Source: Candidatus Zambryskiibacteriota bacterium
GTDB taxonomy: Bacteria; Patescibacteriota; Minisyncoccia; Phycocordibacterales; Zambryskibacteraceae
Length of the DNA stretch: 51,594 nt
Direction of reading: 5' to 3'
NCBI GenBank assembly: GCA_009691335.1
Contig: SICR01000002.1
Span: forward strand, 1 to 51,594
The notes under the pieces were generated by a model, which was given only the letters and a program-made list of their open reading frames with translations, did no database searches and was not told the DNA's origin. Below, in pieces: positions 1-51,594 of the stretch (position 1 is the stretch's first letter; each line of letters opens with the position of its first letter). A program made the position numbers and the translations under genes.

Positions 1-48
1 TAACTAATGATGTACTATTTAAAAAATTCATATGCTTATATAATACTT

Positions 49-252
49 TTATTTTAATAATTCCTCAATAGGAACGCCTAACGACTTGGCGATTTTTTGA
101 ATTGTTTGAACGCTTGGTTTTGTAACGACACCACCCTCAATTTTGGCGGTATTCATTGTACAAAGTTCGAATGTATTTTGAAAGCAACCCTGATGCCGAC
201 TAATCGCACGCGCGGAGCGCGTGCGATTAGTCGGAGTCGGGATTATCAGCAA
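49..252 (-). pseudogene. Remnant of an XRE/Cro-type helix-turn-helix regulator (only the C-terminal half of the HTH is left)
   Basis: C-terminal 'KIEGGVVTKPSVQTIQKIAKSLGVPIEELLK' looks like the end of Cro/C1-type HTH domains. The N-terminal part of the ORF runs through the 159..271 palindrome and lacks HTH helices 1-2. Confidence 0.3.
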
Positions 253-271
253 AATACATTCGAACTTTGTT
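159..271. repeat. 113-nt near-perfect palindrome (outer 21-22 bp arms plus inner perfect 18-bp GC-rich hairpin)
   Basis: acaaagttcgaatgtattttg (159..180) is the reverse complement of caaaatacattcgaactttgt (250..271). Inner hairpin: ccgactaatcgcacgcgc-gga-gcgcgtgcgattagtcgg at 196..234. Confidence 0.85.
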
Positions 272-280
272 TAATACACA

Positions 281-311
281 CCGCAAAAATTTGGAATTCA
301 AATTTTTGCGG
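281..311 (-). terminator. Hairpin at the 3' end of tRNA-Ser (13-bp AT-rich stem, 5-nt loop)
   Basis: ccgcaaaaatttg-gaatt-caaatttttgcgg. It overlaps the last bases of the tRNA. There is no clean U-tract after it. Confidence 0.35.
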
Positions 312-395
312 AGACGATGAGATTCGAACTCATGAGGGCTTTTAAACCCTACCTCGTTAGCAGTGAGGCGCTTTCGACCACTCAGCCACGTCTCC
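309..395 (-). tRNA. tRNA-Ser (anticodon GCU), long variable arm, CCA not encoded
   Basis: Reverse complement reads GGAGACG-TG-GCTGAGTGGTCGAAAGC-G-CCTCA-CTGCTAA-CGAGG-TAGGGTTTAAAAGCCCTC-ATGAG-TTCGAAT-CTCAT-CGTCTCC-G. Acceptor and T arms pair perfectly. Confidence 0.9.
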
Positions 396-522
396 AATAA
401 GCGCCAATTTATCATATTTTAGGTATGTTTCCCACTGACCCGCGAGATTGTAGTGTCTAGGACGGGAAAAATCCCTCTTTCTTATGTATAGTAGTCCCCA
501 GACACACAAACACGGAGGGCAT

Positions 523-1041
523 ATGCAGAGATTCCTAGTGTTCGTAAGCCTAAGCTTGCTGAGCGCGGGAATCTCCCACGCTCAAACCCCAGAAGAGATT
601 TTACAATTGGCTCTTACCGAATCTAAACTCTGTAGCTACGAAGCAAAGCAGGCTCCGCTTGATGATGAGGGTAATCTCAAAAAGCCTTTGACGCCAACCA
701 AGGATGGTGGTGACACCATCCAGAAATTTCGTGACGGAAACAAGAGTTACTGGAGAGCGATACGGGAACTACACGGCTCATTCGACTCAACAAGCGATAA
801 CTCACGGAGCATGAAGGCTACCCTTCCACAAGAATTACGATACCCTAAGTGGGGGTTCATTCTCAAACTCCAGAAGCTGGACATCGTCTTGGATCAGGTA
901 CTGGAGAATGACCGTTGGTTGCCCACTTTCCTAGATATCACTATTAAGTATCGGGTGGGAACTCTGGGGATAGGACTTACCTTCCACGACAAGTACACAG
1001 CAAATATCAACTGCTCTGCTATTGAGCTAGTGACCGAGTAA
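523..1041 (+). CDS. Hypothetical secreted protein (N-terminal signal peptide)
   Basis: ATG at 523 is preceded by GGAGGG. 'MQRFLVFVSLSLLSAGISHAQ' is signal-peptide-like. No recognisable family. Confidence 0.55.
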   Translation: MQRFLVFVSLSLLSAGISHAQTPEEILQLALTESKLCSYEAKQAPLDDEGNLKKPLTPTKDGGDTIQKFRDGNKSYWRAIRELHGSFDSTSDNSRSMKATLPQELRYPKWGFILKLQKLDIVLDQVLENDRWLPTFLDITIKYRVGTLGIGLTFHDKYTANINCSAIELVTE

Positions 1042-1045
1042 CACA

Positions 1046-1077
1046 TGCCGCACCACAAGGTGCGGCACTTCCTTTTT
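1046..1077 (+). terminator. Rho-independent terminator
   Basis: tgccgcacc-acaa-ggtgcggca followed by cttccttttt. Confidence 0.65.
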
Positions 1078-1092
1078 ATGTAAAATGGAACG

Positions 1093-3222
1093 ATGCAGAT
1101 AAAAGACAGATTGACTGAAATATCACGCATTCTGCCGGCTCAAGAGAAAGCGCTCAAGCGCATAGGCTTGGAGACCGTTGAGGATATCCTATACCACTTC
1201 CCCAACTACTACGGCGACACTGCAGAAGTTACAAGTATTGAAAATTTGAAGAAGGGGAACACTGCTGTAGTCTTCGGTAAGCTCACAGGGTTGAAGATGA
1301 AAAAAGCTTTTCGCAAGAAAATCTCCATGGCCGAAGGCTCGGTTGAAGATGAGAGTGGTAAAATAAAAATAGTTTGGTTCCATCAAGCCTATCTTGCCAA
1401 GATGCTAAGCGAAGGTTCGTATGTGCGAGTAGAAGGCAAGGTTTCTCTACGCAACGGCCAACTTTATTTCTCTAATCCAAAGATTGAACCAGCCCCAACA
1501 CTTTTCAATTCTAGAGATCCACACTCTCTCTACCCTGTCTATCCAGAAACTCGCGGAGTAACTTCTAATTGGCTTTATCACAAGGTACAAAATATATTTT
1601 CTTCTGGAATTCTCGACGAACTAGAAGATCCGATTCCAGAAAAGATTTTAAAAACTTATAAACTTCCTAACTTAAAAACTTCTTTAATTTGGATACACAC
1701 CCCCAAGAAAGTCAACGATGCAGAAATAGCTCGCAAACGCTTCGCCTTCGAAGAAATATTCTTCATCCAGCTTGAGAAACAGAGATCAAGACAAGAAGCG
1801 CGAGAAAAAGCAGCATACATTATTGAGAAAGATTTCAAAGATGTTGAGCCGTTTATCAAACGCTTCCCCTTCACCGCCACTAGCGCACAAGAGAAAGCCA
1901 TTAGACATATACTTGACGATTTCCACAAGGGTCATCCTATGTCGCGACTCTTGGAGGGTGATGTGGGTTCCGGGAAGACCGCCGTAGCCGCTACTGTCTC
2001 TTATGCCATAGCGACTTCTAAGCCTAAGGACCAGGATTTCGGCACCTTACAAACCGCCTATATGGCCCCTACTGAAATATTGGCCCAGCAACACTTTGAA
2101 TCCTTTATAAGGTATTTCTCCCACCTTCCAATTAACATCGCTCTTATTACAGGAAGTGGCTGTCGCAAGTTCCCTTCCAAGATTAATCCAGATGACTCAA
2201 CTGAAATTTCCCGAACTCAGCTCCTCAAATGGGTGGCATCAGGAGAAATCACGGTGCTCATAGGCACTCATGCGCTAATACAGAAGTCCGTCAAGTTCAA
2301 ACACTTAGCGCTGGCGATAGTTGACGAGCAACATCGTTTCGGCACAACCCAGAGGCAGAAGTTAGTAACCAAGCATGAGGTCATTCCACATTTGTTGTCG
2401 ATGACAGCGACCCCTATCCCCCGCACTCTTGCTCTCACTCTTTATGGCGACTTAGACCTCACACTCTTAGACGAAATGCCAGCAGGACGCAAAAAAATAA
2501 TTACCGAGACAATCACTCAAGATAAAAGAGCTCTGGCGTATGAAGATATAAAGAAAGAATTAAGGGCTGGCCGACAACTCTATGTCATATGCCCACGTAT
2601 AGATGAACCAGACCCGACCAAGGAGATGGCTGTGCTTGCAAAATCTGTCAAAGAAGAAGCAAGGAGATTGAAGGAAAATATTTTCCAAGACTACAGTATT
2701 GAAATTCTTCACTCCAAAATGAAGCCAGATGAGAAGGAGAAAGTAATGCAAGATTTCAAAGCGCACAAGATAGACATACTGGTCGCCACTTCTGTAGTGG
2801 AAGTGGGAGTCAATGTCGAGAACGCCTCGCTTATCATTATTGAAGGAGCGGAGAGGTTTGGCCTAGCCCAACTTCATCAACTTCGAGGAAGAGTCCTGCG
2901 TGGCACTCACCAGCCGTATTGCTTCATCTTCGCAGAGAGTAAGTCAGATAAAACTCTGGAGCGACTAAGGGCTCTCACCACAGCAAAAAATGGATTTGAA
3001 CTAGCGGAGTTCGACCTCGTACAGCGCGGTGCAGGAGTACTCGCTGGTACCAAGCAGTGGGGTATATCCGACATTGGTATGGAAGCTATCAAGAATTTGA
3101 AAATGGTAGAAGCCGCCAGATTGGAAGCCCAGAAATTAGTCAAGGAAGATGTGACTTTCTCCAAACATCCGATCATCAAAGAACGACTAGAACACAACTC
3201 CCAAAAAATACATTTTGAATAG
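1093..3222 (+). CDS. recG: ATP-dependent DNA helicase RecG
   Basis: 709 aa. N-terminal wedge/OB region, Walker A 'GDVGSGKT', 'DEQHRFG', 'SMTATPIPRTL', 'HQLRGRVLRG'. Confidence 0.93.
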   Translation: MQIKDRLTEISRILPAQEKALKRIGLETVEDILYHFPNYYGDTAEVTSIENLKKGNTAVVFGKLTGLKMKKAFRKKISMAEGSVEDESGKIKIVWFHQAYLAKMLSEGSYVRVEGKVSLRNGQLYFSNPKIEPAPTLFNSRDPHSLYPVYPETRGVTSNWLYHKVQNIFSSGILDELEDPIPEKILKTYKLPNLKTSLIWIHTPKKVNDAEIARKRFAFEEIFFIQLEKQRSRQEAREKAAYIIEKDFKDVEPFIKRFPFTATSAQEKAIRHILDDFHKGHPMSRLLEGDVGSGKTAVAATVSYAIATSKPKDQDFGTLQTAYMAPTEILAQQHFESFIRYFSHLPINIALITGSGCRKFPSKINPDDSTEISRTQLLKWVASGEITVLIGTHALIQKSVKFKHLALAIVDEQHRFGTTQRQKLVTKHEVIPHLLSMTATPIPRTLALTLYGDLDLTLLDEMPAGRKKIITETITQDKRALAYEDIKKELRAGRQLYVICPRIDEPDPTKEMAVLAKSVKEEARRLKENIFQDYSIEILHSKMKPDEKEKVMQDFKAHKIDILVATSVVEVGVNVENASLIIIEGAERFGLAQLHQLRGRVLRGTHQPYCFIFAESKSDKTLERLRALTTAKNGFELAEFDLVQRGAGVLAGTKQWGISDIGMEAIKNLKMVEAARLEAQKLVKEDVTFSKHPIIKERLEHNSQKIHFE

Positions 3223-3240
3223 CATGCTAAAATAATTGCA

Positions 3241-3660
3241 ATGAATTACGCATTTTGGGCAGATACGACAGCTGTTATACACTTCCTGACTATCGTGGCG
3301 GTAATTATCGGACTTCTTATAAGCTTCCGCTACAAACGCTTCAGACCGTGGGAGGCGGGGTTACTCATCACGATATTCATATTGTGGTCATACTATGGCA
3401 ACTGTCCTTTGACGCTACTCGAACAATACCTGCGCGATCAAGCCGGACAGCAAACAAATATCACCTCCATCGGATGGAGCACATATTATGCTCAGAAGTT
3501 ATTTGGCCTAGATGTACCATCACGCTTCATCCAACAGACGACATTCTTCTCTGGAGCTATGTTCTTCGGTGCCTCTATTGAATGGTTCTCACCCTTTTTC
3601 CACAGGGAAGTCTTCAAATTAAGAAGATTTCTCAAACACCTCATTAGAAAGTGGGCCTAG
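3241..3660 (+). CDS. DUF2784-like integral membrane protein
   Basis: Four hydrophobic segments and the 'CPLTLLEQYLRDQAG' motif typical of DUF2784. Confidence 0.55.
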   Translation: MNYAFWADTTAVIHFLTIVAVIIGLLISFRYKRFRPWEAGLLITIFILWSYYGNCPLTLLEQYLRDQAGQQTNITSIGWSTYYAQKLFGLDVPSRFIQQTTFFSGAMFFGASIEWFSPFFHREVFKLRRFLKHLIRKWA

Positions 3661-3698
3661 AGCGGTCGGCTACATTTTTTGCTATATTTATTCTACTT

Positions 3699-3771
3699 GC
3701 GCGTGTAGCTCAGTTGGTAGAGCGCCGAGCTTATACCTCGGTGGTCCTAGGTTCGAGCCCTAGCACGCGCA
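3699..3771 (+). tRNA. tRNA-Ile with genomically encoded anticodon UAU (reads AUA); CCA not encoded
   Basis: GCGCGTG-TA-GCTC-AGTTGGTA-GAGC-G-CCGAG-CTTATAC-CTCGG-TGGTC-CTAGG-TTCGAGC-CCTAG-CACGCGC-A. All four stems are Watson-Crick, with U33, A37 and A73. Confidence 0.85.
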
Positions 3772-3810
3772 CAAAATTGGACTTTCGAAAACAAGGCGGA
3801 AGTCCGCCAA

Positions 3811-4050
3811 ATGGTGCTATCATATATAGCTATGTTGTTTCCAATTCAGATATTCCTCAACATTGCAGTAGCAATATCATTTATAGGCTTCTGGACTATA
3901 GTCTTCACCATCCTCTATCACCTGACACGCTTCGGTATCGGTACCCAGCCGAAGAAATTGGCCGCCGTATTTTTCGTCGGATCCATCACCCTATTTTGCG
4001 CGTGCCTTCTCCTCTATGCGGACTTGGATCTTAACCGACTTATCCCATGA
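3811..4050 (+). CDS. Small membrane protein (2-3 TM), hypothetical
   Basis: Hydrophobic 79-aa ORF. Its TGA overlaps the ATG of the next gene (ATGA at 4047..4050). Confidence 0.45.
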   Translation: MVLSYIAMLFPIQIFLNIAVAISFIGFWTIVFTILYHLTRFGIGTQPKKLAAVFFVGSITLFCACLLLYADLDLNRLIP

Positions 4051-4604
4051 TCGAACAACTCTTCTCCATTTTCACAAAATCGGCACTGAGCTTCCAAGAG
4101 CAGGAGGAGGGCGAGCGGGTCATACTCGTACTGAGACAACACTATTTCGTGATAGTACTTCCACTAACTCTCTTTGCCATAGTGGCACTCTTCCCCACAA
4201 TCATATGGTTTGTTTTCCACAACACTCCTCAATATACTCCTCTAGAGGAAGTGTTTTGGTTTGTCTCAAGCGTCTGGTACCTCCTCCTCTGGCTAATTGC
4301 TTTCTACCACCTCACTATGTATACATTAAACATAGTAATCATCACCAATCACCGCATTATTGAATTTGAACAACTCAAACTCTTCAATAGGAAGGTCGCT
4401 GAGCTCCATGTCCACAAAGTACAGGATGTATCTACCCATACCCACGGCTTGATTGAAACGATACTCTCCTACGGCGACATCGTAGTCCAGACGGCTGCTT
4501 CCAAGAGAGAATTTATCTTCAAACGAATCCCCAACCCAGAAGATGTTAAGGATACGATTATGCAGTTAGTAAATTCAAAGATTTCCGGCACAGAACCACT
4601 TTAA
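4047..4604 (+). CDS. Membrane protein with bacterial PH (bPH_2 / YdbT-like) domain
   Basis: Two TM helices followed by 'NIVIITNHRIIEFEQLKLFNRKVAELHVHKVQDV...GDIVVQTA' typical of PF03703-like domains. Confidence 0.55.
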   Translation: MIEQLFSIFTKSALSFQEQEEGERVILVLRQHYFVIVLPLTLFAIVALFPTIIWFVFHNTPQYTPLEEVFWFVSSVWYLLLWLIAFYHLTMYTLNIVIITNHRIIEFEQLKLFNRKVAELHVHKVQDVSTHTHGLIETILSYGDIVVQTAASKREFIFKRIPNPEDVKDTIMQLVNSKISGTEPL

Positions 4605-4691
4605 ATCCGTCTGTGCATAACTTGATGTTACGAAAATAAGTTAGTGCTAAAATAAATACAGGTCGAAAAGGCTTAACGTTAATTAACAAAA

Positions 4692-4880
4692 ATGCATAAA
4701 GTTACTTTCATCCTCGTCATCATTGGTGCTCTCAACTGGGGTCTAGAGGTACTCGGCTACGGCATTGGTAATTACTTGCCAGAAACCGCAGCGACAGTAG
4801 TCTACACTCTTGTGGGTTTGTCAGCCGTATACGAGATTTTCTCGCATAAAGGTCTGTGTCAAAGGTGCATGGGTAAATAA
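4692..4880 (+). CDS. DUF378 family small membrane protein
   Basis: 'ILVIIGALNWGLEVL...VYTLVGLSAVYEI' matches the DUF378 pattern. Confidence 0.7.
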   Translation: MHKVTFILVIIGALNWGLEVLGYGIGNYLPETAATVVYTLVGLSAVYEIFSHKGLCQRCMGK

Positions 4881-4881
4881 C

Positions 4882-4915
4882 AAAAAGCCCCCGCCGAATG
4901 GCGGGGGCTTTTTGT
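4882..4915. terminator. Bidirectional rho-independent terminator between convergent genes
   Basis: aaaaagcccccgcc-gaat-ggcgggggcttttt. Confidence 0.8.
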
Positions 4916-6861
4916 TATTTCTGATGTTCTATATCTTTCTTCTTTTTTAATTTTATTCCATGTAATACCAGAATTTCTTCGAACTCTTTCTGCTCAATAG
5001 TCTCTACTTCTATAAGCTTCTTTGAGATAGCATCGAGAACTTCTCTGTAGTCTTTGATAATTTTCTCCGCTTTTCTAACGGCGTCATTGATAATTTTAGA
5101 CACCTCCGCGTCTATTTGAGAACCAACTTGTTCTGAATAATCTTTATCCCCCACTCCGGTGCCAAACAAAGGCTTACCTCCCGAACTCTCAAGTGCAATA
5201 GGACCCATCTTCTCCGACATACCATACTTGGTAACCATATCGCGAGCTAGAGCAGTAGTGACCTGCAAGTCATTGGATGGACCGGTAGTCACATCTTCAA
5301 AAATATTTTTCTCCACCACATATCCGCCGAGACCCACTGCGATATCGTCAAGGAATTCTTTCTTCGATTGAAGTTTGCGCTCCTCCAATGGTAACTTCAT
5401 GGTGAAGCCGAGCGCTCGACCACGAGAAATAATGGATATTTTATGCACCGGGTCAGCATACGGAAGGACGGAAGCGACGAGAGCGTGACCGGCTTCGTGA
5501 TACGCAGTGAGTTCTTTCTCTCTCTCCGACAACAAATGACTTTGGCGTTCTGGTCCGAGCATAACCTTCTCAATAGAGCGAATAAGGTCGAACTGGGCCA
5601 CCGTCGTCCTGTTCTCGCGTGCGGCAAGTATGGCCGCTTCATTCATAAGCGAGTACAGATCCGCACCGGAGAATCCCGGAGTACGTTCGGCTATTACAGA
5701 TAGGTTCACATCTTCGGCAAACGGTTTCTTCCTCGCGTGTATCAAAAGAATTTCTCCCCTGTCTTTCCTATCCGGAAGATCAAGTGTTACTCGCCTGTCG
5801 AATCGGCCGGGGCGCAGAAGCGCTGGGTCTAAGACATCCGGCCTGTTGGTGGCAGCCATAACGATGACCTTTTCATTTGGTTCGAAGCCATCCATCTCAA
5901 CTAGAATCTGGTTGAGTGTTTGCTCGCGCTCGTCATTGCCTCCGCCAACTCCGGTACCTCGCACTCGCCCAACTGCATCTATCTCATCTACGAAGATAAT
6001 TGCTGGAGCGGCTTTCTTGGCCAAGTCAAACAGGTCGCGCACGCGTGAAGCTCCAACCCCCACGAACATTTCTACGAACTCAGAACCGGAAATGGAGAAG
6101 AATGAAACTCCAGCCTCCCCCGCTACTGCTCGAGCAAGAAGAGTCTTGCCCGTACCCGGCGCACCCATAAGGAGAATGCCCTTAGGAATCCTAGCTCCAA
6201 TGTCCAAGAATTTCTTCGGATTCTTTAAGAAATCTACGATCTCACGCAACTCTTCTTTGGCTTCCTTGGAACCGGCAACATCTTTAAAGGTCACCTTCTG
6301 ACTTAGATCACCCGGAGATATCATCCGCGCTTTGGACTGGCCGAAGGTAAATGCTTGCATGCCTGCGCCCTTCACTTGTCTTGAGAGAAACCAGAGGAAA
6401 AAAAGGATAAAAAGAATGGGTAGAATGATAGGAGCGAGAGAAGAGAACCAATAAAGAAAGCCTTGGTCATTCTTCACCTCAATCTTTACTTCAGATAGAG
6501 CGTCTGCGGGGACATCATAATTTTTCAGCGTAGTGGTCAGAGCGGTATTTGTTTCTTTCTTGGAAATTTTTTCTTCACCGTCTTTGTAAGTGATAGCAAG
6601 CTTATCTCCGCTTATGACAATGCCAGAAACCGAGCCTGCCGTTATGTCCTGAGCAAGCTCAGAGAGAGGGACATCCGAAGTTTTAGAAGAAAGGCCAGAG
6701 AGAGATGAGTAAGCGCTGACCAGAAGCAAAAAAATAATCAAAGATAGAAAGATCTGCCCCAACGGACCGCGAACCGGAGGGAGGGAACCTTTGATGGGAA
6801 CTTTTTTTATAAGAATTTTCTTGGTTTTCTTGAACCGGTCATTCATTTGCATGAGTTGCAT
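4915..6861 (-). CDS. ftsH: ATP-dependent zinc metalloprotease FtsH
   Basis: '[13 protein letters not shown]', 'IIFVDEID', SRH region, and 'HEAGHA' zinc site. The longest ORF start (6891) would overlap the divergent smpB start, so an internal ATG (6861, or 6852/6846) is more likely. Confidence 0.93.
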
Positions 6862-6889
6862 TATACTTAAATTTGGTATCATTCCTAGC

Positions 6890-7345
6890 ATGGCCTTGGC
6901 CTTAAATAAAAAAGCAAGATTTGACTACGAAATTCTCAAGCGCTTTACCGCAGGTCTTGAGCTTATTGGTGCTGAAGTGAAGTCTGTCCGTGCAGGTAAG
7001 GCAAATTTGCGCGGATCGTTTATAGGAGTGCGCCCTTCGACACGCTCAGGACAAGCAGTAGAAGCGTATTTGCTCAACGCCGACATCCCTCCGTATCAGC
7101 CCAAAAACGCACCCACAGATTATGACTCTCTACGGGAAAGAAAGCTTCTATTGACAGAGGCGGAAATACAGGAGTTGAGAGATGCCGAGAATACGAAAGG
7201 ATTGACAATTGTGCCACTTTCGGTGTATAATAAAGGTAGATTTCTGAAGCTCGACATCGCTATCGCCCGTGGCAAGAAACAGTTCGACAAACGCCAAGCG
7301 ATAAAAAAACGTGATGTCGAAAGAGACTTAAAACGTTCATTGTAA
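6890..7345 (+). CDS. smpB: SsrA-binding protein SmpB
   Basis: 'KKARFDYEILKRFTAGLELIGAEVKSVRAGKANLRGSFI' and a basic C-terminal tail. The start is taken at MALALN. Confidence 0.92.
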   Translation: MALALNKKARFDYEILKRFTAGLELIGAEVKSVRAGKANLRGSFIGVRPSTRSGQAVEAYLLNADIPPYQPKNAPTDYDSLRERKLLLTEAEIQELRDAENTKGLTIVPLSVYNKGRFLKLDIAIARGKKQFDKRQAIKKRDVERDLKRSL

Positions 7346-7358
7346 ATTTTTCCCATAC

Positions 7359-7758
7359 GGGGGTGTCAGTTTTGACACGTTGACAGCCCAGTATGTGCAA
7401 GCAGAGCTGAAGTGACTCTTTAATCCGCTTCAAAATTTAAGTGCAGACTCAATTGTCTCACGAGCAAAGTCAATTGTTTCGCCGTACTTTACGGCAAACG
7501 ACTTTGAGTTCGCATACGTCAGGGCGTAAGCTCGCGTAGCGTTCCGTCTCCATGCTGATCTGTCCGGCATAGGCATGTAGACGCTTTATCTGTCGGATTG
7601 TAATCCCATCAATGCTCGAGATGGGGCCAAACTTAGAGCTTTGTCTTTCTGGTGTTTTGTTTGATTTATAGTCAGAAAGCCGAGAACAAAAATCATCCTA
7701 AGCTTGTAGACTCATACTGGACATCTTCATGGACATGGGTTCAATCCCATCACCTCCA
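7359..7758 (+). ncRNA. ssrA: tmRNA (ssrA), standard one-piece, CCA not encoded
   Basis: 5' GGGGGUG pairs with 3' CACCUCC, including the G3:U alanine identity pair. T-arm is GGACAUGGGUUCAAUCCCAU. Tag ORF GCA AAC GAC TTT GAG TTC GCA TAC GTC AGG GCG TAA lies at 7494..7529. The gene is directly downstream of smpB. Confidence 0.88.
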
Positions 7759-7811
7759 CTGCTTCGCCAAGGCTTTACAGTGCACAGCACTGTAAAACTT
7801 TGACTCAAATT

Positions 7812-7832
7812 ACCGCTTAACGCGGTTTTTTG
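7812..7832 (+). terminator. Short terminator hairpin after ssrA
   Basis: accgc-ttaac-gcggt followed by tttttt. The stem is only 5 bp. Confidence 0.45.
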
Positions 7833-7968
7833 TTTATAAAGAAGCAGTGTTCTTCGTAGCTTTAGCGAAGTAGGACTATAATAAATTTATGTACAAAGTT
7901 TATATTCTTGAGAGTCAAAAGGATGAGAGTTTTTCTTAATCGACTATTTTAGCGGACAACGCTGACCA

Positions 7969-8166
7969 TTACTTCACAAGCTCATTCACTCTCCTCTCCA
8001 ACTCCTCTATGCGCTCATCGTCTGATTTGTGATGCAAAATAAACTTTTTGATAGTAGGCCAGAGGAGAAGCCCTATCAAAACGTCGAAAATAATTATGAG
8101 AAATATCTCAAACTGCCAGTGCGCCTTATCAGTAAGCAGAGCAAGAAATGTTTCTTCGTGTTCCAT
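7969..8166 (-). CDS. Small single-pass membrane protein, hypothetical
   Basis: 65 aa with TM 'FEIFLIIIFDVLIGLLLWP' and a charged C-terminal helix. Co-oriented 40 nt downstream of the DUF1003 gene. Confidence 0.45.
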   Translation of the reverse strand: MEHEETFLALLTDKAHWQFEIFLIIIFDVLIGLLLWPTIKKFILHHKSDDERIEELERRVNELVK

Positions 8167-8206
8167 TGTCCAATCTTACTCTTTTATAAAAACGAGTTGT
8201 GCGCAA

Positions 8207-8662
8207 TTACCTCCCCTCTATCTTACGAGCCAATTCCAGTAAGAGTTCATTCTGGTTTTCCAGATGAGCAATGATAATTTCTACTTCCCTTTCGGCCTTT
8301 TGATTTATTTCAAAGTCCATCTGAGCGCGCCATTCCGCAGCCCTACCTTCAATATTTTGCCCGACCATAATTACAGGCATGAGTATTAGCTGTAGGATAT
8401 TCGAAACAAACAACCATATAGCAAAAGCTGGTGCCGGGTCAAAACGCATGGCAGCAGGAGCAAATATGTTCCATGCCAGCCAAGGGGTTGTCCAAATAAG
8501 TATTAAGAAAAAGAATCCCAACGAACCAATCTTCCTGTGTATATAGACGGTAAACTTTTCTGAACCGGTCAATGCCATCAGATGTTGGATGCGGTCATTC
8601 TTTACAGGCTTCCTAGCGTGCCTGAACTCAGCGAGAGTTGGTGGATTATGTTTGTATTCCAT
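8207..8662 (-). CDS. DUF1003 family membrane protein
   Basis: 'FDPAPAFAIWLFVSNILQLILMPVIMVGQNIEGRAAEWRAQMDFEINQKAEREV' fits the DUF1003 pattern. Confidence 0.65.
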   Translation of the reverse strand: MEYKHNPPTLAEFRHARKPVKNDRIQHLMALTGSEKFTVYIHRKIGSLGFFFLILIWTTPWLAWNIFAPAAMRFDPAPAFAIWLFVSNILQLILMPVIMVGQNIEGRAAEWRAQMDFEINQKAEREVEIIIAHLENQNELLLELARKIEGR

Positions 8663-8677
8663 TACTTATAGTGTATA

Positions 8678-9211
8678 ATGAGGCCAACAATAAGTTATAC
8701 ACAGAAGTTGCAAGAACCTCGCATCAACCAGCGCATCTCGGCACGCACATTGCGCATTATCGGACCAAAGGGAGAAAATCTCGGAGTGCTTACACTTGAA
8801 GAAGCCCTAAAAAAATCTGAAGCACTTGGACTAGATTTGATAGAAATCTCTCCCAACGCCATCCCGCCAGTGGCCAAGATTGCCGACTTTGGCAAATATC
8901 TGTACGAAGAAAACAAGAAGAATAAGCTCACCAAGAAGTCTCATTCTGTAGAGGTTAAAACCGTGCAAGTCAAGCTTGGCACTGGTGACCACGACCTTAT
9001 GCTTAAAGCCAAGAAGACCTCCGAGTGGCTCTCTGAAGGCAACAGGGTCAAGGTAGATCTCTTCCTACCAGGCAGAGCCAAGTACCTCGATGACAAGTTC
9101 CTGAGGGAGCGCATCGACCGTATGCTCAAGTTTGTCTCCGTAGATTACAAGATAGCCGATTCAGCCAAGAAGAGCCCTAAGGGTATGACTGTCATTATAG
9201 AGCGAGCTTAA
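8678..9211 (+). CDS. infC: Translation initiation factor IF-3
   Basis: 'RINQRISARTLRIIGPKGENLGVLTLEEALKKSEALGLDLIEISPNAIPPVAKIADFGKY'. The start codon is uncertain (IF-3 often uses non-AUG starts). Confidence 0.9.
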   Translation: MRPTISYTQKLQEPRINQRISARTLRIIGPKGENLGVLTLEEALKKSEALGLDLIEISPNAIPPVAKIADFGKYLYEENKKNKLTKKSHSVEVKTVQVKLGTGDHDLMLKAKKTSEWLSEGNRVKVDLFLPGRAKYLDDKFLRERIDRMLKFVSVDYKIADSAKKSPKGMTVIIERA

Positions 9212-9288
9212 CCCAGCCTTCACCAAGGCTTAAGCTAATACAGTAGACAAATGGCTAGAAATCCGTACTATAGAGTTCTGTCAATTCT

Positions 9289-9483
9289 ATGTCAATGAAG
9301 ACCAACAAGTCCTATAGCAAGCGCATAAAAATCACCAAGAAGGGCAAGCTTTTGACGCGCAAGTCAGGCCAGAACCACTTCAATGCCAAGGAGAACCGCC
9401 ACCAGAAGGGGGCCAAACATCAGAACTCCGAATTCCACATGAGCAACAAAGAGAGGAGCAGATTCCTCGTAAACATTAAATAA
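9289..9483 (+). CDS. rpmI: 50S ribosomal protein L35
   Basis: Basic 64 aa with 'MKTNKSYSKRIKITKKGKLLTRKSGQNH'. Lies in the conserved infC-rpmI-rplT context. Confidence 0.85.
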   Translation: MSMKTNKSYSKRIKITKKGKLLTRKSGQNHFNAKENRHQKGAKHQNSEFHMSNKERSRFLVNIK

Positions 9484-9488
9484 CCACC

Positions 9489-9833
9489 ATGACAAGAGTA
9501 AAGAAAGGAGTAAATGCGCTCAAAAATAGGAGAAATACCCTCCGTAAGGTTAAGGGCTACCGCTTCGGACGTTCGACCAAGGAGCGCCAGGCTAATGAAG
9601 CAATTTTCCACGCCGGCACTTACTCATTCGCTCACCGCAAAGACAAGAAGGGTGACTTCCGCCGCCTCTGGCAGGTCCGTATGAACGCCTTACTTAAGGA
9701 GCTCGGTCTCTCCCACTCCAAATTTATCCCCATGCTAAAGAAGGCCAACATCGCTCTTGATAGAAAGATTCTTGCCGACCTCGCTCAAAACAATCCAGAA
9801 ACTTTCAAAAAGATTCTAGAATCTGTCAGGTAA
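9489..9833 (+). CDS. rplT: 50S ribosomal protein L20
   Basis: 'MTRVKKGVNALKNRRNTLRKVKGYRFGRS...AHRKDKKGDFRRLWQVRMNA'. Confidence 0.93.
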   Translation: MTRVKKGVNALKNRRNTLRKVKGYRFGRSTKERQANEAIFHAGTYSFAHRKDKKGDFRRLWQVRMNALLKELGLSHSKFIPMLKKANIALDRKILADLAQNNPETFKKILESVR

Positions 9834-9883
9834 CTCACCACTCACCACTTGGTTAACCACTTGGCTGTTTCACCGCCAAGTGA

Positions 9884-11248
9884 TTACAAATCTATTTCGT
9901 AAACCTTACCTTTCTCGGTAACGACTGCGTCTACCTCTAATTCATCTCGTAGGCGTTGGGCAAGGAAGATAGAGGATTTGGGTTCGCCCATCGCTACAAA
10001 AACTTTTTTCAAAGTATCCTTGCTCTCGGATACAAAATCCACAAGAGCATTAGAATCCGCGTGACCAGAGAAACCTTCTATTTTTTCCACTCTCGCCCTA
10101 ACCTCTATCTTGTTGCCATCAATAACGACAGACCTCACTCCTTCTTCGATTTGTCTACCTAAAGTCCCCACTCCTTGATAACCCACAAGAAGAAGAGTTG
10201 AGTTCTTGTCCGGCAAAAACATTTCCTCATGTCCGACAATTCTCCCAGCGGTAGACATACCAGAACCAGCAATGATTATTTTCGGCCCGGACACCTTCGC
10301 TATTTCGCGTGAATCACGTATACTGGCAGTTTCTTTCAATTGGGAGAATTTGAAAATATTATTATCCTTTTTAATCTCATTCTGCGTATTTTTGTTGTAC
10401 AAATCTCTTACATGCTCGAATATTTCTGTCACTTTTATCGCCAGTGGCGAGTCAAGATATACAGGAACGGAAGGGATACTCTTGGATTCAAAAAGTTTAT
10501 TTAACTCATAAAGAATCACTTGAGTGCGCTCGAGAGAAAACGCCGGAATAAGAAGTGTACCACCGCGCGATATTGACTCTTCCACTACTTGCTTAAATCT
10601 TGCCTCCCGAAGCTCGCGATCTTCATGATTTTTGTCACCATATACGCTCTCAATCAGAAGATAATCCAGACCGCTGACTTTCTCCGTGTCTGGTAAAAGC
10701 ACGGAGGGAGAGTTTCCAATATCTCCGGTACAAAGAATGGTACTACCATTCTTTGATGTGAATTTGATCATTGCTGAACCCAAAATATGCCCGGCATCAT
10801 ATAATTCGACCTTAAATTCGCCAAAATCCTTTGGTACATGATAAGCAATGGTTTTCCAAAGGTCCATCGCTCCGCTAATGTCGTTATAAGTATACAGAGG
10901 AGTCTCGTCGGCATTGTTGATTTTCGCCGCATCTGCCAACAGAAGTTTTGCAATCTCTTTGGTCTCAGGAATAGAGTAAATTTCTCCTCTGAATCCTTCG
11001 GCATAAAGTTTCGGAATAAGTCCGATATGGTCGATATGAGCATGAGTTACAAAGAGAGTGTCAACTGAAGACGCATCATATTGAAACCTCTCTCGATTGA
11101 TGCTGGGAGCATCAGCCAAACCTTGAAGCATCCCACAATCAACCAGTACCCTAGTTGTCTTAAGTTCGGATGAAGAGCTGGTAAACTCGAGCAAAAAATT
11201 TGCGCCAGTAGCAGTACCCGCTCCACCATAAGCAGTCAGCTTAGGCAT
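9884..11248 (-). CDS. MBL-fold beta-CASP family hydrolase (RNA-metabolising, CPSF/RNase J-like)
   Basis: 'VLVDCGMLQG', 'VTHAHIDHIG', and later 'GFSGHAD' beta-CASP C-terminal motifs. 454 aa. Confidence 0.8.
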   Translation of the reverse strand: MPKLTAYGGAGTATGANFLLEFTSSSSELKTTRVLVDCGMLQGLADAPSINRERFQYDASSVDTLFVTHAHIDHIGLIPKLYAEGFRGEIYSIPETKEIAKLLLADAAKINNADETPLYTYNDISGAMDLWKTIAYHVPKDFGEFKVELYDAGHILGSAMIKFTSKNGSTILCTGDIGNSPSVLLPDTEKVSGLDYLLIESVYGDKNHEDRELREARFKQVVEESISRGGTLLIPAFSLERTQVILYELNKLFESKSIPSVPVYLDSPLAIKVTEIFEHVRDLYNKNTQNEIKKDNNIFKFSQLKETASIRDSREIAKVSGPKIIIAGSGMSTAGRIVGHEEMFLPDKNSTLLLVGYQGVGTLGRQIEEGVRSVVIDGNKIEVRARVEKIEGFSGHADSNALVDFVSESKDTLKKVFVAMGEPKSSIFLAQRLRDELEVDAVVTEKGKVYEIDL

Positions 11249-11639
11249 AAAGTTTATTTTTATAAATTATAATACTCGCGATAATAGCTCCCAGTGAATC
11301 GGCGAAGAGGTCATAAGTCGTATCTTGCCAATAAGTCTCTCCTCCCTGCGGATCGGCAATGTCATAAATGTATTCGAATACTTCCCAGCCGACGCCGATA
11401 ATTATCACTAAGAAAAATATAAACATGGCCAACATTCTGAAACTTAGCGGATTTTTGAAATCACAAAGATTTCTAAATATCCAAAAGGCAAATAATCCCA
11501 TCGATAACCCGCCAAGAAGGTGGCTGAAATTATCGAACCAAAATGTCGTCCAGTATAGATAGAAAATCATGCCCAGCTTATGAGCAATTGCTACTGCTAC
11601 TACCGCAGCAAAGGAATAAAAGAGTAATTTAACTTTCAT
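11241..11639 (-). CDS. Hypothetical integral membrane protein
   Basis: Four hydrophobic segments. 8-nt overlap (ATGCCTAA) with the downstream beta-CASP gene. The start lies only 11 nt after a terminator hairpin, so the start or its expression is uncertain. Confidence 0.5.
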   Translation of the reverse strand: MKVKLLFYSFAAVVAVAIAHKLGMIFYLYWTTFWFDNFSHLLGGLSMGLFAFWIFRNLCDFKNPLSFRMLAMFIFFLVIIIGVGWEVFEYIYDIADPQGGETYWQDTTYDLFADSLGAIIASIIIYKNKLYA

Positions 11640-11650
11640 TTCAATATCTT

Positions 11651-11684
11651 AACAAAAATTCCGACCGAAGTCGGGATTTTTGTT
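11651..11684 (-). terminator. Rho-independent terminator (A-run / stem / U-run, bidirectional shape)
   Basis: aacaaaaattccgac-cgaa-gtcgggatttttgtt. Confidence 0.75.
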
Positions 11685-11805
11685 AGGGTTATTTTGGTAT
11701 ACCCTAGTTTTTAAACTAGGTGGGTTCCCTCAGTACGCAACCGAGGCCGCGGACGATTCGAGATCCCTGAATATGTTTTAGCTAGATAATACCTCAAATA
11801 ACCCT
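11685..11805 (-). ncRNA. Candidate structured small RNA of unknown class
   Basis: A perfect TATAAT (minus sense, 11811..11816) lies 6 nt upstream. The 5' AGGGUUAUUU..GGUAU pairs with the 3' AUACC..AAAUAACCCU. A G+C-rich core carries CCUCGG-UUGCGUA-CUGAGG and CCUAGUUU..AAACUAGG hairpins. It is followed immediately by the 11651..11684 terminator. Confidence 0.35.
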
Positions 11806-11883
11806 AACCTATTATAACGTTTCAAAAAGGTTTTTGCTGTGCATATTGTATAGACGAATGGCCTAAAGTATTTTCTATTGACC

Positions 11884-12501
11884 TTACTCCAGAATACCGT
11901 CTAAATTAACATCATAAATGATCTCTTCTTGCACTAAACGATAGTTTGTAAGCTCATTAGAGTTAAACCAATGTGCTATTTCCTTATTGGCTTCGTCTAC
12001 CGAACCAGAAGCGTGAATGAGATTCCTAACAGAGCGATTATCCTTGTCTGACATAGAATAAGAGTCCAAAACATAGTCTCCCCTTATAGTACCGACATCT
12101 GACGTCAAAGGTTCTGTGCCACCTACAAGCTTGCGAACAATCTTGACCGCATGCGCACCCTCCCAAATCATGGCAACCACAGGGCCAGAGGTCATATACT
12201 TCTTGAGATTCTCTAGGATTATCTCCGTTATCTTATAGGGATCATCGATAGGTGGTTCCATACCCTTGGACCTATAGCCTTCGATAGTCTTTTCTCCAGT
12301 AATCCGGCGCCACTCTGGGTCTAAGGTGTAATGCTTTTCTATATGAGCTTCATTGGGCACGAGCATCTTTATAGCCACAAGTTTAAGACCGACCCTTTCA
12401 AATCTTCCGATAATCTCACCCACTAAACTTCTTTGGATCCCATCTGGCTTTACTGCAGTAAATGTTCTCTCTTTCTTTGGGTGCGGGATATTGTTAGTCA
12501 T
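11884..12501 (-). CDS. ndk: Nucleoside diphosphate kinase, long form (205 aa)
   Basis: 'ERTFTAVKPDGIQRSLVGEIIGRFERVGLKLVAIKML', 'GTIRGDY', 'NLIHASGSVDEANKEIAHWF'. It has extra segments relative to ~140-150 aa NDKs. Confidence 0.88.
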   Translation of the reverse strand: MTNNIPHPKKERTFTAVKPDGIQRSLVGEIIGRFERVGLKLVAIKMLVPNEAHIEKHYTLDPEWRRITGEKTIEGYRSKGMEPPIDDPYKITEIILENLKKYMTSGPVVAMIWEGAHAVKIVRKLVGGTEPLTSDVGTIRGDYVLDSYSMSDKDNRSVRNLIHASGSVDEANKEIAHWFNSNELTNYRLVQEEIIYDVNLDGILE

Positions 12502-12563
12502 TGGAATGACAAGGCTTCGCCTTGCTTCAGGTTCGCTCGGGCTCTATGTGAGCAAGCTCTCAT
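12498..12563 (-). CDS. 21-codon mini-ORF bridging map and ndk (MRACSHRARANLKQGEALSFQ)
   Basis: Its ATG overlaps the map TGA (ATGA, 12560..12563) and its TGA overlaps the ndk ATG (ATGA, 12498..12501). GAGGG lies 3 nt upstream of its ATG. Translation is not proven. Confidence 0.3.
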   Translation of the reverse strand: MRACSHRARANLKQGEALSFQ

Positions 12564-12582
12564 ATTCCCTCGCTGCCAGAAG
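12525..12582 (-). repeat. Copy 1 of a ~60-nt structured module (see copy 2 at 21959..22020)
   Basis: The 49-nt core 12526..12574 matches 21962..22010 at 42/49 positions. The differences include compensatory pairs in a hairpin. Confidence 0.8.
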
Positions 12583-13345
12583 TTAGAATTATATTTCCTT
12601 TCTCTGTAATTGCAACCGTGTGTTCAAAGTGAGCGCTTCTTGAACCATCTCTTGTAACGAGAGTGTAACCATCTTTGGTGAGTTTTATTTCTGGACCACC
12701 GGTATTTAGCATCGGTTCAATGGCGAGAACCATACCCGGAACCAACTTTTCTCCTTCTCCTTTCTCTCCAACATTTGGCACAAATGGATCTTCGTGTACG
12801 CTATACCCCACTCCGTGGCCGGCCAAATCTTCCGCAAGAGAAAATTTGCTCCCACCTACTACTTGGGCAATAGCATACCCAATGTCTCCAACAGTATTCC
12901 CCGGCTTTGCCACCTCTATACCTTTATCCAATGCAAGCTTTGTAATATGAAGAAGTTTTCTAGCTTCATCATCAATTACACCAACTCCCACAGTAACGGC
13001 TGAATCTGTAATGAGTCCCCTATGCATAAGACCAAGATCAATAGAAACAATGTCTCCCTCTTTTAAAAGCCTTTCAACTTCATTGGGGATACCGTGAACG
13101 ATCTCGTTGTTTATAGACACACACAGTGCCGCAGGGTAAGGACGCTTGGCACCACTTGGCTGATAGCCGAGAAAGGCTGGCTCGTCCCCCATGGCTTTAA
13201 TCATTGCTAAAGCTTCTTCTTCTAGAGCAAGCGTAGAGACCCCAGACTTGGCTATAGAAGCTAGTTCGGAGAGTATTTGAGCATGGCGCTTACCACCCTC
13301 TTGCATAATGGTGATTTCTTCTCTTGTCTTAAGCCTGATAGTCAT
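12560..13345 (-). CDS. map: Type I methionine aminopeptidase
   Basis: 'VHGIPN', 'GDIVSIDLG', 'GHGVG', 'LAIEPM', 'FEHTVAIT' metal-ligand motifs. Confidence 0.93.
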   Translation of the reverse strand: MTIRLKTREEITIMQEGGKRHAQILSELASIAKSGVSTLALEEEALAMIKAMGDEPAFLGYQPSGAKRPYPAALCVSINNEIVHGIPNEVERLLKEGDIVSIDLGLMHRGLITDSAVTVGVGVIDDEARKLLHITKLALDKGIEVAKPGNTVGDIGYAIAQVVGGSKFSLAEDLAGHGVGYSVHEDPFVPNVGEKGEGEKLVPGMVLAIEPMLNTGGPEIKLTKDGYTLVTRDGSRSAHFEHTVAITEKGNIILTSGSEGI

Positions 13346-13928
13346 AAGCGGCTATGATATCAGAATGAACCTTTTCTATCGACTGCTCGCCATCTATCTC
13401 AATAAAGCGGTAATAAGGATTATTTTTAAAGAATTCAATCGCCGGTAATACGTCTTTGTCGAACCAATCCAAGCGCTTATTTATTTTAGAAATATTGACA
13501 TCATCACTTCTACCGCGGGAGAGCAAGCGTTTCTCAGACCAAGCGCGAGAAACGTCGAGATAAATTACTGCCGGTTTAATGCGACCATAAAACTTAAGAG
13601 CGATGGTCAAGAGTTCTGCTTCGGGACGAGAGCGGGCTGCACCGTCAAAAACAATATGCATATTGTCACCAAGCTCTTCTAACAAGAGATTGCTCCACAT
13701 AAAGCATGCTAGGAAATCAGGTTGTCTATCATCCGCCTCGTAAATCTGACGTGAGAGTTTGGAAGAATAACTATTGCCGTTAACGAAACGCCGAAAATGT
13801 TCACCACTCTCGACATAAATAATCGATTTCTTATCTGAATCAAGGCGATTGATACGATCCTTAATAAGATCGGCTTGAGTGCCTTTGCCGCAGCCTGAAC
13901 GGCCGATGAAAATAACTGTGTGGAGCAT
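13329..13928 (-). CDS. adk: Adenylate kinase family protein (short, divergent)
   Basis: P-loop 'GRSGCGKGTQ' and the secY-adk-map context. The start is taken at MLHTVIFIG. The longer ORF extension is encoded by an AGTAG-type spacer. Confidence 0.7.
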   Translation of the reverse strand: MLHTVIFIGRSGCGKGTQADLIKDRINRLDSDKKSIIYVESGEHFRRFVNGNSYSSKLSRQIYEADDRQPDFLACFMWSNLLLEELGDNMHIVFDGAARSRPEAELLTIALKFYGRIKPAVIYLDVSRAWSEKRLLSRGRSDDVNISKINKRLDWFDKDVLPAIEFFKNNPYYRFIEIDGEQSIEKVHSDIIAAYDYQA

Positions 13929-14006
13929 GAGTATATAGTAGACAGTAAATAGTAGATAGTAAATAGAAACCAAATAAGAATCCTACTGTCTACTATCTAT
14001 TATCTC

Positions 14007-15278
14007 CTAGTATTCTCTAGCACTAATTTGCGCGTCTACTTTCTTAATCAAATCGATAACGACCGAAACGACGATGAGGAGAGCCGTGCCACCGAACGCC
14101 AGAGCTTCAACGCCGGTCAGAGAGCGCAGGATTAACGGAAGTATTGCTATAACACCTAGGAAAAGAGCACCAACTAAAGTAAGACGGGTAAGAACTCTGG
14201 AAATATAATCAGCGGTTGAAATACCGGGACGGACGCCGGGAATAAAGGCTCCTGATTTCTGAAGATTAGTAGAGATGTTGTCCGGATCGAATGTGACCGC
14301 GGTATAGAAATAAGTAAAGAGCACCACCAAGACGAAGTAGGCACTAGTGTAGAACCAGTTGTTGGCCAATATATTTAGAGCGGTATTTGAAATAGACTGG
14401 ACAGTCGCAACGGTTGATTGAGAAAGGAACTGGAATATCATCCTAGGAAAGAGGAGTAGGGATAGAGCGAAGATGATAGGAATAACTCCGGCTTGGTTGA
14501 TGCGGAGTGGAAGATAAGTAGACACTCCGCCAAAGGTGCGCCCACCCCTAACTTGCTTGGCATAAGTAACAGGGATAGGTCGCTCAGCTTCAGTCACTAC
14601 TACTACCCCAAATGTCACGAGAAGAGCGACAGCCAGACCGGCAACATATGAAGGTAACTGGCTTGGGTCATAGGTAAAGATAAGCTGACTTATGGAAGCT
14701 GGCAAAGTGGCTACGATACCGGCAAAAATGATTAGCGAAACACCGTTCCCTACTCCGAACTCAGTTATGAGCTCGCCTATCCACATAAGAAGTATTGATC
14801 CTGTCACGATGATGAGGACATTAATAGCCATCACATATAACGGCATCGCTGGCAAAATATTCTGCCCCTGCAAGAGCTTGATGAAGGCGCAACCCTGCAC
14901 GATAGCGAAAGGAATGGTGATAAGACGAGAGTATTGGGCAAATCGGCGTCGACCGGCCTCTCCTTCTTCCTGATACATCTCCTTGAGCTTAGGGGAGAGC
15001 ACAGTCATAAGCTGCATGATGATGGATGCGGTGATATAAGGACCGACGCCAAGCATCACAATGGAGAGATTGGATAAGCCACCACCTGAAAATAGGTTTA
15101 AGAGGTTTAAAAACTCAGAACCACCAAGAAGACTCTCCAAGCGCGAGGCATCTATGCCCGGCAAAGGAATGATGGCAAGAATCCTGGTAATGATCAGGAG
15201 TCCTAGAGTAAAGAAAATACGATTTCGCAATTGCTTATCTTTGAATATCAGCCGAAACTTTTCAAAAAATTTTGACAT
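14007..15278 (-). CDS. secY: Preprotein translocase subunit SecY
   Basis: 423 aa, 10 TM pattern. 'GVGPYITASIIMQL', 'GEAGRRRFAQYSR', 'GIVATLPASI'. Confidence 0.95.
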   Translation of the reverse strand: MSKFFEKFRLIFKDKQLRNRIFFTLGLLIITRILAIIPLPGIDASRLESLLGGSEFLNLLNLFSGGGLSNLSIVMLGVGPYITASIIMQLMTVLSPKLKEMYQEEGEAGRRRFAQYSRLITIPFAIVQGCAFIKLLQGQNILPAMPLYVMAINVLIIVTGSILLMWIGELITEFGVGNGVSLIIFAGIVATLPASISQLIFTYDPSQLPSYVAGLAVALLVTFGVVVVTEAERPIPVTYAKQVRGGRTFGGVSTYLPLRINQAGVIPIIFALSLLLFPRMIFQFLSQSTVATVQSISNTALNILANNWFYTSAYFVLVVLFTYFYTAVTFDPDNISTNLQKSGAFIPGVRPGISTADYISRVLTRLTLVGALFLGVIAILPLILRSLTGVEALAFGGTALLIVVSVVIDLIKKVDAQISAREY

Positions 15279-15297
15279 TTAGATTATGTTCTAGAGA

Positions 15298-15579
15298 TTA
15301 GGCGCTAGAAGCCAGCTTCTTTTTCTTTTTAGAAGCAAGTTTTTCTTTGAGAGCGGCCCCACCGAGCTTCTTTTGCAAAGACTTAAGGGAAGATTTGCCA
15401 CGGCCACGAAGTTTGGGTACGCGCTTGATGAAGTCACGAAGCTCAGGCCTATTCTTGTGGCCAGCACGAGCGTTCTGACCCTTGGTTCCCCTGCCGGAAG
15501 TCTTACCACGCGTACCTCCGCGCCCGACTTGGCGGGATTTCTTGTTGGCTGTTTTTCTTTTGAGAGTATGGAATTGCAT
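15298..15579 (-). CDS. rplO: 50S ribosomal protein L15, truncated form (93 aa)
   Basis: 'GRGGTRGKTSGRGTKGQNARAG' and 'VPKLRGRG' are present. The C-terminal globular half is replaced by a short Lys-rich tail. Confidence 0.8.
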   Translation of the reverse strand: MQFHTLKRKTANKKSRQVGRGGTRGKTSGRGTKGQNARAGHKNRPELRDFIKRVPKLRGRGKSSLKSLQKKLGGAALKEKLASKKKKKLASSA

Positions 15580-15583
15580 TGGT

Positions 15584-16198
15584 TTAACTGCGCTCCTTTA
15601 TCTTAGTGCCTTCCAACTTCCTCAAAGCTTTAATGGCAACGTAAGCATTATTAGCACTGTTCTTACTTCGAGAAAAAAGTTTGGCTCCAACATCCTTGAG
15701 ACCTGCCAATTCGATGACTGTTCTCACCGAACTGCCGGCGAGAATTCCCTTACCGGGAGCGGGCATTATCTTGACCACCGAAGACGCGTACTTGGCTTCA
15801 ACATCATGAGGGATAGACATCTCCTTTGTGGTATTTACGGTTATCATATTTTTCTTAGCATCGCGAAAAGCCTTCTCAATAGCGAGCGGGGTATCAGATG
15901 CCTTACCTTGACCAACACCGACTTGACCCTTCCTATTACCGGCCACAAGAGCGACAGAGAAGCTGAAACGGCGTCCACCAGCCATAACGCGGGTAACCCG
16001 GCGAAGACTGACTATTTTCTGATCGAATTCAGGCTTGACCCGAGCGTCACGACGAGGGCCTCGGCGATTTGGCCTTCTCCCCCGATCTCCTCCTCCGCTA
16101 TAAGCTCTTTTATCCTGTCGTGGTTCCGCAGCAGGTACAACAACCTCAGGGATTGGAGTTGGAATTGTGTTTTCAGTTGTATTTAATGTTTCTTCCAT
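15584..16198 (-). CDS. rpsE: 30S ribosomal protein S5 with N-terminal extension
   Basis: 'VSLRRVTRVMAGGRRFSFSVALVAGN', 'GVGQGKASDTPLAIEKA', 'PAPGKGILAG'. The start is taken at MEETLN. Confidence 0.9.
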   Translation of the reverse strand: MEETLNTTENTIPTPIPEVVVPAAEPRQDKRAYSGGGDRGRRPNRRGPRRDARVKPEFDQKIVSLRRVTRVMAGGRRFSFSVALVAGNRKGQVGVGQGKASDTPLAIEKAFRDAKKNMITVNTTKEMSIPHDVEAKYASSVVKIMPAPGKGILAGSSVRTVIELAGLKDVGAKLFSRSKNSANNAYVAIKALRKLEGTKIKERS

Positions 16199-16226
16199 AA
16201 ATTTATTTATAGTGAATGTAGTTGGG

Positions 16227-16547
16227 CTAAAATTTAAGACCGGCAGAACGTGCCGCATCGGCCAAAGCTTTAACTTTGCCGGTATAGACATAGCCACCAC
16301 GGTCAAAGACTACTGACTCAATCTTCTTGGCCTCTGCCTCTTTGGCAATAGTTGCACCAACTTTAGAAGCATCGTTACCTTTGGCAGATACAAGCGTTAC
16401 GGCCTTGTCGTCATCAATAAGCTGAGCGTAAATGGCGGTGTTCGATTTAAATATTGAAAAACGAGGACGCTCCGAAGTGCCGTAAATCTTCGCTCTAATC
16501 TTTTTGCGCTTACGGTCTCTAGCAGATTGTGTTCGTGAAATTGACAT
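16227..16547 (-). CDS. rplR: 50S ribosomal protein L18
   Basis: '[20 protein letters not shown]', '[26 protein letters not shown]'. Confidence 0.92.
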
Positions 16548-16563
16548 AATGTTTTGAAAAATC

Positions 16564-17097
16564 TTAAACAGATTTTTTACCCTGCTTTCTCTTCACCACC
16601 TCATCTTCATAACGCATACCCTTACCTTTGTATGGCTCAGGCTTCTTCAGCGCACGAATCTTGGCGGAAAACTGACCAACTTCTTCCTTATTCGAACCAG
16701 AGACGGTTATGAAGTTTTTCTCCGCAGTCACCTTGAGAGTCTTGGGAATTTCTACTTCTACTGGGTGAGAGAAACCAAGGGCAAAAACGATTTTATTTCC
16801 TTTGACTTCTGATTTATAGCCAATGCCCTCAAGGATAAGCTTCTTTTCAAAAGGTTTGTTTACCCCAGCGACCATGTTGGTGATGTGTGATGCATAAGTA
16901 CCCCAAAGCGCTCTAGACTCGAGAGTTAGTTTCCTTGGTACAACCGTAACAATATTACCTTCTACTTTGACTTCTAGAACTGGATGAAGTTCTCGGGAAA
17001 GTTCTCCTAAAGGACCTTTTACAGAAACAGAACTATCTGAGATTGTAAGCTCAGTTTTTTCCGGAAGGGTTATTAATTTTTTGCCTATTCTTGACAT
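16564..17097 (-). CDS. rplF: 50S ribosomal protein L6
   Basis: '[15 protein letters not shown]...[10 protein letters not shown]', 'EGIGYK', '[13 protein letters not shown]'. Confidence 0.92.
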
Positions 17098-17108
17098 AAT
17101 TTTTGCTT

Positions 17109-17495
17109 CTACCAAATTGAGAACAAAGCTTCTCCACCAAGCTTGGCCCTCTTGGCGTCACGTCCGGTCATTATGCCAGCTGATGTGGAAAGTATGAGAG
17201 CGCCATAACCATTTTTTACAGAACGGAGTTCTGTCGACTTTTTATAAATCCTTTTTGAAGGCTTAGAGATTCTCTCTACTCCCTTAATTTTTGAAATACG
17301 ATTCTCGCTGAATAGAGTGAGAACCATTACCCTCTTTCCTTTCTCGCTTTTTTCTTCAACATCTTTGACAAATCCCTCTTTCTTCAGTGCGAGAGCGATA
17401 GAGAACTTCAATTTTGAAAATGGAGTGGAAACAGAAACCAACCCGGCGTTACCGGCATTCTTGAGTTTGATGATGAAATTAGAAATCTGGTCCAT
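17109..17495 (-). CDS. rpsH: 30S ribosomal protein S8
   Basis: 'ISNFIIKLKNAGNAG', 'ISKPSKRIY', 'GALILSTSAGIMT...GGEALFSIW'. Confidence 0.93.
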   Translation of the reverse strand: MDQISNFIIKLKNAGNAGLVSVSTPFSKLKFSIALALKKEGFVKDVEEKSEKGKRVMVLTLFSENRISKIKGVERISKPSKRIYKKSTELRSVKNGYGALILSTSAGIMTGRDAKRAKLGGEALFSIW

Positions 17496-17504
17496 AAATT
17501 GTTA

Positions 17505-17690
17505 TTACCAAGAAGCCTTCTTGACACCTGGAATCTTGCCCTCATTAGCTAGCTCTCTGAAGCAAATACGGCAAAGGTCAAAGTCTCTCATATATCCGCG
17601 CTTCCTACCGCAACGAAAACAGCGCGAAGTAGCCCGAGTAGAGAATTTGAGCTTCTTCTTGCTTCTTGCGATTACTGATGTCTTGGCCAT
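17505..17690 (-). CDS. rpsN: 30S ribosomal protein S14, zinc-binding type Z
   Basis: 61 aa with '[23 protein letters not shown]'. Confidence 0.9.
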
Positions 17691-17711
17691 GAGAAAAGCG
17701 ATTTTAACACA

Positions 17712-18224
17712 TTATTTGCTAAACGGGAAGCCAAGATGGGTCAGGAATTTGATCACCTCTTCTTTGGATTTGGCTGTAGTAACGATAGTAACGGCAAAGC
17801 CGAAGACGTCCTTGAGCTCCTCGTCGGTAGTTTCTGGGAAAATGGTGTTCTCTTTGATACCTAAGGTGTAATTGCCCATTTCATCCGCCGCAGTCGCCGA
17901 GATGCCGCGGAAGTCTTTGGTACGAGGAAGAGCAATATGAATAAGCTTCTCTAAGAAATCATGCATCCTCTGACCTCGCAGAGTTACTTGATAACCGACA
18001 ATATCACCTTCTCTAGACTTGAAGGTAGCAATAGAGACTTTGGCACCACGAGGAGAGGCTTTCTGTCCAGTGATGCGGGCCAAACGGTCCAGAACTATTT
18101 TGAATTTGTTCTTGTCTTTAAATGAGCCGACTCCAGCAGAAACCACCGCCTTCAAAATCCTCGGTACCTGCATAGGATTCTTGTACCCGGGGAGAGTTTT
18201 TGATTTTACTTTAAGCGTTTCCAT
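17712..18224 (-). CDS. rplE: 50S ribosomal protein L5
   Basis: 'NPMQVPRILKAVVSAGVG', 'GQKASPRGAKVSIATFKSREG', 'NYTLGIKENTIFPE'. Confidence 0.93.
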   Translation of the reverse strand: METLKVKSKTLPGYKNPMQVPRILKAVVSAGVGSFKDKNKFKIVLDRLARITGQKASPRGAKVSIATFKSREGDIVGYQVTLRGQRMHDFLEKLIHIALPRTKDFRGISATAADEMGNYTLGIKENTIFPETTDEELKDVFGFAVTIVTTAKSKEEVIKFLTHLGFPFSK

Positions 18225-18432
18225 GAAGTTTTACATTAGAAGCGTGTATAGGAAAATTCTTTTCTGTCATCTGACCCTTGCCTTTGGCCTTGCCACGCTC
18301 ATGAACCTTCTTCAGATTTACCCCCTCAACCAAGACGCGATTCTCGCGCGGAAAAGCGCGTAATATCTTGCCGACCTTGCCCTTGTCTTTGCCCGCAAGC
18401 ACTATTATGTTGTCATTTTTCTTAACGTGCAT
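18211..18432 (-). CDS. rplX: 50S ribosomal protein L24, short form (73 aa)
   Basis: KOW motif 'VKKNDNIIVLAGKDKGKVGKI' and 'VEGVNLKKVH'. 14-nt overlap with rplE. Confidence 0.85.
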   Translation of the reverse strand: MHVKKNDNIIVLAGKDKGKVGKILRAFPRENRVLVEGVNLKKVHERGKAKGKGQMTEKNFPIHASNVKLHGNA

Positions 18433-18461
18433 AATGATTATTTATAGTGAGCGTAGTCAAA

Positions 18462-18833
18462 CTAGACTACTTCTGGTGCCTTAGAAATAATAGTCTGGAA
18501 ACCCCTTTCCCCAATCTCACGCGGAATAGGTCCGAAGACACGACCAGCCAAGGGTTCCTTCTTGGCGTTGTCTAAGATTACAACAGCATTCTCATCAAAG
18601 CGCATATAAGTGCCATCCTTTCTCCTAAAGGAGGCCTTCTGTCTGACCACAATGCCGAAGAGCACATCCTTTTTCTTAACCTGCTTTCTTGGTTCTGCCT
18701 TTTGTACCGACAGAACTACCAGCTCTCCGATGGAAGCTGTGCGCTTCTTCGAACTTCCAAGTACCTTGAAAATTCTGCCGAGCTTGGCGCCGGAGTTGTC
18801 TGCAATTTGTACGATGGATCGTGGCTGAATCAT
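18462..18833 (-). CDS. rplN: 50S ribosomal protein L14
   Basis: 'MIQPRSIVQIADNSGAK', 'DGTYMRFDENAVVIL', 'GRVFGPIPRE'. Confidence 0.95.
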   Translation of the reverse strand: MIQPRSIVQIADNSGAKLGRIFKVLGSSKKRTASIGELVVLSVQKAEPRKQVKKKDVLFGIVVRQKASFRRKDGTYMRFDENAVVILDNAKKEPLAGRVFGPIPREIGERGFQTIISKAPEVV

Positions 18834-18849
18834 GTGATTGGATTAGGTA

Positions 18850-19101
18850 CTATGTTCTAGGGACTAGCTTAAAATGCTTGTCTTTCGAGATTGGCTTCGT
18901 CTCGACAATCTGTACTTTATCACCAACATTGGCAGTATTACCAGCATCATGTGCTTTGAATTTCTTTGAACGCTTGATGAACTTCTGATACTTCGGGTGT
19001 TTCTGATAGCGTTCAACAAGTACGACCACAGTATCTTTCATCTTGTTGGAGATGACAGTGCCGGATATTACTTTTCCTTTTGTTAATTGTTTATTGTTCA
19101 T
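18850..19101 (-). CDS. rpsQ: 30S ribosomal protein S17
   Basis: 'GTVISNKMKDTVVVLVERYQKHPKYQKFIKRSKKFKAHD'. Confidence 0.9.
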   Translation of the reverse strand: MNNKQLTKGKVISGTVISNKMKDTVVVLVERYQKHPKYQKFIKRSKKFKAHDAGNTANVGDKVQIVETKPISKDKHFKLVPRT

Positions 19102-19280
19102 TGTCTATTTAATTCTGTGAGAATTCTGGCAATTTCTTTTCGCGTAGCGTTGCCGGCCTTCACATTCCTAGTTTTGGAACCAGCTTCACCGAATCTAAAG
19201 GCGGAAAGAGATTGCCTCTTTTCGTAGAGAGCTTTTACTAAATCATTCTTTGCCTTACCTGTATAAATTGTTTTCTTCAT
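19098..19280 (-). CDS. rpmC: 50S ribosomal protein L29
   Basis: 60 aa helical protein at the conserved position between L16 and S17. ATGA overlap with rpsQ. Confidence 0.8.
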   Translation of the reverse strand: MKKTIYTGKAKNDLVKALYEKRQSLSAFRFGEAGSKTRNVKAGNATRKEIARILTELNRQ

Positions 19281-19286
19281 ATCTGT

Positions 19287-19706
19287 TTACTGTCTACTGA
19301 CTACTTTTGTTTTAATAGGCAACTTGGTACCAGCCTTACGCAAGGCCTCCCGAGCGATTGGCTCAGTAGTACCATCGACTTCAAAGAGTACCCTGCCCGC
19401 CAAAACCGGAGCGACATAGCCCTCCAAGTCCCCTTTGCCTTTACCAAGCTTAACTTCGGCAGGCTTCTTGGTATAAGGCATATCTGGGAAAATACGTATC
19501 CAGAGACGGCCAGTCTTGCCTATTGAGCGTGAGAGAACCTTTCTAGCTGCCTCTATCTGATTGCTCCTTACACGTGCAGGAGCAAGGGCCTTAAGACCGA
19601 AGGAGCCAAAAGCGACGGTAGTACCACGAGTCGCGACTCCAACCCTGTTCGGATTTCTCCTCATGGTCTGCCACTTACGATATTTAACTTTCTTTGGGAA
19701 TAACAT
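19287..19706 (-). CDS. rplP: 50S ribosomal protein L16
   Basis: 'MLFPKKVKYRKWQ', 'IEAARKVLSR', 'RIFPDMPYTKKPAEVKLGKGKG'. Confidence 0.95.
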   Translation of the reverse strand: MLFPKKVKYRKWQTMRRNPNRVGVATRGTTVAFGSFGLKALAPARVRSNQIEAARKVLSRSIGKTGRLWIRIFPDMPYTKKPAEVKLGKGKGDLEGYVAPVLAGRVLFEVDGTTEPIAREALRKAGTKLPIKTKVVSRQ

Positions 19707-19717
19707 GGTATTAAAAA

Positions 19718-20386
19718 TTATTTAGAATCTTTTTCGAAAATATCTCCGCGGTATATCCAGACCTTTACCCCAATGGTGCCGTAAGGCATGAGTGCCTTAG
19801 TGCAAGAATAATCCACATCAGCGCGTAGAGTCTGAAGCGGAATACGACCAAGCTTTCTGTCCTCTGTACGACTCATAGTCGCTCCTCCGAGGCGACCAGC
19901 AAGAAACACTCTTACCCCCTTAACATCGCGATTTGCCATCACTTTCTCCAAGGTAGACTTCATCACGCGGCGGAATGGCAAACGCTTCTCCAAACCTTCC
20001 ACTACCATCTGAGCCACAATGGCAGCATTAGCTTCGGCATTCTTGACCTCTTTGATATCAAGCTTCAAATCAACCTTAGCATCCAGAAGATTATGCTTGG
20101 CCAGAAGCTTCTTGAGTTCGGAGCGAAGCTTCTCTGCCCCATCTCCTTGTCGACCGATTATCATACCCGGACGCGAAGTGGAGAGGATGACACGAAGAGT
20201 CTTAGCACTCCTCTCTATTTCTATATCGGCGACATAAAATCCCTTAAGCTTTTTCTCGAGGAACTCTCTCAGCAAAACATCTCCACGAAGATACGTCTTG
20301 TATTGGCCTTTAGGCGAGAACCAGCGACTCTTCCAGTCGCGAAGTCCTCCCAAACGATGTGAATATGGATGTACTGTATGTGTCAT
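19718..20386 (-). CDS. rpsC: 30S ribosomal protein S3
   Basis: 'VHPYSHRLGGLRDWKSRWF', KH domain 'PGMIIGRQGDGAEKL', 'GRLGGATMSRTE'. The start is taken at MTHTVHP. Confidence 0.93.
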   Translation of the reverse strand: MTHTVHPYSHRLGGLRDWKSRWFSPKGQYKTYLRGDVLLREFLEKKLKGFYVADIEIERSAKTLRVILSTSRPGMIIGRQGDGAEKLRSELKKLLAKHNLLDAKVDLKLDIKEVKNAEANAAIVAQMVVEGLEKRLPFRRVMKSTLEKVMANRDVKGVRVFLAGRLGGATMSRTEDRKLGRIPLQTLRADVDYSCTKALMPYGTIGVKVWIYRGDIFEKDSK

Positions 20387-20387
20387 A

Positions 20388-20744
20388 TTACTTGTGGTGA
20401 GCTTGTCGAACCATCTTCTCGGCAAGAACTACGCTAACGCGACTTGTTCTCTTCCTTATTGGGTTAGCCATACCCTTAGAGCGTGGCCGACGGCGATAAA
20501 GCGTGGCTCCGGCGTTTACGCTGATTGATTTTACGACTAGATTCTCAGTCGGTATTGAAAGGTTCTTGGCGTTCGCTACGGCTGAAGCCACAAGCTTTTG
20601 CAAAGGAAGCCCTGCTCGCTTTGGCACAAAGGAAAGAATGGTAATAGCCTCTTCAACTCTCTTACCACGTACCGTATCAGCGACTATACGCACCTTACGA
20701 GGAGATTGTCGATAATTTTTCAATTCTGCTTTAACTTCTTGCAT
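20388..20744 (-). CDS. rplV: 50S ribosomal protein L22
   Basis: 'RQSPRKVRIVADTVRGKRVEEAITILSF', 'VNAGATLYRRRPRSKGMANPIRKRTS'. Confidence 0.9.
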   Translation of the reverse strand: MQEVKAELKNYRQSPRKVRIVADTVRGKRVEEAITILSFVPKRAGLPLQKLVASAVANAKNLSIPTENLVVKSISVNAGATLYRRRPRSKGMANPIRKRTSRVSVVLAEKMVRQAHHK

Positions 20745-20755
20745 GTTCTTACTTC

Positions 20756-21097
20756 TTACTTCTTTGATTCCGTCGCACCCTTCGCCGCCTTGGCCGCAGA
20801 GACTTCAGCCTCCTTTTGCTTGGTCTCCATTTCCTTCTGCATCTTACCGCCATGACGCACGAACTTGCGAGTTAAAGAAAATTCACCGAGACGGTGTCCA
20901 ACCATGTCCTCGGTGATGAATACTTCTATGTGGTCTCGGCCATTATGCACCCCGAAGGTAAATCCGACCATCTCTGGGGCTATCTGGCAGGCTCTCGACC
21001 ATGTCTTAATGACGCCGGTTTGAATCGGCTTCTTGCCCTCTATCTTTTTAAGAACGCGAGGGTCAACATATGGGCCTTTAATGGATGAGCGGGTCAT
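20756..21097 (-). CDS. rpsS: 30S ribosomal protein S19 with C-terminal extension
   Basis: '[15 protein letters not shown]', '[50 protein letters not shown]'. Confidence 0.93.
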
Positions 21098-21144
21098 TTT
21101 TAGACGTTATCAAAACAAAAAGCGACAAAGCGCTTGTGGCAAAT

Positions 21145-21173
21145 ATAGTATATAAATCAAGAAGAATTGTCAA
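21145..21173 (-). promoter_or_regulatory. Sigma70-like promoter upstream of rpsS (TTGACA-17-TACTAT)
   Basis: Minus sense: ttgaca attcttcttgatttata tactat. It lies just downstream of the 21184..21213 terminator. Confidence 0.45.
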
Positions 21174-21183
21174 TTTCACCAAA

Positions 21184-21213
21184 GCAAAACCCCCTCGTTA
21201 GAGGGGGTTTTGC
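21184..21213 (-). terminator. Rho-independent terminator after the membrane-protein gene
   Basis: gcaaaaccccctc-gtta-gagggggttttgc. Confidence 0.75.
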
Positions 21214-21248
21214 TAACTTAAAGTATTATCTAGCTAATACTTCTTGTT

Positions 21249-21941
21249 TTATTGGTTACTACCACTCATTTCACTGCGAAGTTTCTCTATAAATCGAGAT
21301 GCCGCTTCCTGACCACCAAGGCCGAATGAAAGGCCAAGAGCCAGAGAAATAGCGATAACAACGCCAGTAAAGAGGGTCTGACTGAACGCAGCGGCAATGC
21401 CAAGATGCGAGAGAGCTACAAGGATAGCGAATACCAACACAGCTCGCTTGGCGATAGCGCCAGCAAAGTGCGCTGATGCAATGCCAGCAGTCCTTGCTCC
21501 CGTAACGACGACACGACCAACCACATCACCGATAACACCTCCAACTAGAAGTACCAAGGCCGCAGCCAGTACTCTAGGAAGATAGGCCAAAACCACTTCC
21601 TTGATAAAGAGATTGACTTGGACAAGACCCAAGATCTCAAGTGCTGTCATCAAGAAGACTACAACTACAAACCACTTTACCAGGGACCCTAAGAAGGCTC
21701 CAGCATCAAGACGAACACCTCCTCTCTGGAGGAACGACTCGAAGCCAGCGCGACGCAAAGCGTCATCAATCTTAAGAGATCTGAATACTTGCGAGATTGC
21801 GCGGCCCAAAAGAGCTCCGATTAGCCATCCGAGTATCAGGATGACCACTGCAATTACAAGGTTCGGGACGAAATTGACTACTCCGATCCAAAGATTCTGA
21901 AAAGAGAGCTGCAATACCTGTCCCCATGTGTTCAATAACAT
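21249..21941 (-). CDS. Conserved-TM-helix repeat membrane protein (CmpX / MscS-N-terminal-like)
   Basis: 230 aa. Repeated 'LP..L.A..VL..G...G..' TM units, Ala/Gly/Val rich. Visibly more G+C rich than the flanking ribosomal genes. Confidence 0.55.
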   Translation of the reverse strand: MLLNTWGQVLQLSFQNLWIGVVNFVPNLVIAVVILILGWLIGALLGRAISQVFRSLKIDDALRRAGFESFLQRGGVRLDAGAFLGSLVKWFVVVVFLMTALEILGLVQVNLFIKEVVLAYLPRVLAAALVLLVGGVIGDVVGRVVVTGARTAGIASAHFAGAIAKRAVLVFAILVALSHLGIAAAFSQTLFTGVVIAISLALGLSFGLGGQEAASRFIEKLRSEMSGSNQ

Positions 21942-21958
21942 ATGTTAACTGAATGTTG

Positions 21959-22020
21959 GTTTTCAGGTTCACTCGGGCTCTGTGTAAGCGAGCTTTCACA
22001 TTCCCTCACTACCTGAAAAC
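21959..22020 (-). repeat. Copy 2 of the ~60-nt structured module (10-bp outer stem gttttcaggt/acctgaaaac)
   Basis: See copy 1. It lies 17 nt upstream of the ATG at 21941, in the same orientation as that gene. Confidence 0.8.
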
Positions 22021-22089
22021 GCTTTAAGCTGTTAATTTACCACTTTTCGAGGGGTATGGCGTAATTATACACCTACAAATAAAGACAAA

Positions 22090-22686
22090 TCATGCCCTGT
22101 GGATAGCGTTGCTTGGTTGTGGAATAGACTGAAGGCCTAATTTATTGAGAATTTTCTCATGTCTAGAATCGAGAATGTCGCGAATAAGTTTGTCATAGAT
22201 GCCCAGACGGTACTGGAAATCAGAGGTTTCAAAGACAGCATAGCGAAGCTCAGAGCCAAGTTCGGCCTCAATGGAAGACATAGTGGAGAGAAGCTTAGAT
22301 TGCTTAATATTATCCCCCACAACAAGGATATCTACCCGAGAATCAGGATTGTGCAGGAAGACCCCAGAAATCAAAATTAGTTTCATATTACCGGTACTAG
22401 AAATTTTTTTAACTATTTCCTTTTCGGAGAACGGCGTTGCATCTATAAGAAAGTTACCAATGGCTGTAAGATAACGATAAGAGCGATTAAGTATGTATCC
22501 CTTGGCACCCTTTTTAACCAACCCGGCTTTGATGAGAGCCCCAAGCTCGCGACGAGCGGTGGTTAAGCTTGTTTTAGCCCTATGGACTACTTCCGAAGTG
22601 CTAAATACCAACCCGGGGTTAAAGACAAAGAGGCGCATTATCTTGACCTTAGCTTCTCCGCCGAAAATGTAGGACACGGACTTCAT
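22090..22686 (-). CDS. Winged-helix DNA-binding protein with a C-terminal nucleotidyltransferase-like domain, hypothetical regulator
   Basis: 'FSTSEVVHRAKTSLTTARRELGALIKAGLVKK' is wHTH-like. The C-terminal 'ILISGVFLHNPDSRVDILVVGD' is NTase-like. The start is taken at MKSVSY, because the TTG at 22710 lies inside the rplL terminator. Confidence 0.5.
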   Translation of the reverse strand: MKSVSYIFGGEAKVKIMRLFVFNPGLVFSTSEVVHRAKTSLTTARRELGALIKAGLVKKGAKGYILNRSYRYLTAIGNFLIDATPFSEKEIVKKISSTGNMKLILISGVFLHNPDSRVDILVVGDNIKQSKLLSTMSSIEAELGSELRYAVFETSDFQYRLGIYDKLIRDILDSRHEKILNKLGLQSIPQPSNAIHRA

Positions 22687-22703
22687 GCACAGCATTTTAC
22701 ACT

Positions 22704-22739
22704 CAATCAAAAACAGCGCAATTGCGCTGTTTTTGATTG
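22704..22739 (-). terminator. Terminator hairpin after rplL (perfect 36-nt palindrome)
   Basis: caatcaaaaacagcgc-aatt-gcgctgtttttgattg. Confidence 0.65.
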
Positions 22740-22757
22740 AGTAGATTTTGGTAGTGG

Positions 22758-23123
22758 TTATTTGAACGAGACTTTTCCTCCTGCCACCTCAATAGATTTC
22801 TTGAGAGCTTCTGCCTCTTCCTTCTTCATATCTGCCTTGAGCATCGAAGGAGCTGCGTCTACGAGGTCCTTAGCCTCCTTAAGACCGAGTGCGAGAACTT
22901 CCTTAACGACCTTGATGACGGCAATCTTGTTGTCGCCTGATGCGGAGAGTTCAACATTTACAGTTGATTTCTCTTCCTCTGCTGGACCAGCAGCAACAGC
23001 TGGGCCTGCTACGGCAGTAGCCGAGACGCCAAACTTCTCTTCGAATGCCTTGACCAAGTCATTCAACTCAAGGACGGACATCTCCTCCACTTCCTTGATT
23101 ATTTTTTCTAATTTTTCACTCAT
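22758..23123 (-). CDS. rplL: 50S ribosomal protein L7/L12
   Basis: '[18 protein letters not shown]', an Ala/Pro hinge, '[23 protein letters not shown]'. Confidence 0.94.
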
Positions 23124-23210
23124 TGGGATTAATTAATTTTCAATTTTTAATTTAGAATTTTCAATCAATTTTCAAGACCCAATTTAAAATTGAGAATTGT
23201 AAATTGATAA

Positions 23211-23699
23211 TTATAGGCGCGATTTGGCGATTTCGTTGAGAGCAATCACGAATCGCTGAATCGGCGAGTTCACAATGTTAACAAACTTGCCACGCAAGAC
23301 ATCCATTGACGGAATCTGCGCAATACCAAGCATCTCCGCACTCGTCATGTAACGACCTTCAAATACTCCACCGAGAATTTTCAAATTCTCGGGGAATTTC
23401 TTCACGAAGCCGTATACACCGCGAGCCGGAGCGACCAAGTCCTCACCCCACGCGAGAGCAAGTTCACCAGGAAATTCAGGCTTCTCACCTTCAAACTTTT
23501 GCTCATCTAGAGCGCGTGCCGTCAAAGTCTTTTTGGCAACAGAGTAAGAGATACCCTCTTTCTTGAGAGCGCTTCTCATAGCTGTAGTATTACCTACGGT
23601 CAGACCTTTGAAGTTTACGAAAACTACTGAAGCAGCGCCCTTGAAGGCGTTTATGAGCTTTAGAACCACTTCTCCCTTTTTGGCTTTAGTAATGGCCAT
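23211..23699 (-). CDS. rplJ: 50S ribosomal protein L10
   Basis: 'MAITKAKKGEVV...ASVVFVNFKGLTVGNTTAMRSALKKEG'. The start is taken at MAITK; the upstream ORF extension is AGTAG-type spacer. Confidence 0.9.
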   Translation of the reverse strand: MAITKAKKGEVVLKLINAFKGAASVVFVNFKGLTVGNTTAMRSALKKEGISYSVAKKTLTARALDEQKFEGEKPEFPGELALAWGEDLVAPARGVYGFVKKFPENLKILGGVFEGRYMTSAEMLGIAQIPSMDVLRGKFVNIVNSPIQRFVIALNEIAKSRL

Positions 23700-23993
23700 T
23701 GGTTGGATTGGGAGTAGGTAGTAGGAAGTAAGAAGTAGGTTTGACCTACTCATACTCCATACTCCTTACTCCATACTTCTACTTATAATTTCGACCTAAT
23801 AAGGTCTCAGTTTATGAGAATAGATCTCGGCAGGTGTTATGCAATAGATAGTAGTCAATAATTAGTAGTTAGAGGATTCACACCCACAAATCTACTATGT
23901 ACTGTCTACTAACGACTAGCCCCTGCTGTCTTAGACCTTATTAAGCACTACCTTACACTATTTCCTATTTTTTGCCAACCTTTCTCACTCATC
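23700..23993 (-). promoter_or_regulatory. Long structured leader upstream of rplJ (possible L10-leader-type autoregulatory region; possible promoter TTGGCA-17-TAAGGT at 23950..23978)
   Basis: ~290 nt non-coding, with imperfect hairpins: tagtc..ttagtag / ctactaa..gacta around 23858..23928, and aggaagtaagaagtagg-tttga-cctact.. at 23716..23790. The class was not verified. Confidence 0.3.
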
Positions 23994-24030
23994 ACACAAT
24001 TCCCCTAGGAAGGACCTAGGGGAATTGTGT
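23994..24030 (-). terminator. Strong 16-bp hairpin 1 nt after the rplB stop (no U-tract in the transcribed sense)
   Basis: acacaattcccctagg-aagga-cctaggggaattgtgt. It could be a terminator, or a processing/stability element. Confidence 0.4.
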
Positions 24031-24031
24031 T

Positions 24032-24871
24032 TTACTTCTTGCCGACCTTTCGGCGTCGTACAATAAACTTATTTGAATATTTCTTGGCTCGGCGGGATTT
24101 CTGACCCTTGCCTGTTGGCTTGCCGTACACCGAGATAGCACGGCGACGACCTCTACCTTGTCGGCCTTCACCTCCTCCATGTGGGTGGTCTACCGGGTTC
24201 TGAGCGGTGCCACGAACAGTCGGGCGGACACCAAGCCAGCGAGAGCGTCCAGCTTTACCGAGATTTACCAAACGATTTTCATTATTTGAAACTTCTCCAA
24301 TAGTTGCCCAAGCATTTGCAGGAATTTTGCGAACCTCGCTTGAAGGCATCTTGAGGTCAACATACCCGCCATCTTTGGCGAGAAGCTCAGCATAGTCTCC
24401 ACCAGAGCGAGCGCCTTTTGCCCCACCCTTATGTTTAAACTCAACATTGTAGACGAAAGTGCCGACTACCATGTTGCCCAATGGCATTCTGTTACCCACA
24501 GTTTGAGGAGCCTTTTCAGAGGTGATGAATGTATCCCCTACCTTGGCAGTGTTGTGGAGAAGAACGTAGCGCTTCTCACCGTCTTTGTATTGAGCGAGGC
24601 CGATAAATCCTGAACGGTTCGGGTCGTATTCAACAGATTTGATAGTGAAAGGTACATCATATTTATCAAGAGTGAAATCCACATCGCGGTAAAGCCTCTT
24701 GTGTCCGCCCCCCTTATGGCGAGTGGTAATCTTGCCACTTTTATTCCTTCCAACTCCGCGCTTGAAACCACTAACCAAAGATTTCTCCGGGTCGTTAGTT
24801 GTGATGAACTGGCGGTAATTGATACCACTCATCATTCTCCTTGATTTAGTTGTTGGTTTGTATTTCTTCAT
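24032..24871 (-). CDS. rplB: 50S ribosomal protein L2
   Basis: 'GRNKSGKITTRHKGGGHKR', 'VKSVEYDPNRSGFIGL', 'HPHGGGEGR'. Confidence 0.96.
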   Translation of the reverse strand: MKKYKPTTKSRRMMSGINYRQFITTNDPEKSLVSGFKRGVGRNKSGKITTRHKGGGHKRLYRDVDFTLDKYDVPFTIKSVEYDPNRSGFIGLAQYKDGEKRYVLLHNTAKVGDTFITSEKAPQTVGNRMPLGNMVVGTFVYNVEFKHKGGAKGARSGGDYAELLAKDGGYVDLKMPSSEVRKIPANAWATIGEVSNNENRLVNLGKAGRSRWLGVRPTVRGTAQNPVDHPHGGGEGRQGRGRRRAISVYGKPTGKGQKSRRAKKYSNKFIVRRRKVGKK

Positions 24872-24892
24872 AGTATTTCTGTTTACTGTTTA

Positions 24893-25186
24893 CTACAAGA
24901 GTTCTATCTTGTCTCCCTTCTTGAGATAGACATAGGCTTTCTTACCACCCCTTTTTACCCCGCGCTTACCGCGAACAAAGACCGCCTTGTCTGGTATGGT
25001 GGCTACGCGAACCTTTATAGGAGTGACTTTGTAAGAGGCCTTCACAGAGGCAGTAATGGAAGGCTTGGTGGCATTCATCGCGACTTCAAAGACATAGACA
25101 TTAGACTTATCCGCACCAATAGCCGCCTTCTCGGTGATACGAGGGCGGATAAGTACGCTCTGATTCTTTAAATTAAAATTAGGCAT
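24893..25186 (-). CDS. rplW: 50S ribosomal protein L23
   Basis: 'LIRPRITEKA', 'YVFEVAMNATKPSI', and its position between L4 and L2. Confidence 0.88.
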   Translation of the reverse strand: MPNFNLKNQSVLIRPRITEKAAIGADKSNVYVFEVAMNATKPSITASVKASYKVTPIKVRVATIPDKAVFVRGKRGVKRGGKKAYVYLKKGDKIELL

Positions 25187-25847
25187 CAGATTTTTCTTTG
25201 GACAATATTTTTACAGACTTCTCAGGATTTTCCAATATAAGATATTTATACTGAAGAAGAGTTAATGAGTCCAAATTTCTTGTTTCCATCACCTCAATGT
25301 TGCCAAGGTTGCTGAAGGCGCGCTCGGTTTCTTTATTCTTGTTTGCGACGGCAATAGCTACCGCATTCTTTCTCTTCGAGAAAATATTTTCAAATCCCTT
25401 CACAGATGAGAGCGAGGTTAGAGCACTGATAGCCCTTTTGGTTTTGGCTTCACTCAGAGAAAGTGAGTCAACGAAGAGTACTTCACCATCCTTAAACTTG
25501 CGAGAAAGGATAGTGTAGAGAGCCTTAGTCTTCATCTTCTTAGAAACTTTGCGGTCATAATTCTTTTCATTCCTCGGACCATGAGCGACACCACCTCCAA
25601 CCCATATAGGAGAACGGATAGAGCCGTGGCGAGCGCGACCAGTACCCTTTTGCTGCCAAGGCTTCTTGCCACCACCAGAAACTTCGCCTCGATTTTTGGT
25701 ATGAGCAATATTTTTCCTCTTTGAGGAGAGGAGTGAATCCACAACTTGTTTGACTAAGTCAGCGTTCCAGCGCACAGCAAAAATATTGTCAGGCAAAGTG
25801 ATGTTGCCGACCTCCTTCCCTTCTAAGCTGTAAATCATTGTCTCCAT
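25179..25847 (-). CDS. rplD: 50S ribosomal protein L4
   Basis: 'HTKNRGEVSGGGKKPWQQKGTGRARHGSIRSPIWVGGGVAHGP'. Confidence 0.92.
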   Translation of the reverse strand: METMIYSLEGKEVGNITLPDNIFAVRWNADLVKQVVDSLLSSKRKNIAHTKNRGEVSGGGKKPWQQKGTGRARHGSIRSPIWVGGGVAHGPRNEKNYDRKVSKKMKTKALYTILSRKFKDGEVLFVDSLSLSEAKTKRAISALTSLSSVKGFENIFSKRKNAVAIAVANKNKETERAFSNLGNIEVMETRNLDSLTLLQYKYLILENPEKSVKILSKEKSDA

Positions 25848-25848
25848 T

Positions 25849-26283
25849 TTATTTGGCCTTTATCTCAACTTTCGTACCTCTTCGACCCGGAATAGCACCA
25901 CTTATAAAAACCTCCAGACTTTCAGGTAACACCTTAATGATTTGAAGATTTTTGACAGTCACGCGAGTACCTCCCATGCGGCCGGCCATGCGCATACCCT
26001 TAGCAACACGACCTCCAGCTCGTCCACCTCCACCAATGGAACCGGCCTCGCGCTCGGAATGCTTCTGTCCGTGAGAGCGACGACCTCCCTTAAAGCCGTG
26101 GCGCTTGACCACCCCTTGGAAGCCCTTGCCTTTTGAAATTCCAGAAACAGTAATTATCTCCCCTTCTGTCAGACTTCCAAGGTCTTCACCATTTAGAAGC
26201 TTGACCAAAGTCACTGGCTCTACAATTCCAGAGTCAGTGAAGATTTGGGTCATATTTACTTTTTTTGCTTGAATCTTTTGCAT
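25849..26283 (-). CDS. rplC: 50S ribosomal protein L3, strongly shortened (144 aa)
   Basis: 'KKVNMTQIFTDSGIVEPVTLV', 'GISKGKGFQGVVKRHGFKGG', 'GSIGGGG..GRVAKGMRMAGRMGGTRVTVKNLQI', 'SGAIPG'. Confidence 0.85.
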   Translation of the reverse strand: MQKIQAKKVNMTQIFTDSGIVEPVTLVKLLNGEDLGSLTEGEIITVSGISKGKGFQGVVKRHGFKGGRRSHGQKHSEREAGSIGGGGRAGGRVAKGMRMAGRMGGTRVTVKNLQIIKVLPESLEVFISGAIPGRRGTKVEIKAK

Positions 26284-26311
26284 TTTATCTACTGTTTACT
26301 ATCTACTTGCC

Positions 26312-26671
26312 CTAAAATATTTTCACATCTATGTTCACACCGCTTGGCAGTGACAAGTTGGTCAAAGATTCAATTACCTTCGGAGTAGGATTGATGATAT
26401 CGATGAGACGCTTGTGTATTCGCATCTCGAACTGTTCTCGCGCATTCTTGTATACGAACGCAGCGCGGTTCACCGTATATATCTTCTTCTCCACAGGTAG
26501 TGGGATGGGACCCACTACTTGAGCATCGTAGCGCAGTGCCGTGTCTATGATTTGCTTGACCGAAAGGTCTAGAATCTTGGATTCATAAGCACGAACCCTA
26601 ATCCTCAACCGAGAGACTGGTTCTTCGGCCTTGGGTTTCCTCTTTGATGTTGGTTTAGCTTTGGTAGCCAT
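26312..26671 (-). CDS. rpsJ: 30S ribosomal protein S10 with basic N-terminal extension
   Basis: 'LRIRVRAYESKILDLSVKQIIDTALRYDAQVVGPIPLPVEKKIYTVNRAAFVYKNAREQFEMRIHKRLIDI'. Confidence 0.92.
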   Translation of the reverse strand: MATKAKPTSKRKPKAEEPVSRLRIRVRAYESKILDLSVKQIIDTALRYDAQVVGPIPLPVEKKIYTVNRAAFVYKNAREQFEMRIHKRLIDIINPTPKVIESLTNLSLPSGVNIDVKIF

Positions 26672-26747
26672 TAATTTAATTTACAATTGACAATTTACAA
26701 TGAGCAATTTTATCGATTGTTTGTTGTCTATTGTTTATTGTCCGCCC

Positions 26748-27941
26748 TTAGGCGACTATTTTAGTTACCACACCGGCACCGACAGTCTTGCCTCCTTCGC
26801 GGATAGCGAAACGCATTTGCTCTTCGAGAGCAACAGGGGCAACGAGTTTAACTTTGAAAGTTGCTGTATCTCCAGGCATAACCATCTCTACACCTTCGGC
26901 GAGAGTAACTTCGCCAGTAACGTCAGTGGTGCGGATATAGAACTGAGGCTTGTAACCGGTGAAGAATGGAGTGTGGCGTCCGCCTTCCTCCTTCTTCAAC
27001 ACATAAACCTCAGCGGTAAACTCAGTGTGAGGCTTAACTGAACCAGGTTTAGCAAGCACCTGTCCACGGTGAAGGTCTTCCTTCTTGGTACCACGGAGCA
27101 AGATTCCTGCGTTATCACCAGCTCGTCCGTCTTGGAGAGACTTATTGAACATCTCAATACCAGTGACCGTAGTCTTGACAGTATCCTTGATGCCGATAAT
27201 TTCTACTTCTTCGCCAACCTTGACAGTGCCTCTCTCAATGCGACCGGTAACTACAGTACCACGGCCTTCAATAGAGAAGATGTCCTCGATTGGCATAAGG
27301 AATGGCTTGTCAGTCTCACGAACAGGCACTTCAAAGTAAGTATCAAGTGCGTCGGTGAGGGCCAAGATTTGCTTGGACCATTCATCGTCAATGCCTGAAG
27401 CTTCAAGAGCCTTAAGAGCTGAACCCTTAATGACCGGAGCATTTGCGCCGTCATAATCATACTTCTTCAAGAGATCTCGAACTTCCTCTTCAACGAGTCC
27501 GATAAGTTCTGCATCCTCTACCATGTCGCACTTGTTCAAGAAGACGATAATCTTCGGAACACCAACTTGCTTAGCAAGAAGGATATGCTCACGAGTCTGA
27601 GGCATAACGCCATCAGTTGCTGCAACTACGAGAATAGCGCCGTCCATCTGAGCGGCACCGGTAATCATGTTCTTGATGTAATCTGCGTGGCCCGGAGCAT
27701 CGACGTGTGCGTAGTGCCTTGCATCGGTTGAGTACTCAGAGTGAGAGAGGGCGATAGTAATACCGCGAGCCTTTTCCTCTGGAGAGTTGTCTATCTGGTC
27801 AACGTTCTTGACGGTCGCCTCTTTGCCTGCGCGGTGAAGCACATTCAAGATAGCGGCGGTCAGAGTTGTCTTGCCGTGGTCAACGTGTCCGATGGTACCG
27901 ACGTTGAGATGGGGCTTGGAACGATCAAATTCTGCTGCCAT
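26748..27941 (-). CDS. tuf: Elongation factor Tu
   Basis: '[10 protein letters not shown]', 'DAPGHADY', 'NKCD', 'SAL'. 397 aa. Confidence 0.97.
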
Positions 27942-28100
27942 AGTAATAAATAGTTAAATAGTAAGTGTTAAGTGATTCTGAAATAAAGAAAGCGCGCGAG
28001 AACCATTGCTTTCTTCAGTTCAAAATGCGCGCATAAACCATACAATTCCCAATATTGAGAGAATCTCAAAGAGCAAAAGCACGGTTTACACGTAAGCGCT

Positions 28101-28129
28101 ATAGTATACAAAGCCCTATAAATTGTAAA
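28101..28129 (-). promoter_or_regulatory. Sigma70-like promoter for tuf (TTTACA-17-TACTAT)
   Basis: Minus sense: tttaca atttatagggctttgta tactat. It lies ~160 nt upstream of the tuf ATG and abuts the terminator of the inserted small gene. Confidence 0.45.
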
Positions 28130-28161
28130 GGGCCGCACGTTCCTTACGGATCGCGCGGCCC
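28130..28161 (-). terminator. G+C-rich terminator hairpin of the zinc-ribbon gene
   Basis: gggccgcacg-ttccttacggat-cgcgcggccc, followed (minus sense) by tttacaattta. Confidence 0.6.
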
Positions 28162-28165
28162 TTCC

Positions 28166-28348
28166 CTACTCCTCTTCCGCACGAGCCTGTCGTTGCCGGA
28201 GCTTTCGGTCCGCAGCGATCTCGAAATGTAGATATGACAGGCCAGTGGATACCTTCCACCCACACTTCCGGCACTTCAAGACCGCCGATTTGAGACCGCC
28301 TGTCCTGTCAGGGACTAACTGACCGCCGCAACCTTCATGTTTGTACAT
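28166..28348 (-). CDS. 60-aa zinc-ribbon protein, hypothetical
   Basis: 'MYKHEGCGG...(17)...LKCRKCGWKV' (H/C-x2-C ... C-x2-C) with an Arg/Glu-rich tail. GAGGAG lies 8 nt upstream. It has its own promoter and terminator. Confidence 0.55.
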   Translation of the reverse strand: MYKHEGCGGQLVPDRTGGLKSAVLKCRKCGWKVSTGLSYLHFEIAADRKLRQRQARAEEE

Positions 28349-28364
28349 ACTCTCTCCTCGTCAC

Positions 28365-28393
28365 ATCATACACCTATTTTATTAAAAAGTCAA
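28365..28393 (-). promoter_or_regulatory. Sigma70-like promoter of the zinc-ribbon gene (TTGACT-17-TATGAT)
   Basis: Minus sense: ttgact ttttaataaaataggtg tatgat, located between the fusA stop and the small ORF. Confidence 0.45.
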
Positions 28394-28423
28394 GCATTTC
28401 TATGTAAAATCCTTATTTTAGGC

Positions 28424-30586
28424 CTACTTCCCTCCCGTTCGAGCTTCGATGATAGTAGTAGCCACATTTGTCGGCACGACTGCATAATGGTCGAACTCCA
28501 TAGTAGAAGAGCCACGGCCTTCAGTCATTGAACGAAGGATGGTGACATATCCGAACATTTCGGAAAGAGGAACCTTAGCACGCACCACCTTGAGTTCGCC
28601 TCTATCTTCCATAGCTTCTATCTGTCCGCGCTTGCCAGAGAGATTGCCGGTAATGTCTCCCATGAATTTCTCCGGAACGACCACTTCCACTTTCATAATA
28701 GGTTCAAGGATAACTGGCTTAGCTCGGCGGGCTGCTTCTTGGAAGGCCTGCGATGCTGCGATCTTGTATGCGATTTCCGATGAGTCCACGTCGTGGTAAC
28801 TTCCGTAATTAAGTTCTGCAGAAATATCTACCATCTTGTAGCCAGCGAGAATACCGCGATCCATCGCTTCTCTAATACCCTTCTCAACTGCTGGAATAAA
28901 TTCTTGAGGGATCACACCTCCCTTGATAGCATCGATAAATTCAAATCCTGGTTCGCGATGTGCATTCTTCGGAATCTTTTCTTCAGGGTCATATTGAGGA
29001 AGAGGTTTAATCTTAATCTTGACATGGCCGTACTGACCCTTGCCTCCTGTCTGCTTGATGTATTTGTTCTCCACCTCAGCTTCACCCATAATAGTTTCTT
29101 TGTAAGCTACTTGCGGTTTGCCGACATTGGCCTCCACTCCGAATTCGCGCTTCATACGATCCACGATAATTTCTAGGTGAAGTTCGCCCATACCCATGAT
29201 GACAGTCTCGCCAGTCTCTTGATCGGATTTAATTTTGAAAGTTGGGTCTTCATCCGAAAGACGCTTAAGAGCCAGACCCATTTTCTCTTGGTCAGCCTTG
29301 GTCTTCGGCTCAATGCGTAGTGAGATAACTGGTTCAGGGAATTTGATTTGGTCTAGAAGGATTGGATTATTCTCGTCAGAGAATGTGTGAGAGGTCTTGG
29401 CATCCTTAAGACCGACAGCGGCGGCAATTTCTCCTGCGAAAACCTTTTTCACCTCTTCCCGCTTGTCTGCCTGAAGGCGAACGATGCGACCCAAGCGCTC
29501 CCTGGTACCAGTAGTTGAGTTATATATATAAGTACCGCTCTCAATAGTGCCTGAGTAAACACGGAAAAATGTCAGCTGGCCTACGAATGGGTCGGCTTGG
29601 AGTTTGAAGGCCAGTGCTGAGAAAGGCTCTTCGTCTGATGCATGGCGGATAACTTCTTCCCCCGTATCTGGATGCGTGCCCTTGACTGGAGGGATGTCGA
29701 GTGGAGATGGAAGGTAATCAACTACAGCATCAAGGACAAGTTGTACTCCCTTGTTCTTCAAAGCAGAACCTGTCATGACAGGGAAAATTTTGTTTTCAAT
29801 AACGGCCTTGCGAAGAACCTTCTTGAGGTCCTCCTGTGACGCCTCCTTTCCTTCAAGGTAATCATTCATCATCCGCTCATCGTTCTCCACGATACGCTCA
29901 ACTAGTTCACTGCGATATTTCTTGGCATCCTCGACAAGATTGTCAGGGATTTCCTTTTCAATAACCTTATTGCCCATCTCGCCTTCGAAGTAGTAGGCCC
30001 TCATCTTCAAAAGGTCTACTACACCTTCGTGTTTATCTTCCTCCCCTATTGGAATCTGGAAACGAACAGCCTTTTTGGAAAGCCTATCGAGAATTGATTT
30101 ATAAGAGCGCTCAAATGACGCGCCAGTTCTGTCTAATTTATTGATAAAGCAAATGCGAGGGACAGAAGCTTCTTCAGCATAACGCCAGTTGGTCTCCGAT
30201 TGTGGTTCCACACCGGCCACTCCGTCGAAAACTACAACTGCGCCGTCAAGCACACGGAGAGAACGCTTCACTTCTACGGTAAAGTCAATGTGGCCAGGGG
30301 TGTCGATGATATTGAAGCGATATTTTTTATCTTTCTTGGCACGATCTTCGTCCGACACATATGTCGGACTCCAGAAACAAGTAATAGCAGCAGCAGTAAT
30401 AGTGATACCACGCTCTCGCTCCTGTTCCATCCAGTCGGTAGTAGTGTCGCCTTCATGAACTTCGCCAATCTTGTGCTGGGAACCGGTATAGAAAAGCACG
30501 CGCTCGCTAGTTGTAGTCTTACCAGCGTCAATATGGGCGATGATGCCGAAGTTACGAACTCTTTCTAACGGATAGTCGCGTTGCAT
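28424..30586 (-). CDS. fusA: Elongation factor G
   Basis: '[10 protein letters not shown]', 'DTPGHIDF', 'NKLD'. 720 aa with all five domains. Confidence 0.97.
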
Positions 30587-30621
30587 TTAAAATTTATTAT
30601 TAAAAGTACGGAACGAGTAAT

Positions 30622-31092
30622 TTACCAAGCAAAGTGAGCGAAGGCCTTGTTGGCTTCAGCCATCTTATGAGTGTTTTCTCTCTTCCTAACTGCTTCCCCT
30701 TCGTTATTTGCGGCTGCCATTATCTCTTCTGCAAGTTTTTCTGCCATAGGCTTGCCCTTCTTGGATCGAGCGGCATCTATAATCCATTTCATAGAAAGGA
30801 ATATGCGTCTCTCTGGACGAACTTCGCGAGGGATCTGGTAGTTTGCACCTCCGACACGGCGAGAGCGAACTTCCATCGTAGGGCCAGTGTTCTTGAGCGC
30901 CGCTTCAAAGATTTCCAGAGGATTTGGATTCTTGGCCTTCTCTTTAATTACCTCAAAAGAATCATAGACAACTTTCCTGGCGGTAGCTTTCTTGCCTTCG
31001 AGCATAGCGTAATTAATAAACTTAGTTACCTTCTCTGAATCATAGAGATGGTCAGCATTTATTTTCGGCTTGGCTTTGAGTTTTCTTCGCAT
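30622..31092 (-). CDS. rpsG: 30S ribosomal protein S7
   Basis: '[16 protein letters not shown]', '[16 protein letters not shown]', '[10 protein letters not shown]'. Confidence 0.95.
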
Positions 31093-31109
31093 CGTATTAC
31101 TTATTTTAC

Positions 31110-31526
31110 TTATTTACTTTTTTTAGGCTTCTTGGCACCATATTGAGAACGAGACTGTCGCCTGTTTTCTACGCCGGTAGCATCCAACATACCTCGAACA
31201 ATAGTATAACGAAGGCCGACATCCTTCACGCGGCCACCACGAATCATGACTACGGAGTGCTCTTGCAGATTGTGTCCAATGCCGGGAATATAAGCTGTCA
31301 CTTCCATGCCGTTAGTCAGGCGTACGCGGGCAATTTTTCGAATAGCGGAGTTGGGCTTCTTGGGAGTCTTTGTGGTGACCTTAATAGCCACCCCGCGCTT
31401 GAACGGAGAATTGTAGAAAGCCGGCCTATTCTTCAAAGTATTGAAGCCACGCGTCAAAGCGACCGCCTTGGTCTTCTTGGTGAGTTTCTTCCTCTTCTTT
31501 TTTATCAGCTGATTGATAGTGGACAT
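31110..31526 (-). CDS. rpsL: 30S ribosomal protein S12
   Basis: '[10 protein letters not shown]', '[51 protein letters not shown]'. Confidence 0.96.
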
Positions 31527-31556
31527 TTACAAAAATGCTCCCAACGGGAGAACACT

Positions 31557-31585
31557 ACTGTACTAAAAGAAGGTTAAATATGCAA
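31557..31585 (-). promoter_or_regulatory. Possible promoter of the rpsL-rpsG-fusA unit (TTGCAT-17-TACAGT)
   Basis: Minus sense: ttgcat atttaaccttcttttag tacagt, directly after the 31593..31621 terminator. Confidence 0.3.
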
Positions 31586-31592
31586 ATAAATT

Positions 31593-31621
31593 GGGCCCGC
31601 TTCCAGAAAGGAAGCGGGCCC
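31593..31621 (-). terminator. Rho-independent terminator
   Basis: gggcccgcttcc-agaaa-ggaagcgggccc, followed (minus sense) by aatttattt. Confidence 0.7.
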
Positions 31622-31627
31622 AAGAGT

Positions 31628-31816
31628 TCACGGGAATCTGGTCCAGTGAGGTGGAAGGGGCATGCTGGCAAGGACATACATAGTGCCCGCAATAGCCACC
31701 GCCACCGCCACAATGTAGAAGAGATTGTCTTCAAACTCTTCTAGTATGCGGTAGCAGACCGATGAAATTCTCGATGCGAGCTCTCCAGCTCCGCCGGTAA
31801 ATCTAATGATTATCAT
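31628..31816 (-). CDS. Small membrane protein (62 aa), hypothetical
   Basis: The internal ATG at 31816 has GGAGGG 5 nt upstream. C-terminal TM 'LFYIVAVAVAIAGTMYVLA'. A terminator follows directly. Confidence 0.45.
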   Translation of the reverse strand: MIIIRFTGGAGELASRISSVCYRILEEFEDNLFYIVAVAVAIAGTMYVLASMPLPPHWTRFP

Positions 31817-31896
31817 ATAGCCCTCCTCGGCTAATTCCTTTCTAACTATACACCCAAAGCTACCTTTTGTCAACCATCGCTCACTGAAGTCAGTAT

Positions 31897-32514
31897 TTAC
31901 AAGGGAACGCCTGCAATAAGGCTGAAAAGTAGCACAACCAAGGGGAATATCAACTGCCAGATGAAGAATACAAAGAAGATAAGTAGTACTAGTCCATAAC
32001 GTTCAAAAAAGGCTCTGAACTGGGTAAAATGAGCTGGAAACAGGGCAAAAAGGATCTTGGAACCATCAAGCGGAGGCACGGGCATGAGGTTAAAGACCGC
32101 CAGAATTATATTTATAAGCACTATGATACTAGTTATTTCTATAAATGCCGGACTAGCCCAACCAACCTCACCAGAAAGCGCACCTCGCAAGAGAACACCG
32201 AATATGAGGGCGATAGCGATATTGGAGAGCGGCCCTGCCCCAGCGACAATAGCTTCTGACCATCGTCCCGGACGAAGATTATACGGATTATAAGGCACCG
32301 GCTTGGCCCAACCAATAATAAATCCACCTAAAATGTAGGAGAAGAGCGGGACAAGTAATGAACCTATCGGGTCTAAGTGTTTGAGGGGATTAAGAGTAAG
32401 CCTCCCTTCATATTCCGCAGTCCTGTCCCCCAAATGCCTTGCTGCGTATCCATGAGAAACCTCGTGGATGACAATGGACATAATAAGTATGAGTATTTGG
32501 AAGAAAAAATCCAT
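31897..32514 (-). CDS. Site-2 protease (peptidase M50) family membrane metalloprotease
   Basis: 'HEVSHG' HExxH in TM1, 'LTLNPLKHLDPIGS', and 'NLMPVPPLDG'. Confidence 0.8.
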   Translation of the reverse strand: MDFFFQILILIMSIVIHEVSHGYAARHLGDRTAEYEGRLTLNPLKHLDPIGSLLVPLFSYILGGFIIGWAKPVPYNPYNLRPGRWSEAIVAGAGPLSNIAIALIFGVLLRGALSGEVGWASPAFIEITSIIVLINIILAVFNLMPVPPLDGSKILFALFPAHFTQFRAFFERYGLVLLIFFVFFIWQLIFPLVVLLFSLIAGVPL

Positions 32515-32555
32515 CTGAATAGACGAATTATAGCAATTATGTTATGTTATTGCTC

Positions 32556-32798
32556 ATGTCAAAGGTCTGCCAAGTATTAAACAAGAGCTCTAGGATGGGT
32601 GGAGGTTACTCCAACCGCACTCGTGCTACCCAATTCAACCCGACTGGTATGGTTAGGAAGTATGTTAACTTCCAGAAAAAGCGCGTCTATGTGCCAGAGC
32701 TCAAGAAGACCGTAACTCTTACTCTCTCAGCTAGAGCATGGAAAACTATTGCTAAACATGGCGCTCACTCAGTATTAAAGAAAGCTGGGATAATTTAA
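32556..32798 (+). CDS. rpmB: 50S ribosomal protein L28
   Basis: 'MSKVCQVLNK....GGYSNRTRATQFNP' and 'VTLTLSARAWKTIAKHG' parallel the E. coli L28 layout. Confidence 0.85.
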   Translation: MSKVCQVLNKSSRMGGGYSNRTRATQFNPTGMVRKYVNFQKKRVYVPELKKTVTLTLSARAWKTIAKHGAHSVLKKAGII

Positions 32799-32924
32799 TC
32801 TCTAAGAAGACTTGTCTGTCTGTTTTAAATCTTTCTATTCCAAATCTTATAGTACTGCATTCTTAATACGTCAATAATCCACCACAGTGGAATGATAACG
32901 TATCAACAAATATTATATTAATAA

Positions 32925-32978
32925 TGGTCTTAATGGTATTAATGGTATTAATAGTATTAAGGGTATTGAGGGTATTAA
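32925..32978. repeat. Tandem repeat, six copies of a 9-bp unit (GGTATTAAT consensus)
   Basis: ggtcttaat ggtattaat ggtattaat agtattaag ggtattgag ggtattaat. It ends 1 nt before the stop codon of the ComEC-MBL gene. Confidence 0.9.
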
Positions 32979-32979
32979 T

Positions 32980-33849
32980 TTACTTTAACTTGAGGTTCTT
33001 ACCATCTGTTTCGAATTTTATGATGCCCTTTCCAAGCGTGCTGACAACTTGCGCGCCAACTTGTGACAAAATATCTAGAACTTCTTTGTGCGGATGGCCA
33101 TAAGTATTATCTTTACCTGCAGAAATCACTGCATAGTCTGGAGAAACAGCTTCTGCAAAAGAAAGTGAAGTGGAAGTTCTTGAACCATGATGCCCGACCT
33201 TCAATACATCAGCATCAAGTATTTGTTTATTAAGATAGATCATAGTATTTTCAACTTTTATCGGTGAGTCACCCGTCAAAAGAAAGGATTTTTCTCCATA
33301 CTCCAGCTTGGCAACAATTGACGCATCATTTGTCTCCCATCTTGAAACATCTTGGTTTGGAAAAAGAATTTCTAATTTCACCCCATCGCCGAAATTTATA
33401 ACCATTCCACTTCTCGCTACAATTTGCGGAATATTTTTTGCCTCAAGACGCGCATGCAATTCATCATCTATAGAATTTTCACTCTCTACGCCCGGCTCTA
33501 TAAACAATCCGACATCATAACGACTCACCACTTCTGGCAATCCGCCTATGTGGTCCTTATCTGGATGCGACTCGATCATTACATCTATAGTTTTGTCTCC
33601 AAAAGGTAGAATTTTACCAAGTTCGGCCAGAACTTTCTTATTAGGTCCCCCATCCAAAAGAAGCTGCTTGTGCGTCGGAGTCTCTATAAAGACAGAATCA
33701 CCCTGGCCAATGTCTAGGAAATAGACCTTGAGCAAGTTGGTCGGAGTTTCTTGCCAAAATGCTGTCCAAACACAAATATTCCCGACCAAAAGAGCGGTTA
33801 GAATGCTCTCCCTCCATCTTTGCCTTAAGAGTTTGTGGTATTTCATCAT
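32980..33849 (-). CDS. ComEC/Rec2-type metallo-beta-lactamase domain protein with its own N-terminal membrane anchor
   Basis: 'YFLDIGQGDSVFIETP...LLLDGGP', 'HPDKDHIGGL', 'LKVGHHGSRTS', 'GHPH'. Confidence 0.8.
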   Translation of the reverse strand: MMKYHKLLRQRWRESILTALLVGNICVWTAFWQETPTNLLKVYFLDIGQGDSVFIETPTHKQLLLDGGPNKKVLAELGKILPFGDKTIDVMIESHPDKDHIGGLPEVVSRYDVGLFIEPGVESENSIDDELHARLEAKNIPQIVARSGMVINFGDGVKLEILFPNQDVSRWETNDASIVAKLEYGEKSFLLTGDSPIKVENTMIYLNKQILDADVLKVGHHGSRTSTSLSFAEAVSPDYAVISAGKDNTYGHPHKEVLDILSQVGAQVVSTLGKGIIKFETDGKNLKLK

Positions 33850-33874
33850 CTAATATACTAAGTATAATGTAGTC

Positions 33875-34417
33875 ATGACTAAACAATTCAAAGAACAGAA
33901 ATTCAATATCCCCGAACTTAAAGGAATCTCTAAGAGAAATATAGAAGAGCACTTGAAACTCTATGGTGCGTATGTGAAAAATGCCAACGACTTACTGGTA
34001 GAACAGGAGTACAACCGCCGATTTCCATTCGAATTCAATGGTATGCGAAATCACGAAATTTACTTCTCACAATTTGAAGGTGGGCCACAATCATTATCAG
34101 GCGATAGCGAATTTGCCAAAGCAGGGTTCGATTTGGAGAAATTCAAGAAGCTAGCCCTAACCCGTGGTGTAGGTTGGGCGATGGTCTATTACGACTCAGT
34201 TTCTAAACAACTTATACAGAGTTGGGTAGACGAACAACATTTGGGACAACTATTGCAATGCACCCCTGTACTCGCCCTCGATATGTGGGAGCACTCCTAT
34301 GTCGCAGACTACCAACCCAGCGGTAAGAAAAATTATATTGAAGACTTTTTTGATAATATAAACTGGAGAGTTGTCGAACAGAATTTCCTAGAAGTTAGCA
34401 AAGACGCGCGCGACTAA
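33875..34417 (+). CDS. Fe/Mn superoxide dismutase family protein (divergent N-terminal metal-site region)
   Basis: 'NHEIYF' and 'LDMWEHSYVADYQ' are classic SOD motifs. The N-terminal 'HH.KHH' block is reduced to 'EEHLKLY'. Confidence 0.75.
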   Translation: MTKQFKEQKFNIPELKGISKRNIEEHLKLYGAYVKNANDLLVEQEYNRRFPFEFNGMRNHEIYFSQFEGGPQSLSGDSEFAKAGFDLEKFKKLALTRGVGWAMVYYDSVSKQLIQSWVDEQHLGQLLQCTPVLALDMWEHSYVADYQPSGKKNYIEDFFDNINWRVVEQNFLEVSKDARD

Positions 34418-35737
34418 AAGTATCCAAGAGAGTAAGAGGTGGACTGCATAAGCAAGAGGGATGGCGACAATTGTGTTTATGTATGAAAGAAGAATGGCTA
34501 GAAATCCTACAAGCATAGTCCACGGCACCACGATAAGCGTCAAGACATTGGCCGGAAGGAAAAGTGGGGAGAAAGTTCCTGTCATGAAGATTAGGAGTGG
34601 CAAGACGGCCACTTGCGTAGCTAGAGTTTGAGAAACTATTTCTCTTATCTTTAATTTATCCGTAATAAATTCAAATTTTTTCTGAATCGGAGACATAAAA
34701 CAAATCAATCCTAATGTGGCTAGAAACGAAAGTTGGAATGATGGGTCAAAGATTAATATCTTCGGATTTTGAAGGAGCATGAGAAATCCCGCCCCCACAA
34801 GCGCCCTAGAGGCTGAATAATTCCTGCCGAAGAGTCGCGCCCCGATGACAATAACAGCCATAACCGCCGCCCTAATTACTGTGGCTTGGGCTCCAGTCAT
34901 TAGCACGAATAAGGTAATACCAATGATAGAAGCTCCCGCCGCGGCTTGTGGAATAGCCGGAAGCTTGGCATAGATAAATAAAGTTTGGAACATCCGCCTC
35001 AAAAATTCGGCTATCAAAGTAATGTTAAATCCTGACAGAACTACGATATGGATGACCCCAGCGCGACGAAACTCTTCCAAAATATCTTTCGGCAGAGCTT
35101 CCTTACCAGAAACTAACAATCCCATCAATAGACTGGCATATGGTTCAGACAAAATCTCTTTTGCTTTGTCGACAAAACTTTTCTTGAATTTAAAAAGTGC
35201 CGACTTGAGAGAATTGCCGTGGCCGGACGAAAGGATTTCCACCCCATAACTATTCAGAGTGAAATAAATATTATCTTTAGAAAGATATTTACCATAATCA
35301 AAAGATTTTAAAGTATCTTTGTCCTCTATAATCCCCGGAATCTTAAACTCCCCAGTCACTTCCACTTGGTCGCCATATTGAACCGGACTATAAAGCGGTG
35401 CACTGACCAAAACTTTCTCGCCATTATCGGATAGAAAGACGAAACGCCTGAAATTATCCTTGTCTTCCGGCTCGCTAATCACTATTCCAGTCTCCACAGG
35501 CACAACCGATTCGTGGAAATCCTTGATTGAATAGCGCAAAGCGCCCAGACTGAAAGAAATCAAGAACAAAGAGATGAGTAAGGCTTCCTTCTGCCTGTCC
35601 GAAATAATTATCGCCAGACCAATAATTAAAATGAGGAGCGATATAAGTGGAGAAATGAAGAGAAAAGAAGATAGGGCAACCGCCAAAACAAAACCGAAAA
35701 TAAAACTAAAGAAATTGGTATGACGATTTATCTCCAT
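34388..35737 (-). CDS. comEC: ComEC/Rec2 competence channel, membrane part only (DUF4131 + Competence domains)
   Basis: Polytopic. 'FRRAGVIHIVVLSGFNITLIA' matches the ComEC core motif. There is no MBL domain in this ORF. The start is taken at MEINRH. The 3' end overlaps the convergent SOD gene by 30 nt. Confidence 0.8.
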   Translation of the reverse strand: MEINRHTNFFSFIFGFVLAVALSSFLFISPLISLLILIIGLAIIISDRQKEALLISLFLISFSLGALRYSIKDFHESVVPVETGIVISEPEDKDNFRRFVFLSDNGEKVLVSAPLYSPVQYGDQVEVTGEFKIPGIIEDKDTLKSFDYGKYLSKDNIYFTLNSYGVEILSSGHGNSLKSALFKFKKSFVDKAKEILSEPYASLLMGLLVSGKEALPKDILEEFRRAGVIHIVVLSGFNITLIAEFLRRMFQTLFIYAKLPAIPQAAAGASIIGITLFVLMTGAQATVIRAAVMAVIVIGARLFGRNYSASRALVGAGFLMLLQNPKILIFDPSFQLSFLATLGLICFMSPIQKKFEFITDKLKIREIVSQTLATQVAVLPLLIFMTGTFSPLFLPANVLTLIVVPWTMLVGFLAILLSYINTIVAIPLAYAVHLLLSWILLVARVFANF

Positions 35738-36200
35738 TGTATAGAATAACCTCAAGACCATCAGCAAAACTCGTAGCTATTTCATCACAACGCTCGTTGA
35801 GGCCATGCCCCGAGTGTCCGGTGACATGCTTCCACGTAATTTCTTTTTCTTCCGTGACTATTAAAAGTTCTTGCCACAAATCTTTATTGAGCACAGCCTT
35901 CTTGCCGGACGTCTTCCAGCCCTTCTTCTGCCAAGAATGTATCCATAAGGTAATTCCCTTCATCACATATTCTGAATCAGTATAAATTTCCATCGGAGAA
36001 TCTGGTGGGAAATTTTCGCTGGCAAATTCTACCGCCTTTATGGCCGCCGTAAGTTCCATGCGATTATTCGTCGTATGAGCCTCTTCACCACCGATCTCAA
36101 CGACCACTTCTTCGCCAACATTGCCCCCAGCAATGATGGATCCCCAACCGCCCGGTCCGGGATTACCTCTCGATGAACCGTCCGTATAAATCTTAATCAT
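35706..36200 (-). CDS. rnhA: Ribonuclease HI
   Basis: 'IYTDGSSRGNPGPGGWG', 'TNNRMELTA', 'IYTDSEYV', 'GWKTSGKKAVLNKDLW', 'WKHVTGHSGHGLNERCDE'. Confidence 0.9.
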   Translation of the reverse strand: MIKIYTDGSSRGNPGPGGWGSIIAGGNVGEEVVVEIGGEEAHTTNNRMELTAAIKAVEFASENFPPDSPMEIYTDSEYVMKGITLWIHSWQKKGWKTSGKKAVLNKDLWQELLIVTEEKEITWKHVTGHSGHGLNERCDEIATSFADGLEVILYNGDKSSYQFL

Positions 36201-37837
36201 GACTCTATATTAACAATTCTTAGGCGCAATTCAGGTCTGTTCCTGAAATAAGACTTTTCCAGATGAGCGTGAAGGTTGACATGGATGCCTGGAGAAAGAA
36301 GTGTGGAGTAGGAAGTAGGAGTAGTAAAAAATGATATGGCCTTGATGCCGTTAGCCAAGCTTAGCTCCAAATGATTGTTTTCTTTGCCAAATTTCTTTAT
36401 TCCCTTGATTTCCACTTTGGGAATTTTAAATATCGGTTTTTCATTACCCGTACCGAAGGGTGCGAACTGCACAACTGTTTGCCAAAGATTTTCTCCAATA
36501 TCAGAGAGAGAAATTGCCAAAGTATTCTTGCTATTCTCCGCTCGATCTCCCTTCGCCAAAGTCTCTAGGGACAAAGAAAGTTTTTCTTCCAAAACAATCA
36601 GTTGTTCTAGTGTTACAGAGAATCCTCCAGCGCCGGCATGCCCGCCGAATTCAATAAATGAATCCCTTGTGCTTTCCATCAATTTAAATAAGTCATAGCC
36701 ATTGTATGAACGGCAGGAACCCTTAAGCGCATCATCGCCATCTCGACCCCAAGCGAAAACTGGCCGGGAATATTCTTCCACCAAACTATTGCAAACCAAA
36801 CCCAACAAGGATGGTCGCCACTCTGGATTACCTATCACAATAACCCCGAGCAATATTTCTCTTTTTGAAAGTTCTAATTTGGCAGCCTTTACGATACTGG
36901 CTACCACTCCCTTGCGCTCATTATTAATTTTCTCCAAATGTTCTCCCAATCTTTCCGCTTCAACCTGATCATCGGTAGAAAGTAATTTGAAAGCGTCTTC
37001 CGGCTTACCCATCCTTGAAGCCGCATTGATGCGCGGCGTTATCATAAAGGCTACATCGTCCTCCGTTAGACTTTTGCGATCAAGCTTTAATTTTCTAAAA
37101 AGACTCTCCAATCCTGGACGCGGAGACTTCCTCAACACTTCGAGGCCAAATCGAGCCAAGATGCGATTCTCCCCCACCAATGGAACCATGTCAGAGAGAG
37201 TGGCGATGCCTACCATATCTAGCGACCATTTCTCCATCCCTTCCTTCACACCGAATTTTTCTTTCCCATAGATGCCTTGCACCAACTTGTACGCTACGGC
37301 AGAACCGCATAACCCCTGGAATGGATACGAACTATCTTTTCTCTTTGGATTAATAATCGCCAGAGCTTCCGGTAGTACATCTTTAGGTTCATGGTGGTCG
37401 GTGATGATGACATCGATATCGTGAGAATTCGCCAGAGCCACTTCTTCCACATCAGAAATACCACAATCAATTGTTATCAGGAGCTTCGCCCCTCGTTTGG
37501 CACATTCATCTATCGCCCCACTATTGAGACCATAGCCTTCATCATGTCTATGAGGAATATAGAAAGAAATATTTTGATAATTTATCCTTTTGAAAAAGTC
37601 GGACAGCACTACCGCACCGGGGATGCCATCGGCGTCATAATCCGAGAAAACTACTATATGCTCATTGTTCTTAATAGCTTCAATGACTCTCTGACTTGCC
37701 TTATCCATGTCTGGTAAAAGCAACGGGTCGTATAATTGGCCATAATCCGGATTCAAAAAATCTTCTATGGAGTCTTCGGTAAGGCCTCTTTCTTTCAAGA
37801 GCGCCTCGAAAATTTCAGGAAATTGAGAGACCGACAT
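36197..37837 (-). CDS. recJ: Single-stranded-DNA-specific exonuclease RecJ
   Basis: DHH motifs 'VFSDYDADGI', 'ITIDCG', 'IITDHH', and DHHA1 'GGHAGAGG'. ATGA overlap with rnhA. Confidence 0.9.
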   Translation of the reverse strand: MSVSQFPEIFEALLKERGLTEDSIEDFLNPDYGQLYDPLLLPDMDKASQRVIEAIKNNEHIVVFSDYDADGIPGAVVLSDFFKRINYQNISFYIPHRHDEGYGLNSGAIDECAKRGAKLLITIDCGISDVEEVALANSHDIDVIITDHHEPKDVLPEALAIINPKRKDSSYPFQGLCGSAVAYKLVQGIYGKEKFGVKEGMEKWSLDMVGIATLSDMVPLVGENRILARFGLEVLRKSPRPGLESLFRKLKLDRKSLTEDDVAFMITPRINAASRMGKPEDAFKLLSTDDQVEAERLGEHLEKINNERKGVVASIVKAAKLELSKREILLGVIVIGNPEWRPSLLGLVCNSLVEEYSRPVFAWGRDGDDALKGSCRSYNGYDLFKLMESTRDSFIEFGGHAGAGGFSVTLEQLIVLEEKLSLSLETLAKGDRAENSKNTLAISLSDIGENLWQTVVQFAPFGTGNEKPIFKIPKVEIKGIKKFGKENNHLELSLANGIKAISFFTTPTSYSTLLSPGIHVNLHAHLEKSYFRNRPELRLRIVNIES

Positions 37838-37870
37838 GATATTATTCTAGCATTATATTAATATGACTCT

Positions 37871-38845
37871 ATGTCCAAATCTCTTCAGAAAGGTAGTAGC
37901 GACATTGTCGGGATAATAATACTGGTGATTATTATCACTATTTTGCTTGCCTCTCCCAAGGATCCTTCAAAACCACCGACTTTTACAAACTCTAACCAAG
38001 TATGGAGCTGGACACAAGGCACAACCTTAACCAGTATAGGTAGCGCAAATGCGAGAGGAGGCGAAGCTCCTAGCACATCGCCATCTAGCTCAAATTACAG
38101 CTCCATCATATCCGTCAGTTCAGGTAATGCTCCATACACTTACCAATCCTACGAAGAATACATAACCATAGACAATCAAAGCTTCTCTTCCATAGACATC
38201 ACTGACTGGCAACTGCGCAATGGCAAAGACAAAAGATCTTATTCCCAGGGAGGGTCGCTCCAGCGCTTCTCTGCTGACATTGCTCTTATCCCACAAGGGA
38301 CTATTCTCTTGTCCCCTTCAGGTAATTCATTAATGCAAAATATTGTGTTAAATGGTGGAGAAAGAGCTATCGTCACTACAGGTTCAATAGGGGCGAACTC
38401 TCCATATAGAATAATGAGCTTCAAAGAAAGTATATGTACAGGATATATTGAATCTTTGTCGGATTACGCCTTCAGCCCCGCTCTCTCGCAGAATTGCCCG
38501 AGTCCCGCCAAAGACAGTGGGGTGGAGAATCTTGACTCCCAATGTCGCAACTTTATAAATACTCTTTATTCGTGTCGCACTCCAGAATTCAACGCCAAAA
38601 CTTCTAACGGCGCGACTTGTAACACATGTGTCAATGGGGAAATCTTATCAAGTTCATGTACCGCATTCATTAGAGAGCATTACAGCTACCGAGGCTGTGT
38701 GGCTTATCATAAAAATGATCAGAATTTTTCCGGACGCACTTGGAGAATATTTCTGGGCCGCGGCTGGGAGATGTGGGCCAAAGATTATGAAACGATTGAG
38801 CTCTACGACCGTCTAGGACAGTTAGTAAATTTCCAAAATTATTAA
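37871..38845 (+). CDS. Membrane-anchored surface protein with a lamin-tail-domain-like fold carrying a Cys-rich insert
   Basis: N-terminal TM '[16 protein letters not shown]'. '[21 protein letters not shown]' and the C-terminal '[18 protein letters not shown]' resemble the first and last LTD strands. An ~110-aa insert carries 8 Cys. Confidence 0.45.
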
Positions 38846-38846
38846 T

Positions 38847-39215
38847 ATGAATGATCCAAATTGTGTATTTTGTAAAATAATCGCAGGAGAAATTCCTTCG
38901 TACAAAGTTTATGAGGATGAAGGTTTCCTGGCCTTTTTAGATATCCACCCTCAATCTCCGGGACATGTACAGGTTATACCGAAGGATCACCATCAGTGGG
39001 TTTGGGACGTCCTGAATGCGGGAGAATATTTTGAAGTTGTGCGTAAAATCGCTTTGGCACAGCAGAAAGCTTTCAACACAGATCACATTTATTCAAAAAT
39101 AGATGGCGCGGATGTACCACATGCTCACATCTGGGTCTTCCCCGATTTAAAGACTGCTGGAGATAAAAACGATTTTGAAAGCAACGTCAAGAAGATAAAA
39201 CTAGCTCTTCCTTAA
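38847..39215 (+). CDS. HIT family hydrolase
   Basis: '[13 protein letters not shown]', '[12 protein letters not shown]', and histidine triad 'PHAHIWVFP'. Confidence 0.85.
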
Positions 39216-39286
39216 TTTAGCCTTCGAGGAATTCCTGAAAGAACTTCAGGAAAAATGACTCGGAATGGCTTAGTTGACAAACCATG

Positions 39287-39317
39287 GGGCGCTGGATTTC
39301 TCCAGCGCCCTTTCCTT
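39287..39317 (+). terminator. Rho-independent terminator after the HIT gene
   Basis: gggcgctgga-tttc-tccagcgccc followed by tttcctt. Confidence 0.7.
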
Positions 39318-39331
39318 TACCAAAATCCCCC

Positions 39332-39387
39332 AAATTCCATATACGTTATCTTGTTGCTATAGCTAAATTATAACGTATATGGAATTT
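39332..39387. repeat. Perfect 18-bp inverted repeat with a 20-nt spacer (possible pgk terminator or protein-binding site)
   Basis: aaattccatatacgttat ... ataacgtatatggaattt. Confidence 0.7.
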
Positions 39388-39429
39388 AAATATGTTAAAT
39401 ACATTACTGGTGTGGATAGGGCTAAAAAC

Positions 39430-40350
39430 TTATTTAAGCGCCTCGATTCCAGGAAGAGTGCCTTGAGCCAAGAACGCAAGCATCGCACCACCACCAGTAG
39501 AAACAAAAGAGAATTTGTCGAGAATATTTAAATTTTGTATTACAGCCAGAGTATCCCCTCCTCCAACTATTACACTAGCCTTCGCTTCTGCGAGAACCAT
39601 AGCCAGCTCTTCCGTATATTGAACATACCCAGTCTCGTACTGACCAAGAGGGCCATTCCAAATGATAAATTTGGCCTCTACGATTTTAGCTTTCAATATT
39701 TCAAGAGTTTCTGCATTGGCATCAAGGGCCGAGAGGTCTCCCGTGGGGAAAAAAATTTTAGGATTGTTTGCAAACGGCATTGTAGCAGCGGACTTTGCCA
39801 TAGCTCCGCCTATAAATATTGAGTCTGCGATGTTGGAAAATCTTTCCAACAATGGTAGCTTTGTTTCAATTTTTGCTCCACCTAATAGTAAAAGAAATGG
39901 GTGCGGAGGGTAAAATGCTTTTGACAATTCAGCAACCTCGCGCACAAGACGCAGTCCCGCATAACTTGGAAGAATCTTTGGCAGAGTGATGATGGAAGCG
40001 TGATTTCTATGAGAAACCGAGAAAGCTTCATTGACATAAATATCAACTCCAGAAGCAAGCTCCCGTGCGAAATCTTCGGAGTTATTCTCTTCTCCCGGAT
40101 TTTCCCGTAAGTTAGGTAGAAGTCTGGCTCCTTCTGGAACAAATTGCTGTAACAGTTCAACATCGCCTTTCTCCAAATGCGTAGCGATGATGACCTTTGC
40201 ACCAGCATTCTTTAAATATTCAAGTGTCGGGAGTGATTCCTTAATGCGAAAACTGTTGATGACCACACCGTCTTTGATGGGCACATTCCAATCTACGCGA
40301 ACCAATACGCGCTTGCCATTCAGATCTTGTGCTTCGGTAATTGATTTCAT
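39430..40350 (-). CDS. pgk: Phosphoglycerate kinase, unusually compact (306 aa)
   Basis: 'GKRVLVRVDWNVP', 'IIATHL', 'YVNEAFSVSHRNHAS', 'LLLGGAKIETK', 'IWNGPLGQYE', 'VIVGGGDT', 'STGGGAMLAFL'. Confidence 0.85.
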   Translation of the reverse strand: MKSITEAQDLNGKRVLVRVDWNVPIKDGVVINSFRIKESLPTLEYLKNAGAKVIIATHLEKGDVELLQQFVPEGARLLPNLRENPGEENNSEDFARELASGVDIYVNEAFSVSHRNHASIITLPKILPSYAGLRLVREVAELSKAFYPPHPFLLLLGGAKIETKLPLLERFSNIADSIFIGGAMAKSAATMPFANNPKIFFPTGDLSALDANAETLEILKAKIVEAKFIIWNGPLGQYETGYVQYTEELAMVLAEAKASVIVGGGDTLAVIQNLNILDKFSFVSTGGGAMLAFLAQGTLPGIEALK

Positions 40351-41108
40351 AAAGAAATAATATCCCTCGCGATAGCCTCCAAACTTTCAGCATTAAGCGA
40401 GGAGCGTCCAACCAAGAATCCTCTAATTCCAGAACCATTCATCAACTCTCCAGCATTAGCCGGCTCCACCGAGCCACCGTAGAGAATAGGAACTTTATCC
40501 GCAGCGGCGCGACCGAAGAGGTCGCCCAAAACTTTTCTTAAAAAGATGACCGTCTGAGAAAGCTCCTGTGGATTAATGGCTTCTTTGGCATATTTTCCTA
40601 CGGCCCATACAGGCTCGTAAGCCAAGGCAATCTTCACTACCTCATTTTTTGAAATTCCTGAAAGCATCAACTTAAGTTCCTGTCGCAAAAATTCGAAATG
40701 CTCACCATCCTTGTCACGTTCCAACTCTCCAATACAAACCAATGGTGCAATACCCGACTTGAGAGCAACATCAATCTTGCTCGCCACATCTTTTGAAGTC
40801 TCACCCAATGCGCGACGTTCGCTATGTCCGACTATCGCAAGTCTGACGGCAAAACTTTTCAACATTTCCGATGTTACTTCCCCTGTATAAGTACCTTTCG
40901 CCAAAGAAGAAATATCTTGGCAAGCCAAGCTTCCAAACCTTTTTATCTTATTAGATACAGACTCAAGATACGGACTCGGTGGAGCTATAAATAGAGATAC
41001 CTTTTTGAAAAGTTCCCGTTTCTTTGCTAATTCCCTTAAGAGCCTTTGAGCTTCAGACAAAGAGCTTGGGTAATTTTTCCAGTTCGCTACCAGTAGGGGT
41101 TTGGCCAT
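40347..41108 (-). CDS. tpiA: Triosephosphate isomerase
   Basis: 'LVANWKN', 'AIVGHSERR', 'VCIGE', 'IALAYEPVWAVG', 'ILYGGSV'. Confidence 0.9.
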   Translation of the reverse strand: MAKPLLVANWKNYPSSLSEAQRLLRELAKKRELFKKVSLFIAPPSPYLESVSNKIKRFGSLACQDISSLAKGTYTGEVTSEMLKSFAVRLAIVGHSERRALGETSKDVASKIDVALKSGIAPLVCIGELERDKDGEHFEFLRQELKLMLSGISKNEVVKIALAYEPVWAVGKYAKEAINPQELSQTVIFLRKVLGDLFGRAAADKVPILYGGSVEPANAGELMNGSGIRGFLVGRSSLNAESLEAIARDIISL

Positions 41109-41120
41109 TTAGGAATTATA

Positions 41121-42575
41121 TCAAATTTCTTTCCAAGAAATTACTTCGTGGAAATCCTCCGTTTTGGGGAAAAATGGTGGTGGAGAATAGAGCAAGAATG
41201 AATCATAGATAAGGTTTCTCATATCATAGCCCGAACCATCAGTATAAGCGAAGCCGTAACGCTCTGAAGTAATCATGGTGCCATAGAGAGTCAGCACATC
41301 TCTGTTGTCATAAGGAGAGCAATCTGACTCATAGAGATACCTGCCTACCCGACCATTCTGGGCCACAAGTGCGGCATCTATCCTTAAATCAGTCTCGCTA
41401 TTCATGCCTACATTTACATTATCCTGACCTATTAGAGCAACTACATCAGCGCCATCATAATTCGTATAGCGGATATCATTATTGATAGTGATAGATTTCC
41501 TATTATTAGAATCACTGTCCGGAATGTTGGCAGCTGTGATGGTAACGCGAGCGGTATTCATCGTACCTTCTACCCAAATGTGGTCTGCGAAAAAGATGAG
41601 CCCATTGTCTGGAAATGAATAATTACCAAGGAAAGTAGTAGCACTGGTACTCCACGAACCCCAGTCTGTTTGCCCAGAACTTGAACATCCTCCGGGAACA
41701 TTTTGGAGCGAATCAACTCTATAAACATCGAAGGTGTCATCAGTCTTAAGTATTACCTTGTAACCCTCATCTCCAGAATCTCCGAAATACCTTCCGCCAG
41801 CTTGAGCGTCGGTCTTCATCTGCGTTAAGTCAGCAGTAATATCGTCGAAGCTGACAACCGAAACAGGGAAGGATCGCCCAGCGACAAAGATGTCTGATCT
41901 AAAAGGTGCCGCACTGGGGGGCGCTTCATCCGCACGGAATGTCTCGTCAACCCCAGTGCCCGGAAGAGGATTAATGTGAGTGTGAACTCCGAATTCGTTG
42001 TTGCCAGAGTGGTCTGTATCATTGTAATTTGCTACCGCACTTGTAACCAGATTATGAGCCAAACCATCGAAACGGATGCCATTGTTGGAATGAATGGGCC
42101 CGAAAACTTCCGTACCCTCTCCAAACCTGTTGGCCGCATCAGTAACAGCAGCAAAATTCGCGAAGGAAGGAATAGCCAATCTAGAAACTATTGTCCGTCT
42201 AACATTGGTATCGATGCTTGGACTGCCAACTGATTGTATTGTGACCAAACTTGAACCCAAAGGAGGTGCGGTAATGGTTAGAGTAAATGTCCCTATGGAA
42301 ACGCCATTCCTATCATAGAAATTTTTGACATAAGGGCCGGGCAGTCCCGTGCCATCTTTGTAATCAGTCGGAGAGTGAGCCAAGTGCCAGCGATAATATT
42401 CGAGCCCTGCTTCCGCCATTTGGAAAGCCTGCTCTGAGAGTGCCGTTCTTCGGCCAAGACGAATATTCGAACCCGCGAAGGAAACCAACCCCGCGATTAT
42501 AATCAAAGCCATTGCTCCAAAAACCAGCACCTGTATCAAAATGTAGCCACTATTTCTAGAAAACTTTTTTATCAT
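41121..42575 (-). CDS. Large (484 aa) pilus-associated protein with a pseudopilin-like hydrophobic N-terminus (PilX/minor-pilin-like)
   Basis: 'SGYILIQVLVFGAMALIIIAGLVSF' N-terminal helix. 4-nt overlap with the upstream pseudopilin gene. The rest has no recognisable family. Confidence 0.45.
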   Translation of the reverse strand: MIKKFSRNSGYILIQVLVFGAMALIIIAGLVSFAGSNIRLGRRTALSEQAFQMAEAGLEYYRWHLAHSPTDYKDGTGLPGPYVKNFYDRNGVSIGTFTLTITAPPLGSSLVTIQSVGSPSIDTNVRRTIVSRLAIPSFANFAAVTDAANRFGEGTEVFGPIHSNNGIRFDGLAHNLVTSAVANYNDTDHSGNNEFGVHTHINPLPGTGVDETFRADEAPPSAAPFRSDIFVAGRSFPVSVVSFDDITADLTQMKTDAQAGGRYFGDSGDEGYKVILKTDDTFDVYRVDSLQNVPGGCSSSGQTDWGSWSTSATTFLGNYSFPDNGLIFFADHIWVEGTMNTARVTITAANIPDSDSNNRKSITINNDIRYTNYDGADVVALIGQDNVNVGMNSETDLRIDAALVAQNGRVGRYLYESDCSPYDNRDVLTLYGTMITSERYGFAYTDGSGYDMRNLIYDSFLLYSPPPFFPKTEDFHEVISWKEI

Positions 42576-43183
42576 AAATTATCTTTGAGATTTCTTAAGG
42601 AAGCTTGAGAACTGACCGTGGTAGGGATGGGGGCTTGATTGGAATCTTTTTCAATTCGGACTGTAATCTTTATAAGCCTGATATCCAATAGCAAAATGGG
42701 CAAAGAAAGAGGTGTTGAGGTTCCGACGTAACTGCCGTCGTAGTAATCGAAAAGTGGGGTGGATGTGGCGTTGGAAACATCTGTGACAAGAGTATTGAGG
42801 GATTCATCTCCTAGATTATAAGCAGGAGGCTCTCCGGTAGCCAAAACTACTCCCCTTTTCACAGATTTTGTTGGATAATCTATAAAGTAACGGATACGGT
42901 CAGAAACACCGTCAGAATTAACATCGGTAAAAAAGACAATAGTACTGGTTGAAGCGGATTCTATAGCGTAAGAGCCGAGAGCGGATGGAGCGGCTCCTCG
43001 TAGTTCATTTACCATGACAGAGAGTATTTTTCTGCCCTCAAGCATACTGGTCATACTGGAACTGGAGGAAAAATTCAGGTTAATCACATTTCTGGCGAAA
43101 AATGCAACTAACATTCCTATAACAGTGGCTATAACAATAGCTACTAAAAATTCTATAAGGGTGAAGCCGGAATTTCTTTTCAT
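42572..43183 (-). CDS. Prepilin-type N-terminal cleavage/methylation domain protein (minor pilin/pseudopilin)
   Basis: 'MKRNSGFTLIEFLVAIVIATVIG'. Confidence 0.7.
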   Translation of the reverse strand: MKRNSGFTLIEFLVAIVIATVIGMLVAFFARNVINLNFSSSSSMTSMLEGRKILSVMVNELRGAAPSALGSYAIESASTSTIVFFTDVNSDGVSDRIRYFIDYPTKSVKRGVVLATGEPPAYNLGDESLNTLVTDVSNATSTPLFDYYDGSYVGTSTPLSLPILLLDIRLIKITVRIEKDSNQAPIPTTVSSQASLRNLKDNL

Positions 43184-43186
43184 ATA

Positions 43187-43630
43187 TTAGGCACTTTCAA
43201 GATTTTTCGGTGCTACCATACCGGTAATTATCATCGGGGTAAAGTTTTTACAGCTGGTGCATTCTATTTTTATCTCTACCAATTTATAATCCGCAGGAAA
43301 TGGGTCGGATCCTCCTACTCCGTCAAAAGGGTCATCCGTATTTTGCACTACTGTTGTGACTGTGAAGGATATTGAATCCTTCAGAACGGTCTGCACAGAA
43401 GTAAGCAACCCAGAGGGCGAGCCTCCGACTGTACCGACGGTGCTGTAAGGCATGTTCTTAATCATTTCAAATTGAGAATTGGCCAAGTCAGCCGCCAGAG
43501 CCTTCTCTCTAGCGACCGAGATGGCGACATAAACAGCAAAGTATCCCTGATAAGCTCCTATGGCAAACAAGAGGAAGACCGCCGAAGCGATGATAACCTC
43601 TATAAAGGTGAAGCCACGATTTTTCTGCAT
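43187..43630 (-). CDS. Prepilin-type N-terminal cleavage/methylation domain protein (minor pilin/pseudopilin)
   Basis: 'MQKNRGFTFIEVIIASAVFLL'. Confidence 0.7.
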   Translation of the reverse strand: MQKNRGFTFIEVIIASAVFLLFAIGAYQGYFAVYVAISVAREKALAADLANSQFEMIKNMPYSTVGTVGGSPSGLLTSVQTVLKDSISFTVTTVVQNTDDPFDGVGGSDPFPADYKLVEIKIECTSCKNFTPMIITGMVAPKNLESA

Positions 43631-43631
43631 C

Positions 43632-44849
43632 TTAGATGTAATCTACCAATGAATATGTCGGTGCGAGCATCGAGATGGCGAAGATGCCCACTCCGATGCC
43701 GATAATAACCATAAGTACGGGCTCTATAATAGTAGAGAGGTCCTTAGTCTTCTGATCTATTTCTGCCTCATAATAGCCGGCTACCCCCATAAGCATGGTG
43801 GAAATTTTACCAGTCTCTTCTCCCACGGCAGTCATCTCGCTCATAAATACTGGATAAAGATGCTCGTATTGGGAAAATATCGCCGACATGGCCTCGCCTT
43901 TCTGTATGGCAGAGCGGGCGTGATTGAGCGCCTCCTTATAAAGATGATTCTGAAGAACCTCGCTTGTAACTTCTAGTGCCACCACTATCTCAACTCCGGA
44001 GGAAAGCAAAGATGAGAGCGTGCGAGCGGTTCTTGCTACCTGAACTTCACGTATCATCTCGCCTATGACCGGAATCTTCAAAGAAACAATGTCAAAAAGA
44101 TTTTGCCCCCTCTGACTTCTCCAAAAGGCCAAGACCGCCACGACAACTGCAACGAAAAATACCAAAACCAAGAAAGTGTTGTTAACCAGAAATGAGCTTG
44201 CCGCAATAAGAATTCTTGTCGGTAGAGGAAGTTCCACGCCTAAACCGGAAAAGGTGGCAGTCAGCGTAGGTACCATAAAGATCAAGAGAAGAATGGCCAG
44301 AACTATCATGACACCGATGATAACGACTGGATATATAAGGGCACCCCGAACCTTCTTGACCAACTGGTAAGACTTCTCCATCTGGCTCGCTACTATTGCC
44401 AAGGAACCAGCCACCCCACCAGACTCTTCTCCTGCCTTGACCATAGAAATAAACAGGGGCGAGAAAACCTTAGATCTTTTGCCTAGCGCATCCGAGAGCG
44501 TAGTGCCATGATTAACATCGTCTTCGAGCTCGGTTAGGAGAGATTTTAACGCAACCTTTTTGGCTTGTTTACTCATAACCGCGAGAGCTCTGGTGACAGA
44601 GAGCCCGGCCTCTATCATAAGGCCCAAATTTTTAGCGAAATTTATCTTCTCTTGTGTTTTAATTTTATGGAAAAGATTTTCAAACTTAAAAGAGGTTGGC
44701 ATTTTGAGACTTTTTACCTCATGGATAGAGACGACAGTACCACCCTCTTCACGAATGATGCCATAGAGTGAGAGCCTGTCAGATGCCTCGACGGTTTTCT
44801 CATAGACTTCCCCTGTTACCTTCTTTGCTTGATATTTAAATTGAGCCAT
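43632..44849 (-). CDS. pilC: Type IV pilus / type II secretion platform protein (PilC/GspF family)
   Basis: 405 aa. Two GspF repeats ('LSDALGKRSKVFSPLFISMVKAGEESG', 'MSAIFSQYEHLYPVFMSEMTAVGEETG') and 3 TM. Confidence 0.9.
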   Translation of the reverse strand: MAQFKYQAKKVTGEVYEKTVEASDRLSLYGIIREEGGTVVSIHEVKSLKMPTSFKFENLFHKIKTQEKINFAKNLGLMIEAGLSVTRALAVMSKQAKKVALKSLLTELEDDVNHGTTLSDALGKRSKVFSPLFISMVKAGEESGGVAGSLAIVASQMEKSYQLVKKVRGALIYPVVIIGVMIVLAILLLIFMVPTLTATFSGLGVELPLPTRILIAASSFLVNNTFLVLVFFVAVVVAVLAFWRSQRGQNLFDIVSLKIPVIGEMIREVQVARTARTLSSLLSSGVEIVVALEVTSEVLQNHLYKEALNHARSAIQKGEAMSAIFSQYEHLYPVFMSEMTAVGEETGKISTMLMGVAGYYEAEIDQKTKDLSTIIEPVLMVIIGIGVGIFAISMLAPTYSLVDYI

Positions 44850-44929
44850 AGGGAAAAATTTTCAATAAATTAATTATACAGCAAGATTTCTTCTTATTTT
44901 GTGAGTATTCCAGTGCTTCAACATACCTA

Positions 44930-45040
44930 TTATTTATAAATATCGTGATTATCGATATTGAGAAATCCAACTCCTCCGTTTGATAAATATTCAAATATGA
45001 TTCTATACCGATAGTTTATCCAAAACGCCCAGCAAAATGC
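44930..45040 (-). pseudogene. C-terminal remnant of a RelE/ParE-type toxin (no start codon, N-terminal ~2/3 missing)
   Basis: It reads on directly after the antitoxin stop: 'AFCWAFWINYRYRIIFEYLSNGGVGFLNIDNHDIYK*'. The 'YRIIFEY....V.FLNI.NH...Y' pattern is the RelE/ParE C-terminal sheet. Confidence 0.4.
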
Positions 45041-45289
45041 TTATACTCTTTTTAGAAGCTCGCCGAGATTACCGCGAAGCCCCTTTCCTTCTCTAATCTC
45101 TTTTTGGGCTGCACGCACATCCCGAATCAATTTAGGGCTGTAAACCAATCCCACTTCAAATTCATCTTCCACATATGCTTGTGTGGCACTCTTAAGCACG
45201 GCCGAAAAAGCAATGCCTTCCCGCTTGGCCTTTTTCATAGCCTGCTCTTTGAGCTTCTTATCAATTTTGAAAATTACTTGTTCTACCAT
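45041..45289 (-). CDS. RelB/DinJ-like ribbon-helix-helix antitoxin
   Basis: 'VIFKIDKKLKEQAMKKAKREGIAFSAVLKSATQAYV' gives a beta-strand plus two helices, followed by an extended C-terminal tail. Confidence 0.5.
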   Translation of the reverse strand: MVEQVIFKIDKKLKEQAMKKAKREGIAFSAVLKSATQAYVEDEFEVGLVYSPKLIRDVRAAQKEIREGKGLRGNLGELLKRV

Positions 45290-45320
45290 GTATATATTAC
45301 AAGTCTTACATGTAAATACC

Positions 45321-47075
45321 CTATTCTGAAATCACGCGTAAAACTTCCTCTATTGTGGTCATACCCTGCACCGCTTTGAAAATGCCATCCTCTATCATGG
45401 CTATCATGCCTTCTAACTTGGCTTGCTTCTCGATATCTGCCCCGGTCGCTCCTTTCATAATGAGTTCTTTGATGGTCGGGGTCATCTTAATCACTTCGTG
45501 GATGCCTATGCGACCAGCATAACCATCTTCTGACTCCTTACTTGGAACAGGTTTCCAAAATGGCACCTTATCCCAATCATCTTTTGCACCTATAACCTTT
45601 TCTCTCTTCAAAATCTCCAACAAACGCCCGAGATCAATGACCCCCCCAAGAGATTTCAACTCTTCTTTGCTCAAGAAATATTTATCCTTGCTTACAGCGA
45701 GCTTTCTAACCAAACGCTGGGCAATGACAACGTCTAGAGTAGAGACTAGGAGGAAAGGCTCCACCTTCATATCCAAGAGGCGCGGTATAGCTCCTGCGGC
45801 AGAGTTGGTGTGAAGGGTAGAGAGAACCAAGTGGCCAGTAAGTGCTGCATTGATAGCTAGACCGGCAGTTTCAACATCGCGAATTTCTCCGACCATAATG
45901 ATATCTGGGTCTTGGCGCACCAGAGTACGTAAACCGTTAGCAAAAGTTAGCCCAATTTCCGACCTAACTTGAGTCTGATTTATGCGGTTCATCTGATACT
46001 CTACAGGGTCTTCAACAGTGGAAATATTTACGTCCGGAGTATTCAATATATCTAACATGGTATAGAGGGTTGTAGTCTTGCCAGAACCTGTCGGACCTGT
46101 AGCCAGTATCATGCCAGTCGTAAGCTTGAGCGCCTTATGTATCTGTTCTAAACCATAACCACGAAAGCCGAGGCCTTCGAGAGTAAAGCCAGAAGCATTC
46201 TCGCGCAAAAGACGCATCACCACCTTTTCCCCATAATAAATCGGCAGAGTTGAGACACGGAAGGAAACTTTCTCCCCTTCCACATCTATCTTGAAGCGAC
46301 CATCTTGAGGCAAGCGCTTCTCGTCAAGCTTCAGATTAGAAAGCACTTTGATGCGGGCGATGATGCCTGAAGTAGTATTTTTCGGCAGAACCATAGCATC
46401 GCGTAGTAGACCATCGATGCGATAACGTACCAAAACTTGGGCTTCTTCCGGCTCAATGTGGATGTCAGAAGCGTTTTGTAGAATGGCATGCTTCATAAGC
46501 GTATCTACAATGCGAACGACGGGGATATCTTCGGCCAGCTTTTTGAGATCAGTCTCCGGCTGGTCATCATCGCCATATTTATCGCTTATTGGCGCGAGTT
46601 CCGAGGCTTGCTTTTGGATAATATCGCCAAATTCCGCCTTAAGAGTCTTTTGATAAGACATAAGCGCCCATTTCATAGATTCATCATCGGTAAGCCTTGG
46701 TAATATCCTTAAATGAACTTTTTTCTTTATGAAGTCGATAGCGGTCAGATCATCGGTATTAAGCATGGCTACCTCCAAGCTTTCTTGTCTCTTCTTAAAG
46801 GCGACAATATTGTGATTCCTAGCGATTGGCTCTGGAATAAGCGAGAGAACTTCGAAATCCAGCTTTTGATTTTTAAGATCTACGAAAGGTATGCCAAGAA
46901 TATAAGCTTGAGTCCGGCGTAAATCATCCTCCGTCAAGACTCCTCGCGTTACTAAAATATTACCAATACTGATACCCTTCTCTTGGGCGACGCTTTTAGC
47001 ACTTTCCAAGTCCTTTTTCGAAATTAGACCGGAATCGATGATGAAATTAATAAGCTGGCTTTCGTCAATGTGCAT
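45321..47075 (-). CDS. pilB: Type IV pilus assembly ATPase (PilB/GspE family)
   Basis: T2SSE_N-like N-terminus, Walker A 'GPTGSGKTTT', Asp box, Walker B 'DPDIIMVGEIRD', His box 'GHLVLSTLHTN'. Confidence 0.93.
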   Translation of the reverse strand: MHIDESQLINFIIDSGLISKKDLESAKSVAQEKGISIGNILVTRGVLTEDDLRRTQAYILGIPFVDLKNQKLDFEVLSLIPEPIARNHNIVAFKKRQESLEVAMLNTDDLTAIDFIKKKVHLRILPRLTDDESMKWALMSYQKTLKAEFGDIIQKQASELAPISDKYGDDDQPETDLKKLAEDIPVVRIVDTLMKHAILQNASDIHIEPEEAQVLVRYRIDGLLRDAMVLPKNTTSGIIARIKVLSNLKLDEKRLPQDGRFKIDVEGEKVSFRVSTLPIYYGEKVVMRLLRENASGFTLEGLGFRGYGLEQIHKALKLTTGMILATGPTGSGKTTTLYTMLDILNTPDVNISTVEDPVEYQMNRINQTQVRSEIGLTFANGLRTLVRQDPDIIMVGEIRDVETAGLAINAALTGHLVLSTLHTNSAAGAIPRLLDMKVEPFLLVSTLDVVIAQRLVRKLAVSKDKYFLSKEELKSLGGVIDLGRLLEILKREKVIGAKDDWDKVPFWKPVPSKESEDGYAGRIGIHEVIKMTPTIKELIMKGATGADIEKQAKLEGMIAMIEDGIFKAVQGMTTIEEVLRVISE

Positions 47076-47091
47076 GATATTCTATTTTAAC

Positions 47092-48189
47092 ATGAGAAAG
47101 GACTTTTATCGGAGTGTCTTCACTATTTTATTGTTTATTGCCGGAGGGACAATGCTGTTAAATCAGACTTCTTCTGAAGTCTCTCAAGAAATACACAATA
47201 TCAAAGCGCTTAAGAATGTAGGTGAACGGTCTAAGGAACTCCTGAAGCTTATTGACAGAGTCGGACCTATTGAGGCTCAGGAAAAGATGCTTAATTCAGG
47301 GATGCCCTTTGACGGAGAAACCCATCTTTTAATACACACCATTGGTGATTACATTTATGACTACTACGGTATCGACGGTCTCCCCTACTGTCGCGATTAT
47401 TTCTTATCTGCCTGCTATCACGGTTTTATCATCAATACCCTGGGAGATCATGGAGAGAGCGGTGTAGTGGAAGCGATAGAGAAATGTAACGAAGAAGGCA
47501 GACCTGTGGCGACGCAGTGCGCCCATGCTACCGGCCATGGATTCGTAGCTTGGCATGATTATGACCTCATAAAAGCTCTCAAGATGTGTGACGAGGTTGG
47601 GAATAAGATTACTAATTTTGGGTATTTCAACTGCTATGACGGAGTGTTTATGGAAAACATGTGGGGAGTCCACGATGGAGTCCCTTCAGAGAAAAGGTGG
47701 GTAAACCCAGACGATATTTACTACCCATGCAACGATCGGCGCATACCAGAGAAGTACTTGGGCGGATGTTGGGCCAATCAAGCTTCTCTTATATATCAAT
47801 ACTCCAAGGGAAACTTCAGAAAAACCGCTATCGCTTGCGATGCCGTAGGAAACTTAGAATATCGCAACACTTGTTACAACAATCTTGCCAGGCAAATTCA
47901 CCCATTGACTAACGGCAATAGCAAGAAAGTTCTTGAGCTTTGCGCTAACGCCACAGGAGAAGAGAGAATAAATGAGTGTATTCTCGTAAACATGGGCTCT
48001 TCGTGGTCGGTAGGAGATCGCAATGGTCCATATGAGATATGCGAGATCGTATCCGAACCTCTTAAGAGTAAGTGCCTTGACCGATTGATTGGTTTAGTAA
48101 GTTACCATTATGCTCTCGATCAAAAAAACCTAGAATTTTATTGTGATAAGATAACTCGCGAAACAGACAGACAAAGATGCAAACAATAA
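47092..48189 (+). CDS. Exported Cys/His-rich repeat protein, paralog 1 (unassigned family)
   Basis: N-terminal anchor 'VFTILLFIAGGTMLL'. Eight C-x(8-14)-C units. The start is taken after the divergent pilB ATG. Confidence 0.65.
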   Translation: MRKDFYRSVFTILLFIAGGTMLLNQTSSEVSQEIHNIKALKNVGERSKELLKLIDRVGPIEAQEKMLNSGMPFDGETHLLIHTIGDYIYDYYGIDGLPYCRDYFLSACYHGFIINTLGDHGESGVVEAIEKCNEEGRPVATQCAHATGHGFVAWHDYDLIKALKMCDEVGNKITNFGYFNCYDGVFMENMWGVHDGVPSEKRWVNPDDIYYPCNDRRIPEKYLGGCWANQASLIYQYSKGNFRKTAIACDAVGNLEYRNTCYNNLARQIHPLTNGNSKKVLELCANATGEERINECILVNMGSSWSVGDRNGPYEICEIVSEPLKSKCLDRLIGLVSYHYALDQKNLEFYCDKITRETDRQRCKQ

Positions 48190-49673
48190 ATAGATTTGAG
48201 ATTCAAGATTTAGGATTTAAGAATAGATTATTACTTCTTATTCTTACTACTTGCTTCTTACTTCCTACTTCCACTTTTGCTCACGGCGGAGTAAATGACG
48301 ATAAACTCATCATCCGAATGACTGAAAACGGCTTTGAGCCCAAAGAGCTCACTGTTGTAGAGGATGATGATGTCCTGTTCATCAACAATGACGAGGTGGA
48401 TCGCTGGCCTGCATCTAACTTCCACCCGACACATACTCTCTACCCAGAATTCGACCAGAAGGAAGGCCTCGCTCCGGGACAATCATGGACATTTAAATTC
48501 GAGAAAGTGGGCACTTGGCGGATGCACGACCATCTAGTCCCACACTTTACTGGCACTATCGTGGTTTTACCTGTCCCGAGCGTAGTCGCTGGAGAAAATC
48601 CAGAGAAAGATGAAGTTGATCCTCCACTTGGAAGCTCAACTTCCAAGTGGTTAAGTTTCAGTTTCTGGACAAAATTTAAAGCCTTTTTGCTCAAATTTTT
48701 TTATTCCCAAAATAATACAGCCGAGAACAGCACACAATTTAAAAATCTAAGCGAACAAAATAAATATAAATGGCTTGAAGATGTCTCTAACCGCGAAGGG
48801 CCTAAGGTTGCCTGGAAACTTGTACTAGATACATACAACACTCCTGAGGGAGTGTTGGGCAATCCACATGACATGGCCCACTTGGTTGGACAACTTATCT
48901 ATAAAGATTACGGCTTTGAAGGGCTCTCCACCTGCACCCCAGTTTTCGCCTTCGGCTGTTACCACGGACTTATGGAATCAGCTTTTGATAAGAACGGAGT
49001 CCGTGACAACGAAAAAAATCATCAGACAGACCTTCTGTCGGCAGAAACTGGCTGCCGACAAGTCGGCATTGAAACTTCCCCAACATATTGGAGCTGCATA
49101 CACGGCATGGGACACGGCATTGCCACTTTCCGTGAACATAATGCCGACAAATCTCTAGCAGACTGCGACATCCTTAAGGAATCTATTAGAACCTACTGCT
49201 ATGACGGAGTGTTTATGGAGTTTTCTATCAGTGCACCAGCAAATTTTTATAAAAAAAGTGACCCTATCTATCCGTGCAATGTCGTCCAAAATACACATAA
49301 AACCGCCTGCGCCCGCTCTCAAGTGCAAGTAATGAGGCTACGATTCCATATGGATACCAAATCTGTGGCAAATGTATGCATTAAAAGCGACAATCAAGAC
49401 ATCATTCATCACTGTATCGATGCCTTGGGATATTTCATCGCTCAAGACGCAACGGTTGGCGGTGCGGATAAGATAATAGCTGGTTGCAATGTTATAAGCG
49501 ATAAAAGTTCAGCCGCCCAATGCCTAGCTGCGGCTGCTGGTGAATTGGTTTTCCAAGATTCAGCCAATTGGCATTCAATTACTGAAAAAATCTGCGCGAG
49601 TCTCTCCGGAAAAGATGCGGGTAAGTGCCTAGCACGCATCACTCAAGTAAAATCCTCCTATGGCAGAAAATAA
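48177..49673 (+). CDS. Exported cupredoxin-like domain fused to the Cys/His-rich repeat domain, paralog 2
   Basis: Signal 'LLLLILTTCFLLPTSTFAHG'. Beta-rich 'IIRMTENGFEPKELTV...GTWRMHDHLVPHFTGTIVVLP'. Seven Cys-pair units follow. 13-nt overlap with paralog 1. Confidence 0.65.
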   Translation: MQTINRFEIQDLGFKNRLLLLILTTCFLLPTSTFAHGGVNDDKLIIRMTENGFEPKELTVVEDDDVLFINNDEVDRWPASNFHPTHTLYPEFDQKEGLAPGQSWTFKFEKVGTWRMHDHLVPHFTGTIVVLPVPSVVAGENPEKDEVDPPLGSSTSKWLSFSFWTKFKAFLLKFFYSQNNTAENSTQFKNLSEQNKYKWLEDVSNREGPKVAWKLVLDTYNTPEGVLGNPHDMAHLVGQLIYKDYGFEGLSTCTPVFAFGCYHGLMESAFDKNGVRDNEKNHQTDLLSAETGCRQVGIETSPTYWSCIHGMGHGIATFREHNADKSLADCDILKESIRTYCYDGVFMEFSISAPANFYKKSDPIYPCNVVQNTHKTACARSQVQVMRLRFHMDTKSVANVCIKSDNQDIIHHCIDALGYFIAQDATVGGADKIIAGCNVISDKSSAAQCLAAAAGELVFQDSANWHSITEKICASLSGKDAGKCLARITQVKSSYGRK

Positions 49674-50751
49674 ACCGCTCAAGAAGTGGGAACTATTGAC
49701 CACATTCGGACTTGTCCTAATGGTAGGATTATTTATTTCTCGCTCTGACATACCAATACAAAAAAGTCTAGAGAAAGATGTCATGAGTATCAAAAGCCAA
49801 TGTCAAAGCTTGAGAAACAAGGAGACTTGTTACGCCAAAGCCTTCGAAAACTTGACCAAGACCACTGATTGGAACCACTCTTTCGCAGTTCTGTACGAAC
49901 TTCAAAAGATAGAGCCAGAGTCCAGAGGGTGTCACTTCATTGCTCACTCCATAACTATCGCCGAGACGCAGAAAGACCCTTCCCGCTGGAGAGAAATAAT
50001 GAACGCCGCACCGCAAGGTTGCTCGTACGGCGCGTCACACGGAGCTTTGGAAGTCCACGCATCCACCTTCCCAGATGGCAAACTGCCTAAATCTGAAATA
50101 GCAAGTGTTTGCAACAACCCAGATACCAACAATTGCACCCACATTCTTGGGCATCTTCTTCTTATCATTAACGAAAACGACATCCCAGAATCTCTTAAGG
50201 ATTGCGAGAAGCTTCCTCACAATGACTTCGGCAAGTTTGAATGCCTAACCGGCGTATTTATGGAGCGCATAACCGCCTTCAACCTAGTAGAGCATGGTTT
50301 GGCTACAAGAGAATCCCTAAATTGGGTTCCAAGAGTTCCAGAGCTTGAGGCTCTATGTAGAGAGCAGATGGGGGTTCATTCCATAGCTTGTTGGAAAGAG
50401 ATAGTCCATGTCGCTCTAATAAAATTTAATAATAATCCTCAAAAAATAGTGGACTTCTGTGAGACTGCCCCTGATGAAGAAGGGGCGAGGGAATGCATCA
50501 ACCATTCACTAGGTATCATGGCGGGAAGTTACAGCTTCGAACTTGGCAAGATGAAGCCGATATGCGAGGCAAGAGCGGCCGCGCCAGACTTCAAAAGCCG
50601 CTGTTATGTCCAACTAGTGGGAGCTACCCTATCTACTATCCCCCAAGAAAAGTCGGAAGCAGTTAAATTTTGCAAAAGCATTGACTCTGTCTACCAAGAA
50701 GCTTGCTTCAAGAGAATTGATAACACTCTTAAGTTCTACACTGGCAACTAA
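49660..50751 (+). CDS. Exported Cys/His-rich repeat protein, paralog 3 (most divergent)
   Basis: Anchor 'LLTTFGLVLMVGLFI'. Nine Cys-pair units. 14-nt overlap with paralog 2. Confidence 0.65.
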   Translation: MAENKPLKKWELLTTFGLVLMVGLFISRSDIPIQKSLEKDVMSIKSQCQSLRNKETCYAKAFENLTKTTDWNHSFAVLYELQKIEPESRGCHFIAHSITIAETQKDPSRWREIMNAAPQGCSYGASHGALEVHASTFPDGKLPKSEIASVCNNPDTNNCTHILGHLLLIINENDIPESLKDCEKLPHNDFGKFECLTGVFMERITAFNLVEHGLATRESLNWVPRVPELEALCREQMGVHSIACWKEIVHVALIKFNNNPQKIVDFCETAPDEEGARECINHSLGIMAGSYSFELGKMKPICEARAAAPDFKSRCYVQLVGATLSTIPQEKSEAVKFCKSIDSVYQEACFKRIDNTLKFYTGN

Positions 50752-50844
50752 ACTAGGCAGTGATACAATTGAAAATGAATCCTGTACAAAATACATATAA
50801 TATTTCTCTACGGGAACCATAATTAACCATAAATTTCGCACGGA

Positions 50845-51360
50845 ATGAATAAAAAAATATCAATTATCGTAGGAGTACTCTTAGTGATTGCCAGCGTCTA
50901 CTGGCTCTCTACCATAAATCTGACAAACTACGGTATACCTGGCATACCTACTGATACAGGGCTTCAAACAAATAACGAGCCTAAAACAAACAGCATAAGT
51001 GTTACCAAGAAAGGTCCGTTGGGAATAGCTAATGATCAGGGCGGCGAGTATTTAGTAGACAAAGATGGACTTACTCTATATATGAATGTGAAGGACTCCA
51101 AGCAAACAAGCACCAACATAAAAGCAAGCTGTAATGCTGAGTGCGAGAAGACATGGCTCCCCTATACGGTAGGTGAGACTGAACCAGGAATCACAGAGAG
51201 TACTGACGCACTTCTCTCTAAGATCAATGTCCTCCTCAGAGCAGATGGCAAGAGACAATATACCCTAGGTAATCAAGCTCTCTACCGACACTTGAGTGAT
51301 GTTAAATTGGGTGATATGAACGGTCCAATAACTGGAGACTGGATGGTAGCAAAGCCTTAA
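50845..51360 (+). CDS. Secreted COG4315 / PF03640-type repeat protein (Yx(FWY)xxD-motif lipoprotein family)
   Basis: Signal/anchor 'ISIIVGVLLVIASVYWL'. Repeats 'LVDKDGLTLYMNVKDS......SCNAECEKTWLPY' and 'DGKRQYTLGNQALYRHLSD...GD'. Confidence 0.65.
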   Translation: MNKKISIIVGVLLVIASVYWLSTINLTNYGIPGIPTDTGLQTNNEPKTNSISVTKKGPLGIANDQGGEYLVDKDGLTLYMNVKDSKQTSTNIKASCNAECEKTWLPYTVGETEPGITESTDALLSKINVLLRADGKRQYTLGNQALYRHLSDVKLGDMNGPITGDWMVAKP

Positions 51361-51594
51361 AACTCCTCAAAGTTAGGATCGAAGTTGATCTGAACAGTGC
51401 CGTTGCAAGTGGCTTGTAGGCCATCGTTGTCTTGGACCGTGAGTGTGGCGTTCTTTGTGCCAATAGTGCTATATGTCCTGGTATAAGGATTGGATGACGG
51501 AGCTGGATTGGTGGGGATATTGGTGCCACTCCAAGAGTAGGTGTATGGAGGAGTACCACCAGAAACACTGCACTGCCACGTAACATTCTGACCA
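51357..51594 (-). CDS. 3' end of a gene continuing beyond the window: PKD/Ig-like repeat surface protein (partial)
   Basis: An open frame with no stop from the window edge: 'GQNVTWQCSVSGGTPPYTYSWSGTNIPTNPAPSSNPYTRTYSTIGTKNATLTVQDNDGLQATCNGTVQINFDPNFEEF*'. It is absent from the ORF track because there is no ATG in the window. Its stop overlaps the stop of the convergent + gene. Confidence 0.55.
   Translation of the reverse strand, partial: GQNVTWQCSVSGGTPPYTYSWSGTNIPTNPAPSSNPYTRTYSTIGTKNATLTVQDNDGLQATCNGTVQINFDPNFEEF

Follow-up and report, generated by a model that had tools for sequence, protein, structure and literature searches.

Two minus-strand copies of a short folded module lie in the 51,594-nt stretch of DNA analysed here (the window), and comparison with other genomes suggests that they represent a family of small, strongly folded, non-coding insertion elements, hitherto uncatalogued, which is scattered through Zambryskibacteria-like ultrasmall bacteria. 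The element is best explained as a REP/MITE-like mobile hairpin that acts as a single-stranded nucleic acid, a reading to which we assign a probability of about 0.6. The genomes of Patescibacteria are tiny and densely packed, mobile DNA is considered scarce in them, and their non-coding elements are little known. If the reading holds, small structured insertions move, or have moved, in these genomes and are tolerated at such sensitive places as gene overlaps, -35 boxes and 5' UTRs, and by inserting they can change how genes end and disrupt or restore translational coupling.

The two copies, at 12525-12582 and 21961-22018, are 84% identical. The repeat search aligned 12526-12581 with 21962-22017 (56 nt, 84% identity) as the sole long two-copy family of such type in the window, and the motif GAGGGAA-N(15-35)-AGCCCGAG occurs in it exactly twice and in 0 of 100 shuffles; the duplicated ~60-nt module described in the initial annotation is thereby confirmed. 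An irregular hairpin folds from the minus strand in both copies. The 58-nt core of copy 1 (12525..12582, minus strand; 86 bits with covariance model R1, fold, repeat family D2) is laid out as CTTCTGG CA GC GA GGG AA, an inner hairpin UAUG A GAG CUUG CUC A CAUA, and GAG CCC GA GC GAA CCTGAAG. It is followed on the same strand by a second hairpin, CAAGGC-GAA-GCCTTG, and then TCA (12510..12524), and its GCCTTGTCA differs by one base from the TTGACA end of other copies. In the 58-nt core of copy 2 (21961..22018, minus strand; R1 80 bits, fold z = -3.5) the outer stem is lengthened to 10 bp (GTTTTCAGGT/ACCTGAAAAC); this copy is without a second hairpin and ends in CAAC. From copy 1 to copy 2, UAUG/CAUA becomes UGUG/CACA, GAGC/GCUC becomes AAGC/GCUU and an outer C-G pair becomes U-A, and the two C-to-U changes in AGYGA motifs prove to fall on opposite sides of two neighbouring pairs, G-C and C-G, which become G-U/U-G. 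The compensatory differences listed earlier thus check out, and the fold is present in both copies. Copy 1 is nearer to a copy from another organism (L043), whose second hairpin is identical to its own, than to copy 2.

Pattern scans and the covariance model recovered 21 further distinct copies beyond the window, all from Patescibacteria (Zambryskibacteria-like). Species-representative genomes gave seven real matches, all CPR, and metagenome contigs gave 18 pattern matches and two more model matches; these, with the two window copies, make up the 23 distinct copies considered below. The module is not a chance match, as the 21 additional copies carry compensatory changes. In the alignment of all 23 (A4), 98.1% of cells are paired and 11 of 19 pairs have changes at both sides; none of 500 shuffles paired equally well, and slid controls collapsed. 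The purine-rich internal loops (CAGCGA, AA, AGAG and GAGCGAA) are nearly invariant over the 23 copies, partly because the search patterns fixed GAGGGAA, AGCCCGAG and GAACC. The second hairpin is variable in sequence and present in most copies, and wobble pairs are skewed to one strand (seven G-T versus three A-C). Neither window copy has a match in Rfam 15 at the gathering score or at E<=10, and three scans of viral contigs returned no match for the full pattern or for either half. The initial annotation is thus borne out as to a conserved, covarying structure, and this structure is absent from Rfam 15. A sequence-and-structure model with 11 covarying pairs is thus available for CPR annotation, and helps to avoid taking copies of the element for riboswitches or small RNA genes. 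Copy number seems low, with two in the 51.6-kb window and three and two exact-pattern matches in two other assemblies; the 2-3 copies seen per genome differ from the bursts typical of REP sequences or MITEs. Mapping of metagenome contigs to the 58-nt core recovered only the exact copy and missed copy 2, and is too insensitive for community copy counts.

Comparison with close relatives, whose flanking proteins are 80-89% identical, reveals that copies 1 and 2 are lineage-specific insertions. Copy 1 lies between map (methionine aminopeptidase, PF00557; 12560..13345, minus strand) and ndk (PF00334, 205 aa; 11884..12501, minus strand), whose start is backed by homologues of 200-205 aa. The same junction is empty in four relatives (L001, L004, L055 and L057), in which the genes overlap directly. 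Relative to the empty junctions of L001, L055 and L057, which read CT(T/A)AC, 5 nt and ATGAC, the window holds an extra 75-nt block at 12504..12578 (minus strand), with a boundary that is ambiguous by 3 nt (TTC), so that 12507-12581 is equally possible. Relatives' map ends in ILTSND, and the element now supplies the final six codons and the stop in the window (SGSEGI, in the context ILTSGSEGI). Copy 1 would thus have landed in the 8-nt map/ndk overlap, at 12504-12582, and its insertion would have replaced the last map codons and set map and ndk 58 nt apart. A promoter-like TTGCAA-16-TATAAT inside the map 3' end (12588..12615, minus strand), identified by consensus match only, is found in relatives too, and its predicted start falls approximately at the first base of the element.

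Within this junction lies a 21-codon ORF, MRACSHRARANLKQGEALSFQ (12498..12563, minus strand), whose AUG overlaps the UGA of map and whose UGA overlaps the AUG of ndk. The ATGA-linked chain from map through this ORF to ndk is in the sequence as claimed in the initial annotation, and ndk indeed has no Shine-Dalgarno sequence ahead of it. From these features it had been proposed that the module gates translation re-initiation into ndk or is itself a translated coupling mini-ORF. There is a parallel at L052, where the element separates the once adjacent mraW and ftsL; it is the only other sense copy so placed that lacks a promoter, and an 18-codon ORF (MRACS...) there starts at the same AUG and its UGA overlaps the ftsL AUG. 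In addition, the downstream membrane-protein frame at L009 is open back to a GUG at the AUG position. As a function of the family, this proposal is nevertheless very improbable. Map and ndk are coupled directly in relatives, most copies precede promoters, follow terminators or run antisense, and copies stand beside unrelated genes, which argues against the module as a cis-regulator of ndk. L020 lacks the start codon, which elsewhere is AUG or GUG, its variable base being one partner in a covarying pair; the peptide that would be made is changed by compensatory substitutions, and the frames of the window and L052 differ. Homologous copies keep the helices and internal loops and not the reading frame. 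The ORF is thus not a conserved feature, and a conserved upstream or coupling ORF is rejected on the same grounds. Moreover, two of three frames across the conserved 3' half are open anyway, so that bridging ORFs are not improbable by chance. The 21-codon ORF most likely arose as a by-product, perhaps favoured by selection, through which ribosomes continue into the SD-less ndk; it is probably a local accommodation that restores map-ndk coupling. As a claim of its own, that the mini-ORF is a local, secondary accommodation at map/ndk is put forward only tentatively.

Alignment of the copy 2 locus with L058 and L059, whose wHTH/MscS-like spacers are empty and give no match to the covariance model, defines an extra block of about 65 nt, TTTTCAGG...ACCAAC (21955..22019, minus strand). 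Downstream is a gene for a 230-aa membrane protein with a mechanosensitive-channel TM-helix repeat (PF05552; 21249..21941, minus strand), whose ATG lies 13 nt past the insert. A TATAAT with a preceding TG (GTGTATAAT) at 22064..22069 (minus strand) is kept in relatives as invariant alignment columns; it has no -35 box and was therefore not called by a simple promoter scan. Judged from sequence, it is a probable promoter, in which case the 5' UTR of the membrane-protein gene would include copy 2. Filled/empty comparisons reveal no target duplication at copy 2 and at most the 3-nt ambiguity at copy 1.

Reciprocal sites are also observed. The convergent ftsH/DUF378 junction of the window (4889..4921) contains a bidirectional terminator only, and the syntenic junction holds the element in L008, L036 and L046; L012 is empty at mraW/ftsL. 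A 15-nt direct repeat that flanks the L052 copy was rejected as a duplication, being A-rich coding sequence that is found at the empty L012 site too. The rplB-rplJ spacers of L026 and the window are unalignable and define no further empty site.

The 23 copies are placed between genes or at gene ends, and their neighbours are unrelated housekeeping genes with no gene family in common (FtsH, DUF378, GyrB-like, RecO, RmuC, TrmD, RsmH/FtsL, FtsZ/TrxB-like, UvrB, a glycosyltransferase, L2/L10 and L27), with a place upstream of 16S rRNA as well. Some copies precede promoters, others follow terminators, and others run antisense to operons; the L020 copy, for example, occupies an operon spacer in antisense, and those of the L008 group come after a terminator, antisense to the 3' region of DUF378. 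Orientation with respect to transcription varies, which fits recognition at the DNA level better than a function of the sense RNA. The search for further copies and helix-breaking variants thus bears out the structure, with more copies and helices kept, and identifies an insertion element that is dispersed, not a leader specific to one gene. A riboswitch or gene-specific leader was rejected because the neighbours are unrelated and many copies are upstream of the promoter or antisense. The strand of the element shows no significant relation to replication, as judged by GC skew over the short loci (14 versus 9, an uninformative split). Throughout the window the element lies on the G-rich strand, which is confounded with gene orientation.

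The ends of the element may indicate a preferred target. Twelve copies have TTGAC on their left and seven have YTAC or TAAC, always in the same orientation (19 of 23); this left flank resembles the element's own right end, which reads TTGAC or YTAC in most copies, and covaries with it. Copy 2, whose left flank is not xxAC, and L053a deviate, and copy 1 has an additional base (A) after TTGTC. The right end, TTGAC(A/T), is the -35 box of a canonical promoter in 12 of 23 copies (TTGAC[AT]-N16-17-TAnnnT, a pattern with a background rate of 0.15 per kb); right flanks are in general not rich in T. The 23 copies have neither terminal inverted repeats nor a target duplication of constant length.

Such placement could also be expected if the element served the host at the DNA level in connection with promoters, perhaps as an insulator or a protein-binding site just upstream of -35 boxes. 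The abutment of 12 of 23 copies on a canonical promoter, with the element end as the -35 box, and the conservation of the core at syntenic sites agree with this possibility, which is nonetheless improbable: the other 11 copies, both window copies included, have no promoter after them, and four loop-interrupted covarying helices with one-strand wobbles indicate a single-strand fold rather than a duplex operator. Putative mobile promoters were reportedly described by Matus-Garcia et al. in 2012, and the present element resembles these, and the outward-facing -35 boxes of insertion sequences, in that a dispersed homologous segment gives a -35 hexamer to the promoters of unrelated genes. It differs in that all 12 TTGAC-ended copies already have a -10 box at 16-17 nt, which fits insertion into pre-existing -35 boxes better than the creation of new promoters.

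A second alternative is a host-serving structured RNA that binds a protein or ligand and acts in transcripts, for instance as a 3'-end, processing/stability or 5'-UTR element, and that owes its spread to recombination and not to transposition. Functional RNAs usually show just such a combination of covarying helices and nearly invariant internal loops, and both window copies are predicted to lie within transcription units. Of 21 scorable loci, 15 have an upstream gene that runs in the same direction as the element; in 8 of the 15 this gene ends between 22 nt inside the element and 14 nt before it, so that many copies would be transcribed in sense. Slow evolution of the core is in keeping with such a role: the three syntenic copies between ftsH and DUF378 (ftsH > element < DUF378) are 91-95% identical in the core, versus 66-76% for the flanking coding DNA, and the neighbouring spacer is unalignable. 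The lack of a common neighbouring gene family, several copies that are transcribed only in antisense or stand behind intrinsic terminators, and close relatives without the element at the same junctions all speak against it, as does a G-T wobble in L036 that keeps the sense-strand fold where sense transcription should be terminated. On balance we regard a host-serving RNA as rather unlikely. The slow core at ftsH/DUF378 is also unexpected for a neutral relic and points to in-situ constraint, homogenisation or repeated homing.

Under the favoured reading as a mobile hairpin, the element is, or was, mobile, and its folded single strand would be recognised by an enzyme, most simply as single-stranded DNA, like a REP or IS200/IS605-type hairpin element. 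Insertion would take place after TTGAC or YTAC in one orientation, so that the element would often land in -35 boxes and regenerate them.

REP sequences and REPINs are mobilised in Proteobacteria by RAYT (RayT) Y1 transposases; they carry GTAG 5' of the hairpin, number tens to hundreds per genome, frequently in inverted pairs, and flank the RAYT gene. Like these, the present elements are short, extragenic, imperfect palindromes at gene ends with a single-strand fold and covarying stems that are able to remain at fixed loci, and RayT-family (PF01797) genes are encoded in the clade. However, the 5' GTAG is replaced by a left flank of TTGAC, YTAC or other, copies are single rather than in inverted pairs with 2-3 seen per genome, the 58-nt hairpin far exceeds theirs in length and has invariant internal loops, and no element flanks the RayT-like genes (L001, L060-L065). 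Genes of the Y1/RayT-like kind are widespread in the clade, and assembly JANLIM01 contains both such a gene and the element (L008 and L060). No element copy was found within about 74 kb around the RayT-like genes of L060-L065 or beside that of L001, and no mobilising gene was found.

Among IS200/IS605 elements, IS608 inserts 3' of TTAC and ISDra2 3' of TTGAT, and PATEs are their ORF-less derivatives. The present family shares with them the absence of terminal inverted repeats and of a regular target duplication, hairpins at both ends and, apparently and for 19 of 23 copies, a single orientation next to a 4-5-nt word (TTGAC, TTAC/CTAC) close to the known targets, copy 2 being outside this rule. 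The word by the hairpin can also pair, guide-like, with an internal GCAA. In contrast, nothing separates the left hairpin from the target, one word is shared by the left flank and the right end, and the matches include no full-length parent with tnpA or tnpB; no long autonomous version was seen among ~30 matches. The second hairpin was considered as an inverted copy of the target flank and rejected, as that of copy 1 is unrelated to its native flank and identical to that of L043.

Rickettsia palindromic elements (RPEs) are likewise small palindromic insertions, which reduced genomes tolerate within genes or at their ends and which change the peptide, as in the altered map C-terminus, where the 75-nt insert equals 25 codons. 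RPEs are longer and usually in frame within ORFs, and we know of no report of promoter-box targeting by them.

Several further candidates were rejected. A DDE-type MITE does not fit the variable 3' end (second hairpin), flank repeats that are sequence-specific rather than site-specific duplicates, and the lack of TIRs. Integron attC sites have the cores RYYYAAC and GTTRRRY; the outer stem CTTCAGG/CCTGAAG contains no R''/R' cores. Neither window copy has a terminator-like site (GC-rich hairpin and U-tract), and on inspection the strand layout of the internal loops misfits a K-turn or sarcin-ricin motif. The RNase P J3/4-P4 strands are similar (GAGGGAA ... ACAGAGCCCG), and no RNase P model scores on the element.

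A more specific version of the mobile-hairpin reading, which we consider speculative and on present evidence doubtful, is a class of promoter-homing elements in CPR bacteria. These would find their sites, either the TTGAC of a -35 hexamer or a TTAC-like word where a gene ends, through internal GCAA guide pairing, regenerate the -35 box and be recognised as a single strand; some copies would since have been domesticated, to judge from the slower evolution of syntenic copies than of neighbouring genes. If -35 targeting and slow syntenic evolution are both true, the family would offer a tractable hairpin element that is nearing domestication. In freshwater DNA metagenomes from three studies, no empty allele of either window copy was found, and both copies are fixed and unchanged.

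A ~58-nt repeat is present twice on the minus strand of the window, with the core of copy 1 at 12525-12582 and that of copy 2 at 21961-22018, and represents a new family of structured insertion elements, not previously catalogued, in Zambryskibacteria-like CPR bacteria. A repeat search within the window aligns the copies over 56 nt at 84% identity, bearing out the two-copy repeat of ~60 nt described in the initial annotation. The two-block motif GAGGGAA-N15-35-AGCCCGAG has exactly two matches in the window, versus none in 100 shuffles. All of the differences listed between the copies were found, and one irregular hairpin is common to both folds. Two C-to-U changes assigned to AGYGA motifs are present, but they form both sides of adjacent pairs, turning G-C/C-G into G-U/U-G. 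Neither copy matches a family in Rfam 15, even at E<=10.

Scanning species-representative genomes with a sequence pattern yielded 25 matches, of which seven carry the hairpin, all from CPR assemblies including Zambryskibacteria and a Minisyncoccia bin. The remaining 18, GC-rich and lacking the hairpin, are chance matches. The same kind of scan in metagenomes found 21 loci; 18 were confirmed at 65-92 bits by R1, a covariance model built on the first nine copies, which also picked up two more-diverged copies on the same metagenome contigs. With this check for further copies, proposed at the outset, the total is 23 distinct copies after duplicate removal, both window copies included. In the R1 alignment, standard pairs occupy 98.1% of cells and both sides change in 11 of 19 pairs; these values were reached by none of 500 shuffles, and the pairing signal is lost once partners are slid. 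The covariation first seen between two copies extends to all four helices. The outer stem CTTCAGG/CCTGAAG is replaced by CTTAAGG/CCTTAAG, CAACAGG/CCTGTTG, CTCTAGG/CCTAGAG or CTTCGGG/CCCGAAG, the GGG/CCC helix becomes GAG/CTC in some copies, and substitutions recur in both apical helices. There is hardly any variation in the internal loops CAGCGA, AA, AGAG and GAGCGAA, an invariance that is partly ascertainment, as GAGGGAA, AGCCCGAG and GAACC were prescribed by the search patterns; GCAGCG and the AG ahead of AGCCC, left free by the patterns, are still nearly invariant.

Copy 1 lies in the chain of map (PF00557; 12560-13345, minus; protein ending ...ILTSGSEGI*), a 21-codon mini-ORF (12498-12563, minus; peptide MRACSHRARANLKQGEALSFQ*) and ndk (PF00334 domain match; 11884-12501, minus). 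As initially reported, both junctions read ATGA and ndk has no Shine-Dalgarno sequence of its own. The public ndk gene call (P0071) is 160 aa long, and the upstream ATG at 12501 is backed by 200-205-aa homologues with 97-100% query coverage. In relatives with ndk 80-84% identical, map and ndk overlap directly without the element, the empty junctions reading ...AATATAATTCTTACTTCCAATGACTAA (L001), ...TCTAACCTCAAATGACTAA (L057), ...TCTTACTTTAAATGACAAATAA (L055) and ...TCATGA (L004). The filled junction in the window is ...TCTAACTTC[75 nt]CAATGACTAAC, the extra block being 12504-12578 or, given a shared TTC, 12507-12581. The insert alters the map end from SND* to SGSEGI* and creates a map-ndk gap of 58 nt. 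Copy 2 has a wHTH-like gene upstream, and its insert ends 13 nt ahead of the ATG of a PF05552 membrane-protein gene. Relatives (membrane protein 84-88% identical) have a 101-105-nt spacer and no element at this site, and the window has ~65 nt extra (TTTTCAGG...ACCAAC, 21955-22019) ahead of the conserved ATTCAGTTAA...ATG. These comparisons identify both window copies as insertions. Both copies occur unchanged in freshwater metagenomic DNA from three studies, with no empty allele of either seen. Elsewhere, the mraW/ftsL junction holds the element in L052 and is empty in L012.

Of the 23 copies, 21 have a second hairpin after the core, free in sequence and length. Its loop is usually GNA or similarly small (e.g., GCGAAGC), and its base, typically GCAA...TTG, precedes AC, giving the element the right end TTGAC, or (C/T)TAC in a G-less variant. 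In 12 copies the right end TTGAC[AT] has TAnnnT 16-17 nt downstream, often preceded by TG, which makes a canonical promoter with the element end as its -35 box. Across these loci the pattern has a background frequency of 0.15 per kb, half of it the element-end sites themselves. A -10 box is present at every copy keeping the exact TTGAC end; the copies without one have decayed ends (TCGAC, CTGAC, and TTGTC in copy 1). Twelve copies have TTGAC as their immediate left flank and seven have YTAC or TAAC, in agreement with the right-end type, TTGAC with TTGAC and YTAC with YTAC. The element has no terminal inverted repeats, and no regular target duplication appears in filled/empty comparisons. The simplest reading is an orientation-specific insertion next to TTGAC/YTAC, a word that would most often be available and tolerated as a -35 box, the box then being restored by the element's own end. 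The internal GCAA could pair with the TTG of the left or right word, which would recall the guide/cleavage-site pairing of IS200/IS605 elements.

While the initial observation is confirmed, its interpretation is only partly supported. Regulation specific to ndk is not supported, given the element-free map/ndk overlap in relatives, and the unrelated housekeeping genes beside the copies exclude a gene-specific leader: FtsH, DUF378, GyrB-like, RecO, RmuC, TrmD, RsmH/FtsL, FtsZ/TrxB-like, UvrB, a glycosyltransferase, L2/L10 and L27. The L048 copy (773-830, minus), which carries the compensatory variants CTTCGGG/CCCGAAG and GAG/CTC in two helices, lies ~240 nt upstream of the 16S rRNA gene 5' end. 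The element may act as RNA. Its orientation relative to transcription varies from copy to copy: the upstream gene is co-oriented at 15 of 21 scorable loci, and eight of these 15 genes end between 22 nt inside the element and 14 nt before it. Antisense copies occur in the ftsZ-trxB spacer (L020) and within a 5' UTR (L048a), and copies of the L008 group sit past the ftsH terminator, within the antisense 3' region of DUF378. Wobbles on the given strand are seven G-T versus three A-C, a G-T wobble being found also in L036, where sense transcription is expected to terminate. Both strands fold, the given strand more stably with DNA parameters. Orientation, wobbles and fold together favour recognition of one DNA strand.

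The mini-ORF does not hold as a conserved feature, its reading frame not being kept across the family; the start codon, which forms half of a covarying pair, is AUG in some copies and GUG in others, and L020 lacks it. The few sense copies directly ahead of a promoter-less gene all have an A/GUG-start ORF joining the next gene. In the window the ORF from the element AUG joins ndk via ATGA, in L052 the UGA of an 18-codon ORF (MRACSQSPSEPEAIITRL*) overlaps the ftsL AUG, and in L009 the reading frame of the downstream membrane protein has no stop as far back as the GUG. The chance of a bridging ORF is not small, since the conserved half has no stop in two of its three frames. The mini-ORF is plausibly a local accommodation restoring coupling broken by the insertion rather than the element's purpose. 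We also note a promoter-like TTGCAA-16-TATAAT at 12588-12615 (minus), within the conserved map 3' coding sequence and kept in relatives, from which transcription would start at about the first base of the element. If real, this internal promoter would give a near-leaderless ndk mRNA in relatives and an element-first mRNA in the window.

The window's convergent ftsH/DUF378 junction (4889-4921) has a bidirectional terminator only, and an element copy is present at the syntenic junction in L008, L036 and L046 (ftsH > terminator > element < DUF378). In the window the two genes converge on the single terminator AAAAAGCCCCCGCC-ATTC-GGCGGGGGCTTTTT (4889-4990). Among the three syntenic loci, core identity is 91-95%, compared to 67-76% for the last 240 nt of ftsH and 66-67% for DUF378; the spacer left of the element is unalignable, and the second hairpin shows compensatory substitutions. 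The core is either constrained in place, homogenised, or the product of repeated hits on one site. This conservation and the low copy number (two in the window, three and two exact-pattern matches in two other assemblies) speak against a plain selfish repeat.

By type, the element most resembles REP and IS200/IS605-type hairpin elements; the association with -35 boxes is unusual and the syntenic conservation unexplained. No mobilising gene was found. Genes of the RayT/Y1 family (PF01797) are common across the clade (5,217 matches), and in relatives such a gene is syntenic after ndk-DUF2238-beta-CASP (L001 5543-6157; L060 10001-10618). It is absent after the window beta-CASP gene (9884-11248), and tblastn of the whole window found none. 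A RayT/Y1 gene and one element copy co-occur in assembly JANLIM01. Two defining features of the REP/RAYT system fail for the element, and membership is not shown, as no element lies near any RayT-like gene examined.

Other features were observed. The 5' UTR of the PF05552 gene (window 22020-22075, minus; L058, L059) keeps a -10 box, GTGTATAAT, and a block, CATACCCCTC.AAAAGTGGTAATTAACAG, across relatives and might be a regulatory leader in its own right. In a relative, a gene for a 280-aa reverse transcriptase (RVT_1; L001 712-1554, L003 716-1558) immediately precedes adk, at the place normally taken by secY. The exact 25-nt direct repeat ACTGCTATGACGGAGTGTTTATGGA (window 47630-47654 and 49195-49219, 1565 nt apart) falls within paralogous exported-protein genes. 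The window also encodes a tmRNA (7359-7761, plus; 113 bits) and tRNAs at 3699-3771 (plus) and 309-395 (minus).
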